A stretch of 64,000 nt of DNA from Escherichia phage UE-M6. The stretch lies in the sequence record PP301343.1; one strand, given 5' to 3'. This document shows, in pieces, positions 1 to 64,000 of this stretch (positions within the stretch are counted from its first letter, which is position 1; every line of letters begins with the position of its first letter). The notes below the pieces were generated by a model. The model was not told the DNA's origin. It worked only from the letters and a program-made list of their open reading frames with translations, and did no database searches. The position numbers and the translations under genes were made by a program.

Positions 1-53
1 AGAGTTGGTTAACAGTAGCCTACGTACTACCAGGCTATTACTTATCTAGGTAT

Positions 54-82
54 AAAACCCCGCTCAGGCGGGGTTTGTTTTT
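54..82. terminator. Bidirectional rho-independent terminator hairpin
   Basis: Stem ccccgc/gcgggg with 4-nt loop, A-run upstream and T-run downstream; sits just past the 3' end of the - strand gene 101..754. Confidence 0.5.
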
Positions 83-100
83 ATCTATTAATAATATTTC

Positions 101-754
101 TTATATAGAGTTTACTGTTTGCATTGCCCTAATTGATACTGCTGTTAGGGTAATTACTTGTCCTGAGATATTAAACATACCTAACTGAATACCGTCTACC
201 ATGAAAGGGTCAGTTGAACCAAGTGTGTAAGTAGCCAGTACGTTATCTCTGTTAGCAATGTCTGTACCCTGTACTTTAACACTAGCATCTGAACCTACTA
301 TCGTAATTCCATTGGTTCGTCTTGTTTGTGTTCTCCATTCCCTTGCTGTACCTGCACCACCTGCAATAATTCCTGATATACGAACACTGAACATTACCTG
401 GGTATTCCTGGTTCTAATGGGGAACTTAAGATTTCCTTCTTCAATTGTTAGTGCTGCTGTACCTCCAGGTGATTTAGTTATCCCTGGTAATGAAAAGTAA
501 TTGAACCAGGATTGGTCATTTACTGCCTGGCTCCCGGTCCATGTATACAAGTCCAGAAGAAATGTGTCTTCTAACTCTGTTGGTGGGAAAGGTAGTAGTT
601 CTGGGGGGATCTCTGAGATGTTATTAGCAGAAACTATTCGTTCCCCATAACTTCCCACGACCAACAATCCCCCCTTCATTTTGCACACAACATCCTTACC
701 ACTTTGGAAAATATCTTTAATAGACATAGTTACCTCGCAGTTGATACCAGACAC
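101..754 (-). CDS. Hypothetical virion-associated protein (possible fibre or host-recognition protein)
   Basis: 217-aa ORF (start possibly the internal Met at codon 10), Gly/Thr/Ser-rich, followed by a terminator; no recognisable catalytic motif. Confidence 0.4.
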   Translation of the reverse strand: MSGINCEVTMSIKDIFQSGKDVVCKMKGGLLVVGSYGERIVSANNISEIPPELLPFPPTELEDTFLLDLYTWTGSQAVNDQSWFNYFSLPGITKSPGGTAALTIEEGNLKFPIRTRNTQVMFSVRISGIIAGGAGTAREWRTQTRRTNGITIVGSDASVKVQGTDIANRDNVLATYTLGSTDPFMVDGIQLGMFNISGQVITLTAVSIRAMQTVNSI

Positions 755-851
755 TATGTCTGGATGTATCCCATCATACTAAGTATTATCTAAGAGTCAT
801 CTTATGATACGACCCTATTGGGGTTCTTAACTTTACAACTACGGTAATATT

Positions 852-1181
852 ATGAATGAATCGGGCGAACTGCTTCTAGTCAGACTGGAGGAACGATTGA
901 AGACTCTGTTTGAGAATCAGACGAGAGACAGACAGGACCGTGAGAAACTGGAGGAAACTCTGGGAGAATTACGGGATTCAATCAATGACATAGGCAATAG
1001 ACTAAAAAATGTAGAGGATAGCTTAGCTAAGAATGAACCTACTATTGAAGAGTTCATCACCATTAAGCATAAAGTTGTTGGTGCTGGAATTTTTGGTAAG
1101 TGGGTATGGGCTGGAGCAGGTGCAATTATTGGTGTATTGGCTGCTGCAAGACGGGAGATATTCGCATGGTTCGCAGGCTAA
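852..1181 (+). CDS. Hypothetical coiled-coil protein with C-terminal hydrophobic segment (lysis-cassette associated)
   Basis: 109-aa ORF, charged coiled-coil-like N-terminus, C-terminal AGIFGKWVWAGAGAIIGVLAA hydrophobic stretch; immediately upstream of the putative holin and endolysin. Confidence 0.4.
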   Translation: MNESGELLLVRLEERLKTLFENQTRDRQDREKLEETLGELRDSINDIGNRLKNVEDSLAKNEPTIEEFITIKHKVVGAGIFGKWVWAGAGAIIGVLAAARREIFAWFAG

Positions 1182-1426
1182 AAAGAAAAGTAGAGTTAGT
1201 ACCTAACTGGAAAAGATGCTGGAAATGGGCATCCATTCAAATTAGTACGTTTGGTTTAATTCTATTCTCTGCTGTAGATATCATCCAACCAATGGTGACA
1301 GGATTACCTCGTCACATCTTGGAAGATATTCCCCATGGTTCCAATATTGCAATCGCACTGTTTGCCTTAAACATCATAGGCAGATTAATACGATTCCGAC
1401 CAAAGGAAGATTCACATGAAAGCTAA
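1166..1426 (+). CDS. Putative holin / pinholin (two predicted TM helices)
   Basis: 86-aa product from the internal ATG of ORF 1100..1426; two hydrophobic segments; 3' end overlaps the endolysin start. Confidence 0.4.
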   Translation: MVRRLKRKVELVPNWKRCWKWASIQISTFGLILFSAVDIIQPMVTGLPRHILEDIPHGSNIAIALFALNIIGRLIRFRPKEDSHES

Positions 1427-2051
1427 ACAGAAACTTGCTGCAAAAGGTGGTGCAGTGGGAGGGGTTATCGCTGCTATTCTGGGGGCAGTGTTCTATATGG
1501 AAGGAGGTTATGTAAACAATCCTCGTGACCCAGGTGGGGAAACTAATCATGGTATTACCCAATCAGTAGCTAAGACTCATAAAGAAGTTCTGGCTACTGA
1601 GTATGGTTGGGATGGTTCTATGAAGGGTTTATCTAAAGAGATGGCTGCTGAGATATACATTGATGACTATGTACTTAAACCTAACTTCGTAGCCTTCGCT
1701 GATATATCTCCTGCTGTAACGCATAAGCTAGTAGATGCTGGTGTTAATACTGGTGTAACCCGTCCTGCTAAGTGGTTGCAGATGTCTCTTAATGAAATGT
1801 CACGTAATGGCAAAGACTACCCTAAAATACAGGTTGATGGTAAAGTCGGTACAAGTACTGTTAATGCATATAAAGCATTACAGAAAAAACGGGGCAAAGT
1901 TGCAGCATGTCAGGTAATGATTAAGCTGCTTGATGCTAAACAACTGAACCACTATACCTCATTAAACATGCCAGACTTTACGTATGGTTGGGTAGCTAAC
2001 CGAATAGGCAATGTGCCACTGGAGGCATGTAATGAAGATGCTAATCTCTAA
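1416..2051 (+). CDS. Endolysin, GH108-type N-acetylmuramidase with possible N-terminal SAR segment and C-terminal peptidoglycan-binding region
   Basis: Motif EGGYVNNPRDPGGETNHGIT resembles the GH108 signature; a Gly/Ala-rich weakly hydrophobic N-terminus (AVGGVIAAILGAVF) precedes it; position matches the N4 gp61 slot. Confidence 0.75.
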   Translation: MKAKQKLAAKGGAVGGVIAAILGAVFYMEGGYVNNPRDPGGETNHGITQSVAKTHKEVLATEYGWDGSMKGLSKEMAAEIYIDDYVLKPNFVAFADISPAVTHKLVDAGVNTGVTRPAKWLQMSLNEMSRNGKDYPKIQVDGKVGTSTVNAYKALQKKRGKVAACQVMIKLLDAKQLNHYTSLNMPDFTYGWVANRIGNVPLEACNEDANL

Positions 2052-2538
2052 AGGTTGGCCTTATCTTCTGGTGGTGGTCCTTGGGGCCACCATTTACTTT
2101 TGGGGCAATTCCAATGGGCAGTCTACTGTTCAAAAGAAATGGGATGCCCAAAAGGTCGAAGACCAAAAGGCAACGCAAAAATTACAGGACAAATACAATG
2201 CTCTCCAAAGAAACCATAGTTATGAAGTCGGGTTACTCACTTCCCGGTTGCAGACGGCTGAGAGTAATTACGCAAGCGAGCTTGCTCGCGTTAGCAGTGA
2301 TTACGACAGCCGGATGCAACAGTCTGAAAGACGAGCATCGGTATATAAACGTCAAGCCGAAGCCGGAACCCTTGAGTGCAGAAGTCTTGCAAGCCATGCA
2401 GCCAGACTCGACAATAGTCTTGAAGAAGGCAGACGTTTGGTTGAAGAACTCCGGGCAACTGTTAGACTCCGTGACAGCCAACTAATTGAGTTGGGTAAAC
2501 AGATTCAGGCTGACCGTAAACTTTTTGAACAGGAATAA
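2032..2538 (+). CDS. i-spanin (Rz-like)
   Basis: N-terminal TM helix ([16 protein letters not shown]) followed by a long charged coiled-coil region; GGAGG RBS 6-7 nt before the ATG at 2032; directly downstream of the endolysin. Confidence 0.6.
2222..2485 (+). CDS. o-spanin (Rz1-like lipoprotein) embedded in the i-spanin gene in the +1 frame
   Basis: Signal peptide ending in a lipobox-like LAVITTAGC; lies entirely inside the i-spanin ORF; alternative start at 2198 has an AGGA RBS. Confidence 0.5.
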   Translation: MKSGYSLPGCRRLRVITQASLLALAVITTAGCNSLKDEHRYINVKPKPEPLSAEVLQAMQPDSTIVLKKADVWLKNSGQLLDSVTAN

Positions 2539-2540
2539 CT

Positions 2541-4811
2541 ATGGAACACCAAGACACTTTTAAGCCTTTACCAGACCCGGCTCAATCAGAGAAGTTAACG
2601 GACTGGAAGAAGGAACCAAGTATCCAATTACTGAAGGGTGATTTGGAATCTGCTAAACCTGCTCACGATGCAATCATGGCACAGATTCGTGAGTGGAATG
2701 ATTTAATGGAAGTAAAGGGTAAGGCTAAACCCCCAAAGGTTAAGGGACGCTCGCAAGTCCAGCCTAGACTGGTTCGCCGTCAGGCAGAGTGGCGTTATGC
2801 TCCATTGTCTGAACCATTCCTCTCGTCTAACAAACTATTTAAGGTAACTCCGGTTACTTTTGAAGATGAGTTAGCTGCACGCCAGAATGAGCTAGTTCTT
2901 AACTACCAATTCCGTACTCAGCTTAATAAAGTAAAACTGGTAGATGATTACGTGCATAGTGTCGTAGATGACGGTACTGGTATTGCTCGTATCGGTTGGG
3001 AACGTAAGACTATTAAGATTAAAACAGAAACTCCAGTCTTCCAGTTGTATCCAATTGAGAACCAGGAACAAGCAGATGTTCTCCAACAGGCTTTGCAGCT
3101 TCAGGCAGAGAATCCCCGTGAGTATGACGAAACAATGCCAGAAGATATCAAAGAAGCTGTTAACTACTTCAATGAAACTGGAGAAGCTACTTATGCAATT
3201 CAGACAGGGGTCACTGAAGTAGAAGTAGAAAAAGCACTGGTTAACAGACCTACCGTTGAAATGCTTAATCCTAATAACGTAGTTATTGACCCGAGCTGCA
3301 ATGGTGATTTGGATAAGGCTCTGTATGCAGTCATTTCCTTTGAGACTTGCAAAGCAGACCTTATGAAAAACAAAGACCGTTATCACAACCTAGATAAAAT
3401 TGACTGGGAGAGTTCCAGCCCCATTACTGACCCAGACCATGAAAGTAAAACCCCTAGCGATTTCCAGTTTAAGGATGCACTTCGTAAGAAGGTAGTTGCT
3501 TATGAGTACTGGGGATTCTACGACATCAATGATGATGGTTCACTGGAACCAATTGTTGCTACCTGGATTGGTTCTACTCTTATTCGTATGGAGAAGAACC
3601 CATTCCCAGATGGTAAGTTACCATTGGTAGTTGTTCCTTATATGCCTCGTAAACGTGAACTCTATGGTGAAGCTGATGCTGAATTGCTAGGAGATAACCA
3701 AGCAATTCTTGGTGCAACCATGCGTGGGATGATTGACCTGTTGGGCCGAAGTGCAAATGGTCAACGTGGTTATCCTAAAGGGATGTTAGATACCCTGAAC
3801 CGTCGTCGATACGATGATGGACAAGACTACGAATATAACCCAATGCAGGGCAATCCTAGTCAGGCCATTATGGAACACAAGTTCCCTGAGTTACCCCAGT
3901 CGGCAATAGTAATGACTCAGATGCAAAACCAGGAAGCAGAAGCACTAACGGGTGTTAAAGCATTCTCGGGTGGTGTAACTGGTGAAGCTTACGGAGATGT
4001 AGCTGCTGGTATTCGTGGTGTACTAGATGCAGCATCCAAACGTGAGATGGCAATCCTTCGTCGATTAGCTAAGGGTATGGCAGACATTGGTACTAAGATT
4101 TGTGCAATGAATGCTGTGTTCTTATCTGAGAAAGAAGTAGTACGTATTACTAACGAGCAGTACGTAGAGATTAACCGTGAAGACCTTAAAGGTAACTTCG
4201 ACATTGAGGTTGATATTAACACTGCTGAAATTGATAACCAGAAGTCCCAGGATTTGGGCTTCATGGTTCAAACACTAGGCAACACAGTTGACCAGTCTAT
4301 TACGTTATCTCTTGTAGCTAAGATTGCAGAACTTAAACGTATGCCAGACCTTGCTCATGAGTTACGTACATGGCAACCACAACCAGACCCTATGGAAGAA
4401 CAGCTTAAGCAATTGGCAATTCAGAAAGCACAGCTTGAGAACGAAGAGCTGCAAAGTAAGATTGCACTCAATATGGCTAAGGCTAAAGAGGCTGCTTCTA
4501 GTGGTGACCTTAAAGATCTGGATTATCTGGAACAGGAATCTGGTACTAAACATGCTCGTGACATGGAAAAACAAAAAGCACAATCTCAAGGAAACCAGAA
4601 CCTTCAGATAACTAAGGCGTTGACAACACCTACTAAAGAAGGTGAAACTACCCCCAACATATCTGCTGCTGTTGGATATAACGCTTTGACTAATGGGAAC
4701 TCTATACCAGAACGTGACTTAGCTGCACAACAAGACCCAGCTTATTCACTTAGTTCCCAATTCTATGACCCTAGCCAAGACCCAGCATCGGCTCTTGGCA
4801 TGAACTTGTAA
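2541..4811 (+). CDS. Portal protein (N4 gp59-like)
   Basis: 756-aa ORF, size and position upstream of scaffold and capsid genes; strong coding signal. Confidence 0.8.
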
Positions 4812-4824
4812 GGCAGACCTTCAC

Positions 4825-5169
4825 ATGAGTAAAGAATCAACAATCGCAGGACTGGAACATCGACTGGAAGCTGCTAAAGGTGCAGTTGCACACGCAGAAG
4901 ATGTACGTAAACTTTTGGAGTATCCACTGTTCCGTAAAGTAATTCTTCGTCAGTTCTGTGTGGAAGATTGTGCACGTTACGTGCAGGAGTCTGGTGACCC
5001 ACTGCTTGAACCTAATAACCGTGCAGATGCATTGAACATGGCTCAAGCTGCTGGTCACTTACGTCGTTGGCTCGACCTCGCCATTCGTATGGGCGAAAAC
5101 GAAGCTGACGTTATTCTTCAGGTAGAAGAAGAACTCGATGCAGTTCGTGCTGAACCTGAAGATGAATAA
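4825..5169 (+). CDS. Hypothetical head-module protein
   Basis: 114-aa ORF between portal and putative scaffold, tightly packed. Confidence 0.5.
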   Translation: MSKESTIAGLEHRLEAAKGAVAHAEDVRKLLEYPLFRKVILRQFCVEDCARYVQESGDPLLEPNNRADALNMAQAAGHLRRWLDLAIRMGENEADVILQVEEELDAVRAEPEDE

Positions 5170-5188
5170 TTAACCGGAGATATTTCCT

Positions 5189-6409
5189 ATGACTACGGAA
5201 GCTGCAACCACAGCTTCCGACATTCTCGCAATGTCGGATGATGAGATTCTGAATATGGAAGCCCCAGCAGTTATCGCTGAGGAAGATACTTCCACTCAGA
5301 ACAACCCAGAAACCAACGGCGTACAGACTCCTGATGAAGAAGTTGACACCTCTGCTGTTGAAGACCTACCAACCGAAGAAACCTCCCCTGAAACCGAACC
5401 AGTTGAAGAAGATGCAGCAAATTCTTTAACTTCTGATAAAGTTGATGATAAAGTTGTTGACACAGAAGTTGATAGTAACGGTAAGCCGATTACTAAAGCT
5501 GAACCTTCTACTGCTGAACCCGGCCAGGAACAGAAAGAAGAAGGCAAACAGTCTGAAGGTCTGCCTGCTGACTTCAACTATAAGGAAGGTTACGAGAAGT
5601 TGATGGCTCCTTTTAAAGCTAACGGCAAAATGATTACTCCCCGTTCACCGGAGGAGGCCATTAGCCTGATGCAGATGGGTGCTAACTATACTCGTAAGAT
5701 GCAAGAACTTCAGCCGTACCGTAAGGTAATGCTGATGTTACAGAACAACGGTTTAATGGATGAGGACAAACTCTCTTTCCTGATTGACCTGGATAAGAAG
5801 AATCCTGAGGCCATTAAGAAGTTGCTCAAAGACTCTGGTACAGACCCTCTGGACTTTAACCCAGATGAGGAAATTAACTACCAGGGTGGCAATCACCGTG
5901 TTACCGACACCGAAGCAGATTTTGCAACCGAAATTGACGACTTAAAGTCTACTCAAGAAGGACAAGCTACATTAGGTGTTATTGGCTCGACATGGGATGC
6001 TGCCAGTAAAGATGCTCTTTATCAGAATCGTGGCTTACTCCATACGATTCACGAACAGCGTGAGAATGGTATTTATGACACCATTGCTAACGAAGTGAAT
6101 CGTCTTCAGATGTTAGGTCAGATTCCGGTAGGTACTCCGTTCATTCAGGCTTATAACTACGTTGGCAACCTCCTTGCACAACAGGGAGCATTTAACCAAG
6201 TAGCTAAGCCTGAGCCGGTACAAGCAGTTAAACCAGCAGTTCAGCCGGTAGTGCGTGTAGCACAACCTAAGCAGACTCTGGCTAACAGTGAGCAAGCTAA
6301 AGCAGCTTCCCTTAATCGGGCTGCTACACGCAAAGCAACACCTATTGTAAACCCACTCGCTATGAGTGATGAAGATTTCGCTAAACTCCCAGTACCGGGT
6401 AGTCTTTAA
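5189..6409 (+). CDS. Putative scaffolding protein
   Basis: 406 aa, very acidic low-complexity N-terminus, helical charged remainder; immediately upstream of the major capsid gene. Confidence 0.45.
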   Translation: MTTEAATTASDILAMSDDEILNMEAPAVIAEEDTSTQNNPETNGVQTPDEEVDTSAVEDLPTEETSPETEPVEEDAANSLTSDKVDDKVVDTEVDSNGKPITKAEPSTAEPGQEQKEEGKQSEGLPADFNYKEGYEKLMAPFKANGKMITPRSPEEAISLMQMGANYTRKMQELQPYRKVMLMLQNNGLMDEDKLSFLIDLDKKNPEAIKKLLKDSGTDPLDFNPDEEINYQGGNHRVTDTEADFATEIDDLKSTQEGQATLGVIGSTWDAASKDALYQNRGLLHTIHEQRENGIYDTIANEVNRLQMLGQIPVGTPFIQAYNYVGNLLAQQGAFNQVAKPEPVQAVKPAVQPVVRVAQPKQTLANSEQAKAASLNRAATRKATPIVNPLAMSDEDFAKLPVPGSL

Positions 6410-6425
6410 ACAGGAATAATACGAT

Positions 6426-7628
6426 ATGTTAAACTATAACGCTCCAATTGACGGTCAGAAATCTAGCATTGATGGTGCTGGTTCCGATCAGATGAATACC
6501 TTTTACTGGCTGAAGAAAGCTATTATTCAGTCTCGTAAAGACCAGTACTTCATGCCACTGGCTAACACCATTAACATGCCTAAGAACTATGGTAAGACTG
6601 TTAAGGTGTATGAGTACGTTCCACTGCTCGACGATAAGAACATTAACGACCAGGGCATTGATGCTAATGGTGCTACCATCGTTAATGGTAACCTGTATGG
6701 TTCTTCTAAAGACGTAGGTAACATCACTTCCAAACTGCCTCTGCTGACAGAGAATGGTGGTCGTGTTAACCGTGTAGGCTTTACCCGTCTGTCTCGTGAA
6801 GGCTCCATCCATAAGTTCGGTTTCTTCTACGAATTTACCCAAGAGTCCCTGGACTTTGATTCTGATGATCAACTGAAAGAACACCTGTCTCGCGAACTGA
6901 TGAACGGTGCTGTACAGTTGACTGAAGCTGTTCTCCAGAAAGACCTGCTTGCTGCTGCTGGTACTGTATTGTATGCAGGTGCTGCTACTTCTGATGCTAC
7001 CATCACCGGTGAAGGTTCTACTCCGTCTGTAGTTTCTTATAAGAACCTGATGCGTCTTGACCAGATTCTTACTGAGAACCGTACCCCGACTCAGACTACT
7101 ATTATCACTGGTTCTAAACTGACTGATACCAAAGTACTTGGTGGTACTCGTGTAATGTACGTTGGTTCTGAATTGGTTCCAGAACTGAAAGCGATGAAAG
7201 ATCTGTTCGGTAACAAAGCATTCATCGAAATTCAGCACTATGCTGATGCCGGTACTCTGATGAATGGTGAAGTTGGTTGTATCGACAAGTTCCGTATTAT
7301 CCAGGTTCCTGAGATGCTGCATTGGGCAGGTGCTGGTGCTCAGGCTACTTCTAACCCAGGCTATCGTTCTACTATGGTTGGTGGTCAGGAACACTACGAC
7401 GTATTCCCGATGCTGGTAGTTGGTGATGACTCCTTCTCTACCATTGGCTTCCAGACTGATGGTAAGTCTGTTAAGTTCTCCATCATGACTAAGATGCCTG
7501 GTAAAGAAACTGCTGACCGTAATGACCCGTATGGTGAAACTGGCTTCAGTTCTATCAAGTGGTACTACGGTATCCTGGTTAAACGCCCAGAACGTCTGGC
7601 TATGATTAAGACTGTTGCTCCTCTGTAA
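6426..7628 (+). CDS. Major capsid protein (N4 gp56-like)
   Basis: 400 aa, strongly biased codon usage typical of highly expressed genes (it creates a full-length antisense ORF artefact); followed by a stem-loop. Confidence 0.8.
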
Positions 7629-7646
7629 TAGTCCGAAATAAAACAA

Positions 7647-7664
7647 GGGGGACTAATGTCCCCC
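7647..7664 (+). terminator. Stem-loop / weak terminator after the capsid gene
   Basis: gggggac-taat-gtccccc hairpin followed by a T-poor tail. Confidence 0.4.
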
Positions 7665-7695
7665 TCTTAATAAAACTGAATGAACCACAGGAAAT

Positions 7696-8337
7696 ATGAA
7701 CATGAGCATTAACGATAAACCGACCACTGACGTAGAAGTGAACGTACAGGGCAACGAAGATACCGTTAACGATATTGCAATGCCTAGCGAACTTGAAGTT
7801 CTTAAGCAACGTGCAACGTTGATGAATATCAAGTTCTCTAACAACATTTCCGTTGAAAAGCTTCGTGAGAAGATTGAAGCTGCACAAGTAAAAGATGAAC
7901 CAGTATTAGAAGAAGCTGCCGTTAATCCGCTGGGTGAAAAACAGGAAGCTGGTGTTAAGAAGATGACTCTTGGTCAAAAGATTCGTGCAGAACAGACTCG
8001 ACTGATTCGTGTACGTATCCAGAACCTTGACCCTAAGAAGAAAGACCTGCCAGGTGAGATTATCACCGTAGCTAACGAATATATGGGTACTGTGCGTAAG
8101 TTTGTTCCATTCGGTGAAGTAACCGACAATGGTTATCACATTCCGTATTGTATCTACGAGTTCCTTAAAGAGCGTAAGTTCATCAACATTACGACCCGTA
8201 AAGGTAAGAATGGCTTACCGGATATTCGTGCAACTGAAGCACGAGAGTTCTCCATTGAGGTACTGCCTCCGTTGACTGAAGCTGAATTAGCTCAACTAGC
8301 TCAGGCACAGATTGCTGCTGGTAGCCTGAACGATTAA
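7696..8337 (+). CDS. Virion structural protein (N4 gp55-like position)
   Basis: 213-aa ORF in the structural operon. Confidence 0.5.
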   Translation: MNMSINDKPTTDVEVNVQGNEDTVNDIAMPSELEVLKQRATLMNIKFSNNISVEKLREKIEAAQVKDEPVLEEAAVNPLGEKQEAGVKKMTLGQKIRAEQTRLIRVRIQNLDPKKKDLPGEIITVANEYMGTVRKFVPFGEVTDNGYHIPYCIYEFLKERKFINITTRKGKNGLPDIRATEAREFSIEVLPPLTEAELAQLAQAQIAAGSLND

Positions 8338-8356
8338 CGTATAAGCTACAGTTCAA

Positions 8357-8396
8357 CACGGCTCACTGGGGTAACTCCGTGGGCCGTTTCTTTTTG
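8357..8396 (+). terminator. Putative rho-independent terminator
   Basis: Imperfect 9-bp stem acggctcac/gtgggccgt followed by ttctttttg. Confidence 0.45.
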
Positions 8397-8407
8397 AACC
8401 AAGAGGA

Positions 8408-9250
8408 ATGATTATGTCTTGTTCTGCTGAGGTAGAAGCTAACCGACTCCTAGAAGAGTTAACTAAGGGTGATGACTTTACCCTTCCTGATGTTGATATG
8501 ACTGGCCCCGAATGGGATATCCCTGGTGGGGATGCTTCCCCAATCTTTGGTGCTATTGATAAAATATCCAATGAATCACTCACTACCCGTGAAGTTGGTG
8601 GTAGTGGTACGTTTGATGCATTAATGGAATCTGCACACAATCATCTGAAAGCTGAGTTTAAAGCTAACCGTATTACCGGTGGTGAATATACCAAAGCATA
8701 CATTGCTATGATGGAATCTTGCATGAGCAATGCTGTTCAGTTCTTACTTGGTCGTGACCAGGCATACTGGGCTGCTGCTATGGCACAGATTCAGGCAGTT
8801 ACTGCTCGTGTTCAACTGGCAACGTCTAAAGCACAGTTTGTGCTGGCTAAGATTCAGGCACTGTCTGCTAAGAGTGAGTATGCTCTTACTAAGATGAAGA
8901 TTGCTACTGAGTCTGAAACATACTGTGCTGCATTGTTTAATGTTAGTCAGATGTTACCTCAACAGCTTAAATTGCTTACTGAGCAGACTGAAGCACAACG
9001 TGCACAGACACTAGATACCCGTAGTGATGGAGCTACTGTTACTGGTTCTGTAGGTAAACAGAAAGAGTTGTACTCACAACAGATTACTTCTTATCAACGT
9101 GATGCAGAGGTTAAAGCATCTAAGCTGTTTACTGATGCATGGATTACTCAGAAGACTATTGATGAAGGCTTGAATCCACCAAATGGTTTCACTAACGCAA
9201 GTATTGACACCATTCTGACCAAGCTGAAGTCTAACAACGGGCTGAACTAA
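8408..9250 (+). CDS. Virion structural protein (N4 gp54-like position)
   Basis: 280-aa ORF, helical and Ala-rich, in the structural operon. Confidence 0.5.
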
Positions 9251-9251
9251 T

Positions 9252-11906
9252 ATGGGCTTATTCAGTGGGAAGACCAAAGTATACGTAGCATCCTCTGTCT
9301 ATAACATGGCAGGGGATATACATAAACGCCCTAACTATATGAAGACTGTAGTTATAGGTAATATTGTTTCCAATACAGGATTCACTATGGCAGATACTAT
9401 CTCTGATAGTTATCTGAATGGGCCAGGTATTCGTATGCGACTGTTCTCCAGCTGGAGTAAGAACCACTATGATTCAGTAGTTGGTATGGCTGGTTCTTCA
9501 TTGGGTGTATTGGCTAAGATTGACCCTACCGTTATAGAGGGTCAAATTACACCCCCTGCTGGTGAATCAGTCTATGTTCAGGCAGCAGAGATTGGCTTTG
9601 CTGACTTTGAGCAATGGTGTGACCAGTATCTTTATGAGAATGCTCCAAGTCGAATCATGGAACGATTCGACATAGATATTGATGAAGATACTAATGAAAT
9701 CACTATGACCTCCTTAGATGGGGGCTCTACTATTACATTCACACCTACTAACTTTGAACCAGGTGCTTTATATCTCTATGCTGATTACTCATTCTATAAG
9801 ACCCCTTCTACTAATCCTCCGGTAGTAGGACCGACTACTGTCTATGATGATGAGGATGACTTACCTTCCACTTTGTTATGGACTACCGTCTCAAGTGATA
9901 CGACGGCTAACACAACCAATCTTACTAAGACTATACATACTCATTCTGTTTACTCTGATGGCAGACCGGATGAAGACAGTACTGTCACAGAACCAAGTGT
10001 GGATAACTGGAACTCTTACGTTAAAGTTTATCGTAGAGGATTCACTGAGAAACCTGATGATGTGACTGTAGTTGTATCTGACAGGGTAATGACTCATACA
10101 AAATTTGGTGAGATTCAATCCAGTACTTCTGTAACTACTAATGTGGTTGATATAGGTGGAGGTGTTACTCGTACAGATACAATCACTACAACCACAGAGA
10201 CACTGGTTCGTAAGTACTCATCCCAGACTACCCGTACTGATACCGAGATGACTGCTGTTAGTACACCTAAAATGCTTATTTATAAGCAGAACTCCGGTAA
10301 CGTTGCACTGGATTCTTTGTTCGAGACTGAAGCTACTGATAACCGATTCTACCCATTCATTCCAATCAGAAATGATAAGCAATGGGTAGAGAATGACCCA
10401 ATCTACCCACACTGTAAGAAAGCCCTTTATAAAGCTACTGGTGGAAAAATTGATAAAGTAGTCACAGAGCTTAAGAAGAATGATGACATAGGTGATATTC
10501 AGTACATCTATGGTTCATTTGGTGTATCCCTTAATACCCCCGAGGATAGTGCTAAGGAATACATCTATCGTTTCTTTCAGATGGCTACTGAAGCATTCCC
10601 ACCTGACCCAACCTACCCAACACTGGAAGCAGTGATTGCAGGCTATCAGGCAGCAAATGATGCAGTTGACGCATATGTGGAATGGTGGAACAGGACTGAA
10701 GGGCATATTATTGGAACACCTCCACCACTGCCAGAATACCCAGTTATACCTAAGCGAGAGTTTAGGGTGCATAGTAATAAGCAGTACAAGTACGACATGA
10801 CTATTGGCTGGAACTATGTATCTGAAACTACCCATTCAGGTCAAGCATGGTCTGGTGCTAAGCAGGGGCAACTTCGAGCCAGGTATGCAGGAGATATAAC
10901 CCTTACTCGTAAGAACATAAGGACAGCTTCCAACTCCGGTTCTGCTAAGAAACTTGAGGTAACATACACATTCTATTCAATGCAGGAATACGAGTTGCTT
11001 TGGCAGGATGGTAATAATACCTATCGTAAACTTAGAGTACTGGGTCTAAATCACAACAACAGGGTATATAAAAATAAGTCAGTGCACATTGATGTTGCCG
11101 AAGCAATGGGTGATGCAGAGGAGAGTGGATTCATTATTCCACTGCACACCAATATCTACCGTTCAATGTCACTGGTTCGTAGCACTCAGTTATCCACTGC
11201 CTGCTCCTACTTAGTGATGAACTCATATAAGAAGGTTAAGCAGAAGTGGTATCAGACTGGGGCATTTAAAATTGTTGTTGTAGTGGTAGCTGTAGTTGTC
11301 TCTGTATTTACAGCAGGTGCTGGTGGTGCAGGTATACTTGGGGCATACGGTGCAGTCGGTGCATCACTTGGTTTTGTTGGATTAGCTGCTGTAATAGTTG
11401 GTGCTGTAGCAAACGCCATAGCTGCAATGATTCTGGTATCCATTATTACTAAAGTATCTACTTCACTGTTCGGTGATAAGCTAGGTTTTATCATTGCTGC
11501 TATTGCCTCAATGGTAGCCATGAACGTTGGTACTGCTTTGTCTACTGGTACATCCTTATCCTCTTTAGCTGGTGAAATGATGAATGCTCAAAACATCATG
11601 CAACTTACCAGTTCAGTGGGTAATGGCATTAGTCAGTATATTAATGCATCCACGGCTGCTACTATTCAGAAAGCAGAGAGTGTAATGCAGCAGTACAATA
11701 CTGATATGATGGCAATCAATAAGCAGTATGAAGAGATGTTCGGTACTGCTGGACAGGGTGTGATTGACCCCATGCAATTCGTGTCAATGGAGTCGTTGGA
11801 TTCATTCTTGTCACGTACTCTCATGACTGGTTCAGATATAGCTGACTTGTCTTTAGACATGGTTGGCAACTACTCTGATATGACTCTTAATACTGACCTT
11901 GTTTAA
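9252..11906 (+). CDS. Large virion protein with C-terminal glycine-zipper transmembrane region (N4 gp53-like position)
   Basis: 884-aa ORF; residues about 665-730 form a long Gly/Ala/Val-rich hydrophobic stretch. Confidence 0.55.
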   Translation: MGLFSGKTKVYVASSVYNMAGDIHKRPNYMKTVVIGNIVSNTGFTMADTISDSYLNGPGIRMRLFSSWSKNHYDSVVGMAGSSLGVLAKIDPTVIEGQITPPAGESVYVQAAEIGFADFEQWCDQYLYENAPSRIMERFDIDIDEDTNEITMTSLDGGSTITFTPTNFEPGALYLYADYSFYKTPSTNPPVVGPTTVYDDEDDLPSTLLWTTVSSDTTANTTNLTKTIHTHSVYSDGRPDEDSTVTEPSVDNWNSYVKVYRRGFTEKPDDVTVVVSDRVMTHTKFGEIQSSTSVTTNVVDIGGGVTRTDTITTTTETLVRKYSSQTTRTDTEMTAVSTPKMLIYKQNSGNVALDSLFETEATDNRFYPFIPIRNDKQWVENDPIYPHCKKALYKATGGKIDKVVTELKKNDDIGDIQYIYGSFGVSLNTPEDSAKEYIYRFFQMATEAFPPDPTYPTLEAVIAGYQAANDAVDAYVEWWNRTEGHIIGTPPPLPEYPVIPKREFRVHSNKQYKYDMTIGWNYVSETTHSGQAWSGAKQGQLRARYAGDITLTRKNIRTASNSGSAKKLEVTYTFYSMQEYELLWQDGNNTYRKLRVLGLNHNNRVYKNKSVHIDVAEAMGDAEESGFIIPLHTNIYRSMSLVRSTQLSTACSYLVMNSYKKVKQKWYQTGAFKIVVVVVAVVVSVFTAGAGGAGILGAYGAVGASLGFVGLAAVIVGAVANAIAAMILVSIITKVSTSLFGDKLGFIIAAIASMVAMNVGTALSTGTSLSSLAGEMMNAQNIMQLTSSVGNGISQYINASTAATIQKAESVMQQYNTDMMAINKQYEEMFGTAGQGVIDPMQFVSMESLDSFLSRTLMTGSDIADLSLDMVGNYSDMTLNTDLV

Positions 11907-11919
11907 CAGGAGAATCCCC

Positions 11920-12363
11920 ATGGATTTGTCATTCTTAACAGGCAACCCAACTCCACAGCCAGCTGCTATGTCTTGGATGTCTAATAACAATCAGAACTTT
12001 AATACCCCGGCTATGAACTATAACCCAGGTGCAACTATTGGTATGGGGGCAAATACAGGAGTAGCCTCCCCTACTTCTTTCCTGTCTGGTTCAGCTGATC
12101 AGTTGGGATTGAATGTACCTACCTTCCAATTAGGACTGGGTGCACTTGGTTCATTAGCTAATATCTACAGTGGTTTCCAGGCTAATAAGTTAGCCAAAGA
12201 CCAGTTGAACTTTACTAAGAGTGTTACTAACACTAACCTGAATAACCAGATTAAGTCTTATAACACTGCACTGGAAGATCGTGCTCGTAGTCGTGCTACA
12301 GCAGAGAACCGTGACCAGTCTACTGCTGATGCTTATATTGCAGCTAATAAATTAACCCGTTAA
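11920..12363 (+). CDS. Virion protein (N4 gp52-like position)
   Basis: ATG at 11920 preceded by an AGGAGA RBS; the listed ORF begins upstream at a TTG codon. Confidence 0.45.
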   Translation: MDLSFLTGNPTPQPAAMSWMSNNNQNFNTPAMNYNPGATIGMGANTGVASPTSFLSGSADQLGLNVPTFQLGLGALGSLANIYSGFQANKLAKDQLNFTKSVTNTNLNNQIKSYNTALEDRARSRATAENRDQSTADAYIAANKLTR

Positions 12364-12375
12364 TAGGAAACCATC

Positions 12376-14340
12376 ATGGCTCAAATTACATGGCGTAATG
12401 TTGATGCACCTAACTTCTCTGGAGTAGGTGACAGCATTCGCACATTTGGCAACATGATTGGTAACGCCACCTCTGGCTTAAGTGATGCACTGGGTAATTT
12501 CCAGAACGCTGCCAAGCAGGAGGCTGGCAATGCCGTCATGATGAATGCTATGCAGTATCAAGATCCTACTGAGTACCGTAATGCTTTGGCATCAGGTGCA
12601 CTGTTTCAGGGGGTTGACCCTTCATTGGTAAACCAGCGTACTCTCCAGAATCTGGATGAGCGAGCAGGTACACTGCTGACTCAACAAGGACAGCAGGGAA
12701 CCAATGACTACATTGCATATCGCTTTGGTCGCTTAAAGGATATTAACTCAGCACTAGATAATGCTTCTCCGGCTATTCGTTTATTGTCTGAGGCTTATCA
12801 GTCTGGTGACCAGAATCGTATTAATACTGCATTGGGTCAGACTCGTGAGGCATTATCTACGCTCCCAGCTGACCAACAGTTAGAATTGTTAGGTAGTTTA
12901 CAAGGACAGGGTAGTGCTGCTATTAATCAGGCGAGCAATCGTTTTGATTTGGGTGTTGCTCAACGTAATGATGCCGATAGTCAGGCAGCTATGGGTGTAA
13001 TGGCACAGATTACCCGTGGTGCTGAGAACCCTAATGATGCCCGTCTGTTGGCAGAAGCATACAGTAAGAACCTGTCTCCAGTTGCACAGGCACGCTTGCA
13101 GGGATTACTGGCTAATGCTTACCCGGGTGTTTACGGTAATGGTGTAGGTGCTACGTCTGCTCCTGGTACTGCTGGTACTCGTCAGGGTTCACCTTACGAT
13201 GTTACTTATCAGTTTGCTGGTACATCTACTCCTATTACTCAAATGAGTATTGGTGATGTAATTAAACACCAGGATGGTATGAAATCGAACCAGGGTGCTT
13301 CCCCTGTTGGTGCATTCCAGATTAACCAAGCTACCTTGAAAGACTTTGCCCCCAAAGTTCTTGGTTCAGATTGGCAGAACCAACCTCTTTCCCCTGAGAA
13401 CCAGGAGAAGATTGGTAAGGCTATTTTTGAGGCTCGTAAGAATGGTAACCTTAAAGATACCTGGGCTGCTCTTCCTAACTCTACCCCAGGTGCTTATAAG
13501 GATATGACTTGGGAACAGATTAAACCTGTTATTGCCCAAGCTGAAGTAGGGGCTGACCCATTCGCTCTGATTCAGAATAATCAAGGAAATCAGGCAGTAT
13601 CCACTCTGGCTCAGGGTATGATTGGTACTCGTTCTATGCAGGATAATACCGGTAGTCTTAATACTGACTTCCTTGGTACTGTCACTGATAATACTCCAGT
13701 AGGTGAAATTGCTAACCGTCTATTAGATGGTGACTTTAAAGGTGCTGACCGTAACTGGGTACTGAACCGACTAACTGATATTTCTCAACGTGGAAATATG
13801 TCACCAGCTATGGCTGCTGCTGTTATGCAGCGTGCACAGACTGGTGTACCGGAAGGTTACATTAGCCGTGCTATTGATGCAGTTAACCCATTCATTACCA
13901 ACGAAGCCGGTAATGGTATGCGTCTTAATGACCGTTTGGTAGATCAGTTAATTGAGGGTGTACAACGTGGTGAACCACTGGAAGGCAGTGTGCGTAATCT
14001 TGGACGTGCTCAAGCTATGCAGAACATTCAGGCAGCACAGACTGCTTATGATGCTGCTGTAGCTGCACTGACAAATACTCAGAACAAGATTAACACCGGA
14101 CAAACAGGACTTACTGCATTGTTACCTGCACGTCAGGAAGCTGTTACTAAAGCTGCTGCAATGCTTCAAGCTGCACAAGCCCAAGTGCAAGCAGACCCAG
14201 CTAACCTGGCTCCAAGAGGTTTTCGGTCACAGGTTAGTGTGGACAGAGCACGAGCCAAGGAAGATGAAGAACGTGCTGCACGTTACCTACGTCAGGCACA
14301 AGGTTTGCCTGAGTATATGCAACCAAGACAAAATCGGTAA
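12376..14340 (+). CDS. Internal virion protein (Q/A/N-rich), possible transglycosylase-like segment
   Basis: 654-aa ORF; segment SPVGAFQINQATLKDF resembles the SPVGA-GLMQI motif of lytic transglycosylases; followed by a strong terminator. Confidence 0.5.
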   Translation: MAQITWRNVDAPNFSGVGDSIRTFGNMIGNATSGLSDALGNFQNAAKQEAGNAVMMNAMQYQDPTEYRNALASGALFQGVDPSLVNQRTLQNLDERAGTLLTQQGQQGTNDYIAYRFGRLKDINSALDNASPAIRLLSEAYQSGDQNRINTALGQTREALSTLPADQQLELLGSLQGQGSAAINQASNRFDLGVAQRNDADSQAAMGVMAQITRGAENPNDARLLAEAYSKNLSPVAQARLQGLLANAYPGVYGNGVGATSAPGTAGTRQGSPYDVTYQFAGTSTPITQMSIGDVIKHQDGMKSNQGASPVGAFQINQATLKDFAPKVLGSDWQNQPLSPENQEKIGKAIFEARKNGNLKDTWAALPNSTPGAYKDMTWEQIKPVIAQAEVGADPFALIQNNQGNQAVSTLAQGMIGTRSMQDNTGSLNTDFLGTVTDNTPVGEIANRLLDGDFKGADRNWVLNRLTDISQRGNMSPAMAAAVMQRAQTGVPEGYISRAIDAVNPFITNEAGNGMRLNDRLVDQLIEGVQRGEPLEGSVRNLGRAQAMQNIQAAQTAYDAAVAALTNTQNKINTGQTGLTALLPARQEAVTKAAAMLQAAQAQVQADPANLAPRGFRSQVSVDRARAKEDEERAARYLRQAQGLPEYMQPRQNR

Positions 14341-14346
14341 TACTAA

Positions 14347-14370
14347 TAAAAGCCCTTCGGGGCTTTTTTC
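14347..14370 (+). terminator. Rho-independent terminator
   Basis: agccc-ttcg-gggct hairpin followed by a T6 run. Confidence 0.6.
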
Positions 14371-14416
14371 TTACACTGGCTTACTGTAGAGTAAGCTTTC
14401 CATATACGATATAAGT

Positions 14417-17400
14417 TTGAACAGGAAACATGCTATGTCAACATTTGACCGTCTGGCAGGTTTCGCAGACAGCATCACTAATGCTAAGCAAGTCGATGTC
14501 TCTACTGCAACCTCTCAGAAGCAAGCTGCACAAGGGCAAAGCCCTTTCCAATTAACCCCAGAGAATGCTTACAATCTCCAAACTGGTCGTGTAGGTAATC
14601 TTGGAATCGGTGCATTCGAACCAGGTTCACTTCAGGCAGATTTCACTCAAGCCTCCCCATTAGAAATTCTTAATAAATACGGTAATGAGCAAGGTCTACA
14701 GATTCTTAATAGCCGAGCTAATGCTGCTGATGCTGTACGTCAGGACTTATCTAAACAACGTACTAACGCAGAAGCATTTGGTGATACTCTTTCTGGTGTT
14801 GGTCTTGGTGTTGCTAATACCCTTGTGGGCATTGCTGCTCTTGGCACAGGTCTGGTCAATGATAATGCCGGGGCATCCATTGCTTCCGGTATGGATTGGC
14901 TGAATGAAGGGGTACACAATCTACAGTCTGATGCTCTGAATGCTACCCGTAAGGTTGTTCAGAATCAGAACCAGATTTCTGCACAAAAGAACCAGAGACT
15001 CTACGAAGAAGATATTAAAAATGGTGAGAACGATTTAGTTGCCTCCCTGTCTCGTATTGGTCGTGATGCTTTTGATTCTGTTGCTAATACACTTAATAAT
15101 GGTATGGCTGCTACTGATGGGCTGAGTGAAGGTGTTGGTTCTCTCTTTACCGGTGGTCCATTAATTCGTGGTGTATCTGCACTCGGTAAAGTAATGGTAG
15201 GTGGTGATAAAGCTGTTAAGGGTATTACCTTAGCTGCTGAGTTAGGTTCACGTCCTGCACAGGTTGCATTGTCTGCTGGTCGTGTTGCTGCACCTGCTAT
15301 TGCAATTGGTGGTATGGAAGCTGGTGGTGCATACCAACAGACTGCTTCCGAAATCATGAAGATGTCCCATCAAGAATTGGCAAGTAAGTCTCCTGTTTAT
15401 CAACAGCATATCGCTGATGGTTTATCTCCTGATGAAGCACGTCGCCAAACTGCATCTGAAACGGGTATCATTGCTGCTGGCTTAACTGCTCCGGTTGCTG
15501 CTGCTACTGGTCCTCTGGTATCCAAATTTGAACTTAACCCACTTAAGGTAGGTTCGCTGGCTGGTGCTGGTTCTAACATGCTACGTGAAACAGTAGAAGA
15601 AGGTATTCAGTCTGGTACAAGTCAGTTTGCACAGAACAAGGCAATTCAGGGTAATGTAGATGCTAAGCGTGATTTGCTTAAAGGTGTCGGTGAGCAAGCA
15701 GGTCTTGGTGCACTCTACGGCTTCGGTAGTGCTGGTGTTGCTCAGGCTCCAGGTACAACTGTTAAAGCTGTTGGTGCTTCTGCTGGGCCTGCTTTACGTA
15801 CTACTCTGGCTGGTGCTTCTCTGGTTGGTAGTGCATTAGCAAAAGCTGCCTCTCCTATTACTAACATCCTGGTTCAGCGTGGCGAAGAAGTTGCTAAGCG
15901 TAATGAACAAGCTTCCCCTGTATCTGATGCTACGGTTAATGCTGCTGCACAAGAAGCTACTGCTCAAGCAGAACAAGCACAAGCAACTGTACAAGAAGCA
16001 GTAGATGCAATGGATATTTCTCCTGAAGAGAAAGCTGCTGCTACTCAGTATGCTGCTGACTTAACTCAGGCAATGAAATTTGACCCAGTAGAACTGGAAC
16101 AAGCTAACCCAGCAATCCGTGAAGCTGTTTCTGGTTCCACTAACCGTGTTGAAGCTATTCAGAAGATGGCTGACCTGGTTAATACTGCCGAAGACCCTAA
16201 CGTTCAAATGGAAGCTGCAATCCAGATGTATGACAACATCATGTCTATGGATAGCTTCATTAACCGTGATCCTGGTGCTTTAGCTAATCTGGAACAGGGT
16301 TCTCCTGCTGCTAATATTGTTGACCAGTTCTCCGGCCTGATGGCTAACGTTCAGAATACACCAAAGGTACTTCGTGCATTCCGTGCCATCCATTCTATGA
16401 TTCAGGAACAGGCTGAAGCAGGTAAACTGAAAGCTACCGAAGAAGCTAACCAAGCCCAAGCAAACAACATTGCTATGGCTGCTGATATGTCTCCAGAAGT
16501 ACTGGATGCAGACTCAGTGAACATGGTTCTGAAACATGCAAGTGAAGGTAAGATTACACTGGGGAATCGTCAGCGTGCTGCCCTGCAATCTGCTGCTGCT
16601 CTATTGCAAGGAGCACGAGAATTTGACGCTAAAGCAGAAGAACTAGGCTTACGTCCTCAAGACATTGTTAGTAAACAGATTAAAACCGACGAGTCTCGTT
16701 CTAATGAAGGTCAGTACTCTGCGTTGCAACATGCTAAACGCATTCGTTCTGCGTACAACTCTGGTAACTTCGATTTGGCTTCCGCTTACCTCGACGACTT
16801 TATGAAGTTCGCCCAGCACATGCAGAATAAGGTCGGAGCGTTGAATGAGCATCTGATTTCTGGGAATGCGGATAAGAATAAGTCTGTCCATTATCAGGCT
16901 CTTACTCCCTCCCGTGAATGGGTACGTAGTCGTACTGGTCTTGGTGTCAATCCGTATGATACCAAGTCGGTTAAGTTTGCCCAGCAAGTAGGACTGGAGG
17001 CCAAAACCGTAGCTGATATTGCTAACGCACTTGCTACGGCTTACCCGGAGCTTAATGTTTCTCATGTGAAGGTTACTCCATTAGATTCACGTCTGGACAA
17101 GCCTGCTGCCCAGGTAGTTAAAGAGTTCCGTCAAGGTGGTCTTGATGCCACTCAGTCTCAACAGACCAATGAACCAGTGAATCAGGTTGATGAAACTCCT
17201 GCACCAGCGCAAGAGACTACTACTACTGTACAGCCTAAAGCTAAACCAGTGGTAGAAAATAAGACTGTTCCTGTTAAAGAGGCTAGTTCAAAAGCAGAAG
17301 AAGTCTCTACTACTAAGTCTGAAACAGTAGATGCTACCCTCACCAATGAGGATACCACTCAAAAAGTAGCTGAAACTAAAACGGAAATGGAAACAGTTTT

Positions 17401-20400
17401 CCCTGTCTATAACAATGACAAGACACCGAACCAGTTCCTGAAATCATTTACCCTGCCGGAAGAACCTAAGTCTCGCACCATTGGTTCTGAATCCCCTTTG
17501 ACTGATATTAAGCAAGCACTGTCTTCTACTGCACGCTTTGAAGCATTCACTCAAAAAGAAAATAACGCTCTCACAAGTGATGTGATTAAGCGTTATCAGG
17601 ACTTAATGGGCTTTGGTGAAACTCTGAAGACTACCCTGTCTGATCGTCTGGCTAAGTTTCTTGCTAATAAGAACGTTGGTAAACGCTTTGCAGAAGGCAC
17701 AGAGGCTAACCGTTGGGTAGGTGGTAAGTTACTTAATATCGTAGAGAAAGACGGAGACACCTTTAAGTTCAATGACCAGTTGTTAGAGACTGCTGTACTT
17801 GCTGGTCTGCAATGGCGACTGACTGCTACACAGAATGCTGCTGTTAAAGACATGAAAGATGTAGCTGCTATTACTGGAGTAGAAGCATCCTTGTTACCTG
17901 AAGGTATCCTGGCTGAATTTGAGAATGCTCAGACTCTGGTTGAAGCTACTAACTCACTGGCTCAAAAGATTGAATCTTACTGGGGATTGAATCGTAATCC
18001 TAATGCACCACTGGGTTATACCAAAGGTATTCCAATGGCAATGGCTACAGAGATTCTGTCTTCTCTCATTGAGATGGGTGAAGTTAAAGAGTCTATGCTT
18101 GATGTGTCTGAGATTGACCCAGACTCTAATAAGACCGTCGGTCTGTATACCATTGAGAAGCTGGATGATAACGATGCCATTAACAAGTTCCCTACTGCTA
18201 TCGAGGAAGCTGTTCTCGTAGAACCAGAAGAGAAAATGTACTTTGGTGATGATATTCCTTCCGTGGCTCAAACTCAGTTACGTAACCCTGCTGTTAAGAA
18301 TACCCCAGAGCAGAAAGCTGCTCTTAAAGCAGAACAGGCTACCGAGTTCCGTGTACACATGCCGATGGTTAACTTCTATGAAGCATTAGGTCGTGACAAC
18401 ATTCTGGAACTGATGGGTGCTGGTACTCTTAATCCTGAACTGCTGAACGTGAACACTGCTAAGTCACTGGAGGGTAAAAACCTGTCAGTGTCTATGGCAT
18501 ATGATTCCCTGTTCGGTGTAATCAACCAGTTACAGGAACAGGAGAATGGTCTGGATACGCCTATTCACTATGGTTACAACATGACCCGTGTAGGTCGTAT
18601 GCAGATGTTAGGTAAGAACAACCCACAGTCCAGCAAGCTGGTTCGTGAAGCAATTCTGCCAACCTTCTCTACTATCGACTTAAGTAATGAAAACAGTCAG
18701 ACGTTCTCTGATTTCCAGTTAGGTCTGTCTCAGGCATTAGGTATCAAGGTTCATAATATGTCCCGTGAAGCTATGTCTGAAAAACTGACCAAAGCTCTGG
18801 AAGGTAATTTGAAACCTGCTGTTGATATGATGGTTGAGTTTGATAAGTCCGGGCACTTACCAGCCGATGCAGTAGATATTCTTAAGACATCTCTGGGTGG
18901 TGATAAATCATTCGTAGCTCTTATGGCTCTTATGGAGTATGCCCGTTACCTGAACAGTGATGACCGTGCCAACTTTAATACCCCACTGTACGTTGAAGCC
19001 GATGGTGTAACCAACGGACCAATCAACGCAATGGTATTAATGACTGGTGGTAAGTTCACTTCAGACTGGATTAAGAATACTGCTAAAGGTGGTCTGTTCT
19101 TCGGTAAAGCTGGTAAGACTATGAATGAACATCGTTCACAGGATGACAGTGTTGACCTGTATGAAGCATCTACCAATGGTCTGCAACAAGCACTTAATGA
19201 GTTACGTACTACTTACCGTAACAACGTTCCGGTTATGAACCAAATGAATCATCTTCAGAAGTTAATGGACCTGTTTATTAAAGACTTTAACCTGAATGAA
19301 GACGGTACTCTGGACCTGAAACGTGGTATCGCTAAAAACCCACTGACCATTACCATCTATGGTTCAGGTGCTCGTGGTATTGCTGGCAAGATGGTTAGTG
19401 CAATTACTGACACCATCTATGAACGATTCAGTGATGTTCTGCAAGCTCGTGCTGCTGACCCTAGCATTTCCCCAGCTATGGCAATGTTTGGTAAGGAGGC
19501 TGCGTCTGAGGCTGATGCTCAGGCTATGCTGGATACTTTCCTTACATCTATGGAAGCACTGACTGGTAATGTTCCAGTTATGCGTAAAGGTGAATTGTCT
19601 ATTCAACAGGTAGAAGGTGCTCTGACTGGTAAGTTAGACCCTCAGAAGTTTACCGTATCGGGTAATGCCCTGAAGAACTTACAAGAGAACATGCTTCACC
19701 TGTTCGTTGAACCAATGCGTACTGGTATCCGGAATACTGTTGGGGAAGGTCTGATGCATTCTACTGAGAACTTGCAGAAGGCTACCCAGATTCAGTCTTT
19801 GGTTCTACAAGACATGTTCCAACAAGCAGTACAGGCTAAGCTGGCAGAAAAAGAAAAAGACCCAACCTGGAAGAAGGGTGATTTCTTAACACAGAAAGAA
19901 CTGAATGAAATTCAGGAATCATTGTCTCCACTGGCTCCAATGATTGAGACTGGTTCACAGACTTTCTATATTGCTGGTAGTGAGAATACTGATGTTGCTA
20001 ACCAGGTACTGGCTACCAACTTAGATGACCGTATGCGTGTGCCAATGAGCATCTATGCTCCTTCTCAGGCAGGCGTTGCAGGTATTCCATTTATGACCAT
20101 TGGCACTGGTGATGGCATGATGATGCAGACTCTTTCTACTATGAAAGGTGCTCCGAAGAATACCCTGAAAATCTTTGATGGTATGAACATTGGTATCAAC
20201 AACATCACTGATGCAAGTCGTAAAGCTAACGAGGCTGTATACACTTCCTGGCAGGGTAACCCTATCAAGAATGTTTATGAGTCTTTTACTAAGTTCATGA
20301 AGAACGTAGACTTCAGCAAACTATCGGATGAAACCAAACAGGCTATCGCTAAATCTGCTCTGGAATATGACCAGCGTGAAGGTGCTACCAATGACCTGTT

Positions 20401-28117: not shown

Positions 28118-28346
28118 TAACCCTGTTTGAACCAATCCCCTTCGGAGAGTATTAAAGGGGACTGGTTCGGTTGTTGTTATTCTGGCGGCTTGTCACCACC
28201 GTGTTTACCACTGCATTTCCACAGGATAATGACAGTGATGATAAAAGCTATGTATGGAGCCGACACGTCTATAATCCTGACCAGTAGTAGCATCAGGACT
28301 ATAAACACTACCACACCTAGCAGCAGCTTCTGAGCCACCTACCAGA

Positions 28347-28790
28347 TTAACTACGTTTAAGGCCAGCGAACAGTGAAGGTTTCGCAGCAGGTTTCTCTGC
28401 TGGTTCTTCAGCCTTAACCTCTTCCTGCACAACTTCTTCTTGTGCTTCTGGTTCAGTTACTGCTTCTTCTTCAGGTTCCGGCGTAGAACTCTCGTTCGGA
28501 CCACCAGTAGAGGTCTGGATTTCTTCTCCCTTTACCTCTTCAACCACTTCTTCTGGTTCCGGTTCTACCGGACGGTGTTTAGCTTCCTGAGGGTTCTTAC
28601 GAGAACGACGTGTCTTCTTCTCTACCAAGGGCGGAGTATCATCGTTATGACTTACCTCTTCGTTAATACCAACGGAGGCTGTACCATCTGCATTGATGAC
28701 AATACTAATGTCTCCAGCAAGATTGATTTGATCATCGACATAAGCCTGTACAGCAGCTTCTACTTCGGACTGGTTCAAAATGATTTGCAT
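28347..28790 (-). CDS. Acidic low-complexity protein
   Basis: 147-aa ORF with a Glu/Pro-rich central region. Confidence 0.45.
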   Translation of the reverse strand: MQIILNQSEVEAAVQAYVDDQINLAGDISIVINADGTASVGINEEVSHNDDTPPLVEKKTRRSRKNPQEAKHRPVEPEPEEVVEEVKGEEIQTSTGGPNESSTPEPEEEAVTEPEAQEEVVQEEVKAEEPAEKPAAKPSLFAGLKRS

Positions 28791-28791
28791 A

Positions 28792-29346
28792 TTACGCCTT
28801 TATTAAATTAAGAAGGTTTTGGAAAGCTGGGAGATTTACACCAGCGTGGATTGCACCGATTGCATCTGCTAAGTGCTCATTCTTATTCAGAAGTTTACCT
28901 TTTTTATCTGTGAGCCAGTTGGCTTCTGGATAGATAGCATGGGCAGCACGAATCATCGTGTCTTTGGATGCAGTTTTATCACCGACCAGTGCAAGTTTAT
29001 TTTCAATTGGGGATACTTCAAAGATTGGACAACCCAATGCACGAAATGCACCAATTAATCCTACGCATACGCCATAGGATTTCATACCGTTAGCAGACTG
29101 AGAGCCTACTGGTACTTCTACGAATACTGCTTTAGCAGACCGTAACCATTCTTCACAACCAAGAAACAAATCGTGAGCGGCTTGTATATCTTTGGAGTTG
29201 GTTCGAACTTGTTTGTTGTGGTCAACTTCAGTTTGAACCAGTTTAAGTTCGACCTGCTCGAAGACGCCGGACTCAATGTCCAGCATCCCACGAGCTAAAC
29301 CCCAATTGCGGAGACTAATGTCTGCACCAACAATTGGGATTTTCAT
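28792..29346 (-). CDS. Putative RuvC-like Holliday junction resolvase
   Basis: 184 aa; N-terminus MKIPIVGADIS resembles the start of RuvC / RNase H-fold resolvases; adjacent to the SSB gene. Confidence 0.4.
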   Translation of the reverse strand: MKIPIVGADISLRNWGLARGMLDIESGVFEQVELKLVQTEVDHNKQVRTNSKDIQAAHDLFLGCEEWLRSAKAVFVEVPVGSQSANGMKSYGVCVGLIGAFRALGCPIFEVSPIENKLALVGDKTASKDTMIRAAHAIYPEANWLTDKKGKLLNKNEHLADAIGAIHAGVNLPAFQNLLNLIKA

Positions 29347-30143
29347 TAACGTTTACCGAACAGTGATTTACCACCAGCAGGAGCAGTACCCGTGCCAGCA
29401 CTTGGTTTAGGAGGCAAGCCACCTTTGCCATTACCACCAGCAGAACCCTTGGTCTTATCACGGGTTTTACCCTTGTTCTTTTCTAACCATGCTGCATAAA
29501 ATACAGCCAGTTCTGGGGTCAGTTCTTTCTCAGCCTTCTCTGCTTCCTGAGCCTCGACGACTGTGACCAGCAGTTCCGGGTGAAACACTTTCTGAATCTC
29601 GTTTACTTCACGGGTTTCACCGGAATCAACGTAACCGTTGTCACCCTTAACCTGCTTAGATTCCAGAACCTTTTCCAGGGCGAAGGTAACAGTCTGACCA
29701 ACCAGGTCTACTGGAACCATGACAGATTTATTAACTTCTGCTTTAGCATCGAAGTCATAGACTTTAACAATCTTCTCTTCGAAGTCAGCTTCAGGCAGTT
29801 CCGTACCGGTAGCCATCAGCATCATGTCGTTAATGACGGTGTATCCCGGCAGGAAGTATTCTTTACCGTTCTTCTCGTAAGTAGGCTTATTGCCTTTAGA
29901 ATTACCAGAAGTGAAGTACACCTGTGAACGGAACTCGCCAGCATCATTACCATCAGAACCTTTCAGGTTTTCAATGATTAACTGCATCCAGTCTGCACCA
30001 GAGTCAGCTTTACCTACGTAAGCTACTTTTACAGTACCGGTGTAGATATCTGACTCCTTTGCACCGAAGCCACCACCACCAAGGGAGTCTTTTACAGCTT
30101 CAACGTTTTTGGTTTTTTCTTTCAAGTTACTGAACAGTGACAT
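29346..30143 (-). CDS. Single-stranded DNA-binding protein (N4 gp45-like)
   Basis: 265 aa, Gly-rich termini; size and position at the end of the replication module match N4 SSB as recalled. Confidence 0.5.
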   Translation of the reverse strand: MSLFSNLKEKTKNVEAVKDSLGGGGFGAKESDIYTGTVKVAYVGKADSGADWMQLIIENLKGSDGNDAGEFRSQVYFTSGNSKGNKPTYEKNGKEYFLPGYTVINDMMLMATGTELPEADFEEKIVKVYDFDAKAEVNKSVMVPVDLVGQTVTFALEKVLESKQVKGDNGYVDSGETREVNEIQKVFHPELLVTVVEAQEAEKAEKELTPELAVFYAAWLEKNKGKTRDKTKGSAGGNGKGGLPPKPSAGTGTAPAGGKSLFGKR

Positions 30144-30183
30144 AATATTTTTCCTAATAAGTGATTAACAACCAGGCAAACGC

Positions 30184-30936
30184 TTAAGCGTAGTATTCAG
30201 CCAGATGGTCTAAGAGTTTCTGGGCATCATTATCAATGTAAGTCTCAGACTTATCGAACATACCCATTGGGGAACGTAGACGTTTACCAACAGACTTCTT
30301 GGTTGGGCGAGTCTGGAATACGTGCTTATAACCTAAGTCACGTTCTTCTTCGGTAATTTCAAGCATCTTGTTGCCATACTTCTCCAGCTCTTTAATGTCT
30401 ACACGCTCTGCGTAAACCACTGTAGAGAAGTAAGCCTCAAGACCATTGTTCTTCAGAGAACCTTTCACTGGGATGAATGTTTTAATCACACCAGCAGCTT
30501 CGTCGAGTTCATCTTTGGCATGGGCAGTAATAATTACTGGCTTACCAAATTTAACAACTTTCTGTTGCAGCAGTATTTTAAAGAACTGTGCAAAATCTCC
30601 CCATGCCTTCTGAGTATTAGCAGATGGCAGTACATACTGAGATTCCAGCATATCCATCATGAAGGTAGCAGAGTCGATAATGATTCCATCAACATCGTCT
30701 GCCATTTCACCACCTGGGGATGCAACATCAAATGCTTCCCAAATCTGATATGGGTCTTCAATGTTGTAGGTATTGAATTTGTTACGGAAGGGTAGACGTT
30801 TGCCCGCTTCAGTATTCAGATATAGCCAGCGTTCCTGGTTCCTGATGTTACGCAGTGATGCTGATTTACCACTCGCTGAGAATCCTGCAATCAGGATTAG
30901 CTGAGTGTTCATATCATTGGAGATTTCTTCGGACAT
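30184..30936 (-). CDS. P-loop ATPase (RecA/Sak4-like, N4 gp44-like position)
   Basis: Walker A GFSASGKS near the N-terminus; 250 aa. Confidence 0.55.
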   Translation of the reverse strand: MSEEISNDMNTQLILIAGFSASGKSASLRNIRNQERWLYLNTEAGKRLPFRNKFNTYNIEDPYQIWEAFDVASPGGEMADDVDGIIIDSATFMMDMLESQYVLPSANTQKAWGDFAQFFKILLQQKVVKFGKPVIITAHAKDELDEAAGVIKTFIPVKGSLKNNGLEAYFSTVVYAERVDIKELEKYGNKMLEITEEERDLGYKHVFQTRPTKKSVGKRLRSPMGMFDKSETYIDNDAQKLLDHLAEYYA

Positions 30937-30992
30937 TATTTTTCCTCGTTTAATTTAGGAGTCCTTCAAACCAAAGAAAGACTCCTGTTTAC

Positions 30993-33146
30993 TTATTTGC
31001 CAGCGTAGCGTTTAGCCACGGTGACCATTACGGTTGCATTCAATTCATCATCTGGTAATGGATTAGCCAGTTTCTTATTGAATGTGTGGACGGCTTGCTG
31101 TACTTGAGCAAAGTCCCAACCACTGTCAACCAATGCCAGTGCGTACTTAATCATTTGATTATTACGATTACCGGAGGCAATACGACTAGCGAACCAACGC
31201 TCCAGATTATCCAACGACTGTACTTCCTTCATCTGGTTCTGGAACTGCTCGTTCTTACTAGTACGAGGAATAAAGTCACGCACATCTAACAGATTCGCAT
31301 CAAGATTGTAATGATAGGAACCAGTCTCACAGGACATCCACTTCTTGGCTCGTTGGTTAGCAGACTCATCTGTTTCAAATGGTAGCCAAGCCATAACGTT
31401 ATTCATGAACTCTTTGTATTCCTCAGTGTCGAGGTGTAACTCATAGTTCATTGGAATAATCAGACGGAAGCGGTTCTCTTCATCAGTATGACGCTTGGTG
31501 GTATAGGTCATGAACTTATATTCCTTCATTAGTTCATGGCACGTATGCAGGGGTACTCCACCATCACAGTCAATAACAATCATGTTAAATCCTGGGATAA
31601 CATTTTCTTCAGAACGATGCCCATTCTTCATGTGATGGTTTACCCAGTGCATACCGGGAGCTTGGGTTAATACATGCAACTGGTCGAACGGTACACGTTC
31701 ACCAATGTAGTCATAAGCAAAGCTATCACTATACGCCACAATCATCTCATTGATGTCTGTCTCTTTAAGAGTTTCACCACGGAAGAACTCAATACCTTCA
31801 TTGAAGGTCTTCTTAATGATGATGTGCTGCTTGTAACCCCATGCTGTAGCAAGAGTCATCATCTCATTACGAGCTGCATTACCACTCTTATAGAATGGTA
31901 AAGACTCCACCAAATCAGCATGGGTTACTTCTTTACCTACAGAAGCAATGTACTTAGCCAGCTTCACATAAGCCTTCTCACGATTGAGGATTGTCTGAAA
32001 TGCTGCTCCAGATTCTTCTACAAGCAGAATTGCTTGTTTAAGGTGGGTCATCTCAATGAATGAACTTTGGTCAACAAACGCCAGTGCACCTGCCAGCTTA
32101 AGTGCTTTGAAATAACGGTGAGAAATTTCAGCTTTACGAATATCTTCATGGTCAGCCATAGCTTCTGCTTGCTTCTCACAATCAATTTTGTAAGCAATCA
32201 GAGCAATACCCACGGCATCTTCTACAACCATCTTAAAACCAAACAGGTTTGGGTCAGCCAGACTATGGAAATGGTTAGCCCACTTACCAAGAGTCTGTAC
32301 GTTATCTTGTTTAATCAGGTTACGGTAGATTTCTTCCGGGGTTAGTGTTGCATGTGCTCTCTTGTCTAAGTGACCAGTAGCAAACAGACAGCGACGTGCA
32401 TACCCTATATCGAGAAAGCCATAGAACTGGTCTTCAGTCTGACCACCATCCAGCAGCTTACTCGGAGTACCGAACAGCAGCAGGTTAGTTGGAGTTTTTC
32501 CATCCAATTCTTCACCACGAACGCTTTCAGCAGTATTCTTGGTTAGCTTCTGTTTTACTTTTCCCTGGTCATATAACTCCAGGAATAGGGTTAGTACATC
32601 CATGTTAGCCAACAGGTTCGAACCAATTTCATCAATCTGAAGATTGATTGAACCACACCCAGCCATTAACAGCTTATGCCGTAGCTGTTTAACTGCTGGT
32701 GGAGTACCAGAGTCAAACGTAAACGGATATGCCCCGGCACGTTTATACTCTGCTTCAACTTTATCAAACTCTTCCTGCTGGTCAGTACCCTGACGAGCAG
32801 AACGTTCGTTAGCAATCTTCCATAGACGATCATTTGCAATGACGGGCATGGTGTCTTCCATAAAGCGTTTACGGAAGCCAGACATGAACCCGTCTTCAAT
32901 GATATTTACTGAGTGACCTTTACCGAAACCAGATGTAGCCAACGCTATAGCGTAGATGTTTACCGGCAGGTCACCACGGTCTTTAGTTACAATGGTTGCA
33001 CCCATGCAGGATGCCATTTTAGCCAAGAAGTAGGCTACTTCGACACGGAAGAATCCCCGGTCATTATTCTGGGTTTTATTGCAGAGCACATCTACGATTT
33101 CTTCAATCGCTGGATGGTGACTGATGTCAGTAAGGTCGATACTCAT
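30993..33146 (-). CDS. Putative DNA primase (N4 gp43-like position)
   Basis: 717-aa ORF placed by synteny between the ATPase and nuclease genes; no motif verified by eye. Confidence 0.45.
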   Translation of the reverse strand: MSIDLTDISHHPAIEEIVDVLCNKTQNNDRGFFRVEVAYFLAKMASCMGATIVTKDRGDLPVNIYAIALATSGFGKGHSVNIIEDGFMSGFRKRFMEDTMPVIANDRLWKIANERSARQGTDQQEEFDKVEAEYKRAGAYPFTFDSGTPPAVKQLRHKLLMAGCGSINLQIDEIGSNLLANMDVLTLFLELYDQGKVKQKLTKNTAESVRGEELDGKTPTNLLLFGTPSKLLDGGQTEDQFYGFLDIGYARRCLFATGHLDKRAHATLTPEEIYRNLIKQDNVQTLGKWANHFHSLADPNLFGFKMVVEDAVGIALIAYKIDCEKQAEAMADHEDIRKAEISHRYFKALKLAGALAFVDQSSFIEMTHLKQAILLVEESGAAFQTILNREKAYVKLAKYIASVGKEVTHADLVESLPFYKSGNAARNEMMTLATAWGYKQHIIIKKTFNEGIEFFRGETLKETDINEMIVAYSDSFAYDYIGERVPFDQLHVLTQAPGMHWVNHHMKNGHRSEENVIPGFNMIVIDCDGGVPLHTCHELMKEYKFMTYTTKRHTDEENRFRLIIPMNYELHLDTEEYKEFMNNVMAWLPFETDESANQRAKKWMSCETGSYHYNLDANLLDVRDFIPRTSKNEQFQNQMKEVQSLDNLERWFASRIASGNRNNQMIKYALALVDSGWDFAQVQQAVHTFNKKLANPLPDDELNATVMVTVAKRYAGK

Positions 33147-33658
33147 TTGATTAATCCTATGCTCTTATTAGTGACGGCATATTCTCCGAAGTATTTTACG
33201 GCAGCTAAGTCGTATACTTTGGCAGCTTCAATTGCTTCCAGGAATACACCTAAATGAATTGATTTACGGTTTACTTTGATTTTGGCTAAGTAGTTACCCC
33301 TGAACTTAGTAACACCCATAAAACCACTGGTGTTGTTTTTATTCAGTCCACGGTTAGCACCATTGGTGCTTTTATCCGCTTCCCTTAGATTGTCTATCCA
33401 GTTGTGGTGACGTATGGTGTCTTTATGGTCTATTAAACCAGTAGGCCACATACCGTACACGTACAACCAAGCTAACCTATGGGCAGCTTCCCGTTTGGCA
33501 TCAACTGTTATGTAGAGATAACCGTCACTGTTATTGAGCGACCCAGCAACACTACCGACAGGTGTTCGGTTACTGAGGGAGATGCGGCGAGTAAATATCC
33601 CAGTAAGTGGGTCATAATGCAGCAACTCTTTTAGCCGTTGCTGAGTCAGCTTAATCAT
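33143..33658 (-). CDS. HNH homing endonuclease with AP2 DNA-binding domain
   Basis: HNH_3-like motif YDPLTGIF...IDHKDTIRHHNWIDNLRE and AP2-like C-terminus; start at the internal Met; inserted between the nuclease and primase genes. Confidence 0.75.
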   Translation of the reverse strand: MIKLTQQRLKELLHYDPLTGIFTRRISLSNRTPVGSVAGSLNNSDGYLYITVDAKREAAHRLAWLYVYGMWPTGLIDHKDTIRHHNWIDNLREADKSTNGANRGLNKNNTSGFMGVTKFRGNYLAKIKVNRKSIHLGVFLEAIEAAKVYDLAAVKYFGEYAVTNKSIGLIK

Positions 33659-34635
33659 GATGGAAAATATCTCTCTCTTTGTTTGCAAATGGTTGCGACA
33701 GGGCAGTATAAGCAACGCTTAACCTGCCCCTCCACGACCTTGATAGCACCCTTGCCACCTTTTTCAGCCATGAAGATACGGGCAGATGCCATATCGTCAA
33801 AGTTTTTGGTACTTCTGGCTCCAGGCATATCTACCTTAGAAGCATCAGAGAAGTATTTGAACTGTGGCTCTGTTCGCCACAACTCCTCGTCAGTACATTC
33901 AGGAATTTCCTCTTCAGGAGCATCCCAGTACTTTTCGATGAGATGTATCTTCTCTTCTACCCAACGTTCAGTCTTATCGACAGATAACAACGGAATATCC
34001 TTATGCATAATACGATTAGCAGGATAGTTCGGATTGCTATTAGCCATGTGTTTCATGAAGTCAGTGAAGATGTAGTTAATACGGATTACATCCTCGGTAA
34101 TGATGTCGTTGTGAATCCAACGGTACAAGCTACCTTGCATCTTGTGTTCATCATCACGGGAACCAGCAACCCAGGAATAGGTTGAGGTAGACTTAAAGTC
34201 TTGCAATAGACCTTCTGTTACGATGTCGAACTTACCTCCGATAGTCCAACCCTTAACTACCCTGGTTCCACGTTGTTCAATGTAGATTGGGATAAGGTCA
34301 GGGTTAGCATCAAAGTCTGCTTTGGTTGGGTTAATGACTACTGCATCAATTACTCGCTGAGGATAACCCAACTTTTTCAATGCAGTCTTATGGCCTAACT
34401 TCCAGGCTTTCTCAATAGAATCGTGTAAGCCAGTACCCATTGATGTGGAGACGAAATCCATAACATCAATAGACTGGTCACTAAGGTCTACACGATGTTT
34501 CATGACGATTTGCTTAAGTGGCTTAAGCAATGTAGTTACAGACAGATACTTGGGATTGTCTACATAATCATACTCGTCATGTAATAGCCATACAGCCAGG
34601 GCCAGCGAGACATCATGGTTGTTGGTTATCTTCAT
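33655..34635 (-). CDS. Putative PD-(D/E)XK-type nuclease with C-terminal Cys cluster (N4 gp42-like position)
   Basis: 326 aa; C-terminal CLYCPVATIC cluster reminiscent of Cas4/RecB-like nucleases; in the replication module. Confidence 0.4.
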   Translation of the reverse strand: MKITNNHDVSLALAVWLLHDEYDYVDNPKYLSVTTLLKPLKQIVMKHRVDLSDQSIDVMDFVSTSMGTGLHDSIEKAWKLGHKTALKKLGYPQRVIDAVVINPTKADFDANPDLIPIYIEQRGTRVVKGWTIGGKFDIVTEGLLQDFKSTSTYSWVAGSRDDEHKMQGSLYRWIHNDIITEDVIRINYIFTDFMKHMANSNPNYPANRIMHKDIPLLSVDKTERWVEEKIHLIEKYWDAPEEEIPECTDEELWRTEPQFKYFSDASKVDMPGARSTKNFDDMASARIFMAEKGGKGAIKVVEGQVKRCLYCPVATICKQRERYFPS

Positions 34636-35102
34636 CAGTAAGTAATCCTGTATCTATGCACCTGGTTCCAACGAATACTCTCTACCTCATCGAAGCTATA
34701 GCTGACTATGTTATCTAGTTCACCTTTGTACGCTACCTCAATGAACTGAAAGTTCACTGTTAGATAAGGCTTTCCATTCCCCGGGTAATGCCAGCATCTC
34801 CCAGTAGCAGTGATATCTGTGGCAGGTAATTCATCTACTAACTTCTCTTTAGTAAGAATACGATTAGCGTAATGAACCAATTTCTCACAGTCATAAACTG
34901 AAGTGTTTCCAGGTTTACCATTACCCATACGGGCAGCAGCATTTCGCCATAGAGCTTTAAAGGCACAACCTTCATCGAAGGTCATGCCTAGTGCTTGGAT
35001 AATATCCTCACACTCTGCTTGGTATGGCTCTTGCTCTTTCCGTTGGGGATTCTTAATTGTAACTACATAGTAGTTATTAAGACCACCGGAGAGCTTAGTC
35101 AT
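34635..35102 (-). CDS. DUF3310-like protein
   Basis: Segment GCAFKALWRNAAARMGNGKPGNTSVYDCEKLVHYANRI fits the recalled DUF3310 pattern. Confidence 0.4.
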   Translation of the reverse strand: MTKLSGGLNNYYVVTIKNPQRKEQEPYQAECEDIIQALGMTFDEGCAFKALWRNAAARMGNGKPGNTSVYDCEKLVHYANRILTKEKLVDELPATDITATGRCWHYPGNGKPYLTVNFQFIEVAYKGELDNIVSYSFDEVESIRWNQVHRYRITY

Positions 35103-35407
35103 TATTCCCCCTTGGGAATCATGTTTGCCTGGAACTCTGGTTCAGACATCAGGCCCAGGTTGTTAATAGATAGATAAACAATATCTTTCAAATCAACTGA
35201 GGTATCGAAACGCTGATCCAGACTAATCTTCAGTGAGTGATTGGCACGAGCCAAATCTTTATAGGTCACATGAGGTTCGTCAGTGAGCAGCATTGTGTTC
35301 ATGGTAAGCAGGGAGCCATCATCAGCTTTAGGAAGCTGGAAGATTACCTGTGCTGCCACCATCCAATGATACTTTTTGACTACAGTTTCTTTAGTACTTT
35401 TGGTCAT
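35102..35407 (-). CDS. Hypothetical protein
   Basis: 101-aa ORF translationally coupled to its neighbours. Confidence 0.45.
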   Translation of the reverse strand: MTKSTKETVVKKYHWMVAAQVIFQLPKADDGSLLTMNTMLLTDEPHVTYKDLARANHSLKISLDQRFDTSVDLKDIVYLSINNLGLMSEPEFQANMIPKGE

Positions 35408-37983
35408 GCGAATGCCTTTTGAATTATTTGATGAACTTCTTCTGGGGTAGCGTGATTTGGAATTTCAATCTCGTTAGCCCACGTTGGGTAAAACAAGGAT
35501 AGTTCCCCACCCAAACCAACTTCTGGATGAGCAATATCAGGATGATCCTGCCAGTTAACGGCTTCAACCAAGTGCTTGTTCGTATACTGCAAGGTGTCCA
35601 TGTTATCGCGAATCATGAAGTATTGGGCATCATGAATGTGAATACAAGGGCGTATATCTAACCTGAACTCACTGGTTCTGACTTTACGCATAAACTCTGA
35701 GCCAGCACGGTTATTCAGTAGACACCAGCTTTGACCTAATGCGTTACCAGCAGTTCTGCCTTCTGCTTCTGCTTCATATGGAGTCTTACATGTCCCACGT
35801 AATACCTGAGCCAGTAAAGGAGTACGCACTCTCAAACCAAATGCAGCAGTTACATAACCAGTCTTAGCAGCTTCATCTAGCTTAGCCTGAACCCACATAT
35901 CACTAACTACATAGAGATCGTGATAACGTTTCTCTGTAGTCTTAGCCTTCTCTTCGGAGAAGCCACAGTTTTTCATTAAGCCCATATAAGTACCACCATA
36001 GGTAAGTAAGAAGGTTGGAGCCTTCGAGTCACTACGCAATGATTTGTACTTATGCTGAATGGAGTTAATGGATTCTACTGTGTCTTCAATGTCTGGCATC
36101 TGCTCACCAAAATAAGCATATGCGCGAAGACTATGACCGTCATAACCATCGGTATATACCTTAAGCTTCTGTGGGTCTTTAGTCGTCAGTGCAGAGATTC
36201 TGTCTTCCAGCGAGGCGAAATCCAAGCCGCAAAATATCCAGCCTGGAGGAGCTTCGAAGCATTTCTTAATCTTCTTGGCATATTTAGAGCCGGATGGAAT
36301 TGTTTGTAGATTTGGCTCTGAAGCCGATAACCTACCGGAGACTGTGCCTCCCAGATTGAGGTTACCGAACAGGTAGTGCCAGCCATCTGGTCCCGGTTGG
36401 GCATTCCTGAAAGCTGGTATAAAGCTAGTGATAATCTTATCCACGAGCTTATAGTCGATAAGTGCATTGAGCAGTTCCTTAACATCTTCACTCTGCGTAT
36501 GTGTACGCAGTGCTTTAATAGTGTCACCGTCAGTAGCAGGTTGCTTGCTCTTAGTAAGACCAAGAACCGGTAAGCCGATATAATCAAATAACAACTTCTG
36601 TAGTTGTGGACCAGAGTTAGGATTAAACTCGATGTCACAATCAGCCAGTGTTACCTGTTTCTTTTTCAACTTAGCATTCTTATCGTCTACCCATTCCTGA
36701 CGAAGCATCAGGGTAAAGTTCTTCATGAGGTTAGACTCACGAATAGTTTTCAGAGCCTGGTTCCTGTCAGTTTCCATTTCTTCAGCTACTTGGTTAACGG
36801 TTTCCATATTCATGGGCATACCGGTTAACTGCATCTGAATAATGTCTTCACAGGCTGGTTTAAAGATGTTGTTGTAAACATCTAGTTGGTCATCGGCAAT
36901 GAGAGTATCCCAGTGCTTCTCATAAGTGTACCAAGTACACAATCCATCAATGAGGTTGTAGCGTAGCAATTGCTCATTGGGTATAAGACGTATGTCTTTA
37001 ATATCATCCTGAGCATAGTTACCAGCATATTCCTGAGCCTGGTCTTTCAGACTAAGGTGATTACCAGCACAACTGTTAGTAGCCAAGTAGGTAATTAACT
37101 TAGTACAGTCCCAATTGCGTAGCATGATCTCCATGCCGTGCAGTAAGCCTTCCGTATCAATCAGGTTATCCATGAACAGCTGATAGATAAGTATGTACAC
37201 GTCATAGCTAATGTTGTGATACATCTGCCGTTGGGTGTACTTAATGAAGAACTCACGCAGAAGGTTTCGAACAATATCATTACGGTTGATACGCCCGTAT
37301 GGTGCTTCTGTAGCCCCAGGAATTGGCTCGTAGTCCACATTAAAGGCTATGCCTTGTGTCTTACTCCAACAGAATGTAATTGTTCCTATACCAGCGTTAT
37401 AATGCTTTAAACCGAATGCTTCGATGTCTATAGCCAAAGGCTTATTCATCTCAAGCAACTGGTCTAACCAGGCTTTAATCTTCTCAGGAGTATCTGGATA
37501 GGCTTCAAACTCAATGATTCCCTGACCTGGTTCAGCATACTGCCCACGTATATGGTTGAGTAATGCATCCATACCCTGAGCAATCTTGGATTTCACTACA
37601 GGTGGGTCATAAAATACCTGCCTGTAGCTAGGCGTATAGATAACCTTCTGCTTACCCCATACTGAGTCACAAACATAGCCGAGGTTAGCCTCTGCTTTAG
37701 CTTCCTTAGTCAGTATTTTAAAGTAGTCAGAATCGGTACAGATAATGTATTGAGTTTCCGCATCATCCAGTACTTGTTGCAGTTCCTGCTGTATGAACTC
37801 CTTAATCTCCCTTGCAGGAGTCTTCTTCTTGCCTGGAGCAGAATGAAGTTCAATGAAGATGAAGTCTTCCATGCTTAGGTCATAAGGCAGCAGGTAGGTT
37901 TTAATCATCTCCTCCCTTCGGATTTGATGACCGAGGATAGCAATAGGATACTTACCAGTATCCTGAGAGGTGATGTAACGCAT
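35404..37983 (-). CDS. DNA polymerase, family A, with 3'-5' exonuclease domain
   Basis: 859 aa; exo motif LAIDIEAFG near the N-terminal part; Pol I-type segment NPNSGPQLQKLLFDYIGLP. Confidence 0.85.
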   Translation of the reverse strand: MRYITSQDTGKYPIAILGHQIRREEMIKTYLLPYDLSMEDFIFIELHSAPGKKKTPAREIKEFIQQELQQVLDDAETQYIICTDSDYFKILTKEAKAEANLGYVCDSVWGKQKVIYTPSYRQVFYDPPVVKSKIAQGMDALLNHIRGQYAEPGQGIIEFEAYPDTPEKIKAWLDQLLEMNKPLAIDIEAFGLKHYNAGIGTITFCWSKTQGIAFNVDYEPIPGATEAPYGRINRNDIVRNLLREFFIKYTQRQMYHNISYDVYILIYQLFMDNLIDTEGLLHGMEIMLRNWDCTKLITYLATNSCAGNHLSLKDQAQEYAGNYAQDDIKDIRLIPNEQLLRYNLIDGLCTWYTYEKHWDTLIADDQLDVYNNIFKPACEDIIQMQLTGMPMNMETVNQVAEEMETDRNQALKTIRESNLMKNFTLMLRQEWVDDKNAKLKKKQVTLADCDIEFNPNSGPQLQKLLFDYIGLPVLGLTKSKQPATDGDTIKALRTHTQSEDVKELLNALIDYKLVDKIITSFIPAFRNAQPGPDGWHYLFGNLNLGGTVSGRLSASEPNLQTIPSGSKYAKKIKKCFEAPPGWIFCGLDFASLEDRISALTTKDPQKLKVYTDGYDGHSLRAYAYFGEQMPDIEDTVESINSIQHKYKSLRSDSKAPTFLLTYGGTYMGLMKNCGFSEEKAKTTEKRYHDLYVVSDMWVQAKLDEAAKTGYVTAAFGLRVRTPLLAQVLRGTCKTPYEAEAEGRTAGNALGQSWCLLNNRAGSEFMRKVRTSEFRLDIRPCIHIHDAQYFMIRDNMDTLQYTNKHLVEAVNWQDHPDIAHPEVGLGGELSLFYPTWANEIEIPNHATPEEVHQIIQKAFA

Positions 37984-37992
37984 AGCTTTACC

Positions 37993-38523
37993 TTAGAAAA
38001 TCAGATGGGAAGCTGCATAGTACTCAATAGAAGGCAGAATCTTCTCATACTGCTTAATTGCCATAGCATCACCAGCAAGTGTCCAGGCTGCTTCACGAAT
38101 ACGTGGCAGTTCCTTGTACTTACCAGTCTGGTCTTGGGCTACCAGACACTCAGGTAAAGCATCACGTACATCCTGATAGGACATACAACCACGAACCAGA
38201 CGATATACAGTCTGGTTCACAAGGTGTACTTCCATAATCAAACGACTGGAGGCTTTCAGATACTTGTCCATTGCAGGCCATAGTTCTGGATTAAGAGTTA
38301 GCCGCTCACCGTAGGTGGGAGGTCTGGTAGCATTAGAACGCTGATAGAACTCTCCCTGGTGAAGGAATCCAGCCGATACATCTACACCGTTAATACGGTC
38401 ATTCTTATCAATAATACTGTTTAACACACCATCAAGACGAACCAGTTCTGCTAAGAACAGATGCTTGACTATCTCGCTACTATTGGCAACCTGACCAATA
38501 GTCGCTGAACCAATCTGAGGCAT
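37993..38523 (-). CDS. Hypothetical protein
   Basis: 176-aa ORF between the helicase and polymerase genes. Confidence 0.5.
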   Translation of the reverse strand: MPQIGSATIGQVANSSEIVKHLFLAELVRLDGVLNSIIDKNDRINGVDVSAGFLHQGEFYQRSNATRPPTYGERLTLNPELWPAMDKYLKASSRLIMEVHLVNQTVYRLVRGCMSYQDVRDALPECLVAQDQTGKYKELPRIREAAWTLAGDAMAIKQYEKILPSIEYYAASHLIF

Positions 38524-38533
38524 ATATCCTCCC

Positions 38534-39844
38534 TTAGAAAGTTAGACCACCGTACTTACTGGCAAGATTGCCATAGAACACTACTCGCTTACGGGCACGA
38601 GACACAGCGACGTAAAGCAGACGGGCAACCATATCTGGTTGGCGACAGCTTGAGAGGTCATTTGCATCAATGAAGATTGTGTCGTAAGTAGAGCCTTGTG
38701 ATTTATGGACAGTACATGCATGAGTAGCACGCAGGTCTGGAATGGTTTCTTTAAGACGGAAGTAAGGTTCCCAGTTCTTCTCCTTACCTAACCACTTAAC
38801 CAAACGGTTGAAGTAGTCTGGGTCAGTAGGTACTGGAACTTCACTTACAATGCCACCATAGCCTAGGTCAAGAGTACTATCACGAACTTCCAGTTCCAGG
38901 TCACCTGTAACCTTAATCATGCGAGTACTACTATCCTGGTCAATGAGTTTTACGTCCTGTTCAATAGATAAACGATTATCCACACCCAAGCGAACAGCAG
39001 AGTTAGAAACTAACTGTTCACCGATGGAGTATTCACCCACATAACCGTTAGCTTCACGAATGTAGTTATTGTAATTAATAACCTGGTCATTTGTGTAAGC
39101 AACAATACGGCTGTTGGTAGGTTGAGTGAAGTGACTGAGAACCAATTTCTCCATCTCTTCCTCCTGTACCCAGTCAATGATACCTGGGATACATTTAATT
39201 GGCAGGAAGCCTGTCTTACCTTCCACCGTATCACGCAATTGCTGGTGCAATACTTTAAGTTCCGGTGCATCAGTACGCATCTGTTCAGTCAGATAGTGTG
39301 TTGGGATATTACCTGCGTATACCGGAGACTTATTCTCTTTAACAGGCAAAAGCTGAGAAGCATCACCTACAAATACCAGTTTGCACTGGTGAGTACCTTC
39401 ACGAGCATACTTAAGTAACTGACGGTCAATCATGGATGCTTCGTCTACGAAGATGATTTTGTTCTTCTTAATATTGAATGATTTAGATGGTACGACATTA
39501 GCCTCGCCAGTCTTAAAATCATTCTTAACAATCAGACCCTGGAAGGAGTGATAGGTAGATGTTGGACGTCCTGTAGCTTGAGCCAGAACTTCAGCAGCTT
39601 TGTTCGTGGTCGCAGTCATGACGACTTCGTTATACAGGGGCTTGGTTCCCATGAGAGAACAAGTTTCCATGTATGCAGGCATAGTGTCATCAATGAGGTG
39701 CGACATCAGGAATGTCTTACCAGTACCACCTGGGCCTGAAATTCCAAATTCGGTAGCATTAGGGTCGAGCAGGAAGTCGAAGAACTCCTTCGCAACCGCT
39801 TCTTGCCCCTTGTTCAGTGGGGCTTTGGTAGGTTTGGAAAACAT
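38534..39844 (-). CDS. SF1B DNA helicase (Dda/RecD-like)
   Basis: Walker A GPGGTGKTF, motif ATTNKAAEVL, C-terminal VHKSQGSTYDTIFI...YVAVSRARKRV. Confidence 0.8.
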   Translation of the reverse strand: MFSKPTKAPLNKGQEAVAKEFFDFLLDPNATEFGISGPGGTGKTFLMSHLIDDTMPAYMETCSLMGTKPLYNEVVMTATTNKAAEVLAQATGRPTSTYHSFQGLIVKNDFKTGEANVVPSKSFNIKKNKIIFVDEASMIDRQLLKYAREGTHQCKLVFVGDASQLLPVKENKSPVYAGNIPTHYLTEQMRTDAPELKVLHQQLRDTVEGKTGFLPIKCIPGIIDWVQEEEMEKLVLSHFTQPTNSRIVAYTNDQVINYNNYIREANGYVGEYSIGEQLVSNSAVRLGVDNRLSIEQDVKLIDQDSSTRMIKVTGDLELEVRDSTLDLGYGGIVSEVPVPTDPDYFNRLVKWLGKEKNWEPYFRLKETIPDLRATHACTVHKSQGSTYDTIFIDANDLSSCRQPDMVARLLYVAVSRARKRVVFYGNLASKYGGLTF

Positions 39845-39877
39845 TAAAATCTCCAGTAAAAAACCCTCCGTAGAGGG

Positions 39878-40345
39878 TTAGATGTAAGGGGTTAAATCCG
39901 GGGGAGTGTAGTCTTTCCCCTTCATGACTTTCTTATTCTCATTGAAGACAGGTTCCCCATCTTCAAACTTAGAATAGTTAGAGCGATTGACTTCATTCAA
40001 TGCTCCAGGGACATTCATCCCAAGGAAAGTACCGACGCCGGTTGCTGTAACAATCTGGTCAGCAAGACTATCAAGGATAGCTAAACGATGGCTGTTCGGT
40101 GCATATACCTCTTTGTCATCTTTTTTCATTAAATCAGACAATTCGGTTAATGCTGCAATGGCATTGTGAAGAATATCGTAAGCATCTTCTGAGTTAGCGT
40201 ATAACTCGTCTAGCATCTCTACTACTTCTTCCAGATGACAACCAATCTGGGTACTAATATTCTTACTCGTCGGATTTGGTACTGCTTTCCGGAACCAGGC
40301 TTCCGTATTTGCCAGCGTACAAACGGATGAACTTGTCATGCTCAC
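39878..40345 (-). CDS. Putative nucleotide pyrophosphohydrolase (MazG-like), tentative
   Basis: 155-aa all-alpha protein with a conserved acidic helix EEVVEMLDEL; 5' region overlaps the upstream gene by about 80 nt. Confidence 0.3.
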   Translation of the reverse strand: MSMTSSSVCTLANTEAWFRKAVPNPTSKNISTQIGCHLEEVVEMLDELYANSEDAYDILHNAIAALTELSDLMKKDDKEVYAPNSHRLAILDSLADQIVTATGVGTFLGMNVPGALNEVNRSNYSKFEDGEPVFNENKKVMKGKDYTPPDLTPYI

Positions 40346-40658
40346 TCTCTTGGTTAAGGTGGCGATTATTATATGCCTCCAGAATTAAGTCTCTTACGTA
40401 TGAGCGAATCTCATAAGCAGGACCAACTTGTTCTGATAGCCAATCAGCCACATGGGTTGGTAAAGGACGTAATACGTTTTCCATGAATGTCCGACGTGTG
40501 TCGGCTGGTTCAATGTTTAAAGAACGCAATCGCAAAGTAACCGTAGTGGGGTGAACCCCCAACGTCTTAGCGATAGTTGCGAGGGATAGCCCAACAGCAT
40601 TCATACGAATGATGTCTTCATCAGTTGCTTTGCGATTACTTCTGAATACTTTACTCAT
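40263..40658 (-). CDS. HTH DNA-binding protein
   Basis: Helix-turn-helix-like LSLATIAKTLGVHPTTVTLRL; start at the internal Met (MSKVF) with an AGAGGA RBS. Confidence 0.45.
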   Translation of the reverse strand: MSKVFRSNRKATDEDIIRMNAVGLSLATIAKTLGVHPTTVTLRLRSLNIEPADTRRTFMENVLRPLPTHVADWLSEQVGPAYEIRSYVRDLILEAYNNRHLNQESEHDKFIRLYAGKYGSLVPESSTKSDE

Positions 40659-40720
40659 AGTACAATTCCTCTTCAAATTTACCCTCACTTTATTACAAGT
40701 GAGGGCATTTGAACAGGCTA

Positions 40721-42781
40721 TTACTTAACTGCTTTAACCAGCTTGGTAGCTAATTTAGCTTCTTCTTCAGTCAGACCCATTGCAGTGAATGACTTCTTAG
40801 CATGACGTTTATAGTCTTGCAGAGCATGGCCTTTCTGATAGTCAGAATATGACGTATCGTTCAGGATGCTACGCAGATTATCAACGTGTTTACCAGAAGG
40901 AGCTACTTTAGAAGCAGCAGCAGAACGTGTAGGTTTAACTGTCTTATCCTGCTTAACAGCTTTAGGTTTACCAATAGGCTTAATTGTATAGGTAGCACGT
41001 ACATCAGCAATCTTAGCTACCACGTCACTACCTACATCAAATGCAGCCCAAGGCTTACGAGCTTTGGAACGCAGTTCTACCAGAAGGTCAGCAGCAGCTA
41101 ACTTATCTTCTGGTGTTGTTGCATTAAGGAACTCTTTAACCAGTTCCTGGATTTGTTCTTTCACAGTAGGAGCCTTCTTAATAACGGGTTTAAGGTCAGT
41201 AGCCTTCACTGGTTCAGCAGCTACAGCTTCATTCAGTGACTCTTCCATGTCCAGTGCTTCTTTGCTAGCAACTGTACGGAATTGTTCTACAGAACCAGAT
41301 GTGAGATTGGTGTATTTGAGGTTAGTACCACGATGTCCACCAACCATAATAAGTGTGGTAGGTGAACTATGGTTCCCAACGATGGCATCATTAAGTAGTT
41401 TCTTACCTACTTCAGTTTTAGACAAATAGATACCACTGTTAACGTTATTACGTTCCTCTTCCGGCAGTTCAGCAATAATGTGATACGCAGATACACGCAT
41501 CTTATTAGTGCTGTACTGAGGAACAGCAAATACATCTTCTGGTGCTACTTTACCAAGGATAGTTACGTTACCACCGAAGCTACGAATATAGCTCATGGAT
41601 GCTACATGCAGACCGTTAGAACAGTCCTGACGACGGTCAGGATCTACCAGGTCTTCCCGTACCTGCACTTTACAGCCTACCCACTGTTTGATGTTACCTG
41701 AGTGACAGTCAACGAATACACGTTTACCATCTTCTTTCCCTTTATACTGAAGGCGTTTAAGGAACAGGATTGAACCATCATCAGCGATAGGCAATTCAGC
41801 AGTTTCCATGAACTTCATCAGGTCTTCTACTGAGTGCAGACGGTCTTTAATAACCGGAGCCAGACGCTCAAGGAACTTAGTGAAGCCCTTGTAGTCTTTC
41901 AACTTGGCAGACTGACGTAAGTGACGTTGCAGGTTCTCAACTCCAGGGATAACCCCATCGTTGGTAACAGCAACAACCACTTCATCTTCCTTCACATCAG
42001 TGTGAAAGTTAGCGTTATCAGTACTAATAGCACCTAATGCAGCTAATTTCTCGGATGCAGCAGCCAGCTTATCCTGGTTCGTAGTTTTAGCTACTTCAAT
42101 GTAAGGTGGTGGGGTATGTTTACGGCTGGTAAATACAATATGTACACCTTTGATATGCTTGGCTTGTTTAGCAAACTCACCCATTTCATCATCGGATACT
42201 GCACGAACTGCAACAGGCCATTCCTGTCTGAGCATGGTGTTGGTTTGTTCATACCCCCAACCCATTACGTCGTTAATAAAACGAACCAGTGCAGGATAGT
42301 TATGGTCCTTATCCCAGCCAGTAATCCACATCAGATTGTCACGTCTGTCGTAGCAACCATCTGATACTGTTACTTCTGGTTCATTAGCTTGTACAGCCAG
42401 GAATGTATCCATAGCTTTAGATACTAATGTCTTGGTGGGATTGCCTAGCTTAATATCAGAAACGGCTTGGGTAGGTTGAACATCTGTACCATCCTGGAAG
42501 AACTCTTTGAGTTTAGCTTTAGCTACCTTGAAGAAACGGACGAATCCATTAGTGTTCTTCTCTGCTTCCAGATACTCATTACGCAGTGATACTTCTGGTG
42601 CAATGTTTACTTCTATCAGGTCTTTGGTAATTCCCAAGCCTTTGGTTTGTGCTTCAGATACGATACGAGCAACCCGTGGGTCGCTCTGTGGATATACAAT
42701 TGTGGAGCCATCAGGCTTCCACAATGTTAAGTTTCGACTGTCAACTGCCAGTGCGATGATAGAAATCAGTTCGATTTTCAT
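40721..42781 (-). CDS. rIIB: rIIB-like protein
   Basis: 686-aa ORF directly downstream of the rIIA-like gene, separated by 4 nt. Confidence 0.45.
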   Translation of the reverse strand: MKIELISIIALAVDSRNLTLWKPDGSTIVYPQSDPRVARIVSEAQTKGLGITKDLIEVNIAPEVSLRNEYLEAEKNTNGFVRFFKVAKAKLKEFFQDGTDVQPTQAVSDIKLGNPTKTLVSKAMDTFLAVQANEPEVTVSDGCYDRRDNLMWITGWDKDHNYPALVRFINDVMGWGYEQTNTMLRQEWPVAVRAVSDDEMGEFAKQAKHIKGVHIVFTSRKHTPPPYIEVAKTTNQDKLAAASEKLAALGAISTDNANFHTDVKEDEVVVAVTNDGVIPGVENLQRHLRQSAKLKDYKGFTKFLERLAPVIKDRLHSVEDLMKFMETAELPIADDGSILFLKRLQYKGKEDGKRVFVDCHSGNIKQWVGCKVQVREDLVDPDRRQDCSNGLHVASMSYIRSFGGNVTILGKVAPEDVFAVPQYSTNKMRVSAYHIIAELPEEERNNVNSGIYLSKTEVGKKLLNDAIVGNHSSPTTLIMVGGHRGTNLKYTNLTSGSVEQFRTVASKEALDMEESLNEAVAAEPVKATDLKPVIKKAPTVKEQIQELVKEFLNATTPEDKLAAADLLVELRSKARKPWAAFDVGSDVVAKIADVRATYTIKPIGKPKAVKQDKTVKPTRSAAASKVAPSGKHVDNLRSILNDTSYSDYQKGHALQDYKRHAKKSFTAMGLTEEEAKLATKLVKAVK

Positions 42782-42785
42782 CAGA

Positions 42786-45353
42786 TTAGTTACCTTTCAG
42801 TTTATTTAGACGATTACGGTAGAGGGACTTAAACCCAGGAATATCCTCTGGATTTTTCTTGAGGTGTTTAACTAAACTCCCCAAGTCCAGACTCTGTAGT
42901 ATGTCACCAGCACTCCAGCTATAGCTGAATAACCCCTTGTACTGATTAAGTATTTCAAAGTACTTATGATTACGCGGATTAACCATCATTGTATATGGCT
43001 CTAAGTCATCAACTGACTTAATACAACCCATTTCAACAAGTTTTTCTTTGTTGTTATGTGGTCGATTCCGTAGAAAGTCATATGCCCATTCATACTCTGG
43101 TTTAAAAATCAGATTCTGTAATGGTTTGAATGTTAGACCAAGAATATCGAGGATTTCCCAGTATTCCCTGTCATCTAATCCTACATATTCCAGAATACCA
43201 ATACGGTGTTCAGTAACATATTTCTTGAAGCCTTTGCTGGTAATAACTGGCATCAGCTCCATAAAACGAACGTCATCAATGTGAATAGCACCACGTCGTT
43301 TAGCTTTGTTAGCTTCAATTTGATTGCGACAGACAACAGTCTCTGCTTTCATCTCGTCAGATAACTCATACCATTTCCACATGGTTCCAATCCGAGCAGT
43401 TACAGGACTACCAGAACTAACCTGATTGGCTAGTACGTAGTACTTAGGCTGTTCCACTTCAACGAAACCGTACTTCTCATGGAAGCTTGGGTCAGTAAAA
43501 TCCTTGTCAATGTACGGCTTAGAATCCCAATCCCCACTTTTATTTCGTACAGGAGTAGTACCGAGAACTGCATTCAACGAAATCAGAGCATTAGTTTTAC
43601 CCCCTGCTTTGGTTTTATTGGCAGCTATCGTCTTAGCTCGTTTCTCAGCAGCTATCTTAGCTTGTTCTCTGCGGTAGTTAGTTGGTTTGTCCCACTCATT
43701 ATATTGAGTGAGGTCAATTACCCGATAACCCATAGCAGTGAACTTAGCTACAGCTTCTTCTGCTGCACCCTTTTTAGGACTAACGACGTGAACAAAAGCT
43801 GTACGCTCCAGGTCACCTCGGTTGTACTCAGGGAAGTATGAGAAAGAGTCTGCACAGTCAGATAAACGTCGAGTAACTACAACGTTCTTGGTAGTGAATA
43901 TACCAATACTCTGGTGGGAGTTATGGTACATCTTAAAGTAGTCAGTAAGTTTGCCTTTTATCAGGTCTACAAAGTTACCCTGGTTCATTATGTAACCAGA
44001 CCATTTAATGCCAGTAGCTTTTAAATCAGCAAGCTGAGGTAAGTGCAGATGACGATATACTAATTCCTGGAATGAGGAATATGTATTTGCTTCACGAGTA
44101 TCCTTAAGGGCACGCATAGCCTTACCATACAACTTCTTAAGACCTGCATATTCGGGACGAGCTAGTAATGCTTTGTTAGATAAGTTACGCCAGTGCTTGA
44201 TGTGATGCTTACGTTGCTTAGCCCATAAACTAGAGGACATATAACTTTGAACAATTGGGTCTGTAACAGCAAGTAGGAAAGATGGATACTCCCAAAAGCG
44301 AGTAGAGGATTTAGAGGCGTATTCTTCAACCTGCTTAATAGCTTCAGGAATTTTAGCCCTAATCTCTTTCTCCATACGGTCTACTAAATCTACACACAGA
44401 GTAGTAATACCATCGTCAGTTAACTTCTGGTTAGACAGTGTTTCTCGACTAGGAGCAATAGCTAGAGTATCAGGTGCAGCCTGAACCACCAGATTAGAAG
44501 CACCAATGATATTCATAAAGTTGAGGATAAGACCTACAGCCTCTTCACTAGCTGGGCTGGATACAATTGGGTACATTACGTTACCGTAACGAACGAATAT
44601 GTTACTGTTACCCATATAGCCTTGATACCATCTATCAGACATATCGTATGAACCAGGTTCAAATGACATTCCTAGTGTATTCAGTAGAGTGTAGTCACCT
44701 TGCTGAATACTATTACCTTCTTCTGTTTTAACGAGTTTAGGGATACTAAGTTCAGCTTTAATCTCACCGTTAAATACTATTGATGTGATGTAATGTACAA
44801 AGGTATTTAAATCATGCTTGCCTAACTGGAATTTAACTTCCAGCCCAGATTCCTCAGTAGGAATATTAGTAACAATAGGAACAATGCCTGGTTTACCGTC
44901 ATTCTCAATCGCAGCTTTAGCTACGTTATATACCGACATCTTTCCCTGGTTCCATGAAGTAACCTGGAAGCTATCTGTATAAGCGAACGGGGATTTACAT
45001 CCCAGACCAAAACCACCAGTAACACTACTGTTGGCTTTCTTAGTAGATGCACCATAGACACCATAAATGGAACCAATGAGTTCATCGGGGATGCCATTAC
45101 CAAAGTCACGGAAGGTAATAAAGTTGTCTGTATCAATAGTGATACGAATAGGGGTATCAGTCTTACCTGCTTCAATATGAGCATCCCAACTGTTACAGAT
45201 AGTCTCACGGACTACTGCCAGAGTAGGATTGTTATATAAGGAAGTACTTAATACATGGAAGAATGCCGGGTCATCAGAGATGCCAAAGGCAATTGTTTCT
45301 TTGCCACCCAGTGTCGCTGAGGTAGCTACTTCATTGGTATCTGCAACTAACAT
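42786..45353 (-). CDS. rIIA: rIIA-like protein with N-terminal GHKL/HATPase-like region
   Basis: 855 aa; N-terminal VVRETICNSWDAH resembles the GHKL ATPase N-box seen in rIIA. Confidence 0.55.
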   Translation of the reverse strand: MLVADTNEVATSATLGGKETIAFGISDDPAFFHVLSTSLYNNPTLAVVRETICNSWDAHIEAGKTDTPIRITIDTDNFITFRDFGNGIPDELIGSIYGVYGASTKKANSSVTGGFGLGCKSPFAYTDSFQVTSWNQGKMSVYNVAKAAIENDGKPGIVPIVTNIPTEESGLEVKFQLGKHDLNTFVHYITSIVFNGEIKAELSIPKLVKTEEGNSIQQGDYTLLNTLGMSFEPGSYDMSDRWYQGYMGNSNIFVRYGNVMYPIVSSPASEEAVGLILNFMNIIGASNLVVQAAPDTLAIAPSRETLSNQKLTDDGITTLCVDLVDRMEKEIRAKIPEAIKQVEEYASKSSTRFWEYPSFLLAVTDPIVQSYMSSSLWAKQRKHHIKHWRNLSNKALLARPEYAGLKKLYGKAMRALKDTREANTYSSFQELVYRHLHLPQLADLKATGIKWSGYIMNQGNFVDLIKGKLTDYFKMYHNSHQSIGIFTTKNVVVTRRLSDCADSFSYFPEYNRGDLERTAFVHVVSPKKGAAEEAVAKFTAMGYRVIDLTQYNEWDKPTNYRREQAKIAAEKRAKTIAANKTKAGGKTNALISLNAVLGTTPVRNKSGDWDSKPYIDKDFTDPSFHEKYGFVEVEQPKYYVLANQVSSGSPVTARIGTMWKWYELSDEMKAETVVCRNQIEANKAKRRGAIHIDDVRFMELMPVITSKGFKKYVTEHRIGILEYVGLDDREYWEILDILGLTFKPLQNLIFKPEYEWAYDFLRNRPHNNKEKLVEMGCIKSVDDLEPYTMMVNPRNHKYFEILNQYKGLFSYSWSAGDILQSLDLGSLVKHLKKNPEDIPGFKSLYRNRLNKLKGN

Positions 45354-45396
45354 TTATTTACTCTCCAGATTAAATGTTGCTTCTTGGTTATGACTA

Positions 45397-45621
45397 TTAA
45401 GAATCTAATGCTGATTTACAGGCTTCAAAGATTACTTTACGTAATTCCCGTTCTTTTTCCGGTTCCTCGTGGGGACTGTAACCAAAGGGACTGTTTTGCA
45501 TAAAACTAGCCAGAATTAGTAAATCTTCTTCAGATAGACCATCAATAGCGATGGAGTATTGGTTTTTGCTTTTTACTGTAGCGTTAGCCATTTCGTTTCT
45601 CCGCCATTGCTTGTAGTACAA
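45397..45621 (-). CDS. Hypothetical protein
   Basis: 74-aa ORF. Confidence 0.4.
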   Translation of the reverse strand: MYYKQWRRNEMANATVKSKNQYSIAIDGLSEEDLLILASFMQNSPFGYSPHEEPEKERELRKVIFEACKSALDS

Positions 45622-45946
45622 ATACTACAGCATCTGAAATTTGGTCATCGGTTGGTTCAACTAATTGACCATTCTCATCATACATTTCTTTCAGAAGTGC
45701 ATTCAGTTCAGCCATACCAGCCAATACCATTTCCTTACTTGGTTCCAGCCATAACTTACGTTCCTCTGCCAATGCAGCAATGCACATACACAGGGACGCA
45801 ATATTTGCTGGGCAAGCAGCAATATCACCAGTTACCACAATTTCACTAAGTGGAACAGCTTTACCGGTTTTACTATGAATAACTTCAGGATTAATCATGG
45901 ATTTGCTCCAGGTTATGAGCAGGAATAGGGAAGCATGGATAGTCAC
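45584..45946 (-). CDS. Hypothetical protein
   Basis: 120-aa ORF; true start may be the internal Met at codon 17. Confidence 0.4.
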   Translation of the reverse strand: MTIHASLFLLITWSKSMINPEVIHSKTGKAVPLSEIVVTGDIAACPANIASLCMCIAALAEERKLWLEPSKEMVLAGMAELNALLKEMYDENGQLVEPTDDQISDAVVFVLQAMAEKRNG

Positions 45947-46133
45947 CGGTAGGGTCCAGTGTTACTGATACATGCAGTGTATTTGTCATTTGGGTTAACA
46001 TCAGAGCAGCATTGAAATCGTCCTGGATACAGGCATATACAATGTCACCCTTCTCTCCCTCACACATTACAGGTGTGTCTTTGATACGGTATTTAGCAGG
46101 CATATGCCCTCCTAAAAGAGTTAATAGAATCAA
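45891..46133 (-). CDS. Hypothetical protein
   Basis: 80-aa ORF following a terminator. Confidence 0.35.
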   Translation of the reverse strand: MILLTLLGGHMPAKYRIKDTPVMCEGEKGDIVYACIQDDFNAALMLTQMTNTLHVSVTLDPTGDYPCFPIPAHNLEQIHD

Positions 46134-46157
46134 AAAAAGACCTCCCGGAGGAGGTCT
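46131..46157 (-). terminator. Rho-independent terminator
   Basis: 8-bp stem agacctcc/ggaggtct with 4-nt loop, followed on the - strand by a T7 run. Confidence 0.6.
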
Positions 46158-46162
46158 TAGGT

Positions 46163-46402
46163 TTACTTACGACTTCCTTCTACGAAAAGTCGTATTTGTT
46201 TTTTCACTTCTTCTTTCTCACGTATTGCTTCGTAGTCACGAGCAAAGTAGTAAACACACCATAATCCAATTTCACTTACAAAGAACAGAATACTAGCTCG
46301 AATGAACTGCATATCTGTTTCTACTACAAAGGCAACTTTGTATGCGTAGGTAAGTGTTAATAGGGTACTAATTAGCATTGCGTACAGAGCTAGTTTTTTC
46401 AT
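46163..46402 (-). CDS. Small membrane protein
   Basis: 79 aa with two hydrophobic helices. Confidence 0.45.
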   Translation of the reverse strand: MKKLALYAMLISTLLTLTYAYKVAFVVETDMQFIRASILFFVSEIGLWCVYYFARDYEAIREKEEVKKQIRLFVEGSRK

Positions 46403-47343
46403 TCAGTAATAGTCTCACCAGGAATTAACTTACGGAATTGGATAAAGTGAAGCAGGTTACCTGAGTACAGATTCCCTTCTTTATCCATGGATGTAACACC
46501 TTGTTCCCATGTAACTGGGTTCATGTTATTTACATACTTCTCACCAAGGTTCATAGGTGTAGCCTGATGTTCCGTTGGGGAAGCATGAATAGGTTGGTTT
46601 TCCACTAACTTAGCGAATAAGCCAAGGTCTTCCTCGATAGTAGATGGTCGTCCTTCGAAGTTGTTATAGGAAGCACGAGCACAGCGTGCAGCACTTACTT
46701 TGAGAAGTAGTCCATGCACTTCTGCATCACTTGGTTCATCGCGTGTAACTCGATTGCGTTTGCAGAAATTGTAAGCCCCAACACGGTCAATATGAGCAAT
46801 ATATGGCAGATGCCATTGCCCATATGGTAATGCTCTCGGTGTACTTTCTTCCTGTGCCTTACGCATTGCTTGAGCCAGTTCACGAATCTCTGGTTGTGCA
46901 TCTTTGTGGTCACGCAGTCCATAGAAATTAGCCCAGCTGGTTGAAGTTACCACTACACGAATATGCGTGAATGGTTCCAGAATACGGTTAACAATCTGCT
47001 TATGTACTTGCCCACGTCGTAGCTGTTCTGCATACACAGCAGCAGCAGATGCAGCGTTATCCCAGATAAACTTAGCATCCTCAATCTCCATAGGAGTGAG
47101 TTCTTCTTCTGCTTGCATACCTTTCTGGTTCTTGCCCCAGTGACTAGGCATCACTGGTTCATTACGAACTTGTTCGATGAACTTAGCCGTGGGAATAGCA
47201 CGACTGCTTGAGGCATTACGGTTGAATACACGGTGGGTCATAAACTCACTGTGAATGAATCGGGGATAAACCAATTCAAAGGTAGTAATACGAGTTCCTG
47301 TTTCTGGGTGAACGGAATCTGCAATGACAGTTGCCTTAATCAT
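46399..47343 (-). CDS. thyX: Flavin-dependent thymidylate synthase (ThyX-like)
   Basis: Segment FMTHRVFNRNASSSRAIP resembles the ThyX signature region; 314 aa. Confidence 0.5.
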   Translation of the reverse strand: MIKATVIADSVHPETGTRITTFELVYPRFIHSEFMTHRVFNRNASSSRAIPTAKFIEQVRNEPVMPSHWGKNQKGMQAEEELTPMEIEDAKFIWDNAASAAAVYAEQLRRGQVHKQIVNRILEPFTHIRVVVTSTSWANFYGLRDHKDAQPEIRELAQAMRKAQEESTPRALPYGQWHLPYIAHIDRVGAYNFCKRNRVTRDEPSDAEVHGLLLKVSAARCARASYNNFEGRPSTIEEDLGLFAKLVENQPIHASPTEHQATPMNLGEKYVNNMNPVTWEQGVTSMDKEGNLYSGNLLHFIQFRKLIPGETITE

Positions 47344-47786
47344 TAGAATGACCTTAGATAGTTGGTGATACCACTACGGTTTTCTGTAATTTTCTTAACC
47401 TGAACATATACCAGCTTAAACTCACTACGGGGTAGTTCTTGTAATACTGCTACACCTTCAGTAAGGGCCACAGAACACGCTACAGCGGTTTCTTTTTTAA
47501 AGGAGTATAAGTCTTCATACATGAGGGCTTCATACTCCCTGCGGAGCATACAGAGAGCATCTCTTGCCTTATCACTTACTTCTTGTGAACCAGCAGACAT
47601 AGCTAAGCTGTATATGATAAAGATTTGTTCAAAAACAAAGTCCAGTAATCTATCAGGATTGTTAGTCCCCATGAATAATTTTGATGTGTAGGAACGGGCT
47701 TTACGGTTGAGTTCATACTCATCCTCTATGCCTTTATTATAAAGAACAGGATTTCGCTCCCTTTTCCGTAGGAATGGGATACGCAT
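47343..47786 (-). CDS. Hypothetical protein
   Basis: 147-aa ORF, start overlaps the stop of the upstream gene. Confidence 0.45.
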   Translation of the reverse strand: MRIPFLRKRERNPVLYNKGIEDEYELNRKARSYTSKLFMGTNNPDRLLDFVFEQIFIIYSLAMSAGSQEVSDKARDALCMLRREYEALMYEDLYSFKKETAVACSVALTEGVAVLQELPRSEFKLVYVQVKKITENRSGITNYLRSF

Positions 47787-48166
47787 TAGTATTTACTACC
47801 TCTTCTATACCAAGGGTAATGATGGGTAGTGCTCTTGCCTTTGAATACATCCTTAGTACGAGGATTCTTTTGTATTTGAGCCAGGTAAAGATACGTATCA
47901 TCCCTACATGGGCTAAGCCAGAACTTATCTATGATTCGGTCTACCTTAGATTTCAGATGAGGTTCCGGAGGAATGTATGAAGGAAAAGGTCTGCTAATAG
48001 TCCATCCTTTTTGAACAAGAGCCTGCATTGTCGTGTAAAGATCTAACTCAATTTCATTCTCTACTTGATCATGGATAGTTTTACCTAGAGTAAGCATTGC
48101 AGTTTGTTCCAGCTTACTTAAGTCCAGCCCTTGCAGGATAGACTTACCATTTTGTCTGCTTGACAT
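47786..48166 (-). CDS. Hypothetical protein
   Basis: 126-aa ORF. Confidence 0.45.
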   Translation of the reverse strand: MSSRQNGKSILQGLDLSKLEQTAMLTLGKTIHDQVENEIELDLYTTMQALVQKGWTISRPFPSYIPPEPHLKSKVDRIIDKFWLSPCRDDTYLYLAQIQKNPRTKDVFKGKSTTHHYPWYRRGSKY

Positions 48167-48181
48167 AAGAGTACCTGTAAA

Positions 48182-48208
48182 TAAAAAAGCCCACGGGTTA
48201 GGTGGGCT
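48182..48208 (-). terminator. Rho-independent terminator
   Basis: agcccac-gggttag-gtgggct hairpin followed on the - strand by a T-run. Confidence 0.55.
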
Positions 48209-48283
48209 TGGGTTAGTAGATGGATAAGCAATGAGCTGGAAGTAACTTCCACAAGCATCACTATGTAATGATGCTTAGGTTAG

Positions 48284-48562
48284 TTACTCTGATTTACTGC
48301 CACCATTGGTTTGAACAACAGTTACGTTTGTAACTTGGTTCTGACCTTTGTTGGACAGTGACCAAATCAGTGCTACTACCCAGAAGACTAAAGACCAGCC
48401 TAATACAATATTAAGCACACCAATGCCCCACTTGGAGGCATGGCCTCGTGCAAAAGCAATGATAGTAGGGATGAGGTATACAGCTAATACAAACAACATA
48501 ACAAGGATTGCTGCTAAAGATTCCATGATGGTTCCTATGTGAGGTTGAGTTAGTTTCTTCAC
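48284..48562 (-). CDS. Small membrane protein (two TM helices)
   Basis: 92 aa with two long hydrophobic segments. Confidence 0.45.
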   Translation of the reverse strand: MKKLTQPHIGTIMESLAAILVMLFVLAVYLIPTIIAFARGHASKWGIGVLNIVLGWSLVFWVVALIWSLSNKGQNQVTNVTVVQTNGGSKSE

Positions 48563-48599
48563 AAATAGCCCAACTATGCTGGGCTATTTAGGCAGCTAC

Positions 48600-48809
48600 T
48601 TACTCAGCATCTTTGCTTGCAGGAGCAAGAGCTTTCTTCAGGTAATTGCGTACTGAACGATAGGTTTCTTTAGTATCCATAGCACTATCATTTACGAAAG
48701 TGATACGTGCACAATCAGACAGCGGAATCTGCTCCACTGCAATTACATTTGCAGCATTAATGGTTACACGTACATCTGAGGTTGCATGAGTTACTTGAAA
48801 TACTGACAT
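48600..48809 (-). CDS. Hypothetical protein
   Basis: 69-aa ORF. Confidence 0.4.
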   Translation of the reverse strand: MSVFQVTHATSDVRVTINAANVIAVEQIPLSDCARITFVNDSAMDTKETYRSVRNYLKKALAPASKDAE

Positions 48810-48839
48810 GTTGTTTCCTTAATTAAGCCGGATAGCCTT

Positions 48840-49346
48840 TTATTTTGAAGGTCTAGCAGCTACTGGTTTGTTTTCCTGATTCTGATACTTACCATTGTAA
48901 TTAGCAGGTTCTTGAACCAGATGAAATAATACTTGAGCTATCCCAGCACCAGCCGGGATATGCAATTTCTTACGACCGTGATAGACCAGTTCGAGGGTAA
49001 GATACCCTTTCCATCCTGGTTCTATTACGGTATTGAACACTGATAATGCACGTCTTGCCCATGTAGACTTATCGTGAACGATTGCTACACAGGACGGGGA
49101 CATGTTGAACTTCTCAATTGCTGAGGCCAAGGCGAACTTACCGAGATGGCGTGATACTTGATTTCCATCAACGACTTTCACCATTGGAATCAGCCCAAAT
49201 AAGCGATAGAAGGTAATATCTTGTTTGATACGAATATCATAACCAGCTTCACCTAATCCATAGCTTACACCATGCTCTGATACCTTATGGTCTGGGACAT
49301 CCAGCAACTGAGATGAACGGTATAGAGAATTACCATTAACAACCAT
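48840..49346 (-). CDS. dCTP deaminase / dUTPase-family protein
   Basis: Motif GEAGYDIR and later PAGAGIAQVLF resemble trimeric dUTPase/dCTP deaminase motifs. Confidence 0.45.
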   Translation of the reverse strand: MVVNGNSLYRSSQLLDVPDHKVSEHGVSYGLGEAGYDIRIKQDITFYRLFGLIPMVKVVDGNQVSRHLGKFALASAIEKFNMSPSCVAIVHDKSTWARRALSVFNTVIEPGWKGYLTLELVYHGRKKLHIPAGAGIAQVLFHLVQEPANYNGKYQNQENKPVAARPSK

Positions 49347-50521
49347 TATTTCATTCCTTTAGGGATATGAACTACCTCCCCAAAAGGTACGGTAGCATTG
49401 GGATTATTCAGAACACACCAGATGATAGGAATATCAAATGGTAATTCTTCCATTGGACGAACATACATATCGGAGAATATGATTGCAGCGGTTGGTTTAT
49501 TCTTAATAATCCACTCGCGTACTGGTTCCAGGTTTGTACCACCACGACCGGTAATCTTAATCTCTTCAAAAGTATCTTCTTCAGTGATGTCTATCTCTTC
49601 TTGGATAATATCGTCGAAGGTAATTAAGGACATCTTCTTAGGATTGAACTGGCTCTTAACGTAGGCAACCTCTGAGTTAAAACGCAGAGAGTCAGCACTA
49701 CTAATAGAACCAGATACATCCTCAAAGTAGGCTAAGTGTCGTAAGCGTCCTTCATCATCTTCCATGGAAGGTAGATAGATGTCAGTAAAACGACGGTTAG
49801 GTCTGGCCCACGTATAATGAGTATCGTCAATGTCGGTAAAGAAGTTCATGAGGACTTCCTGCCATGGAACCACTGGTTTAAGGAATTGGGTAATAACCTC
49901 TTCCATACGACCAGCACCCTTACCGGGCATCTGTCCACCAGCCATTTTCTGGCTCTGCATTGCTCGTACTACGTTGTTGACGACAGCACCCTGGGACTGC
50001 CCCGAAGTGGGGGATTTCATGTCGCCAGCAAGACCTGCTCCAGCACCCCCTGACGGCTTCTGCCTTTTCTGAGGGTTCTTCATCAGGTCATCGTAGATGT
50101 CTTCTTCGACCCATCCTTTATATTGAGGGTCTTTGCAAATACCTTTATCAATGCCAGTGAACTTGTAACCGTCTTCCTCTAACTGAAGGTTAATGAAGTG
50201 GTCACATGCCTGATTCCAGATTTCTGGGTCACGGCTTCCACGACGGATGCCATGCAGATATGCCACATGCCAAAGTTCATGCATTAACACTGTTTCTCTG
50301 GCATCTGGACACATCCAGATAAAGAAATCTGGATTGAAGTGAAGTTCTATCCCATCAGTACATGCAGTGGGACAATTCTCACGTTTCCATGAGAACTTAA
50401 GACTACATAGTAATGAACCAAAGAACGCAGCACTGCGTCCGAGAAATGCGTTGGCCTGTATTCTATCGTATTCCCTCATTAACTGTTCATCAGTGAGGTT
50501 ATGTGGTGGTATGTTATTCAT
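49346..50521 (-). CDS. VWA-domain protein with N-terminal HExxH metallopeptidase-like region (N4 gp25-like)
   Basis: HELWH motif in the N-terminal half; MIDAS-like DVSGSIS in the C-terminal half; partner of the upstream AAA+ ATPase. Confidence 0.6.
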   Translation of the reverse strand: MNNIPPHNLTDEQLMREYDRIQANAFLGRSAAFFGSLLCSLKFSWKRENCPTACTDGIELHFNPDFFIWMCPDARETVLMHELWHVAYLHGIRRGSRDPEIWNQACDHFINLQLEEDGYKFTGIDKGICKDPQYKGWVEEDIYDDLMKNPQKRQKPSGGAGAGLAGDMKSPTSGQSQGAVVNNVVRAMQSQKMAGGQMPGKGAGRMEEVITQFLKPVVPWQEVLMNFFTDIDDTHYTWARPNRRFTDIYLPSMEDDEGRLRHLAYFEDVSGSISSADSLRFNSEVAYVKSQFNPKKMSLITFDDIIQEEIDITEEDTFEEIKITGRGGTNLEPVREWIIKNKPTAAIIFSDMYVRPMEELPFDIPIIWCVLNNPNATVPFGEVVHIPKGMK

Positions 50522-50997
50522 TAAGATGCTCCATGATTTATATGGTAACCCAATAATTTTTCTGCTTCCTTTCTGGCTGTAATGGCCTCTTGTTTACTGT
50601 TAAACTTTCCTAAGTAAATTTGTTTACCATTATCATTTATATGGGCAGCCCAGATTTTATCTCGGGTGTGCCAGTAAACTCCTGTCACACCTGATGTATT
50701 TGTAATTCTCTTGGTTTGATTTTTGCAATTAATCGAGTTTGTTACTAAACGGAAATTGCTTGGGTAATTATTTAATCTATTATGGTCAATATGGTCTACC
50801 TGCATACCGTCAGGAATTGGTCCAATCTCCATTTCATAAATTATGCGGTGAACTAAATGCATTTTCTTGTTACATTTAACACGCAAATACCCACTGTTAT
50901 CCAAACAACCGGCAATGGCACCTGCTTTTACGCAGCCCCTGCTTACTTTCCAGTAGAGGGAACCATTGCTATAAACAAATAGTTCATGCCAATTCAT
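50521..50997 (-). CDS. HNH homing endonuclease with AP2 domain
   Basis: HNH_3-like VDHIDHNRLNNYPSNFRLVT and AP2-like C-terminus; inserted exactly between the AAA+ and VWA genes. Confidence 0.75.
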   Translation of the reverse strand: MNWHELFVYSNGSLYWKVSRGCVKAGAIAGCLDNSGYLRVKCNKKMHLVHRIIYEMEIGPIPDGMQVDHIDHNRLNNYPSNFRLVTNSINCKNQTKRITNTSGVTGVYWHTRDKIWAAHINDNGKQIYLGKFNSKQEAITARKEAEKLLGYHINHGAS

Positions 50998-51001
50998 TAT
51001 T

Positions 51002-52054
51002 TTATCCGTGAATGTAACGAGAGATATTAGCAGCAGCCTTACGCCATTCAGGTGTAGCCTGAAGTTCTGGCAATGCTCTGCCTACTGTACGGAAGTACAG
51101 AATCTTATGGGTGAACGTTTTAAAGCGTTCAATGTACTGAAGAACATCAGAGAAGTTTTCTTCAGTAGTTTTGTTAGCCAGGTGGTTAACAGTAGCCCAA
51201 CACAGGTTGTTATCTTCCGGTAGTGCACAGCCCAGAGGGTCTTTGACTACTTTCTCAATCGTAATCATACGATTGTATACCTGAGTGAATTGAACAAACT
51301 CTGTAGCCTTACCAGCAGTAACATGTCCTGCGTAGTAGATAGAATCTTCATCTGGCAGAGCACCTTCAGGACGGTTCTTGAGGTCTTTGTTAACAAAGTC
51401 CCAGGTGCGTGGGCAACAGAACGTTTTGTTCTTATGGGCTGGGTCGAAGTCATGCAGATAACCTGGGTTAGCATGTAAGAATGCAACCAGACGTTCATCC
51501 CATTCTTGTGGAATCATTACATCTTCAACAAAGATGTCGAAGTTAAGTTCCATTTCGAAGTGAACCACGCGAGACTGCATTGCAGTGCCCAGTGGGTTAA
51601 CAATGGCACGGTCAGTAGCTTTGTTACCAGCACATATAATCATCACATTAGGATGGAGTTTTTTCTGACCAGTCATACGGTCCAGAATCAGTTTGTATGC
51701 AGCAGCTACTACTTCTTTTCTGGCTGAGTTGAACTCATCAAGGAACAGGAGCCAACCATTATATCCTTCCGGTATCTCATCCCCCTCAATAGGGAATAAG
51801 TCAGCGAATGGGATAAACTCTGCACGGTCACCATTACGGAATGGTAGACCAGACAAATCCTCTGGGGCAGAAGTAGACAGACGATGGTCTATCAGTTTCA
51901 TACCAAATTCTTCTGCAACAGAGCGAATAATTGCAGATTTACCCATTCCCGGTGATGAAGTCAGGAACGGTACGTTACCTGCTTGCAGGGCACGGATAAT
52001 AAAGTTACGGGCCTGACGTGTATTACATACGGTCAGTGAGTCAATGCTCGCCAT
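51002..52054 (-). CDS. AAA+ ATPase, MoxR/CbbQ-like (N4 gp24-like)
   Basis: Walker A SPGMGKS, Walker B LLFLDEF; 350 aa. Confidence 0.7.
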   Translation of the reverse strand: MASIDSLTVCNTRQARNFIIRALQAGNVPFLTSSPGMGKSAIIRSVAEEFGMKLIDHRLSTSAPEDLSGLPFRNGDRAEFIPFADLFPIEGDEIPEGYNGWLLFLDEFNSARKEVVAAAYKLILDRMTGQKKLHPNVMIICAGNKATDRAIVNPLGTAMQSRVVHFEMELNFDIFVEDVMIPQEWDERLVAFLHANPGYLHDFDPAHKNKTFCCPRTWDFVNKDLKNRPEGALPDEDSIYYAGHVTAGKATEFVQFTQVYNRMITIEKVVKDPLGCALPEDNNLCWATVNHLANKTTEENFSDVLQYIERFKTFTHKILYFRTVGRALPELQATPEWRKAAANISRYIHG

Positions 52055-52088
52055 TTACTTACTCTCCTAAAGTTAATGGAATTACTAA

Positions 52089-52415
52089 TTAAGATTTAAT
52101 ACATGGGTAGGCTGTATCAATTGCCATCAGAACCATGTCTGATGGTACTTTTACTGCATTAACCTTTCTGTCATACAGAATAATAGTGGCTACTTTGTCA
52201 AAGACATTTCCTAACTTCAAACTATCTGGTACGCAGTTCTTACCTGCTTCTACACCCATAGTAACCATGCCCATAAAGTAACCCTGGTTCACAAAGTTTG
52301 CATTATTGGCTTTGTAGTCAGCAGCAGCGTCTAACAGAGTTTCACGGCTGGATGCTTGAGCATTGAATGACAGAACTGATAAAGCTACTACAGCAACAGC
52401 AATTAAAGTTTTCAT
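52089..52415 (-). CDS. Secreted / periplasmic small protein (signal peptide)
   Basis: N-terminal MKTLIAVAVVALSVLSFNAQA looks like a Sec signal peptide with an AQA cleavage site; mature part about 85 aa with two Cys. Confidence 0.5.
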   Translation of the reverse strand: MKTLIAVAVVALSVLSFNAQASSRETLLDAAADYKANNANFVNQGYFMGMVTMGVEAGKNCVPDSLKLGNVFDKVATIILYDRKVNAVKVPSDMVLMAIDTAYPCIKS

Positions 52416-52601
52416 TTAGTTACCTTTTAACTCGTTGAGTTGAAGTACTCCAGTAGGGGTTAATGACCACCCAAGACCAGCATTGAACTGCACTAAGCCC
52501 AGTTTCTTAAGAGACTGTGCGGTTTTATTATTGCGGTTGCTGGTGGCAGAACCACCTTGAACCATACGAAGGAAGATTGCTTGGGACTGGGTTAATTTCA
52601 C
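52416..52601 (-). CDS. Small hypothetical protein
   Basis: 61-aa ORF, tightly packed. Confidence 0.4.
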   Translation of the reverse strand: MKLTQSQAIFLRMVQGGSATSNRNNKTAQSLKKLGLVQFNAGLGWSLTPTGVLQLNELKGN

Positions 52602-52858
52602 TCATCTTCTCCTTCATCTGGGAGTGGTGATAAATCTACACATAAATGCTCAAAGCGTTTTTCTAAGACAGCAATTCTCTTTTGATAAAATGACAGCAGT
52701 TCAGGAAGTATTCTTGTACGAGCTTGCGGTCCTAAATCCGTACCATTGAATGATACTTTCACCATATGTGGTGACTTCTTCAAACTAGCTAATTGCTGTC
52801 GGTTGTCGTTGTATTCTTCGTACAGTTTCTCAACCAAACGTAGATTGTGGATATTCAT
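52598..52858 (-). CDS. Hypothetical protein
   Basis: 86-aa ORF overlapping its neighbours by 4 nt. Confidence 0.4.
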   Translation of the reverse strand: MNIHNLRLVEKLYEEYNDNRQQLASLKKSPHMVKVSFNGTDLGPQARTRILPELLSFYQKRIAVLEKRFEHLCVDLSPLPDEGEDE

Positions 52859-53043
52859 TTTTTCTCCGGTACGAACTGCATTACACAGTTTTGATTACGA
52901 GGGATATTCAATTCACATTCATGCTTGAGGGTTTGTGTTACAGAATTTGGAGTAGAACCAAAGTAGGTATTAGAAATAGCTACAAATCCTGCACCTAATA
53001 AACCGCCTAGTAAGAATGAGAAAAATGCAATCTCTTTATACAT
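52855..53043 (-). CDS. Small membrane protein
   Basis: 62 aa with one hydrophobic helix. Confidence 0.4.
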   Translation of the reverse strand: MYKEIAFFSFLLGGLLGAGFVAISNTYFGSTPNSVTQTLKHECELNIPRNQNCVMQFVPEKK

Positions 53044-53068
53044 TTCCTGGCTCCAGAATGTTTAAGTC

Positions 53069-53098
53069 AAAAAAAGACCTCCCTTCATCTGGGAGGTC
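53069..53098 (-). terminator. Rho-independent terminator after the decoration-like gene
   Basis: 8-bp stem gacctccc/gggaggtc, followed on the - strand by a T7 run. Confidence 0.65.
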
Positions 53099-53148
53099 AA
53101 GCTTGGGAGTTTTATATCAGGGTTTACAACCCCAAATAAAGGCTACCT

Positions 53149-53982
53149 TTATTCTACAACAGTAATAGCGATGGTTACATCGACCTTACCGTTGGTAACT
53201 ACTACAGAAGTAGCTTCACCAGCAGCCACTGGTTTAACCGTCAATACGTTACCGGCAATGGTAGCCGTAGCACGGGCAGAATCTGGGGTAGTCTTAATAG
53301 ACAAAGTACCAGCAGATGAACCAACAGGCATAGCAGCAATGGTTACAGTCTTACCGGCAGCAGTATCATCAGCAACAGACAGAGCCAGTGAATCAGGAGT
53401 AGCTACCAGTGAGCTTGCTTCATAGTAGCCTACTGCCAGCAACGACGTATCTTCTACAGTGGTTCCATTGGCATCAGTAACAATCACTTTATAAGTACCA
53501 GCAGAAGCAGCGGTTACGTCATTAAGGGTTAATGTTGCAGTAGCAGCAGATGGGTTAGTACTAGAGCTAATATCAGTGAATGCTGCACCAGCAGTATCAG
53601 CTTTGAACTGCCATTTATAAGTAAATGGTGCTTTACCGCCTGCTACATCAACATGCCAGTTAATATCTTCGCCTTCGATAGCAGAGATTACACGAGGCAG
53701 TTTAGTAGCAACAGTCAGTCGTGGAGTAGCTTTCATGTCAATAGAGATGGCTTGCATATCCACGATGTTGTTAGGCCAGAAGCCTGCTTCAGCAGGGTTT
53801 TTAGCAGAACGTTTATACAGCAGATCACGTACACCGTGAAAGATAACTAAACTATCCGGGTAAGTGGCATCCGGATGCACAAAAGTACCTACCTCTACGG
53901 AACCACCCGGGATAGAACCCCCTGCATCCAGTACAGTTGCAACATTGGTGGTTTTGTTAAAACCTACTTTTAAAGTTGGCAT
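53149..53982 (-). CDS. Ig-like domain structural protein (capsid decoration, N4 gp17-like position)
   Basis: Start at the internal Met (MPTLKVG) with a GAGGAA RBS; Thr/Ala/Val-rich Ig-like repeats; flanked by strong terminators; directly downstream of the RNAP II genes as in N4. Confidence 0.5.
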   Translation of the reverse strand: MPTLKVGFNKTTNVATVLDAGGSIPGGSVEVGTFVHPDATYPDSLVIFHGVRDLLYKRSAKNPAEAGFWPNNIVDMQAISIDMKATPRLTVATKLPRVISAIEGEDINWHVDVAGGKAPFTYKWQFKADTAGAAFTDISSSTNPSAATATLTLNDVTAASAGTYKVIVTDANGTTVEDTSLLAVGYYEASSLVATPDSLALSVADDTAAGKTVTIAAMPVGSSAGTLSIKTTPDSARATATIAGNVLTVKPVAAGEATSVVVTNGKVDVTIAITVVE

Positions 53983-54028
53983 ATGAATTTCCTCATAAGT
54001 AAATAGCAGGATTAGTATACATGACATG

Positions 54029-54058
54029 TAAAAAAATAAACCCTCCGTTAAGAGGGTT
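54029..54058 (-). terminator. Rho-independent terminator upstream of the decoration-like gene
   Basis: aaccctc/gagggtt hairpin followed on the - strand by tattttttt. Confidence 0.55.
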
Positions 54059-54254
54059 AGTTGTTTACACAGTAGATAGCAAAAGCTATCCATCCTGCCA
54101 TTACAAAGCATCCTAGTGAGTATGCTCCATAGTAGCAGTAAGCAAACTTAGACTTGTGGGCACGAACTATCGTAGCCAGAATCAGTACAGATAAAACTAT
54201 CAGTATTAGCTGAGAGATTACTTCAAAATTGATAAGCATAGTTGCTACCTCCAA
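54057..54254 (-). CDS. Small membrane protein
   Basis: 65 aa, two hydrophobic helices; 3' end overlaps the terminator. Confidence 0.35.
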   Translation of the reverse strand: MEVATMLINFEVISQLILIVLSVLILATIVRAHKSKFAYCYYGAYSLGCFVMAGWIAFAIYCVNN

Positions 54255-54297
54255 GCAAAAAATAAAGCCCCACTCCCGAAGGAATGAGGCTAGTTTA

Positions 54298-55515
54298 TTA
54301 ACTTAATGCATAATCTGTTTCTAGAATGTCTTGCCAGAGGCTGTCATCCAGCTTACCAGCAGAGAACTCTTGTCCCAGTACTTGAGACAGAATGAAGCCC
54401 AGTAAGTCACTCTTAGCAATGTCAGACAGAATCTGATTGTACTGACGACGCAGGTCATTACCATAGTTAGGGTGGCAACGGAAGCAATCATGTACAGTCA
54501 TTACAGGGAATGGTTTCTTAGGCATAGTGTCGATCATATCTGCTACTACTTGACGGTCTACCAATGCAATAGTATTCGGGTCAAGGAAGTCTAGGATAGA
54601 TAGCGACAGGAATCCTGACCTTTCATAATGATTCCAGATTTCCATAGTCTTCTCTTGGTTCCCCTCAATAACGGGGTATTCACTTGGCCCGATATCGCAC
54701 AGTTCCCGTACATAGGCAACCAGTTTAGGGTCGAAGTTACAACGACGCAGCATCTCACGTACTACCATCCCATCAATAGAGTGAGTGATGTTAGCAGAGA
54801 GCATACGGGTCTTCTCTTCAGTACCCTGAACCATACGAGTGATGTCAAATGGTTTACCCAAGAAGTTAACAGTCTGTACTTCAAGAACCATGACTTTAAT
54901 GACAGCATGGAAGTTGTCAGGGAGTACCCATATGTAACGGTTAGCATCCGGGTTACCACATTGCAGTAAGAACTTGTTAAGTGCCCAAGGACCACTTGCA
55001 ACTGTTTCCATTACATTTTCAAAAGTCTTGAGACGGATACCTTCCCCGAATACTTCTTTAGGTTTGGCTTCTGAACCGTAGAATGCAGTCATAACTGCCT
55101 GCTTGGTATCACTACGTTTAATACGGGATGCTTCACCAAGGATGTCCAGCATCTTGTGATATATAACTGTATAAGCATCACGTCGTAATGGCTTACCATT
55201 CTCTCCCATGTAATTAACTACGTTACACAGTTCAGCAGCAGAGCGGTCACCAGTCAGGCAGGCCAGTAACTGCAAGCCTGATGATGTAGCATCCAGGGCT
55301 ACGGCATATCCGATAGGCTTACCAGCTTTCATATCTTTCCATGCGTTTACACCAGCATAGAACAGTGCAGATTCCTCAGCTTCATCTACCAGATTAAGCA
55401 AGTTAGCTTCATTCTCATCGAACCAAGCAATACGCTCATCCCAGGTCTTTTTATCCAGACCATAGTTATTGGCGATGTCTACTTTCAGGTATTCTTTAGC
55501 GGTTAACAGTTGCAT
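54298..55515 (-). CDS. RNA polymerase II catalytic (large) subunit, T7-like (N4 gp16-like)
   Basis: Motif A-like DATSSGLQ and motif C-like HDCF; start at the internal Met with an AAGGAA RBS. Confidence 0.8.
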   Translation of the reverse strand: MQLLTAKEYLKVDIANNYGLDKKTWDERIAWFDENEANLLNLVDEAEESALFYAGVNAWKDMKAGKPIGYAVALDATSSGLQLLACLTGDRSAAELCNVVNYMGENGKPLRRDAYTVIYHKMLDILGEASRIKRSDTKQAVMTAFYGSEAKPKEVFGEGIRLKTFENVMETVASGPWALNKFLLQCGNPDANRYIWVLPDNFHAVIKVMVLEVQTVNFLGKPFDITRMVQGTEEKTRMLSANITHSIDGMVVREMLRRCNFDPKLVAYVRELCDIGPSEYPVIEGNQEKTMEIWNHYERSGFLSLSILDFLDPNTIALVDRQVVADMIDTMPKKPFPVMTVHDCFRCHPNYGNDLRRQYNQILSDIAKSDLLGFILSQVLGQEFSAGKLDDSLWQDILETDYALS

Positions 55516-55561
55516 TTTATGTTCCTTAGCGTCTGAGCCATTTGGCTCGCATAGTGGGTAG

Positions 55562-56068
55562 TTATTGACCGTGACGGTTAGTATAGCCAGCACCATTCTG
55601 GTTCAAGGCTTCTAACATGTCGGCTCGTGCATCACATGCTTGTTGGAATGCGAACTCGTAGCCGTATTTCTTAACTGAGAATACTTTACACCTCTGTTTC
55701 TTTGTGATGTTGTCCGTACATGTAGCACGCCAGAATAACCCCTTTGGTGAATCCCATAGAGATACACCAGTTACCCCAGATTTATTGTCTGAACGTTTAG
55801 TAGAGTTACGCAGGTTGACTACAATGGGAACACATCGCAAGTTACACCAGCGGCAGTCCGTTCTGATACCGTTGATGTGGTCAATTGTATAACCAGCAGG
55901 GATAGATCTATGCTTCATTTCCCACAACCAACGGTGAAGGTATAAGATTTTATTTCCACGAGAGATGCGAATGTACCCAGTGGCACTATTCGCTGCCTCC
56001 GGTGGATGGGCTACAGCAAGTTCATCAACTGACTTGTTCCAGTAGCCCATTGGCATACGCTCTTTCAT
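55562..56068 (-). CDS. HNH homing endonuclease with AP2 domain
   Basis: HNH motif IDHINGIRTDCRWCNLR and AP2-like SGVTGVSLWDSPKGLFWRA; inserted between the two RNAP II subunit genes. Confidence 0.75.
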   Translation of the reverse strand: MKERMPMGYWNKSVDELAVAHPPEAANSATGYIRISRGNKILYLHRWLWEMKHRSIPAGYTIDHINGIRTDCRWCNLRCVPIVVNLRNSTKRSDNKSGVTGVSLWDSPKGLFWRATCTDNITKKQRCKVFSVKKYGYEFAFQQACDARADMLEALNQNGAGYTNRHGQ

Positions 56069-56886
56069 TAATCCTCATTAACAAGTTCTTTTTCTGCAAA
56101 TTCTAGGACTGCTTTATTCCAAGAAGTCCCTTGGTAGTTACAGTGATAGCCCTGAGCGTAAGTACGCCCACGTTTGTCATATTTGTGACCCAGTGAGAAG
56201 TTATTACCTTCTTTGGTCACTAACTCCATTACTTCTTTAGCGGTACGGCTGTATTTCTCAAAGGCTTTAACACGCTTCTCATAGTCCTGACGGGTTTCAC
56301 CCTCTTTAGGCTTATCCATGTTAGGACGAGAGTCTTTTACATAGTTAGCAACGTCCCAGTTAATACTTAGACGCTGATTATTCATACGGTTGATATGGTC
56401 AAGACAGACATCCATCTCATGATGGTTCTTCTTGAGGATGATACTTCCCCTGCTCTTGTAGTAACCTGTGTCACGGTTACACAGAACAGGCTTAGGAGCA
56501 CTTACGATGGGTAATGGATACTGGAATGCTTCCAGTTCCATCTGAACATCTTCACTAATCTCATAGATAACACCGAACTTGTCGATGGTAGGGTCATAGT
56601 TGAAGCAGTCATTCTCTGCCATCTTATACAGACAGTCAGCGATGTACTGAGCATCATCTGAATGGCTCATAAGAGAGCCAATCATAGTCTGAAGGTCAGC
56701 ACGTTTATGTAGGGCAATCTGCACCATTGCATCAATGAGCAGCTTATAATCAATTTCCAAATAGGCAGCGAATGCCTTAAAGTCAATTTCTTCGGAGTCC
56801 TCAAATTCCTTCCTCATGCGAGGGAGTAATTGATTTTTGTTGAAAAGAATTTCGAGTTGCTTCTGATGTTCAATGGATGAGTACAT
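56068..56886 (-). CDS. RNA polymerase II small subunit, T7-RNAP N-terminal-like (N4 gp15-like)
   Basis: Segment DKRGRTYAQGYHCNYQG resembles the T7 RNAP DWRGRVYA...NPQG region; AGGAGA RBS; preceded by a hairpin promoter. Confidence 0.7.
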   Translation of the reverse strand: MYSSIEHQKQLEILFNKNQLLPRMRKEFEDSEEIDFKAFAAYLEIDYKLLIDAMVQIALHKRADLQTMIGSLMSHSDDAQYIADCLYKMAENDCFNYDPTIDKFGVIYEISEDVQMELEAFQYPLPIVSAPKPVLCNRDTGYYKSRGSIILKKNHHEMDVCLDHINRMNNQRLSINWDVANYVKDSRPNMDKPKEGETRQDYEKRVKAFEKYSRTAKEVMELVTKEGNNFSLGHKYDKRGRTYAQGYHCNYQGTSWNKAVLEFAEKELVNED

Positions 56887-56915
56887 CGCTTATTCTCCTA
56901 AATGTGATTAATAAC

Positions 56916-56934
56916 CAAAAGCTGCGGAGCAGCT
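56916..56934 (-). promoter_or_regulatory. Putative N4-type vRNAP hairpin promoter upstream of the RNAP II genes
   Basis: Template-strand hairpin agctgc-GGA-gcagct (6-bp stem, 3-nt loop) with CCAAAAG flank; loop-centre G at 56927, stem G three positions away; predicted +1 about 56916. Confidence 0.5.
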
Positions 56935-57202
56935 ATTACCTAACGTTTAGTCCAAAAGGTAATACGAATACTGTTCTCTTGACCAAGGTAGTCAATACGT
57001 ACATATAAACCATTACCACTAAACTCGTTATTTTTCTTCTGGTAAGGTCATACCAGACTACGCATAGGTATTTTAATTAAACCAGATATGTGACCTAGTT
57101 TAGTACGATCCTTTAGTTCGTTTTGTAATGCACAATAGATATCATGCCGTGTAAGTGCTCTGGCTCTGACTTGAGCAGCCCATAGTTCTTCATAAGTCAT
57201 TA

Positions 57203-57553
57203 TTAACTCCAGTAGTTGTAAGCATCGCCTAAATGTTTACGCCATGCTTCGGGTAACAGTACATTTCCAGTTACATTGATGAACTGGTATGGGTCCAGGT
57301 AGTCATTACTCATGACTTTGAAATCCCATTGTGGATTGGCAGATGCATAGGCAATAAAACCTTCAATGAAGCCATAAATAGCACCTTCTTTAATACGGTT
57401 ACCATTGCCATCTCTTACCGGGATAGCAAAGCTATTACCATAGTGACCATAGGCCATACCCCAGCGAGCACCATGTTTCTTATAAGCTAACTTGGCAGAA
57501 GCATTGGTATGCTGCCCAAGCGTATTAGTAGTAAATACTAAGATTTCTTTCAT
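57203..57553 (-). CDS. Hypothetical early protein
   Basis: 116-aa ORF, Gly-rich, first gene upstream of the RNAP II promoter region. Confidence 0.45.
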   Translation of the reverse strand: MKEILVFTTNTLGQHTNASAKLAYKKHGARWGMAYGHYGNSFAIPVRDGNGNRIKEGAIYGFIEGFIAYASANPQWDFKVMSNDYLDPYQFINVTGNVLLPEAWRKHLGDAYNYWS

Positions 57554-57557
57554 TTAG

Positions 57558-57878
57558 TTAATCCTTTGGTTTTAATACCTGGAATGCGAACACAGGACGT
57601 TTACTACGCCACTGGTTCATAGCTAGTTCACTAGTTTCAGAACCATCATGTAAGTCATAAATGAATGAGATTACATAGTCTGGTTCTTCCGGGAAGTTCT
57701 CTGTAGAGAATGGTAGACCCGATTCTTTAAGGATAGGAACCAGTGGAGATTCAGCATTGCAGTAGAGGGTAAATTCTTCATTGAATGCCTGACTTGTTTG
57801 AGATACGTAATCAATATTACGCATCATTTTATCTACATCTGTAAATGTAGAATCATGAACTACTAGAATAGTTTTCAT
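57558..57878 (-). CDS. Hypothetical early protein
   Basis: 106-aa ORF. Confidence 0.45.
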   Translation of the reverse strand: MKTILVVHDSTFTDVDKMMRNIDYVSQTSQAFNEEFTLYCNAESPLVPILKESGLPFSTENFPEEPDYVISFIYDLHDGSETSELAMNQWRSKRPVFAFQVLKPKD

Positions 57879-58129
57879 ACCTTTCTCAATGTCCCATAGA
57901 TGTTATTATCGACAATACTCAAATCACAAAAACCAATTTCTTCTTGTCTCCCAGAGGATACCCAGATATTGTTTTCTGTTAGCTTAGGCTTCTTAGAGAA
58001 TCCTATTAATGAGGTATTAGCACTTTTATATTGACGTGGTAATAAAGCTATATACTTAACCCAGTGAGGTACTTGAATGGTGTGCTTCATATATTCCACA
58101 GTCTTGCCTGTAGGATATGTAATAATCAT
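57875..58129 (-). CDS. Hypothetical early protein
   Basis: 84-aa ORF overlapping its neighbour by 4 nt. Confidence 0.4.
   Translation of the reverse strand: MIITYPTGKTVEYMKHTIQVPHWVKYIALLPRQYKSANTSLIGFSKKPKLTENNIWVSSGRQEEIGFCDLSIVDNNIYGTLRKV

Positions 58130-64000: not shown

Follow-up and report, generated by a model that had tools for sequence, protein, structure and literature searches.

The phage-encoded proteins closest to those studied here are gp24 and gp25 of phage N4 (Schitoviridae). Their genes belong to a core set of 14 in N4-like phages (PMC4193335), are carried in that core without an assigned function (PMC4193335, PMC2784036), and are described in N4 as middle transcripts (PMC4193335). 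The group 2.2 jumbo phages encode a MoxR AAA+/vWA pair with an N-terminal metallopeptidase (Iyer et al. 2021, PMC7824862), for which a role in virion assembly is a proposal (PMC7824862). In the cryo-EM structures of NorQ-NorD, a finger sits in the pore, the MIDAS faces the client, and the linker is stretched (PMC13036017, PMC9976466). The NorD finger has 46 residues, and the entry of a VWA finger into the ATPase pore has been proposed as a general feature of MoxR/VWA couples (Kahle et al.). The gp24/gp25 pair is already catalogued, in GenBank annotation and in papers of 2009, 2014, and 2021. Our literature searches on DUF2201, the MoxR proteins of the Schitoviridae, N4 essentiality, and DUF3150 found no functional study and no experiment on a family member. 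To the catalogue we add a corrected three-gene anatomy of the locus, a map of its motifs (PNRR, WNxACD, and a finger-less minimal VWA domain), and evidence that three kinds of homing element target the locus.

The window, a 64,000-nucleotide stretch of Escherichia phage UE-M6 DNA (PP301343.1), comes from a G7C-like phage of the N4 family (Gamaleyavirus). It has 99.8% identity to deposited phages, and its nucleotide identity to the G7C and UE-S5 phages is 92-99.8%. The original prediction read the minus-strand span 49346-52054 as an ATPase gene followed by the gene of a VWA/metallopeptidase-like protein. The order is as predicted, but the succession is not direct: the span holds three genes rather than two, and a 158-aa HNH ORF lies between the members of the pair. 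The locus is laid out as follows.

53076..53098, minus strand: upstream hairpin, strong and terminator-like, following the Hoc-like gp17 gene (8-bp stem with 6 GC pairs, then a run of seven T)
51002..52054, minus strand: gp24, MoxR-class AAA+ ATPase, 350 aa (ORF, Pfam, PHROG, Foldseek, G7C orthologue)
50521..50997, minus strand: HNH-AP2 homing endonuclease (G7C gp24.1), complete ORF, 158 aa (Pfam, PHROG)
49346..50521, minus strand: gp25, 391 aa, with a zincin-like metallopeptidase domain and a minimal VWA domain (Pfam, AF2, G7C orthologue)

That the pair occupies the N4 gp24/gp25 slot, as had been suggested, is confirmed by the G7C RefSeq orthologues, which are labelled similar to N4 gp24 and gp25 (YP_950502 and YP_950503 of N4). 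The slot is between the RNAPII/gp17 block and the dCTP deaminase gene, gp26. The neighbours were confirmed with Pfam, and the position is conserved relative to RNAPII, gp17, dCTP deaminase, and ThyX. The pair belongs to the middle block of replication and nucleotide metabolism genes, near dCTP deaminase and ThyX and far from the late structural genes, and its expression in UE-M6 itself is expected in the middle phase. The hairpin is likely the start boundary of a gp24-HNH-gp25-gp26 transcription unit. Downstream of it the genes form a tight operon, spaced by 4 nt or overlapping by 1 nt; in sister phages free of the insert, 4 nt separate the gp24 stop codon from the gp25 ATG.

gp24 passes the generic AAA model of Pfam (E 2e-6, 28.7 bits), scores 17.5 bits against AAA_5, under the cut-off of 22, and matches PHROG 1297, "ATPase", with an E of 7e-134. 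Its bacterial homologues, at 26-31% identity, lie above the AAA_5 cut-off (27.7 and 29.3 bits), and one is also above that of AAA_3 (27.1 vs 27). The AF2 monomer model has a pLDDT of 86.5. In Foldseek, the nearest solved structures are those of NorQ (9qh4 and 9qhd, E 2e-7, TM 0.60 on target), and CbbQ2 (6l1q, E 1e-6) and dynein AAA modules are also found; PDB matches by sequence are to midasin AAA modules only (phmmer, E 9e-5). Since NorQ and CbbQ are the best structural neighbours and bacterial homologues pass AAA_5, the MoxR-type label is supported. The motifs of gp24 are the following, with invariance given for an alignment of 41 homologues.

51935..51955, minus strand: Walker A SPGMGKS, residues 34-40 (P35, G38, K39, and S40 invariant)
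51842..51889, minus strand: DHRLSTSAPEDLSGLP, conserved segment between strands beta2 and beta3, candidate helix-2-insert or pore region
51731..51751, minus strand: Walker B LLFLDEF, residues 102-108 (D106 and E107 invariant)
51566..51577, minus strand: QSRV, residues 160-163, with putative arginine finger R162 (S161 and R162 invariant)
51401..51418, minus strand: CCPRTW, residues 213-218, lid domain, with putative sensor-2 R216 (R216 and T217 invariant)

With the sensor-1 triplet A142-G143-N144, also invariant, all the AAA+ core elements (Walker A, Walker B, sensor 1, arginine finger, and sensor 2) are located in gp24. Bacterial homologues retain GxGKS at Walker A, LDE or LDD at Walker B, xxRF at the QSRV site, and PRSW or PRTW at the CCPRTW site, the last in at least 60 of 70 proteins. 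R162 is placed by where it stands with respect to the MoxR "ALLDRF" motif, taken to mark the arginine finger; position likewise suggests R216 as sensor 2. In the DHRLSTSAPEDLSGLP segment, D56, H57, R58, S62, P64, D66, G69, and P71 are invariant in the 41 homologues, DPxDLxGLP is retained in bacteria, and the pLDDT of the monomer model is low over residues 64-73. Between strands 52-58 and 100-106 the model further has a conserved insert, about 40 residues long and partly of low confidence, and short strands come ahead of strand 137-144. The segment may serve as helix-2 insert or pore region. gp24 is predicted to form a hexameric ring with ATPase activity.

gp25 matches Pfam DUF2201_N (E 3e-56, 191.3 bits, cut-off 23.2) and the VWA-like DUF2201 (E 2e-34, 119 bits, cut-off 26.4), and the two domains are in family order: gp25 is a member of the DUF2201 (COG3864-type) family, which comprises 21,787 clusters of 50% identity at E <= 1e-3. 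The AF2 model has a pLDDT of 78, and a sequence search of the PDB with gp25 gave no matches. No NCBIfam model matches gp24, the HNH ORF, or gp25. The features of gp25 are listed next, with conservation in 42 close homologues from metagenomes and phage genomes; in the gp24 and gp25 alignments the close relatives have about 50% identity (mean column identity 56-58%).

49763..50473, minus strand: DUF2201_N putative metallopeptidase domain and linker, residues 17-253 (Pfam)
50267..50281, minus strand: HELWH, putative zinc-binding/catalytic motif, residues 81-85 (H81, E82, and H85 invariant)
50189..50218, minus strand: WNQACDHFIN helix, residues 102-111 (A105 and D107 invariant)
49787..49816, minus strand: YTWARPNRRF, residues 236-245, just ahead of VWA strand 1, candidate ATPase-binding segment
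49364..49735, minus strand: minimal VWA domain, residues 263-386
49700..49720, minus strand: MIDAS DxSxS (DVSGSIS), residues 268-274 (D268, S270, and S272 invariant)
within 49535-49549 and within 49466-49483, minus strand: other MIDAS residues, T329 and D351 respectively (invariant)

The DUF2201_N core profile has weak PDB matches to HtpX/M48 and to the minimal zincin (minigluzincin) MJ1213 (E 0.0075-0.1), and bacterial DUF2201_N members give sub-threshold matches to SprT-like and M48 families. gp25 is predicted to hydrolyse peptide bonds. D107 and H90 are candidate third zinc ligands; in a mixed alignment of phage and bacterial proteins, the W, N, A, and D of WNxACD are invariant. About 61 of 80 bacterial homologues retain HExxH, while eight have lost the Glu and kept both His. 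These eight retain the MIDAS motif; proteolysis is therefore not obligatory for the family.

The C-terminal domain has the Rossmann-like fold and the complete DxSxS...T...D metal site of a VWA domain, and all the MIDAS residues (D268, S270, S272, T329, and D351) are retained in bacterial homologues. The domain is only about 125 residues long, with no long insertion in the secondary structure of the model. Since it leaves no room for a 46-residue finger, the docking mode of gp25 may differ from that of NorD. Ahead of it lies YTWARPNRRF, in which W238 and R244 show no variation and conservation is 90% or more at R240, P241, N242, and R243. PNRR is retained in bacterial homologues, and the pLDDT is below 50 over residues 232-255, a segment predicted to be disordered. 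It is tempting to propose that this segment binds the ATPase.

The original prediction rested on four motifs (SPGMGKS, LLFLDEF, HELWH, and DVSGSIS), and all four were recovered in place on the minus strand. The domain calls (DUF2201_N, DUF2201, AAA, and PHROG 1297) are far beyond chance, and profile and fold searches assigned neither protein to an unrelated family. A MoxR-type ATPase is upheld by the NorQ, CbbQ2, and dynein neighbours, the midasin matches, and the bacterial AAA_5 scores. A VWA/metallopeptidase-like partner is upheld by the two DUF2201 domains and by HExxH and a complete MIDAS, both invariant in the 42 homologues. The suggested resemblance to MoxR-VWA systems holds as a fold-level likeness to NorQ/CbbQ and fails for NorD/CbbO proper, the partner being of the DUF2201 family instead.

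The ORF between the pair matches Pfam HNH_3 (E 2.6e-18) and PHROG 99 (E 2e-63); its AP2 match is sub-threshold (E 2.8e-7, 31.2 bits, cut-off 33.3). The insertion is precise, 476-477 nt, and is absent from ECBP1 and about 30 other relatives, among them PGN829.1. A nuclease joined to a DNA-binding domain, polymorphic for presence at a conserved site, fits a free-standing homing endonuclease. The HNH-AP2 gene is a selfish insertion, outside the system, and plays no part in it. In phage U1G the gp24 gene is interrupted exactly at Walker B, and in two gp25 homologues inteins sit exactly at A|CD of WNxACD. Homing elements of three kinds target the locus. A further candidate, a U1G gp25 gene split by an HNH gene, was rejected, as the two CDS annotated "HNH endonuclease" are halves of a frameshifted gp25; the mislabelling of these halves came via PHROG 1314.

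A gp24-like ATPase gene lies upstream of the gp25 homologue, on the same strand, at 68 of 79 bacterial loci, or 68 of the 71 with enough flank. It also adjoins the gp25 homologue in jumbo phages GAP32 and phAPEC6. The pairing is ancient and has been kept from bacteria to several phage families. The rV5-like phages have a gp25-type protein without a neighbouring gp24-type ATPase; the upstream gene, considered as a candidate, proved to be Srd/anti-sigma-like. In bacteria the pair is a self-contained, mobile cassette of two or three genes with varied neighbours, among them the phage-like gene Sipho_Gp157 in Telmatobacter. At about two thirds of the bacterial loci, a third gene, X, lies between the two and encodes a helical protein of about 300 aa with weak similarity to DUF3150 only. 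X has no PHROG match and no homologue in the window or in the jumbo and rV5-like phage loci, and it was dropped as a clue to the client. No conserved metalloenzyme accompanies the pair across the bacterial and phage loci.

We read gp24 and gp25 as the two components of an ATP-driven machine for protein remodelling, of the MoxR/VWA type and with its own zinc peptidase; the chances of this proposal we judge to be evenly balanced. gp24 would assemble into a hexameric AAA+ ring, onto which gp25 would dock through its C-terminal VWA end. The disordered W-x-R-P-N-R-R segment ahead of VWA strand 1 probably joins in the docking, in place of the finger that NorD inserts into the pore. An acidic residue of a client protein would be captured at the MIDAS metal site of the VWA domain, and ATP hydrolysis would twist or stretch the long linker joining the VWA and N-terminal domains. 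By this movement the HExxH peptidase domain would either gain access to the client or be un-gated. All N4-like phages have the two genes as part of their core, and these lie in the middle block; the likeliest client is therefore a phage protein that is conserved, or a host protein of high conservation, handled intracellularly in mid-infection.

A bolder and more tentative form of the proposal, which we think unlikely though far from negligible, is that the pair is an undescribed kind of ATP-dependent protease, in which a MoxR ring twists a VWA adaptor holding the client at its MIDAS and so gates the attached zincin, with no threading. Such a machine would be indispensable in N4-like phages, and PNRR would take the place of a NorD-type finger as pore ligand. 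Its client would be family-defining: the giant virion RNA polymerase, say, or a factor in replication or host takeover.

The alternative that survives best is a virion-assembly chaperone and maturation protease, which would help to fold, assemble, or trim structural proteins, whether of head or tail or the giant virion RNA polymerase. Iyer et al. proposed such a role for the group 2.2 jumbo phages by analogy with tail development in Acidianus two-tailed virus (ATV) (PMC7824862), and these jumbo phages have true homologues of both gp24 and gp25. In structure, gp25 weakly matches ATV ORF892, a VWFA protein (E 1e-4), although the homology is confined to the VWA fold. The GAP32 pair comes after three virion structural genes, and PHROG annotation reveals no recognisable prohead protease in the late block of the window. 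The gp24-like gp265c was found in purified phAPEC6 virions (six peptides), but the same list includes thymidylate synthase, so that cytoplasmic carry-over is likely, and the gp25 homologue gp264c is missing from it (PMC7247149). Nor does the virion proteome table of a Roseobacter N4-like phage contain homologues of gp24 or gp25 (PMC4193335). Most bacterial homologues are in loci without virion genes, and the N4-like pair is far from the late structural genes and middle-transcribed in N4 (PMC4193335). We regard an assembly role as possible but doubtful.

It is improbable that the pair is instead a chaperone that inserts metal cofactors, of the NorQD, CbbQO, or CobST type, in which HExxH would hold a metal and hand it to a phage or host metalloenzyme, perhaps one of nucleotide metabolism, with no proteolysis. 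Metal insertion or enzyme activation is typical of MoxR/VWA couples (PMC13036017), NorQ and CbbQ are the nearest solved structures to gp24, the neighbouring genes encode nucleotide-metabolism enzymes, and some bacterial members lack the catalytic Glu and retain both His. However, all 42 close homologues have the full HExxH without exception, Glu included, the N-domain of gp25 matches peptidase families rather than metallochaperones, Pfam finds no CbbQ_C match in gp24 and no NorD/CbbO-type domain in gp25, and the pair has no conserved metalloenzyme as a companion.

As a rule, counter-defence genes are accessory and evolve fast, whereas this pair is core and about 50% identical among the aligned relatives. 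PADLOC finds no significant match for gp24 (a single partial match to DolB, 13.8 bits, E 0.006) and none for gp25, and the pair has no third component of the VMAP type such as the described ternary systems have. A conflict module, that is, a counter-defence or host-takeover protease destroying a host immunity or housekeeping protein, with defence or mobile-element systems as its bacterial homologues, is very doubtful, even though bacterial conflict systems commonly contain MoxR-vWA modules that have effector peptidases (PMC7159879) and the bacterial pair is a mobile cassette with some phage-like neighbours.

Returning to the remodelling machine with its own peptidase, to assign its client would close a genuine gap in the account of the N4 infection cycle and could also define the way in which a MoxR/VWA motor is linked to proteolysis. 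The pair is present not only in the N4-like core but also in jumbo phages and thousands of bacterial clusters.

Compared with known systems, the pair resembles NorQ/NorD and CbbQ/CbbO in fold and mechanism only and belongs to neither subfamily. gp24 carries about 90 additional C-terminal helical residues relative to NorQ and CbbQ. The VWA domain of gp25 is half the size of that of NorD and lacks the 46-residue finger, and its N-domain is a zincin peptidase, DUF2201_N, not a NorD or CbbO domain. The clients of NorQD and CbbQO, cNOR and Rubisco, are absent from phage biology. ATV, the precedent named in PMC7824862 and PMC7159879, also encodes a MoxR-VWA couple and undergoes extracellular tail development, but it is an archaeal virus, and its ORF892 is 892 aa long and without a peptidase domain (PMC7824862). 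Closer are the bacterial DUF2201 operons (COG3864, "predicted metal-dependent peptidase"), which have full-length homologues of both proteins at 25-34% identity, on one strand, with stop and start codons often overlapping and the same invariant motifs, including PNRR; unlike UE-M6, about two thirds have the DUF3150-like gene between the pair. The jumbo-phage pairs, GAP32_210/211 and phAPEC6 gp265c/gp264c, match gp24/gp25 in both families, order, and adjacency, and the phAPEC6 VWA-peptidase is annotated "N4 gp25-like". Their proteins are longer (the ATPase by about 100 residues, the VWA-peptidase by about 60-85), with 23-26% identity to gp24/gp25. Closest of all are N4 gp24 and gp25, orthologues with the identical slot, lengths, and domains. 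The Enquatrovirus orthologues have about 61% identity to the UE-M6 proteins, and the only difference from N4 is the HNH insert, which UE-M6 shares with G7C and which the Gamaleyavirus ECBP1 lacks.

The span 49346-52054 (-), in which the original prediction placed a MoxR-type ATPase followed by a VWA/metallopeptidase-like protein, contains both genes of the pair, but it holds three complete ORFs, as an HNH gene lies between the two.

Features of the gp24-gp25 locus
53098-53076 (-), strong terminator-like hairpin, the nearest such upstream, behind the Hoc-like gp17 gene
51002-52054 (-), gp24, AAA+ ATPase gene, complete ORF, 350 aa
50521-50997 (-), HNH ORF (G7C gp24.1), complete ORF, 158 aa
49346-50521 (-), gp25, VWA-protein gene, complete ORF, 391 aa
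48840-49346 (-), dCTP deaminase gene, overlapping gp25 by 1 nt

The genes follow one another closely in the same orientation, with gp24 and the HNH ORF 4 nt apart and the HNH ORF and gp25 overlapping by 1 nt. Given this tight packing and the position of the nearest upstream hairpin, the three genes appear to belong to a single transcription unit. Just upstream of gp24, the ORF at 52089-52415 (-), 108 aa, is G7C gp17.3; its N-terminus is hydrophobic and, by eye, resembles a signal peptide, and its Pfam match to Rap1a immunity proteins is weak (E 0.002), the 19 bits lying below the cut-off of 27.7.

The stretch shares 99.8% identity with Escherichia phages UE-S5b, UE-S5a, and UE-M3, and 92% with vB_EcoP_G7C; the window is thus, on sequence grounds, a G7C-like Gamaleyavirus of the N4 family (Schitoviridae). 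The G7C RefSeq record lists gp24 as ‘ATPase’ (similar to N4 gp24), gp24.1 as ‘HNH endonuclease’, and gp25 as ‘VWA-like domain-containing protein’ (similar to N4 gp25), with dCTP deaminase gp26 and ThyX gp30 downstream. The record ties both genes to N4, so that the proposed match to the N4 gp24/gp25 slot was correct. A 2014 paper on 25 N4-like phages counts gp24 and gp25 among their 14 core genes and describes those of N4 as middle transcripts (PMC4193335). The ATPase/VWA-peptidase pair is therefore real, correctly read, and already known, and its two genes are universal in schitoviruses. A literature search found no experimental work on any gp24/gp25 family member.

The four motifs quoted in the original prediction were located at the expected residues, as follows.

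Motifs of gp24 and gp25
gp24 residues 34-40, Walker A, SPGMGKS
gp24 residues 102-108, Walker B, LLFLDEF
gp25 residues 81-85, HExxH, HELWH
gp25 residues 268-274, MIDAS DxSxS, DVSGSIS

The gp24 protein is a MoxR-class AAA+ ATPase. In Pfam, only the generic AAA model is matched above threshold (E 2e-6), and AAA_5, at 17.5 bits, falls short of its cut-off of 22; bacterial homologues with 26-31% identity exceed the AAA_5 cut-off, and one exceeds that of AAA_3, the MoxR-proper model. The sole matches in a PDB sequence search were midasin AAA modules. Among solved structures, the AF2 model (pLDDT 86.5) comes closest to those of the NorQ hexamer and NorQD complexes (E 2e-7, TM 0.60 on the target), with CbbQ2 and dynein AAA modules as further neighbours. 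Walker A, Walker B, A142-G143-N144, R162, R216, and the strand 2-3 segment DHRLSTSxPEDLxGLP are invariant or nearly so in 41 homologues; the comparison with bacterial homologues, which covered all of these but A142-G143-N144, found the same motifs there. From their positions and the motifs of MoxR proteins, R162 is a putative arginine finger, R216 (in PRTW) a putative sensor 2, and the segment between strands 2 and 3 a candidate helix-2-insert or pore region.

The gp25 protein matches Pfam DUF2201_N, a ‘putative metallopeptidase’ (E 3e-56), and DUF2201, ‘VWA-like’ (E 2e-34). These domains, together with the NorQ/CbbQ2 neighbours of gp24, support the earlier MoxR-VWA-like interpretation. In 42 gp25 homologues, the HExxH residues H81, E82, and H85, the full MIDAS set (D268, S270, S272, T329, and D351), and A105 and D107 of the WNxACD helix are invariant. 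A profile of the N-domain core found only weak relatives in the PDB, namely an HtpX homologue (E 0.0075), the minimal zincin MJ1213, M48 peptidases, and BepA, and in bacterial members the SprT-like and M48 matches stay below threshold. Because of the DUF2201_N match, the invariant HExxH, and these weak similarities, the N-domain is assigned as a predicted zincin, with D107 a candidate third zinc ligand. In 8 of 80 bacterial homologues, the motif reads HxVMH, the catalytic Glu being replaced by Ile, Leu, or Thr with MIDAS and PNRR retained; therefore, non-proteolytic variants of the system exist.

PHROGs v4 names the gp25 family (PHROG 1314) ‘HNH endonuclease’, although gp25 has no HNH domain, its Pfam domains being DUF2201_N and DUF2201. 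The wrong name has spread to many RefSeq records, e.g., NC_070871, NC_070873, NC_019401 (GAP32_211), and NC_013692, and PHROG 3118 (Srd/anti-sigma-like) may be a mislabel of the same kind. In Escherichia phage U1G, gp25 (locus L002, 3004-4175, 1172 nt) is broken by a 1-nt frameshift, which reflects either a sequencing error or a pseudogene. The record shows the two overlapping frame segments, with residues 1-158 and 148-391, as separate ‘HNH endonuclease’ CDS.

The ORF between gp24 and gp25 matches Pfam HNH_3 (E 2.6e-18) and PHROG 99, ‘HNH endonuclease’, and has an AP2 match (E 2.8e-7, 31.2 bits) under the Pfam cut-off of 33.3. About 30 related phages align to the span in two pieces with ~81% coverage and therefore lack the HNH ORF. 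The junction in one phage without it, ECBP1, is ...CACGGATAA-AACA-ATGAAC..., and that of the window is ...CACGGATAA-AATA-ATGAAT[HNH ORF]...TCTTAATGAATAAC... The insertion, missing from many Gamaleyavirus relatives, is thus a precise one of 476-477 nt, running from exactly the gp24 stop plus 4 nt up to the gp25 start codon. The HNH ORF is a free-standing homing endonuclease and no component of the ATPase/VWA system. All three HNH-AP2 paralogues of the window are wedged between conserved genes, the other two being as follows.

Further HNH-AP2 paralogues
55562-56068 (-), between two RNAPII subunit genes
33143-33715 (-), between two replication-block genes

Three kinds of homing element occur at gp24/gp25: the free-standing HNH gene of the window, an intron-like insertion, and inteins. 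In U1G (NC_070872, 4920-5800), gp24 is interrupted at Walker B D106 by ~880 nt bearing an HNH ORF; the depositor calls this a ‘phage intron’, and the Rfam group I intron match is weak (E 0.0024), its 23.7 bits falling short of the gathering score of 50. Inteins sit at the identical site WNxA|CD, between A105 and C106, in two metagenomic gp25 homologues, P0253 (~310 aa, ...WNFA|CVAKGT...VVHN|CDIRINN) and P0244 (a mini-intein of ~143 aa), both with canonical C...HN|C junctions. Homing elements typically settle at conserved functional sites of indispensable genes, and their presence here therefore lends circumstantial support to the essentiality of the locus genes and to the ACD motif of gp25 being part of the active site.

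Pairing of gp24 with gp25 is both old and widely distributed. A profile search of 1.84 billion cluster representatives gave 21,787 gp25-type clusters at E <= 1e-3, and 571 confirmed relatives came from a scan in which each prokaryotic species was represented by one genome. A gp24-type ATPase lies upstream on the same strand in 68 of 79 retained bacterial loci and is absent in 3, the flank being too short to judge in the other 8. The two genes are directly adjacent in ~16 bacterial loci, in Desulfobacter vibrioformis, for example, with a stop/start overlap. In ~45 others (within loci L008-L081, e.g., L030 5033-5977), a third gene of ~300 aa separates the ATPase and DUF2201 genes. In 44 of 45 cases, its products belong to one helical family, which resembles DUF3150 weakly, a single member being above the Pfam threshold, and spans Acidobacteriota, Pseudomonadota, Cloacimonadota, and Chloroflexota. 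Phages lack this gene, and no homologue was found in the window.

In a tblastn search, gp25-type genes were found in 741 phage records, including schitoviruses, jumbo phages (GAP32, phAPEC6, and others), rV5-like phages, and more; BFVD adds proteins from a cyanophage, Bacillus phage PBS1, and a crAss-like virus. The adjacent upstream gene is a gp24-type ATPase in GAP32 and phAPEC6 and is not one in rV5-like phages. N4-like blocks also occur in contigs of bacterial isolates: gp24, gp25, dCTP deaminase, and ThyX in Mesorhizobium yinganensis (L005, 727 kb), and gp25, helicase, DNA polymerase, and a vRNAP-like stretch in Xenophilus sp. Marseille-Q4582 (L007, 914 kb). Such blocks may represent schitovirus-like elements, integrated or carried, or else chimeric assemblies. 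A 69-kb contig of ‘archaeon isolate PL23a_bin.95’ (L004, JANQNF010000027.1) matches 13 kb of the window collinearly, with proteins 55-95% identical; it is the genome of a Gamaleyavirus-like phage that was wrongly binned with an archaeal MAG.

By analogy, NorQ-NorD offers the best template for gp24-gp25. There, the concave opening of the hexamer houses the VWA domain, whose finger occupies the pore and whose MIDAS faces the client; a rotation powered by ATP stretches the linker that leads to the N-terminal domain, thereby remodelling the target (PMC13036017, PMC9976466). On this model, the VWA end of gp25 would be held by a gp24 hexamer, and its MIDAS site would capture an acidic residue of the client. 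ATP hydrolysis, acting via the ~100-residue gp25 linker, would then present the client to the HExxH domain or un-gate that domain. The linker is Gly-rich and helical, and much of 157-255 is modelled with low confidence. We put the chances of such a general mechanism at about even. Close relatives, aligned mostly from 70-77 kb phage-sized contigs, share ~50% identity. The core status of the pair at this level of identity, the position among replication and nucleotide-metabolism genes, and the reported middle timing argue for a mid-infection client of housekeeping type rather than a variable host-defence target.

For the jumbo-phage pair, Iyer et al. (PMC7824862) took the Acidianus two-tailed virus as an analogy and proposed that the pair serves to assemble virions and in peptidolytic processing. 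The evidence on a role of gp24-gp25 in virion assembly or maturation is mixed, and we regard that role as doubtful. Mass spectrometry of purified phAPEC6 virions detected the gp24 homologue (L087, gp265c) with 6 peptides and 19% coverage, but the virion list also includes thymidylate synthase, so contamination is possible, and the gp25 homologue (gp264c) is not in the list (PMC7247149). No recognisable prohead protease was found by PHROG annotation among ten late-block ORFs of the window. Metal insertion without proteolysis and a conflict or counter-defence role are each improbable.

A reasonable candidate for the gp25 segment that would engage the ATPase is W-x-R-P-N-R-R, residues 238-244. 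It is strictly conserved, predicted to be disordered, and also present in bacterial homologues, and it directly precedes VWA strand 1, at whose end the MIDAS DxSxS lies. NorD pushes a 46-residue finger into the NorQ pore, whereas the gp25 VWA domain is small, ~125 residues, and has no room for such a finger; gp24, in turn, is longer than NorQ by ~90 C-terminal helical residues.

Follow-up and report, generated by a model that had tools for sequence, protein, structure and literature searches.

A putative free-standing HNH homing endonuclease gene at the gp25 start codon of a Gamaleyavirus and a recoded gp25 5' end linked to it

In the DNA of Escherichia phage UE-M6 (PP301343.1), a short open reading frame separates two genes, gp24 and gp25, that adjoin one another in many related phages. 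The locus raises the question of what this gene is, how it came to lie there while both neighbors stayed complete, and whether its arrival has left a mark on the DNA around it. The stretch that we analyzed, called the window throughout, is 64,000 nucleotides long and belongs to a Gamaleyavirus (G7C-like, N4-like; Enquatrovirinae, Schitoviridae). The region is 99.8-99.9% identical to the Escherichia phages UE-S5b, UE-S5a and UE-M3 and 92% identical to vB_EcoP_G7C. The intervening homing endonuclease gene (HEG) is 100% identical in nucleotides to genes annotated as "HNH homing endonuclease" in UE-S5a, UE-S5b and UE-M3, and its G7C counterpart, ORF24.1 (gp24.1, YP_004782150.1; 92% nucleotide and 94% amino acid identity), is annotated as a putative HNH homing endonuclease. 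Among 22 variable loci of G7C-like horse phages, "ORF 24.1 deletion - putative homing nuclease, 10910-11400" has been listed, as has ORF 15.1 (bioRxiv 10.1101/542787, Table S1). The gene and its presence/absence polymorphism are thus already annotated and published, and ordinary. What is new here is a recoded patch at the 5' end of gp25, from which the enzyme's target and an immunity allele can be predicted in testable form.

A preliminary description, made by a model from the letters of the window, had placed an HNH homing endonuclease with an AP2 domain at 50521-50997, and these coordinates proved to be exact (Table 1). The protein matched Pfam HNH_3 (PF13392) over aa 48-90 with 65.8 bits, against a curated cut-off of 24.8 (E 2.6e-18), and the PHROG family phrog_99, "HNH endonuclease" (E 2.4e-63). 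When a profile of six homologs was used, the best solved relative was I-HmuI (PDB 1u3e), of which residues 1-105 were aligned (E 3.8e-10). In the alignment to I-HmuI "VDHKDGNKDNNLSTNLRWVTQKIN", residues D74, H75, N87 and N96 of that enzyme correspond to D68, H69, N81 and N90 of the HEG protein, and the latter four are invariant in all six aligned homologs. The HNH catalytic residues, whose lack the preliminary description had named as a reason to abandon its proposal, are therefore in place. We take D74 of I-HmuI to be metal-binding, H75 catalytic, N87 a structural asparagine and N96 metal-binding, and presumably the same roles fall to D68, H69, N81 and N90. The HNH assignment of the protein is sound, and its conserved residues predict nuclease activity.

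Table 1. Features of the gp24-gp25 region in the window (positions in the 64,000-nt stretch)
Feature	Position	Strand	Basis
gp24-like AAA+ ATPase, upstream neighbor, 350 aa	51002..52054	-	Pfam AAA E 2e-6; phrog_1297 ATPase E 7e-134
4-nt spacer AATA, gp24 stop to HEG start	50998..51001	-	Sequence; its counterpart lies ahead of gp25 where the site is empty
Free-standing HNH homing endonuclease gene (HEG), homolog of G7C ORF24.1	50521..50997	-	158 aa, ATG start; HNH_3, AP2 and phrog_99 matches
N-terminal region, aa 1-47, aligned with the I-HmuI N-terminal DNA-binding region	50857..50997	-	Six-homolog profile
HNH_3 nuclease motif, aa 48-90, with D68, H69, N81, N90	50728..50856	-	Pfam and I-HmuI alignment
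Probable C-terminal AP2-like DNA-binding domain, aa ~102-149	50551..50694	-	Pfam match below cut-off, phmmer, AlphaFold/Foldseek
GGAG Shine-Dalgarno-like motif in the HEG 3' end, 7 nt 5' of the gp25 ATG	50529..50532	-	Read from sequence
TAATG junction: HEG stop TAA (50521-50523) and gp25 ATG (50519-50521), one base in common	50519..50523	-	Sequence
HEG-linked recoding of the gp25 5' end (nt 1-66); predicted immune allele or co-conversion tract	50456..50521	-	Fixed differences
gp25-like protein with DUF2201_N metallopeptidase and DUF2201 VWA-like domains, downstream neighbor, 391 aa	49346..50521	-	Pfam E 3.3e-56, 1.7e-34

An AP2-like nature of the C-terminus is probable. Pfam AP2 (PF00847) scored 31.2 bits over aa 102-138 (E 2.8e-7), short of its curated cut-off of 33.3, and phmmer returned weak matches of the C-terminus to WRI1 and ApiAP2. 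An AlphaFold model built from a three-sequence alignment was poor overall (mean pLDDT 56.6) and lends weak support to an AP2-like topology, in the form of a beta-beta-beta-alpha unit at aa 106-149 (strands 106-110, 115-122 and 125-132, helix 135-149; local pLDDT ~70-78). Comparison of this unit with the PDB by Foldseek gave plant AP2/ERF domains as six of the top seven matches and a Plasmodium ApiAP2 domain as the remaining one, all of them weak (E 0.035-0.2). Searches of NCBIfam yielded no matches for the HEG, gp24 or gp25. For the gp24-like protein, the best solved-structure match, a weak one, was the AAA ring of midasin; together with a weak AAA/AAA_5 match, this is the whole basis of the "MoxR" label given to gp24 in the preliminary description.

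The insertion between the AAA+ and VWA genes had been taken to split a conserved pair, and a synteny test in which 15 Gamaleyavirus loci were aligned in coding orientation bore this out. In nine of the 15 (PGN829.1, U1G, NAN33P5 and six IMG/VR copies), gp24 and gp25 adjoin with only a 4- or 7-nt spacer between them, so the gene is far from universal at this site in relatives. The same contiguous, empty junction was present in 47 GenBank/RefSeq records, duplicates included, of a 50,697-record phage collection. Adjacency of gp24 and gp25 also holds in most of the more remote N4-like phages that we compared, with amino acid identities as low as 45%; the exceptions are two such phages that carry small unrelated ORFs between the two genes. 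Occupied junctions were found in only about nine distinct phages, namely UE-S5a, UE-S5b, UE-M3, G7C, Mimir124, PD38, Bp4, Uz-1 and Moonfish. At least about three quarters of isolates are free of the HEG, a majority that counts against overwhelming spread. In every occupied phage the insertion point is identical to the nucleotide, directly after the spacer and at the gp25 ATG. The insertion in the window comprises 476 nt, starting ATGAAYTGG and ending in TA, after which gp25 begins with ATGAAY; ATGAA is thus present at both ends. Sporadic presence at one precise site among close relatives, by which the homing class is recognized, is what these loci display.

An HEG encoded within a group I intron was considered as an alternative arrangement and rejected, since the gene lies between two complete ORFs and Rfam finds no intron family. 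A search of 49000..52500 against Rfam with E up to 1 returned one chance match to a miRNA family and no intron families, and relatives in which gp24 is interrupted gave no Rfam matches at gathering score. Taken by itself, the region is crowded with such sites: gp24 and its junction with gp25 have four independent insertion points in about 1.1 kb, a compact natural "HEG island".

Inspection of the two junctions suggested how the operon accommodates the insertion. The preliminary description had the HEG overlapping both neighbors. This is correct for the start of gp25, with which the HEG shares one base in TAATG, but not for the stop of gp24, from which it is separated by the 4-nt spacer. Other forms of the spacer (AACA and TCACAAC/TCACATC) occur in occupied as well as empty genomes, and the HEG start occupies the position that the gp25 start holds in empty genomes, after the same "...CACGGATAA + spacer" sequence. 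The TAATG junction recurs in G7C, Mimir124, PD38, Bp4 and Moonfish. Upstream of it, "CATGGAGCAYCYTAATG" is kept in each of the six occupied genomes but G7C, which has GGGG, and with this one variation the arrangement of GGAG and TAATG is retained ahead of gp25 in all three HEG lineages described below. By its position, the GGAG motif may serve as the ribosome-binding motif of gp25, whose translation is probably coupled to that of the HEG. Since the HEG brings both GGAG and TAATG to gp25, the operon is probably left unbroken by the insertion.

The occupants of the site fall into three lineages: that of the window and G7C (92% nucleotide identity), that of Mimir124 (75.5%), and that of PD38, Bp4, Uz-1 and Moonfish (~64% in nucleotides, 57-60% in amino acids). 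Between the HEGs of the window and G7C, dS was 0.37, compared with 0.31-0.38 in the flanks, and dN/dS was 0.095; the HEG is under purifying selection. Between lineages, synonymous sites of the HEG are saturated (pS 0.76-0.82), whereas the flanks have pS values of 0.23-0.33. The HEG lineages must therefore be much older than the genomes that surround them, an age mismatch expected of an element that moves between genomes. Bp4 and Uz-1 have the same -1 frameshift, at an A-run of the HEG, and the PD38 copy, otherwise identical, is intact. In Moonfish a 31-nt deletion has removed the AP2 part. Despite the saturated synonymous divergence, the intact lineages of window/G7C, Mimir124 and PD38 retain both length and motifs. 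Invasion, maintenance and decay can all be seen at this one site, and the decay is consistent with a homing cycle.

If the HEG homes into this junction, the DNA next to it could be expected to differ between carriers and non-carriers, and such a difference was found in gp25. Six HEG-carrying genomes differ from nine HEG-free ones by 11 fixed nucleotide substitutions, which all fall within gp25 nt 7-60; the last 500 nt of gp24 and the other 1,110 nt of gp25 contain none. When labels were permuted, none of 2000 permutations reached 11 fixed differences, and none exceeded 2. Divergence between the two classes amounted to 0.33-0.34 at gp25 nt 1-66, versus 0.02-0.11 in nearly all other intervals, the exception being nt 67-99 (0.22), where diversity within classes is equally high. 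Within the patch itself, diversity was 0.10-0.17 among HEG-carrying alleles and 0.04-0.07 among HEG-free alleles. The gp25 protein is altered at residues 3, 6 and 10; many of the substitutions are synonymous, with CGT replaced by AGG/AGA for Arg at codons 16 and 20, CTC by TTA/CTA for Leu, and CAC by CAT for His. The outgroup was a phage with 76% identity in the gp25 protein. Over nt 1-66 its identity to the HEG-free allele was 85-88% and to the HEG-carrying allele 64-67%, with 72% over the rest of gp25. Since the HEG-free allele is nearer to the outgroup, it represents the ancestral version, and the recoded patch of the carriers is derived.

A recoded allele without the HEG was sought in the 50,697 phage records and was absent from them; the recoded allele occurred in HEG-carrying records only. 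The sole intermediate was Uz-1, which has the frameshifted HEG of the Bp4 type and is recoded to about nt 33, after which the ancestral sequence follows. This indicates a crossover inside the patch at about nt 34. Since the recoding in Uz-1 stops at ~33 nt, linkage of nt 34-60 to the HEG is not obligatory, and the frameshift in its HEG makes Uz-1 uninformative about immunity. A patch of this kind is the mark that an endonuclease target and its immune allele, or else a co-conversion tract, would be expected to leave. It fits the prediction of intron-less homing, in which a conserved target at the 5' end of gp25 is found in a diverged copy in the carrier and adjacent nucleotides are co-converted. 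We infer from its sequence that the patch may act as recognition site and resistance determinant, and the cleavage site is accordingly placed, as a prediction, at the 5' end of gp25.

The window contains two further ORFs of the HNH_3 family, so that three are present in all, at 33143..33715, 50521..50997 and 55562..56068, each on the minus strand. A local profile scan of the window for more HNH-family ORFs returned only the known three, a result that is circular for those three. The preliminary description called the HEG the second of three paralogous HNH-AP2 genes, and the count of three stands. Paralogy, however, goes no further than the family level (34-38% pairwise identity among the three proteins), and AP2 was below cut-off or absent: the 55562..56068 copy scored 29.2 bits with Pfam AP2, again under the cut-off, and the 33143..33715 copy had no match at E <= 0.01. 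Homologs of the 50521..50997 protein were found in 3607 phage records, and its nearest relatives outside this site, at 48-52% identity, belong to unrelated siphoviruses of Klebsiella, Salmonella and E. coli. The HNH copy on the primase side is present in PBM-2, PBM-3, ZQ2 and PhAPEC5 and absent from the UE phages; only UE-S5a and UE-M3 have the one that lies between the RNAP subunits. We therefore reject a recent intragenomic duplication of the three genes, which are less similar to one another than this one is to siphovirus proteins and which are distributed independently. The closer kinship with siphovirus proteins also disposes of the idea, raised in the preliminary description, that the endonucleases had spread within this genome; they are better regarded as independent acquisitions.

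In all likelihood, then, the gene is a free-standing, intron-less HEG of the I-HmuI-like HNH_3 type with an AP2-like domain, inserted precisely at the gp25 start codon and with gp25 as its predicted target. Homing would proceed as follows. In a mixed infection with a related HEG-free phage, the enzyme would bind the gp24|gp25 junction in its ancestral form, along with the gp25 5' end, through its N-terminal and AP2 DNA-binding modules, and the HNH motif would nick or cut the DNA of this ancestral junction. Recombinational repair from the HEG-carrying genome would transfer the 476-nt gene and, with it, no less than the initial ~33-60 nt of gp25. Recoding of its own gp25 stretch, mostly at synonymous positions, would spare the carrier from self-cleavage. 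The translation-initiation region of gp25 in empty genomes would pass to the HEG, and gp25 would receive the new GGAG motif and the TAATG stop-start overlap, allowing the essential operon to continue working. Beyond this, we tentatively suggest, at slightly less than even likelihood, that the gp24|gp25 junction is a long-lived "allelic series", in which three anciently diverged HNH-AP2 lineages share one insertion point and are each accompanied by a recoded gp25 stretch of ~30-60 nt as immunity determinant.

Other accounts of the gene itself have to be weighed against homing. The HEG could be a decaying relic that arrived by homing in the past and is now passively carried with an inactive endonuclease. 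The frameshifted or deleted copies of Bp4, Uz-1 and Moonfish at the same site would agree with this, as would the absence of the HEG from most relatives. However, the window copy is full length and has all four catalytic or metal-binding residues, its low dN/dS with respect to G7C amounts to strong purifying selection across the whole divergence of both phages, and three lineages have stayed intact while their synonymous sites became saturated; a relic is therefore very improbable. Purifying selection would also be compatible with a domesticated HNH-AP2 protein that excludes competitors, degrades host or competitor DNA, or regulates the gp24-gp25 operon, and gp25 does now appear dependent on a ribosome-binding motif in the 3' end of the HEG. 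AP2-type domains serve elsewhere as pure DNA binders, and marker exclusion by phage endonucleases is established, a precedent for such a role. Against domestication, closely related phages are viable with only sporadic presence of the gene, which shows it to be dispensable, the recoded, target-like patch beside it is a specific signature of homing, and its huge and scattered family fits selfish spread. Exclusion and homing can moreover both hold. We regard domestication in place of homing as extremely unlikely.

The meaning of the gp25 patch is a separate matter from the homing of the gene. Rather than an immunity allele, the patch could be a co-conversion tract that hitch-hiked from the original donor, or an adaptation of translation initiation. 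It runs from the insertion point to a sharp edge near nt 66, as a conversion tract would, the Uz-1 crossover lies within it, and its greater diversity among carriers than among HEG-free alleles also speaks for such an origin. The first codons of a gene affect translation initiation, and recoding could reflect this influence. Nevertheless, three HEG lineages with saturated divergence keep the same kind of patch, while recombination has homogenized the sequence beyond nt 66 and on the gp24 side. Retention of the patch in the face of that much recombination suggests selection, for instance against self-cleavage, and the exchanged Arg codons, 16 and 20, lie at a distance from the ATG where no effect on initiation is obvious. 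On balance we consider a patch unrelated to immunity rather unlikely.

We know of no phage HNH-AP2 enzyme of this branch with a mapped recognition site. The patch predicts where such an uncharacterized endonuclease cuts and which substitutions protect against it. If the allelic-series reading is true, this so far uncharacterized enzyme would recognize nt ~1-60 of ancestral gp25, and since each lineage supplies the ribosome-binding motif of gp25, clean loss of the HEG would be penalized, giving a mild, addiction-like stabilization. In practical terms, a routine selfish gene is confirmed in a genus of phages that figures in therapy and host-range work, and the HEG site explains why whole-genome alignments of these phages break here.

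Comparison with known systems places the gene among its nearest counterparts. The records of UE-S5a, UE-S5b, UE-M3 and G7C have the same HEG at the same site, and the window phage differs from them only in which other HEG sites are filled. I-HmuI of Bacillus phage SPO1 aligns in its N-terminal region and HNH/HNN motif with aa 1-100 of the HEG protein, with conservation of the D-H...N...N residues. Unlike the HEG, which is free-standing and intergenic and has an AP2-like C-terminus, I-HmuI lies inside a group I intron and ends in a helix-turn-helix. I-HmuI nicks a single strand, and by analogy the HEG enzyme may do likewise. An HNH motif with a C-terminal AP2 domain defines a recognized HEG family, according to the passage of PMC10448857 that cites Magnani et al. 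2004, and the "IPA-HNH" HEGs of ICP1 phages form a divergent HNH-AP2 branch (PMC10448857). The HEG shares with this family an N-terminal HNH motif, a probable C-terminal AP2-like domain, a place beside essential genes and a sporadic distribution in phages. Pfam HNH_3, which the HEG matches strongly, fails to recognize the ICP1 IPA-HNH proteins because of their divergence.

Intergenic HEGs are also represented by the Seg and Mob genes of T4 and by cyanophage F-CphI, whose targets lie in a neighboring conserved gene, with co-conversion of flanking markers and a diverged allele in the carrier. Those enzymes are of GIY-YIG, other HNH or EndoVII types, and their cleavage and homing are experimental, whereas cleavage by the present HEG is deduced from sequence. 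The recoding of gp25 nt 7-60 fits the intron-less homing pattern of T4 Seg/Mob and F-CphI.

Each HNH ORF of the window is shared with a differing set of relatives, and the phage is therefore a mosaic of homing endonuclease gene (HEG) contents, with no single database record having the same set. The ORF beside the primase gene, which overlaps its neighbours at both ends (primase, 30993..33146; exonuclease-like gene, 33655..34635), was found in PBM-2 and PBM-3 at 99.9% identity and in ZQ2 and PhAPEC5 at 95-96.5%; most other relatives lack it, as do UE-S5a, UE-S5b and UE-M3. The third ORF, flanked by RNAP II subunit genes at 56068..56886 and 54298..55596, was found among relatives only in UE-S5a and UE-M3 (99.1%). 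At this junction UE-S5b is 263 nt shorter and has only a 240-nt remnant ORF. The junction is filled by different genes in other relatives, where the annotation reads HNH or endonuclease VII.

Coordinates of HNH ORFs, gp24 regions with inserts and small intervening ORFs
Feature	Source	Coordinates	Strand	Position
HNH_3 ORF	window	33143-33715	(-)	between primase gene and exonuclease-like gene
third HNH_3 + AP2-like ORF, 168 aa	window	55562-56068	(-)	between two RNAP II subunit genes
gp24 region with insert	U1G (locus L003)	847-2778, reverse-complement (coding-orientation)		after aa 106
gp24 region with inserts	NAN33P5 (locus L026)	847-3643, reverse-complement (coding-orientation)		after aa 106 and after aa 216
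gp24 region with insert	L013 (IMG/VR contig, 71,629 bases)	573-2490		after aa 67
small ORFs, 82 and 64 aa	L019 (distant N4-like phage)	1914-2483		between gp24 and gp25
small ORF, 82 aa	L016 (distant N4-like phage)	2189-2444		between gp24 and gp25

The AAA+ ATPase gene gp24 is itself interrupted in relatives, at three different breakpoints seen in U1G, NAN33P5 and the IMG/VR contig. Together with the gp24|gp25 junction occupied by the HEG, these breakpoints make four insertion points in ~1.1 kb, which constitute a small "HEG island" around gp24. The inserts measure ~870 nt apiece, and those after aa 67 and aa 106 encode a distant HNH homologue (~34% identity). Comparison of the inserts with Rfam revealed no group I or group II intron family at gathering score.

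At the junction itself, Uz-1 and Bp4, whose genomes are equally long, carry an identical HEG sequence, including the A-run frameshift, and differ in the flanks of the HEG. Uz-1 passes from the HEG-linked, recoded allele of gp25 to the ancestral, HEG-free allele at gp25 nt ~34 (Uz-1 locus L028, 1126-1245); it is a natural recombinant with a crossover within the predicted target region. Frameshifts are also present in gp24 and gp25 of Bp4, and these may be sequencing errors.

The gp25-type protein (window 49346-50521 (-)) falls in PHROG 1314, labelled "HNH endonuclease", and bears the same name in several RefSeq records. Pfam analysis of this protein revealed no HNH domain, only DUF2201_N (metallopeptidase) and DUF2201 (VWA-like). 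The label appears to be a misannotation that was propagated, and its origin may lie in a fusion with, or adjacency to, ORF24.1-type genes.

Two distant N4-like phages (L019 and L016), whose gp24 and gp25 are ~50% identical to those of the window, have small ORFs without HNH similarity in the interval between the two genes; outside Gamaleyavirus, therefore, the gp24-gp25 unit is not always kept intact.

Follow-up and report, generated by a model that had tools for sequence, protein, structure and literature searches.

The genome of Escherichia phage UE-M6 (PP301343.1), a G7C-like Gamaleyavirus of the Schitoviridae, carries an open reading frame (ORF) between the genes for the two subunits of its N4-type RNA polymerase II (RNAP II), and the locus raises the question of whether this ORF is a mobile homing endonuclease gene, an inactive insert or a resident gene that serves the polymerase. 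The stretch analyzed here, hereafter the window, is 64,000 nt long and ~99.5% identical to Escherichia phages UE-M3, UE-S5a, and UE-S5b. Three co-directional minus-strand genes occupy positions 54298-56886 in the order RNAP1, homing endonuclease gene (HEG), RNAP2.

The gene, its protein and its transcriptional context

The features of the locus are given in the order of transcription, with positions in the window:

56920..56934, minus strand: terminator-like hairpin and T-run upstream of RNAP1, the upstream boundary of the RNAP1-HEG-RNAP2 unit
56068..56886, minus strand: RNAP1, RNAP II small subunit gene, N4 gp15-like, 272 aa (phrog_2166 'N4-like RNA polymerase', 5.5e-116; annotated as RNAP1 in UE-S5a)
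56069..56143, minus strand: recoded 3' tail of RNAP1, HEG-linked, a candidate target or immunity region (comparison with UE-S5b)
55477..56142, minus strand: minimal HEG-linked haplotype block, the putative co-conversion tract, common to the window and UE-S5a and absent from UE-S5b and PBM-3 (three-way informative sites)
55562..56068, minus strand: HEG, predicted free-standing HNH-AP2 homing endonuclease gene, 168 aa plus stop, ATG start (ORF list, Pfam, PHROG)
55805..55942, minus strand: HNH (beta-beta-alpha-metal) nuclease domain, aa 43-88, with D63, H64, N76, and N88 invariant
55598..55765, minus strand: AP2-type DNA-binding domain, aa 102-157, a three-stranded sheet and a long helix
55516..55561, minus strand: 46-nt spacer before RNAP2, with a small hairpin (GAGCC-AAAU-GGCUC) at 55535-55548 and an AAGGAA Shine-Dalgarno sequence
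54298..55515, minus strand: RNAP2, RNAP II large subunit gene, N4 gp16-like, 405 aa (phrog_2051 'RNA polymerase', 5.8e-175; Pfam RNA_pol, 4e-14; start annotated in UE-S5a)
54266..54291, minus strand: terminator-like hairpin directly after RNAP2, the downstream boundary of the unit; a terminator is annotated at the equivalent place in phage Jura

N4 RNAP II was reportedly characterized by Willis and colleagues in 2002, in work that PMC5418858 cites, as a heterodimer of gp15 and gp16. The initial annotation had recognized the flanking genes as the two subunits of such an enzyme, and the profile matches bear this out. On phrog_414, a T7-like RNAP profile, RNAP1 covers positions 228-425 and RNAP2 positions 427-596, and a chimeric RNAP1/RNAP2 query spanning the junction gives a single-piece alignment to T7-like RNAP genes. 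Therefore, with RNAP1 ending at 425 and RNAP2 beginning at 427, the two genes encode colinear halves of an N4-type RNAP II. The mechanical ORF call for RNAP2 comprises 432 aa from a start at 55596, whereas homologs and annotation back the ATG at 55515 (MQLLTAKEY, 405 aa), which has the AAGGAA Shine-Dalgarno sequence ahead of it. The placement of the HEG, from the stop codon of the gp15-like gene to just before the start of the gp16-like gene, had likewise been read correctly: its ATG (56066-56068) shares one base with the RNAP1 TAA (56068-56070) in a TAATG overlap, and its own TAA (55562-55564) is followed by the 46-nt spacer and the RNAP2 ATG.

The HEG protein matches the I-HmuI-like HNH/His-Me finger endonuclease family Pfam HNH_3 (PF13392) over aa 43-82 (E=2e-14, 53.3 bits against a cut-off of 24.8), Pfam AP2 over aa 105-151 (1.1e-6, at 29.2 bits just below the curated threshold of 33.3 bits), and phrog_99 (4.9e-33); a 168-aa ORF with such profile scores is therefore not a chance ORF. 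An AlphaFold2 model built with 50 homologs (mean pLDDT 86) has a beta-beta-alpha unit, a low-confidence linker (aa 89-101), and then three strands and a long helix. The four residues D63, H64, N76, and N88 are invariant in the alignment of 50 sequences, and alignment and model together give a beta-beta-alpha-metal fold with conserved catalytic His and Asn. The AP2 domain lies C-terminal to the HNH domain, which is the arrangement that marks the HNH-AP2 ('IPA-HNH') class. A sequence search of the PDB with the HEG protein found no solved homolog (best E=0.79, a coat protein). The label of a two-domain HNH and AP2 nuclease thus stands on the Pfam matches and the model; membership in the known class is supported, and nuclease activity is predicted.

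The Shine-Dalgarno sequence of the HEG, GAGGA (56072-56076), is embedded in the last RNAP1 codons (GAGGAT-TA-ATG). The motif GAGGAYTAATG occurs in four of the five nuclease-bearing allele types of Escherichia and Shigella phages, namely those of the window, metagenomic locus L014, the Mimir124 type, and pSb-1, whereas G7C reads GAGGATTAGGATG, and Jura and the Burkholderia phage HN03 differ too. Neither a sigma-70-like promoter nor a terminator-like site that would separate the genes was found inside RNAP1-HEG-RNAP2. N4 gp15 and gp16 are early genes, and the HEG, predicted to lie in one transcription unit with both subunit genes, should be made early along with them.

The spacer ahead of the RNAP2 Shine-Dalgarno sequence exists as two unrelated alleles (compared in the window, L003, L004, L007, and L031). 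The strong allele forms a 9-bp hairpin, GGCUCUCC..GGGGAGCC (dG -15.8, z -3.65). The weak allele, to which the window belongs, forms the 5-bp hairpin listed above, which is thermodynamically not unusual (dG -8.8, z -1.2). We considered whether the spacer hairpin is part of the HEG cassette and rejected this, since the two hairpin alleles assort independently of HEG presence.

The gene and its arrangement are already known. An identical protein (100%) at the same position between RNAP1 and RNAP2 is labeled 'HNH homing endonuclease' in the GenBank records of UE-S5a (PP175015, WVP99898.1) and UE-M3 (PP301342), although the slot between RNAP1 and RNAP2 is not discussed in the paper on the UE phages (PMC11927229). 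Amgarten et al. (2017, BMC Genomics 18:346; PMC5418858) called the organization 'G7C-type', noted zero to eight spacer genes between the RNAP subunit genes of N4-like phages, and proposed that an ancestral single-chain RNAP was split by a homing endonuclease. As a discovery, the HEG is therefore of little importance, and the details added here will hardly surprise a specialist: tract boundaries, a recoded RNAP1 tail that is replicated in a second genus, a dS contrast, a family-wide lineage anchored to RNAP1, competition of at least two nuclease families for the slot, and rare metagenomic single-chain N4-type RNAP II genes. The slot gene of G7C itself belongs to another nuclease family (193 aa, phrog_1035 'endonuclease VII', NUMOD1) and not to the HNH_3 plus AP2 type of the window; the closest G7C relative of the HEG protein is gp2.1 (47%), which is located elsewhere in that genome.

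Variation of the slot and its flanks

The interval between RNAP1 and RNAP2 was extracted from 18 loci. The slot is empty in EC1-UPM and phiG17 (55-56 nt) and in one distant relative (34 nt); elsewhere it holds ORFs of 37-38 aa, of 53 aa (ECBP1 and others), of 79 aa (PBM-3, UE-S5b), or of both 53 and 79 aa (IME11). The HNH-AP2 protein of the window type occupies the slot in the window, UE-S5a, and L014 (94% aa identity) among these loci. Mimir124 and L017 carry a second HNH_3 plus AP2 protein there that is merely 30% identical to that of the window, and pSb-1 and G7C carry the phrog_1035 'endonuclease VII'/NUMOD1 nuclease. Megablast spans suggest that ORFs of 53 and 79 aa are the most frequent slot contents in ~60 Gamaleyavirus records, just two of which have the window-type HEG. 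Queried with a protein that spans the junction, the Schitoviridae show a wide range of slot sizes, in agreement with the published account (PMC5418858), and a search of IMG/VR loci with RNAP1 returned 9 loci only, mostly copies of isolate genomes.

The ORF is thus sporadic rather than fixed at this position in all relatives. Close homologs were found in only 4 of 50,697 phage records; the HEG is present in the window, UE-S5a, and UE-M3 and absent from UE-S5b and PBM-3, whose genomes are 97-99.5% identical (99.5% for UE-S5b), as well as from EC1-UPM and phiG17. Enquatrovirus offers a second such pair, with Jura carrying the HEG and BEU44 an empty slot. That the polymerase is split with or without the insertion, as the initial annotation had held, agrees with EC1-UPM and phiG17, in which RNAP II is still encoded by two genes on either side of the empty slot.

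Sequence divergence between the window and the HEG-less UE-S5b is centered on the HEG. There are zero differences at 53909-55323 (~1.4 kb, on the RNAP2 side) and at 56564-57047 (~0.5 kb, RNAP1 and its upstream spacer), and the differences cluster at 55324-55527 and 56127-56563, flanking the replaced interval. A four-way comparison resolved the block 55477-56142. The stretch 56236-56563 is divergent in the window only: UE-S5a has the bases of the HEG-less phages there and differs from the window at ~13 RNAP1 sites. The tract of UE-S5a is therefore shorter than that of the window, and the two HEG-bearing siblings differ in tract length. Such a pattern of flanking markers is compatible with homing yet not unique to it, and a localized tract could also result from ordinary homologous recombination whose crossovers fell in the best-conserved sequence.

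The last 75 nt of RNAP1 differ between the window and UE-S5b by 29 nucleotides and 5 amino acids, whereas the preceding 45 nt do not differ at all; nearly all codons of the tail are altered, mostly synonymously. The window tail is matched at 100% only by UE-S5a and UE-M3 and at no more than 81% elsewhere. The next-best matches come mostly from slots with other nucleases (ST4, G7C, PW8), the small-ORF phages E20 and F22 align at 75%, and the majority Gamaleyavirus alleles (53-aa, 79-aa, empty slot) give no alignment. The pattern recurs in Enquatrovirus, where Jura, whose HEG is a 78% aa ortholog of that of the window, and BEU44 have flanks that are 97-99% identical, and mismatches between the two rise from 1-3 per 100 nt to 26 over the final ~100 nt of RNAP1. 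In both genera, a Ser codon of the tail is TCT in HEG-bearing alleles and AGY in HEG-less alleles; for example, the Thr-Ser codons are ACT-TCT in Jura and ACC-AGT in BEU44.

The left boundary of the recoded segment is similar and sharp in the two genera, lying 75-87 nt before the stop, after the DKRGRTY codons. It may reflect a nearby cut site, and resolution of a crossover in the most conserved stretch fits these alignments equally well. Comparison with insertion-free genomes, which the initial annotation had expected to define the target site, narrowed the probable target to the final ~90 nt of RNAP1 and did not give an exact site: the DKRGRTY codons just upstream of the recoded tail are identical in HEG-bearing and HEG-less alleles, and therefore the target cannot be pinned down. 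Strong recoding of the tail goes with the HEG in two genera, and the reason may be linkage by descent or immunity. One tail class is common to three different nuclease types, which would fit linkage by descent as well as immunity. We also considered an import of the window tail from an HEG-bearing Enquatrovirus allele. However, over 53 aligned nt the Jura tail shares ~77% identity with that of the window, which is no closer than the HEGs themselves (71% nt), and recent transfer of the tail across genera is unsupported.

The history of the HEG differs from that of its flanks. When the window is compared with L014, RNAP1 and RNAP2 have dS values of 0.66 and 0.55 and the HEG has one of 0.215, and HEG copies are therefore younger than their backbones; the HEG dN/dS of 0.126 in the same comparison shows that the protein is under purifying selection. 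Amino acid identity of the HEG against that of RNAP1/RNAP2 is 78 vs. 66/68% for Jura, 67 vs. 52/49% for L021, and 64 vs. 46/47% for L020, and further comparisons give 56 vs. 52/43, 53 vs. 54/53, 51 vs. 43/43, and 51 vs. 56/51%. The HEG thus exceeds its flanks by 10-18 points in three lineages and is about equal to them in three others. On these distances, the discordant history of gene and flanks implies horizontal spread of the HEG.

Orthologs of the HEG (51-94% identity) start between an 8-nt overlap with the RNAP1 stop and a 33-nt gap from it in nine divergent N4-like contexts, among them Jura, HN03, and metagenomic L014, L020, L021, L023, L025, and L026. Their distance to RNAP2, by contrast, ranges from 29 nt to ~2250 nt with up to eight other ORFs between. 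Therefore, the short distance to RNAP1 and the variable distance to RNAP2 tie the HEG to the 3' end of RNAP1 and not to RNAP2. Distant relatives (no more than 47% identical; G7C gp2.1 and P0047) are found elsewhere, near gp2.

Probable homing and its alternatives

Taken together, we hypothesize that the ORF is an intact, free-standing HNH-AP2 HEG that probably spreads by intronless homing and occupies the slot between the RNAP II subunit genes. The slot that is empty or otherwise filled in relatives, the divergent tract around the gene, and a dS below that of the flanks all point to the mobile element that the initial annotation had proposed. In a mixed infection with a HEG-less relative, the AP2 domain would position the HNH domain on the 3' end of the rival's RNAP1 or on the slot, the HNH domain would nick or cut the HEG-less genome within or close to the final ~90 nt of RNAP1, and recombinational repair from the HEG-bearing genome would copy the HEG along with the adjacent ~75 nt of RNAP1 on one side and the initial ~40 nt of RNAP2 on the other. 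Heavy and mostly synonymous recoding of the RNAP1 tail may protect the HEG-bearing allele itself. The direction of transfer, a gain of the HEG or a gain of the 79-aa ORF, is argued by parsimony alone.

I-HmuI, a characterized enzyme of the HNH_3 type, is a nickase. Since the characterized HNH_3-type enzymes, the other being gp210 of phage PhiPA3 (PMC11620839), are nickases, nicking would be the more likely chemistry of the HEG. UE-S5a and UE-M3, which carry the HEG, and UE-S5b, which does not, were isolated in one study on one host strain, and outside a tract of ~0.7-1.2 kb they are 99.5% identical; with these phages, homing, co-conversion, and competition by interference would therefore be directly measurable at an essential polymerase gene. 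Further, the presence of one HEG lineage at the same address over several genera bears on the published hypothesis that a HEG created the split N4 polymerase.

Known systems resemble the HEG in different respects. HNH-AP2 homing endonucleases were reportedly described by Magnani and colleagues in 2004, whom PMC10448857 cites, and to our knowledge no member of the class has been biochemically shown to home. I-HmuI is the intron-encoded HNH nicking endonuclease of phage SPO1 (PDB 1U3E); it has NUMOD and helix-turn-helix DNA-binding modules, whereas the HEG has an AP2 domain instead, and sequence similarity between the two is undetectable with phmmer. According to what is reported from Friedrich and colleagues in 2007, mobE lies between nrdA and nrdB in T4 and splits nrdA in Aeh1. 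Like the HEG, the mobE genes are free-standing HNH HEGs that lie between, or create, the pieces of an essential two-part enzyme, and they spread by intronless homing with co-conversion of flanks; they differ in that the enzyme is ribonucleotide reductase, the phages are of another family, and an AP2 domain is lacking. The Aeh1 case is cited by Amgarten et al. (PMC5418858). The 'IPA-HNH' class (Barth et al., 2023; PMC10448857) shares with the HEG an N-terminal HNH and a C-terminal AP2 domain, carriage by phages, and a location beside or inside essential genes, but the HEG of the window forms a separate lineage that is specific to the RNAP1/RNAP2 slot of Schitoviridae. Gp210 of PhiPA3 (Birkholz et al., 2024, Science; PMC11620839) is an HNH homing endonuclease that nicks the RNA polymerase subunit gene of a rival phage and gives its own phage a competitive edge in co-infection; immunity comes from synonymous recoding of the target. 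However, gp210 is intron-encoded, its phage is a jumbo phage, and its target is a virion RNAP of the multisubunit type, whereas cleavage and competition by the HEG are putative.

A more far-reaching possibility, which we regard as unlikely, is that the HEG lineage descends from the element that split an ancestral single-chain T7-like polymerase gene into the gp15/gp16 pair and still acts as a weapon. Early in a mixed infection, the HEG would then nick the rival RNAP II gene where the conserved C-terminal motif of RNAP1 is encoded, and the rival's middle transcription would be blocked while its genome is converted, as gp210 of PhiPA3 does to PhiKZ. If this were true, metagenomic single-chain N4-type RNAP II genes would be unsplit survivors, or re-fusions after loss of the element.

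Alternatively, the HNH gene might have been acquired once, through illegitimate or ordinary recombination, in a permissive intergenic hot spot and, inactive for homing, have been spread by general recombination. The slot does accept unrelated ORFs (37, 53, or 79 aa long), other N4-like phages have as many as eight genes there (PMC5418858), and mosaic boundaries are obtainable by recombination alone. However, an inactive passenger would hardly be expected to keep an intact ORF with invariant catalytic residues and the low dN/dS given above; one HEG lineage keeps to this junction in divergent metagenomic lineages and in no fewer than three classified groups while its downstream neighbors vary, and the RNAP1 tail is recoded in two independent pairs of HEG-bearing and HEG-less phages. 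We therefore consider a passive insert very improbable.

Domestication is very improbable as well. AP2 domains are ancestral to plant and apicomplexan transcription factors. This ancestry, discussed by Barth et al. (PMC10448857), would suit a DNA-binding or regulatory protein that serves as an RNAP II accessory factor or as a regulator of early or middle genes instead of a mobile nuclease. Such a role would also explain the long residence beside the polymerase genes, the strong purifying selection, a conservation of the HEG equal to or above that of its essential flanks across genera, the persistence of the lineage in the same slot over the Schitoviridae, and the predicted co-transcription with the RNAP II subunits; in G7C, a HEG paralog adjoins gp2, the RNAP II cofactor. 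Against it, the HEG is missing from the near-identical, viable siblings UE-S5b and PBM-3, most Gamaleyavirus slots are empty or hold small ORFs of no relation to it, D-H...N...N is invariant at the catalytic positions, and the dS below that of the flanks implies horizontal movement.

HNH endonucleases of this type are often intron-encoded, as is I-HmuI, and the split point is seamless against T7-like RNAPs (phrog_414 425|427, one-piece junction-spanning alignment), but a self-splicing intron or intein in one polymerase gene, with the subunits as exons or exteins, is effectively refuted by an Rfam search of 54000-57200 that found neither a group I/II intron nor any other RNA family at E<=1, by the RNAP1 stop and the separate Shine-Dalgarno sequence and ATG of RNAP2 in every cultured relative examined, those with an empty slot included, and by the heterodimeric nature of N4 RNAP II as known biochemically. 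That gp210 is intron-encoded in a vRNAP gene of PhiPA3 (PMC11620839) is the remaining point in its favor.

Fused polymerases, further HNH-AP2 ORFs and other mosaic patches

Among the best 150 representative clusters matching RNAP1, four are single polypeptides in which the N4-type RNAP II halves are fused by short linkers: P0068 (674 aa), P0133 (681 aa), P0168 (703 aa), and P0177 (648 aa). Each is closest (~40%) to a different split RNAP1, and P0068 is encoded by one uninterrupted ORF (L030:2086-4110) on a metagenomic contig of 4.2 kb. RNAP II is always split in cultured relatives, and the fused forms could be ancestral and unsplit or re-fusions. Enterobacter phage SABI, which gave a single tblastn piece, was rejected as a further fused RNAP II, as it has two genes with an in-frame 12-nt spacer.

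In metagenomic L025 (4014-6047), where the slot HEG is present, RNAP2 is apparently broken into pieces of 137 and 265 aa with a 188-aa ORF between them, and a tblastn match with RNAP2 spans the whole broken interval. This arrangement resembles that of ZC08, in which an endonuclease lies inside RNAP2 (PMC5418858).

The window contains two more ORFs of the HNH-AP2 type on the minus strand. The ORF at 50521-50997 (158 aa) is 34% identical to the slot HEG and is labeled 'HNH homing endonuclease' in UE-S5b; it lies between an AAA ATPase gene (51002-52054) and a 391-aa gene (49346-50521) that matches a VWA-like annotation in relatives, and shares start/stop bases with its neighbor. The ORF at 33143-33715 has an N-terminus like that of the Mimir124 slot nuclease (LKELLHYDPLTGIF) and overlaps both of its neighbors, a 326-aa gene (33655-34635) and a 717-aa gene (30993-33146), neither of which is annotated. 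Together with the HEG, these ORFs therefore bring the genome to at least three HNH-AP2 elements, each between adjacent genes.

Other patches of divergence from UE-S5b occur at some distance from the HEG. One mosaic patch at 57179-57562, ~1.1 kb upstream of the HEG, has ~28 differences in and around a 116-aa gene (57203-57553) and is followed by an alignment break at 57570-57571. Downstream of RNAP2, a capsid-decoration (Hoc/Big_2-like) gene at 53149-54111 has 18 differences at 53520-53638; its mechanical start (320 aa) lies well upstream of that of the 277-aa CDS annotated in UE-S5a.

Follow-up and report, generated by a model that had tools for sequence, protein, structure and literature searches.

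Locus and source phage

The genes for the two subunits of RNA polymerase II are found on the minus strand of the window, by which we mean the whole 64-kb stretch of DNA that was analysed. The first of them (56068-56886, 272 aa) encodes the small, N-terminal subunit and has 67% identity to N4 gp15; in relatives this gene is annotated as an RNA polymerase subunit. The catalytic subunit is encoded by a gp16-like gene (54298-55515, 405 aa) with 68% identity to N4 gp16 and a match to Pfam RNA_pol (PF00940). An ORF of 168 aa on the same strand (55562-56068) stands between the two and belongs to the HNH homing endonucleases (Pfam HNH_3, 2e-14), as its UE-S5a counterpart is also annotated; an AP2 match in this ORF (29.2 bits) is below the Pfam cutoff of 33.3. 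Directly 3' of the gp16-like gene there is an intrinsic terminator (54255-54291, minus strand), whose RNA folds at -18.5 kcal/mol and is followed by UUUAUUUUUU. On the other side of the operon, a template-strand hairpin (56920-56934) and a broken ORF of 86 codons (56940-57200, minus strand) precede the gp15-like gene.

The region 54000-58000 has 98.8% identity to Escherichia phage UE-S5a and 90-95% identity to 22 further Gamaleyavirus records (e.g. IME11, ECBP1 and St11Ph5). The phage belongs to Gamaleyavirus, Enquatrovirinae, Schitoviridae; it is a G7C-like coliphage and a relative of N4. With the 4-kb query, UE-S5a and UE-M3 were matched over the full length and many relatives were covered only to about 85%; the HNH insert may be absent from the latter. 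The HNH gene at the gp15/gp16 junction of G7C is annotated as endonuclease VII-like.

Since the genes in 54000-58000 are on the minus strand, the window is the reverse complement of the usual N4 map. Its early genes are carried by the minus strand, and leftward transcription uses the plus strand as template. Nucleotide 1 of N4 aligns with the window near 61452 (TGG(T/C)GGGGCTACAC...), so the window crosses the physical left genome end, which implies a permuted or concatemeric assembly. If the left end is at about 61452, the sequence from 61455 to 64000 would be part of the opposite genome end. The end of the UE-S5a record falls close to this position too. As in N4, some 4.5 kb lie between the left end and the hairpin ahead of the gp15-like gene, and the hairpin is oriented toward the early genes; first injection of this hairpin-bearing end is assumed from N4.

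A template-strand hairpin upstream of the gp15-like gene

The plus strand from 56914 to 56934 reads AACCAAAAGCTGCGGAGCAGCT, in the wider context ...TAATAACCAAAAGCTGCGGAGCAGCTATTACC.... It contains the inverted repeat AGCTGC-GGA-GCAGCT (56920-56934), a perfect stem of 6 bp in which 56920-25 are paired with 56929-34 around a 3-nt GGA loop (56926-56928). Sequence, fold, covariance model and shuffles all point to a promoter hairpin on the template strand. When the template strand is folded as single-stranded DNA, exactly this hairpin is obtained, with -5.7 kcal/mol and z = -3.0. The initial annotation had described the same agctgc-GGA-gcagct element about 30 nt upstream of the gp15-like start codon and gave 56916 as its first position. 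The distance agrees with our analysis, in which 33 nt separate the near edge of the hairpin from the ATG and the predicted leader has 30 nt; 56916 is the predicted +1 C, and the hairpin itself begins at 56920.

The early promoters of N4 have a GC-rich heptamer centred at -11 with inverted repeats on its flanks. The virion RNA polymerase (vRNAP) specifically recognizes -11A/G, -10G, -8G and +1C on the template strand, extrusion and stability of the hairpin require a G:C closing pair together with the loop 5'G and 3'A, and four A residues act as a ruler from the stem to the start (PMC4496689). Every base requirement listed in that paper is present in register at 56916-56934. Taking the loop centre 56927 as -11 and counting toward the plus-strand 5' end, the G-R-A loop is formed by A56928 (-12), the purine G56927 (-11) and G56926 (-10), the closing pair is C56925:G56929 with C at -9, and G56924 is at -8. 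The A-rich spacer AAAA occupies -4 to -1 (56920-56917), its -4 position (56920) being the stem base. It is followed by C56916, the predicted +1 template base, whose distance of 11 nt to the loop centre is that of N4 (PMC4496689, PMC13492108), and by C56915 at +2. In a 2026 cryo-EM study of N4 vRNAP on P2, the template oligonucleotide had a CCAAAAG...GCGGAGC layout (PMC13492108), and the window hairpin has the same layout.

RNA is predicted to start at 56916 with GG (GGUUAUUAAU...). The predicted 5' leader of 30 nt (56887-56916, minus strand) has the sequence GGUUAUUAAUCACAUUUAGGAGAAUAAGCG and resembles the N4 leader. It contains a Shine-Dalgarno sequence AGGAG (56899-56895, minus strand), 8 nt ahead of the gp15-like ATG (56886-56884). 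A sigma-70 promoter for gp15 was also considered and none appeared in a scan of 56887-57200 on the minus strand; across the region, promoter-like sites of this kind are fewer than expected.

The ORF upstream of the hairpin

The hairpin had been placed in a roughly 300-bp noncoding gap, and this part of the initial annotation does not hold. The supposed gap is filled by an ORF of 86 codons (56940-57200, minus strand) with an in-frame TGA at codon 51, which corresponds to an intact CDS of 86 aa in UE-S5a (UES5a070). The two copies differ by three substitutions, one of which is the TGG->TGA change at codon 51. According to tblastn, UE-S5a and four other relatives have an intact copy, while one relative (L083, 1428-1682) has a separate stop replacing tryptophan at codon 7. 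G7C and N4 do not have this ORF, and there gp14 is directly ahead of the promoter. With 5 nt between the stop codon of the ORF (56942-56940) and the hairpin, the intergenic spacer really measures 53 nt. It looks like a dispensable accessory gene in decay, as far as these sequences can tell.

Three hairpins of one kind in the early region

Perfect hairpins that combine a GGA loop with 6 bp or more of stem occur just three times in the 64 kb, with centres at 56927, 60680 and 61362. All three are on the plus strand and within 4.5 kb of each other. The second is a P2-class hairpin AAGACGC-GGA-GCGTCTT (60672-60688, +1 C at 60669) upstream of a gp2-like ORF (60176-60658, minus strand). The third is a P1-class hairpin ACATGC-GGA-GCATGT (61355-61369, +1 C at 61351) upstream of a gp1-like ORF (60989-61312, minus strand), the start of which aligns with the start of N4 gp1. 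The P1 and P2 promoters of N4 and their counterparts in the window share with the hairpin ahead of gp15 the GC-GGA-GC core, a stem of 5-7 bp, the distance of 11 nt between loop centre and +1 C, and the strand. They differ from it in their stem sequences and in the start region, which is GGAT or GGAC in the P1/P2 class and GGT(A/T)AT in 8 of the 12 aligned sequences of the class ahead of gp15.

For independent detection we used a covariance model (R1) built from 14 P1/P2-class hairpins of other genomes, N4 P1 and P2 included. Its training set had neither a gp15-proximal site nor any window sequence. Run over the whole 64-kb window with filters off, R1 reported exactly three sites, all in minus-strand orientation: 60664-60694 (44.8 bits), 61346-61376 (35.0 bits) and 56911-56941 (29.8 bits, E = 5e-5). 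They are the sites upstream of the gp2-, gp1- and gp15-like genes, respectively, and the best non-promoter match in the window reached 13.4 bits (E = 0.65).

In principle the palindrome might have arisen by chance or might serve some other purpose at the DNA level, for example as a protein operator, and take no part in initiation. The bare GCGRAGC heptamer is indeed not enriched in the window (5 found, 5.6 expected), and the exact 15-mer is present in 67 stretches of IMG/VR, many of them in unrelated viral contigs and most in contigs of a length that does not fit N4-like genomes. We therefore used 2000 dinucleotide-preserving, hairpin-aware shuffles in place of the bare heptamer count. GCGRAGC within a stem of at least 6 bp was observed three times against a mean of 0.028 in the shuffles, and none of the 2000 shuffles gave three. 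Together with the E-value of R1, the positional orthology with N4, the conservation and the covariation described below, this leaves the chance reading with a negligible probability. Two further heptamers, GCGGAGC at 47541 and GCGAAGC at 63540, were rejected as promoters, as they have no perfect stem of at least 5 bp and are unreported by R1.

Comparison with N4 and other phages

In the first 10 kb of N4 (NC_008720), the heptamer GCTCCGC is found twice, at 562 before gp2 and at 4551 before gp15. The latter is part of ...AAGCTGC-TCC-GCAGCTT-TTGGTAATTAAT...ATG, with the centre at 4554, 49 nt upstream of gp15. Primary mapping of the N4 promoters was reportedly done by Haynes & Rothman-Denes in 1985 and by Glucksmann in 1992. 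The hairpin scan and R1 both gave exactly three sites in the first 10 kb of N4, at 96, 565 and 4554. Because three promoters, P1-P3, are mapped in the leftmost 10 kb of N4 (PMC4496689), the site at 4548-4566 is P3 by elimination.

N4 P3 and the window hairpin agree in six stem pairs, the loop, the AAAA spacer and the template CC at +1/+2. They also share the place before the gp15-gp16 pair, the distance of about 4.5 kb from the left end and a terminator after gp16. They differ in that the N4 stem has 7 bp and that of the window 6, and the leader is 39 nt in N4 but 30 nt in the window. In N4, gp14 precedes with a gp14-gp15 spacer of 74 nt, whereas in the window the broken ORF of 86 codons separates gp14 from the promoter. 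The HNH gene between gp15 and gp16 is an insertion of the window phage relative to N4. The hairpin is thus very probably the orthologue of the N4 early promoter P3.

As a terminator follows gp16 both in the window and in N4, P3 would serve a discrete transcription unit. The terminator at 54255-54291 is likely its 3' end, about 2.65 kb from +1, and the predicted unit is made up of gp15, HNH and gp16. It means that the P3 hairpin would define a discrete immediate-early operon, gp15-HNH-gp16, in the window phage, and that a homing endonuclease rides within the RNA polymerase II operon.

A similar promoter is annotated in the sister phage KP8 of Klebsiella, where P4 (AAGCAGCTCCGCTGCTTGTGGG) is a predicted hairpin promoter before the gp15 homologue, assigned by similarity to N4 (PMC6950046, Table 1). 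Its 22 bases are found exactly in one IMG/VR locus (L093), and the first 19 in two others (L090 and L092). KP8 P4 is placed like the window hairpin, ahead of the gp15 homologue, but its stem is AAGCAGC instead of AGCTGC, a compensatory T:A->A:T change. The early hairpin promoters of Pseudomonas phage LUZ7 have been mapped by ONT-cappable-seq (PMC9163698). They have in common with the window a template-strand hairpin, a 3-nt loop and a virion RNA polymerase as reader; unlike the window, LUZ7 has nine early start sites, and its hairpin centres and starts are 13-14 nt apart.

Conservation among relatives

A search of IMG/VR with an alignment of 20 gp15 sequences gave 80 loci, whereas a single-protein search had given only 9 close relatives. 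One sense-strand GC-TCC-GC hairpin was found upstream of gp15 in all 15 loci with gp15 identity of at least 67%, at -38 to -46 in 11 of them and at -274 to -300 in four. Among the 65 loci with gp15 identity of 57% or less (L095-L159), none had an N4-type GC-TYC-GC hairpin near the gene. R1 gave the same 15-versus-0 split on the 80 loci. Weak hairpins of 4-5 bp were seen 250-320 nt upstream of the gp15 homologue in a few distant loci, and R1 reports none of them. Judged by these sequences, the RNA polymerase II genes of these distant schitoviruses must be served by differently placed or shaped promoters. The arrangement of P3 before the RNA polymerase II genes is kept across the N4/G7C/KP8 group and not in the more distant schitoviruses sampled.

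The window hairpin was aligned with 11 distinct orthologues (alignment A4, 12 sequences). GC-TCC-GC and the GG at +1/+2 are invariant in 12/12, and this GG is also present in all 14 P1/P2-class promoters, making 26/26 aligned promoters in total. In two of the six stem pairs both partners differ between sequences (C:G<->G:C and T:A<->A:T) and no cell is unpaired, though the orthologue hairpins were gathered with a perfect-stem filter and the 100% pairing is partly by construction. The unbiased evidence for conservation is the presence of the hairpin in every close relative, together with the stem differences between lineages.

The same alignment bears on the idea that the hairpin is mainly an RNA element, an intrinsic terminator or attenuator for upstream transcripts rather than a promoter. 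A terminator scan does list it (6-bp stem, four G:C pairs, tail TTTGGTTATT), its RNA form folds at -11 kcal/mol, and it comes directly after the stop codon of the preceding ORF, at the 5 nt given above. But an intrinsic terminator combines a G+C-rich RNA hairpin with a conserved U-tract, and here the tail, UUUUGGUUAUU in the window, is unconserved and in several orthologues not U-rich (TTAGGAGAG, TAAGGAAGT, TAAGGAACC, TTTCGG, GTGG), while the loop, the closing pairs and the +1/+2 GG are invariant. The real terminators nearby are far stronger, with -14 to -18.5 kcal/mol and T-runs of 5 to 6. Moreover, the same motif occurs as P1 about 90 nt from the left genome end, without an upstream gene in between. 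We consider a role mainly in termination most unlikely, and termination as a minor second function possible. An element with both functions, in which the DNA hairpin is P3 and the RNA hairpin with its U4 tail attenuates P1/P2 read-through transcripts, is a reading to which we give a low but not trivial probability. If it were true, such attenuation would insulate the RNA polymerase II operon and leave its transcription almost wholly to its own promoter.

In the isolate collection, a 91-nt query across the hairpin matched 72 records, 39 of them with coverage of at least 80%, and the listed features were CDS only. No promoter annotation was present in the four GenBank records examined (including N4, G7C and the closest relative, UE-S5a): three have CDS only, and the G7C record has CDS and one terminal-repeat misc_feature. 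The value of the present result is mainly in annotation, the promoter being unannotated in the examined records of the genus.

Possible read-through from the upstream promoters

It could also be that the hairpin is a genuine P3-type promoter of small contribution, with a middle promoter or P1/P2 read-through accounting for most of the expression of the RNA polymerase II genes. In favour of this, the genes between 60032 and 56940 are tightly packed on one strand, and no strong terminator is predicted between about 59300 and 56940. However, a strong terminator is located right after the gp2-like gene (60147-60166, minus strand; -14.1 kcal/mol, UUUUAUUUUU), and about 850 nt beyond it a second hairpin with a T-run (59308-59321, minus strand) is another candidate. 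Both would limit P1/P2 read-through toward gp15. The retention of the hairpin in 15/15 close relatives with compensatory changes argues for functional selection, and in N4 gp15 and gp16 belong to the early genes, which vRNAP transcribes (PMC4496689, PMC13434306). A minor role for P3 is therefore very unlikely, while P1/P2 read-through may add to the gp15/gp16 mRNA.

Virion RNA polymerase and proposed mechanism

A cognate polymerase is encoded in the window. The virion RNA polymerase ORF (14417-24787, plus strand; 3456 codons from the first possible start) has 67% identity to N4 gp50, and 71% in the polymerase domain. Of the residues with reported hairpin contacts, K114, R119, W129, K268, K849, K850, D901 and R904 are kept, and the sole change is K267 -> N. 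This vRNAP is predicted to be the enzyme which reads the hairpin.

The initial annotation had also proposed that RNA polymerase II is under direct vRNAP control. Our data on the anatomy and orientation of the hairpin, its orthology, its conservation with compensatory changes and the recognition residues of the polymerase support this proposal, through the base match with N4, the strand, the gp15/gp16 identity and the vRNAP residues, with initiation itself carried over by orthology. Hairpin extrusion, the need for SSB and gyrase, and the exact position of the start are inferred by analogy with N4.

After injection, negative supercoiling would extrude the inverted repeat as a cruciform. Host SSB would melt the non-template hairpin, while the very stable d(GC-GGA-GC) mini-hairpin of the template would stay on the plus strand. 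The injected vRNAP would then bind this hairpin, with -11G recognized by tryptophan stacking and -10G, -9C and -8G through the specificity loop, and would initiate RNA opposite C56916, 11 nt from the loop centre. Leftward transcription would pass through the gp15-like, inserted HNH and gp16-like genes to the terminator at about 54260. The second (middle) RNA polymerase would thereby become an immediate-early product, made without host RNA polymerase.

Control of RNA polymerase II by vRNAP is the textbook scheme of N4 and already known, and the understanding of N4-type transcription is unchanged by our results. What they add is an unannotated promoter in the genus, its restriction to the N4/G7C/KP8 clade among the sampled loci, and the accessory genes around it.

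Accessory sequences and variation of the early region

In four of the relatives (L083, L086, L087 and L093), about 235-260 nt of extra sequence is found between the hairpin and the gp15 start, and it opens with a Shine-Dalgarno-like AGGAG or AAGGA right after +1. This suggests that a small gene has been inserted under P3 control in these phages. Judging by the upstream ORF, the extra sequence in 4/15 relatives and the HNH gene in the operon, small accessory sequences seem to land preferentially in the flanks of P3. Genes landing downstream of P3 would turn immediate-early.

The count of N4-type hairpins in the early region is not constant among these phages: the window and the first 10 kb of N4 have three each, and some relatives four, for example at 283, 1090, 1346 and 5727 in L009 and at 95, 509, 1234 and 5227 in L008/G7C. 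Four early promoters are predicted in KP8 (PMC6950046). A 2026 paper names four early promoters in N4 as well, P1-P4 (PMC13492108), whereas R1 finds three in its first 10 kb.

The predicted P2 transcript of the window starts with GGATGATTTAAATG (60656-60669, minus strand). It has a mini-ORF ATG ATT TAA at +3 which abuts the gp2-like ATG, and the equivalent place in N4 (576-588) reads ATG AAG TAA TG. Such a two-codon mini-ORF at P2 may be a conserved device for translational coupling.
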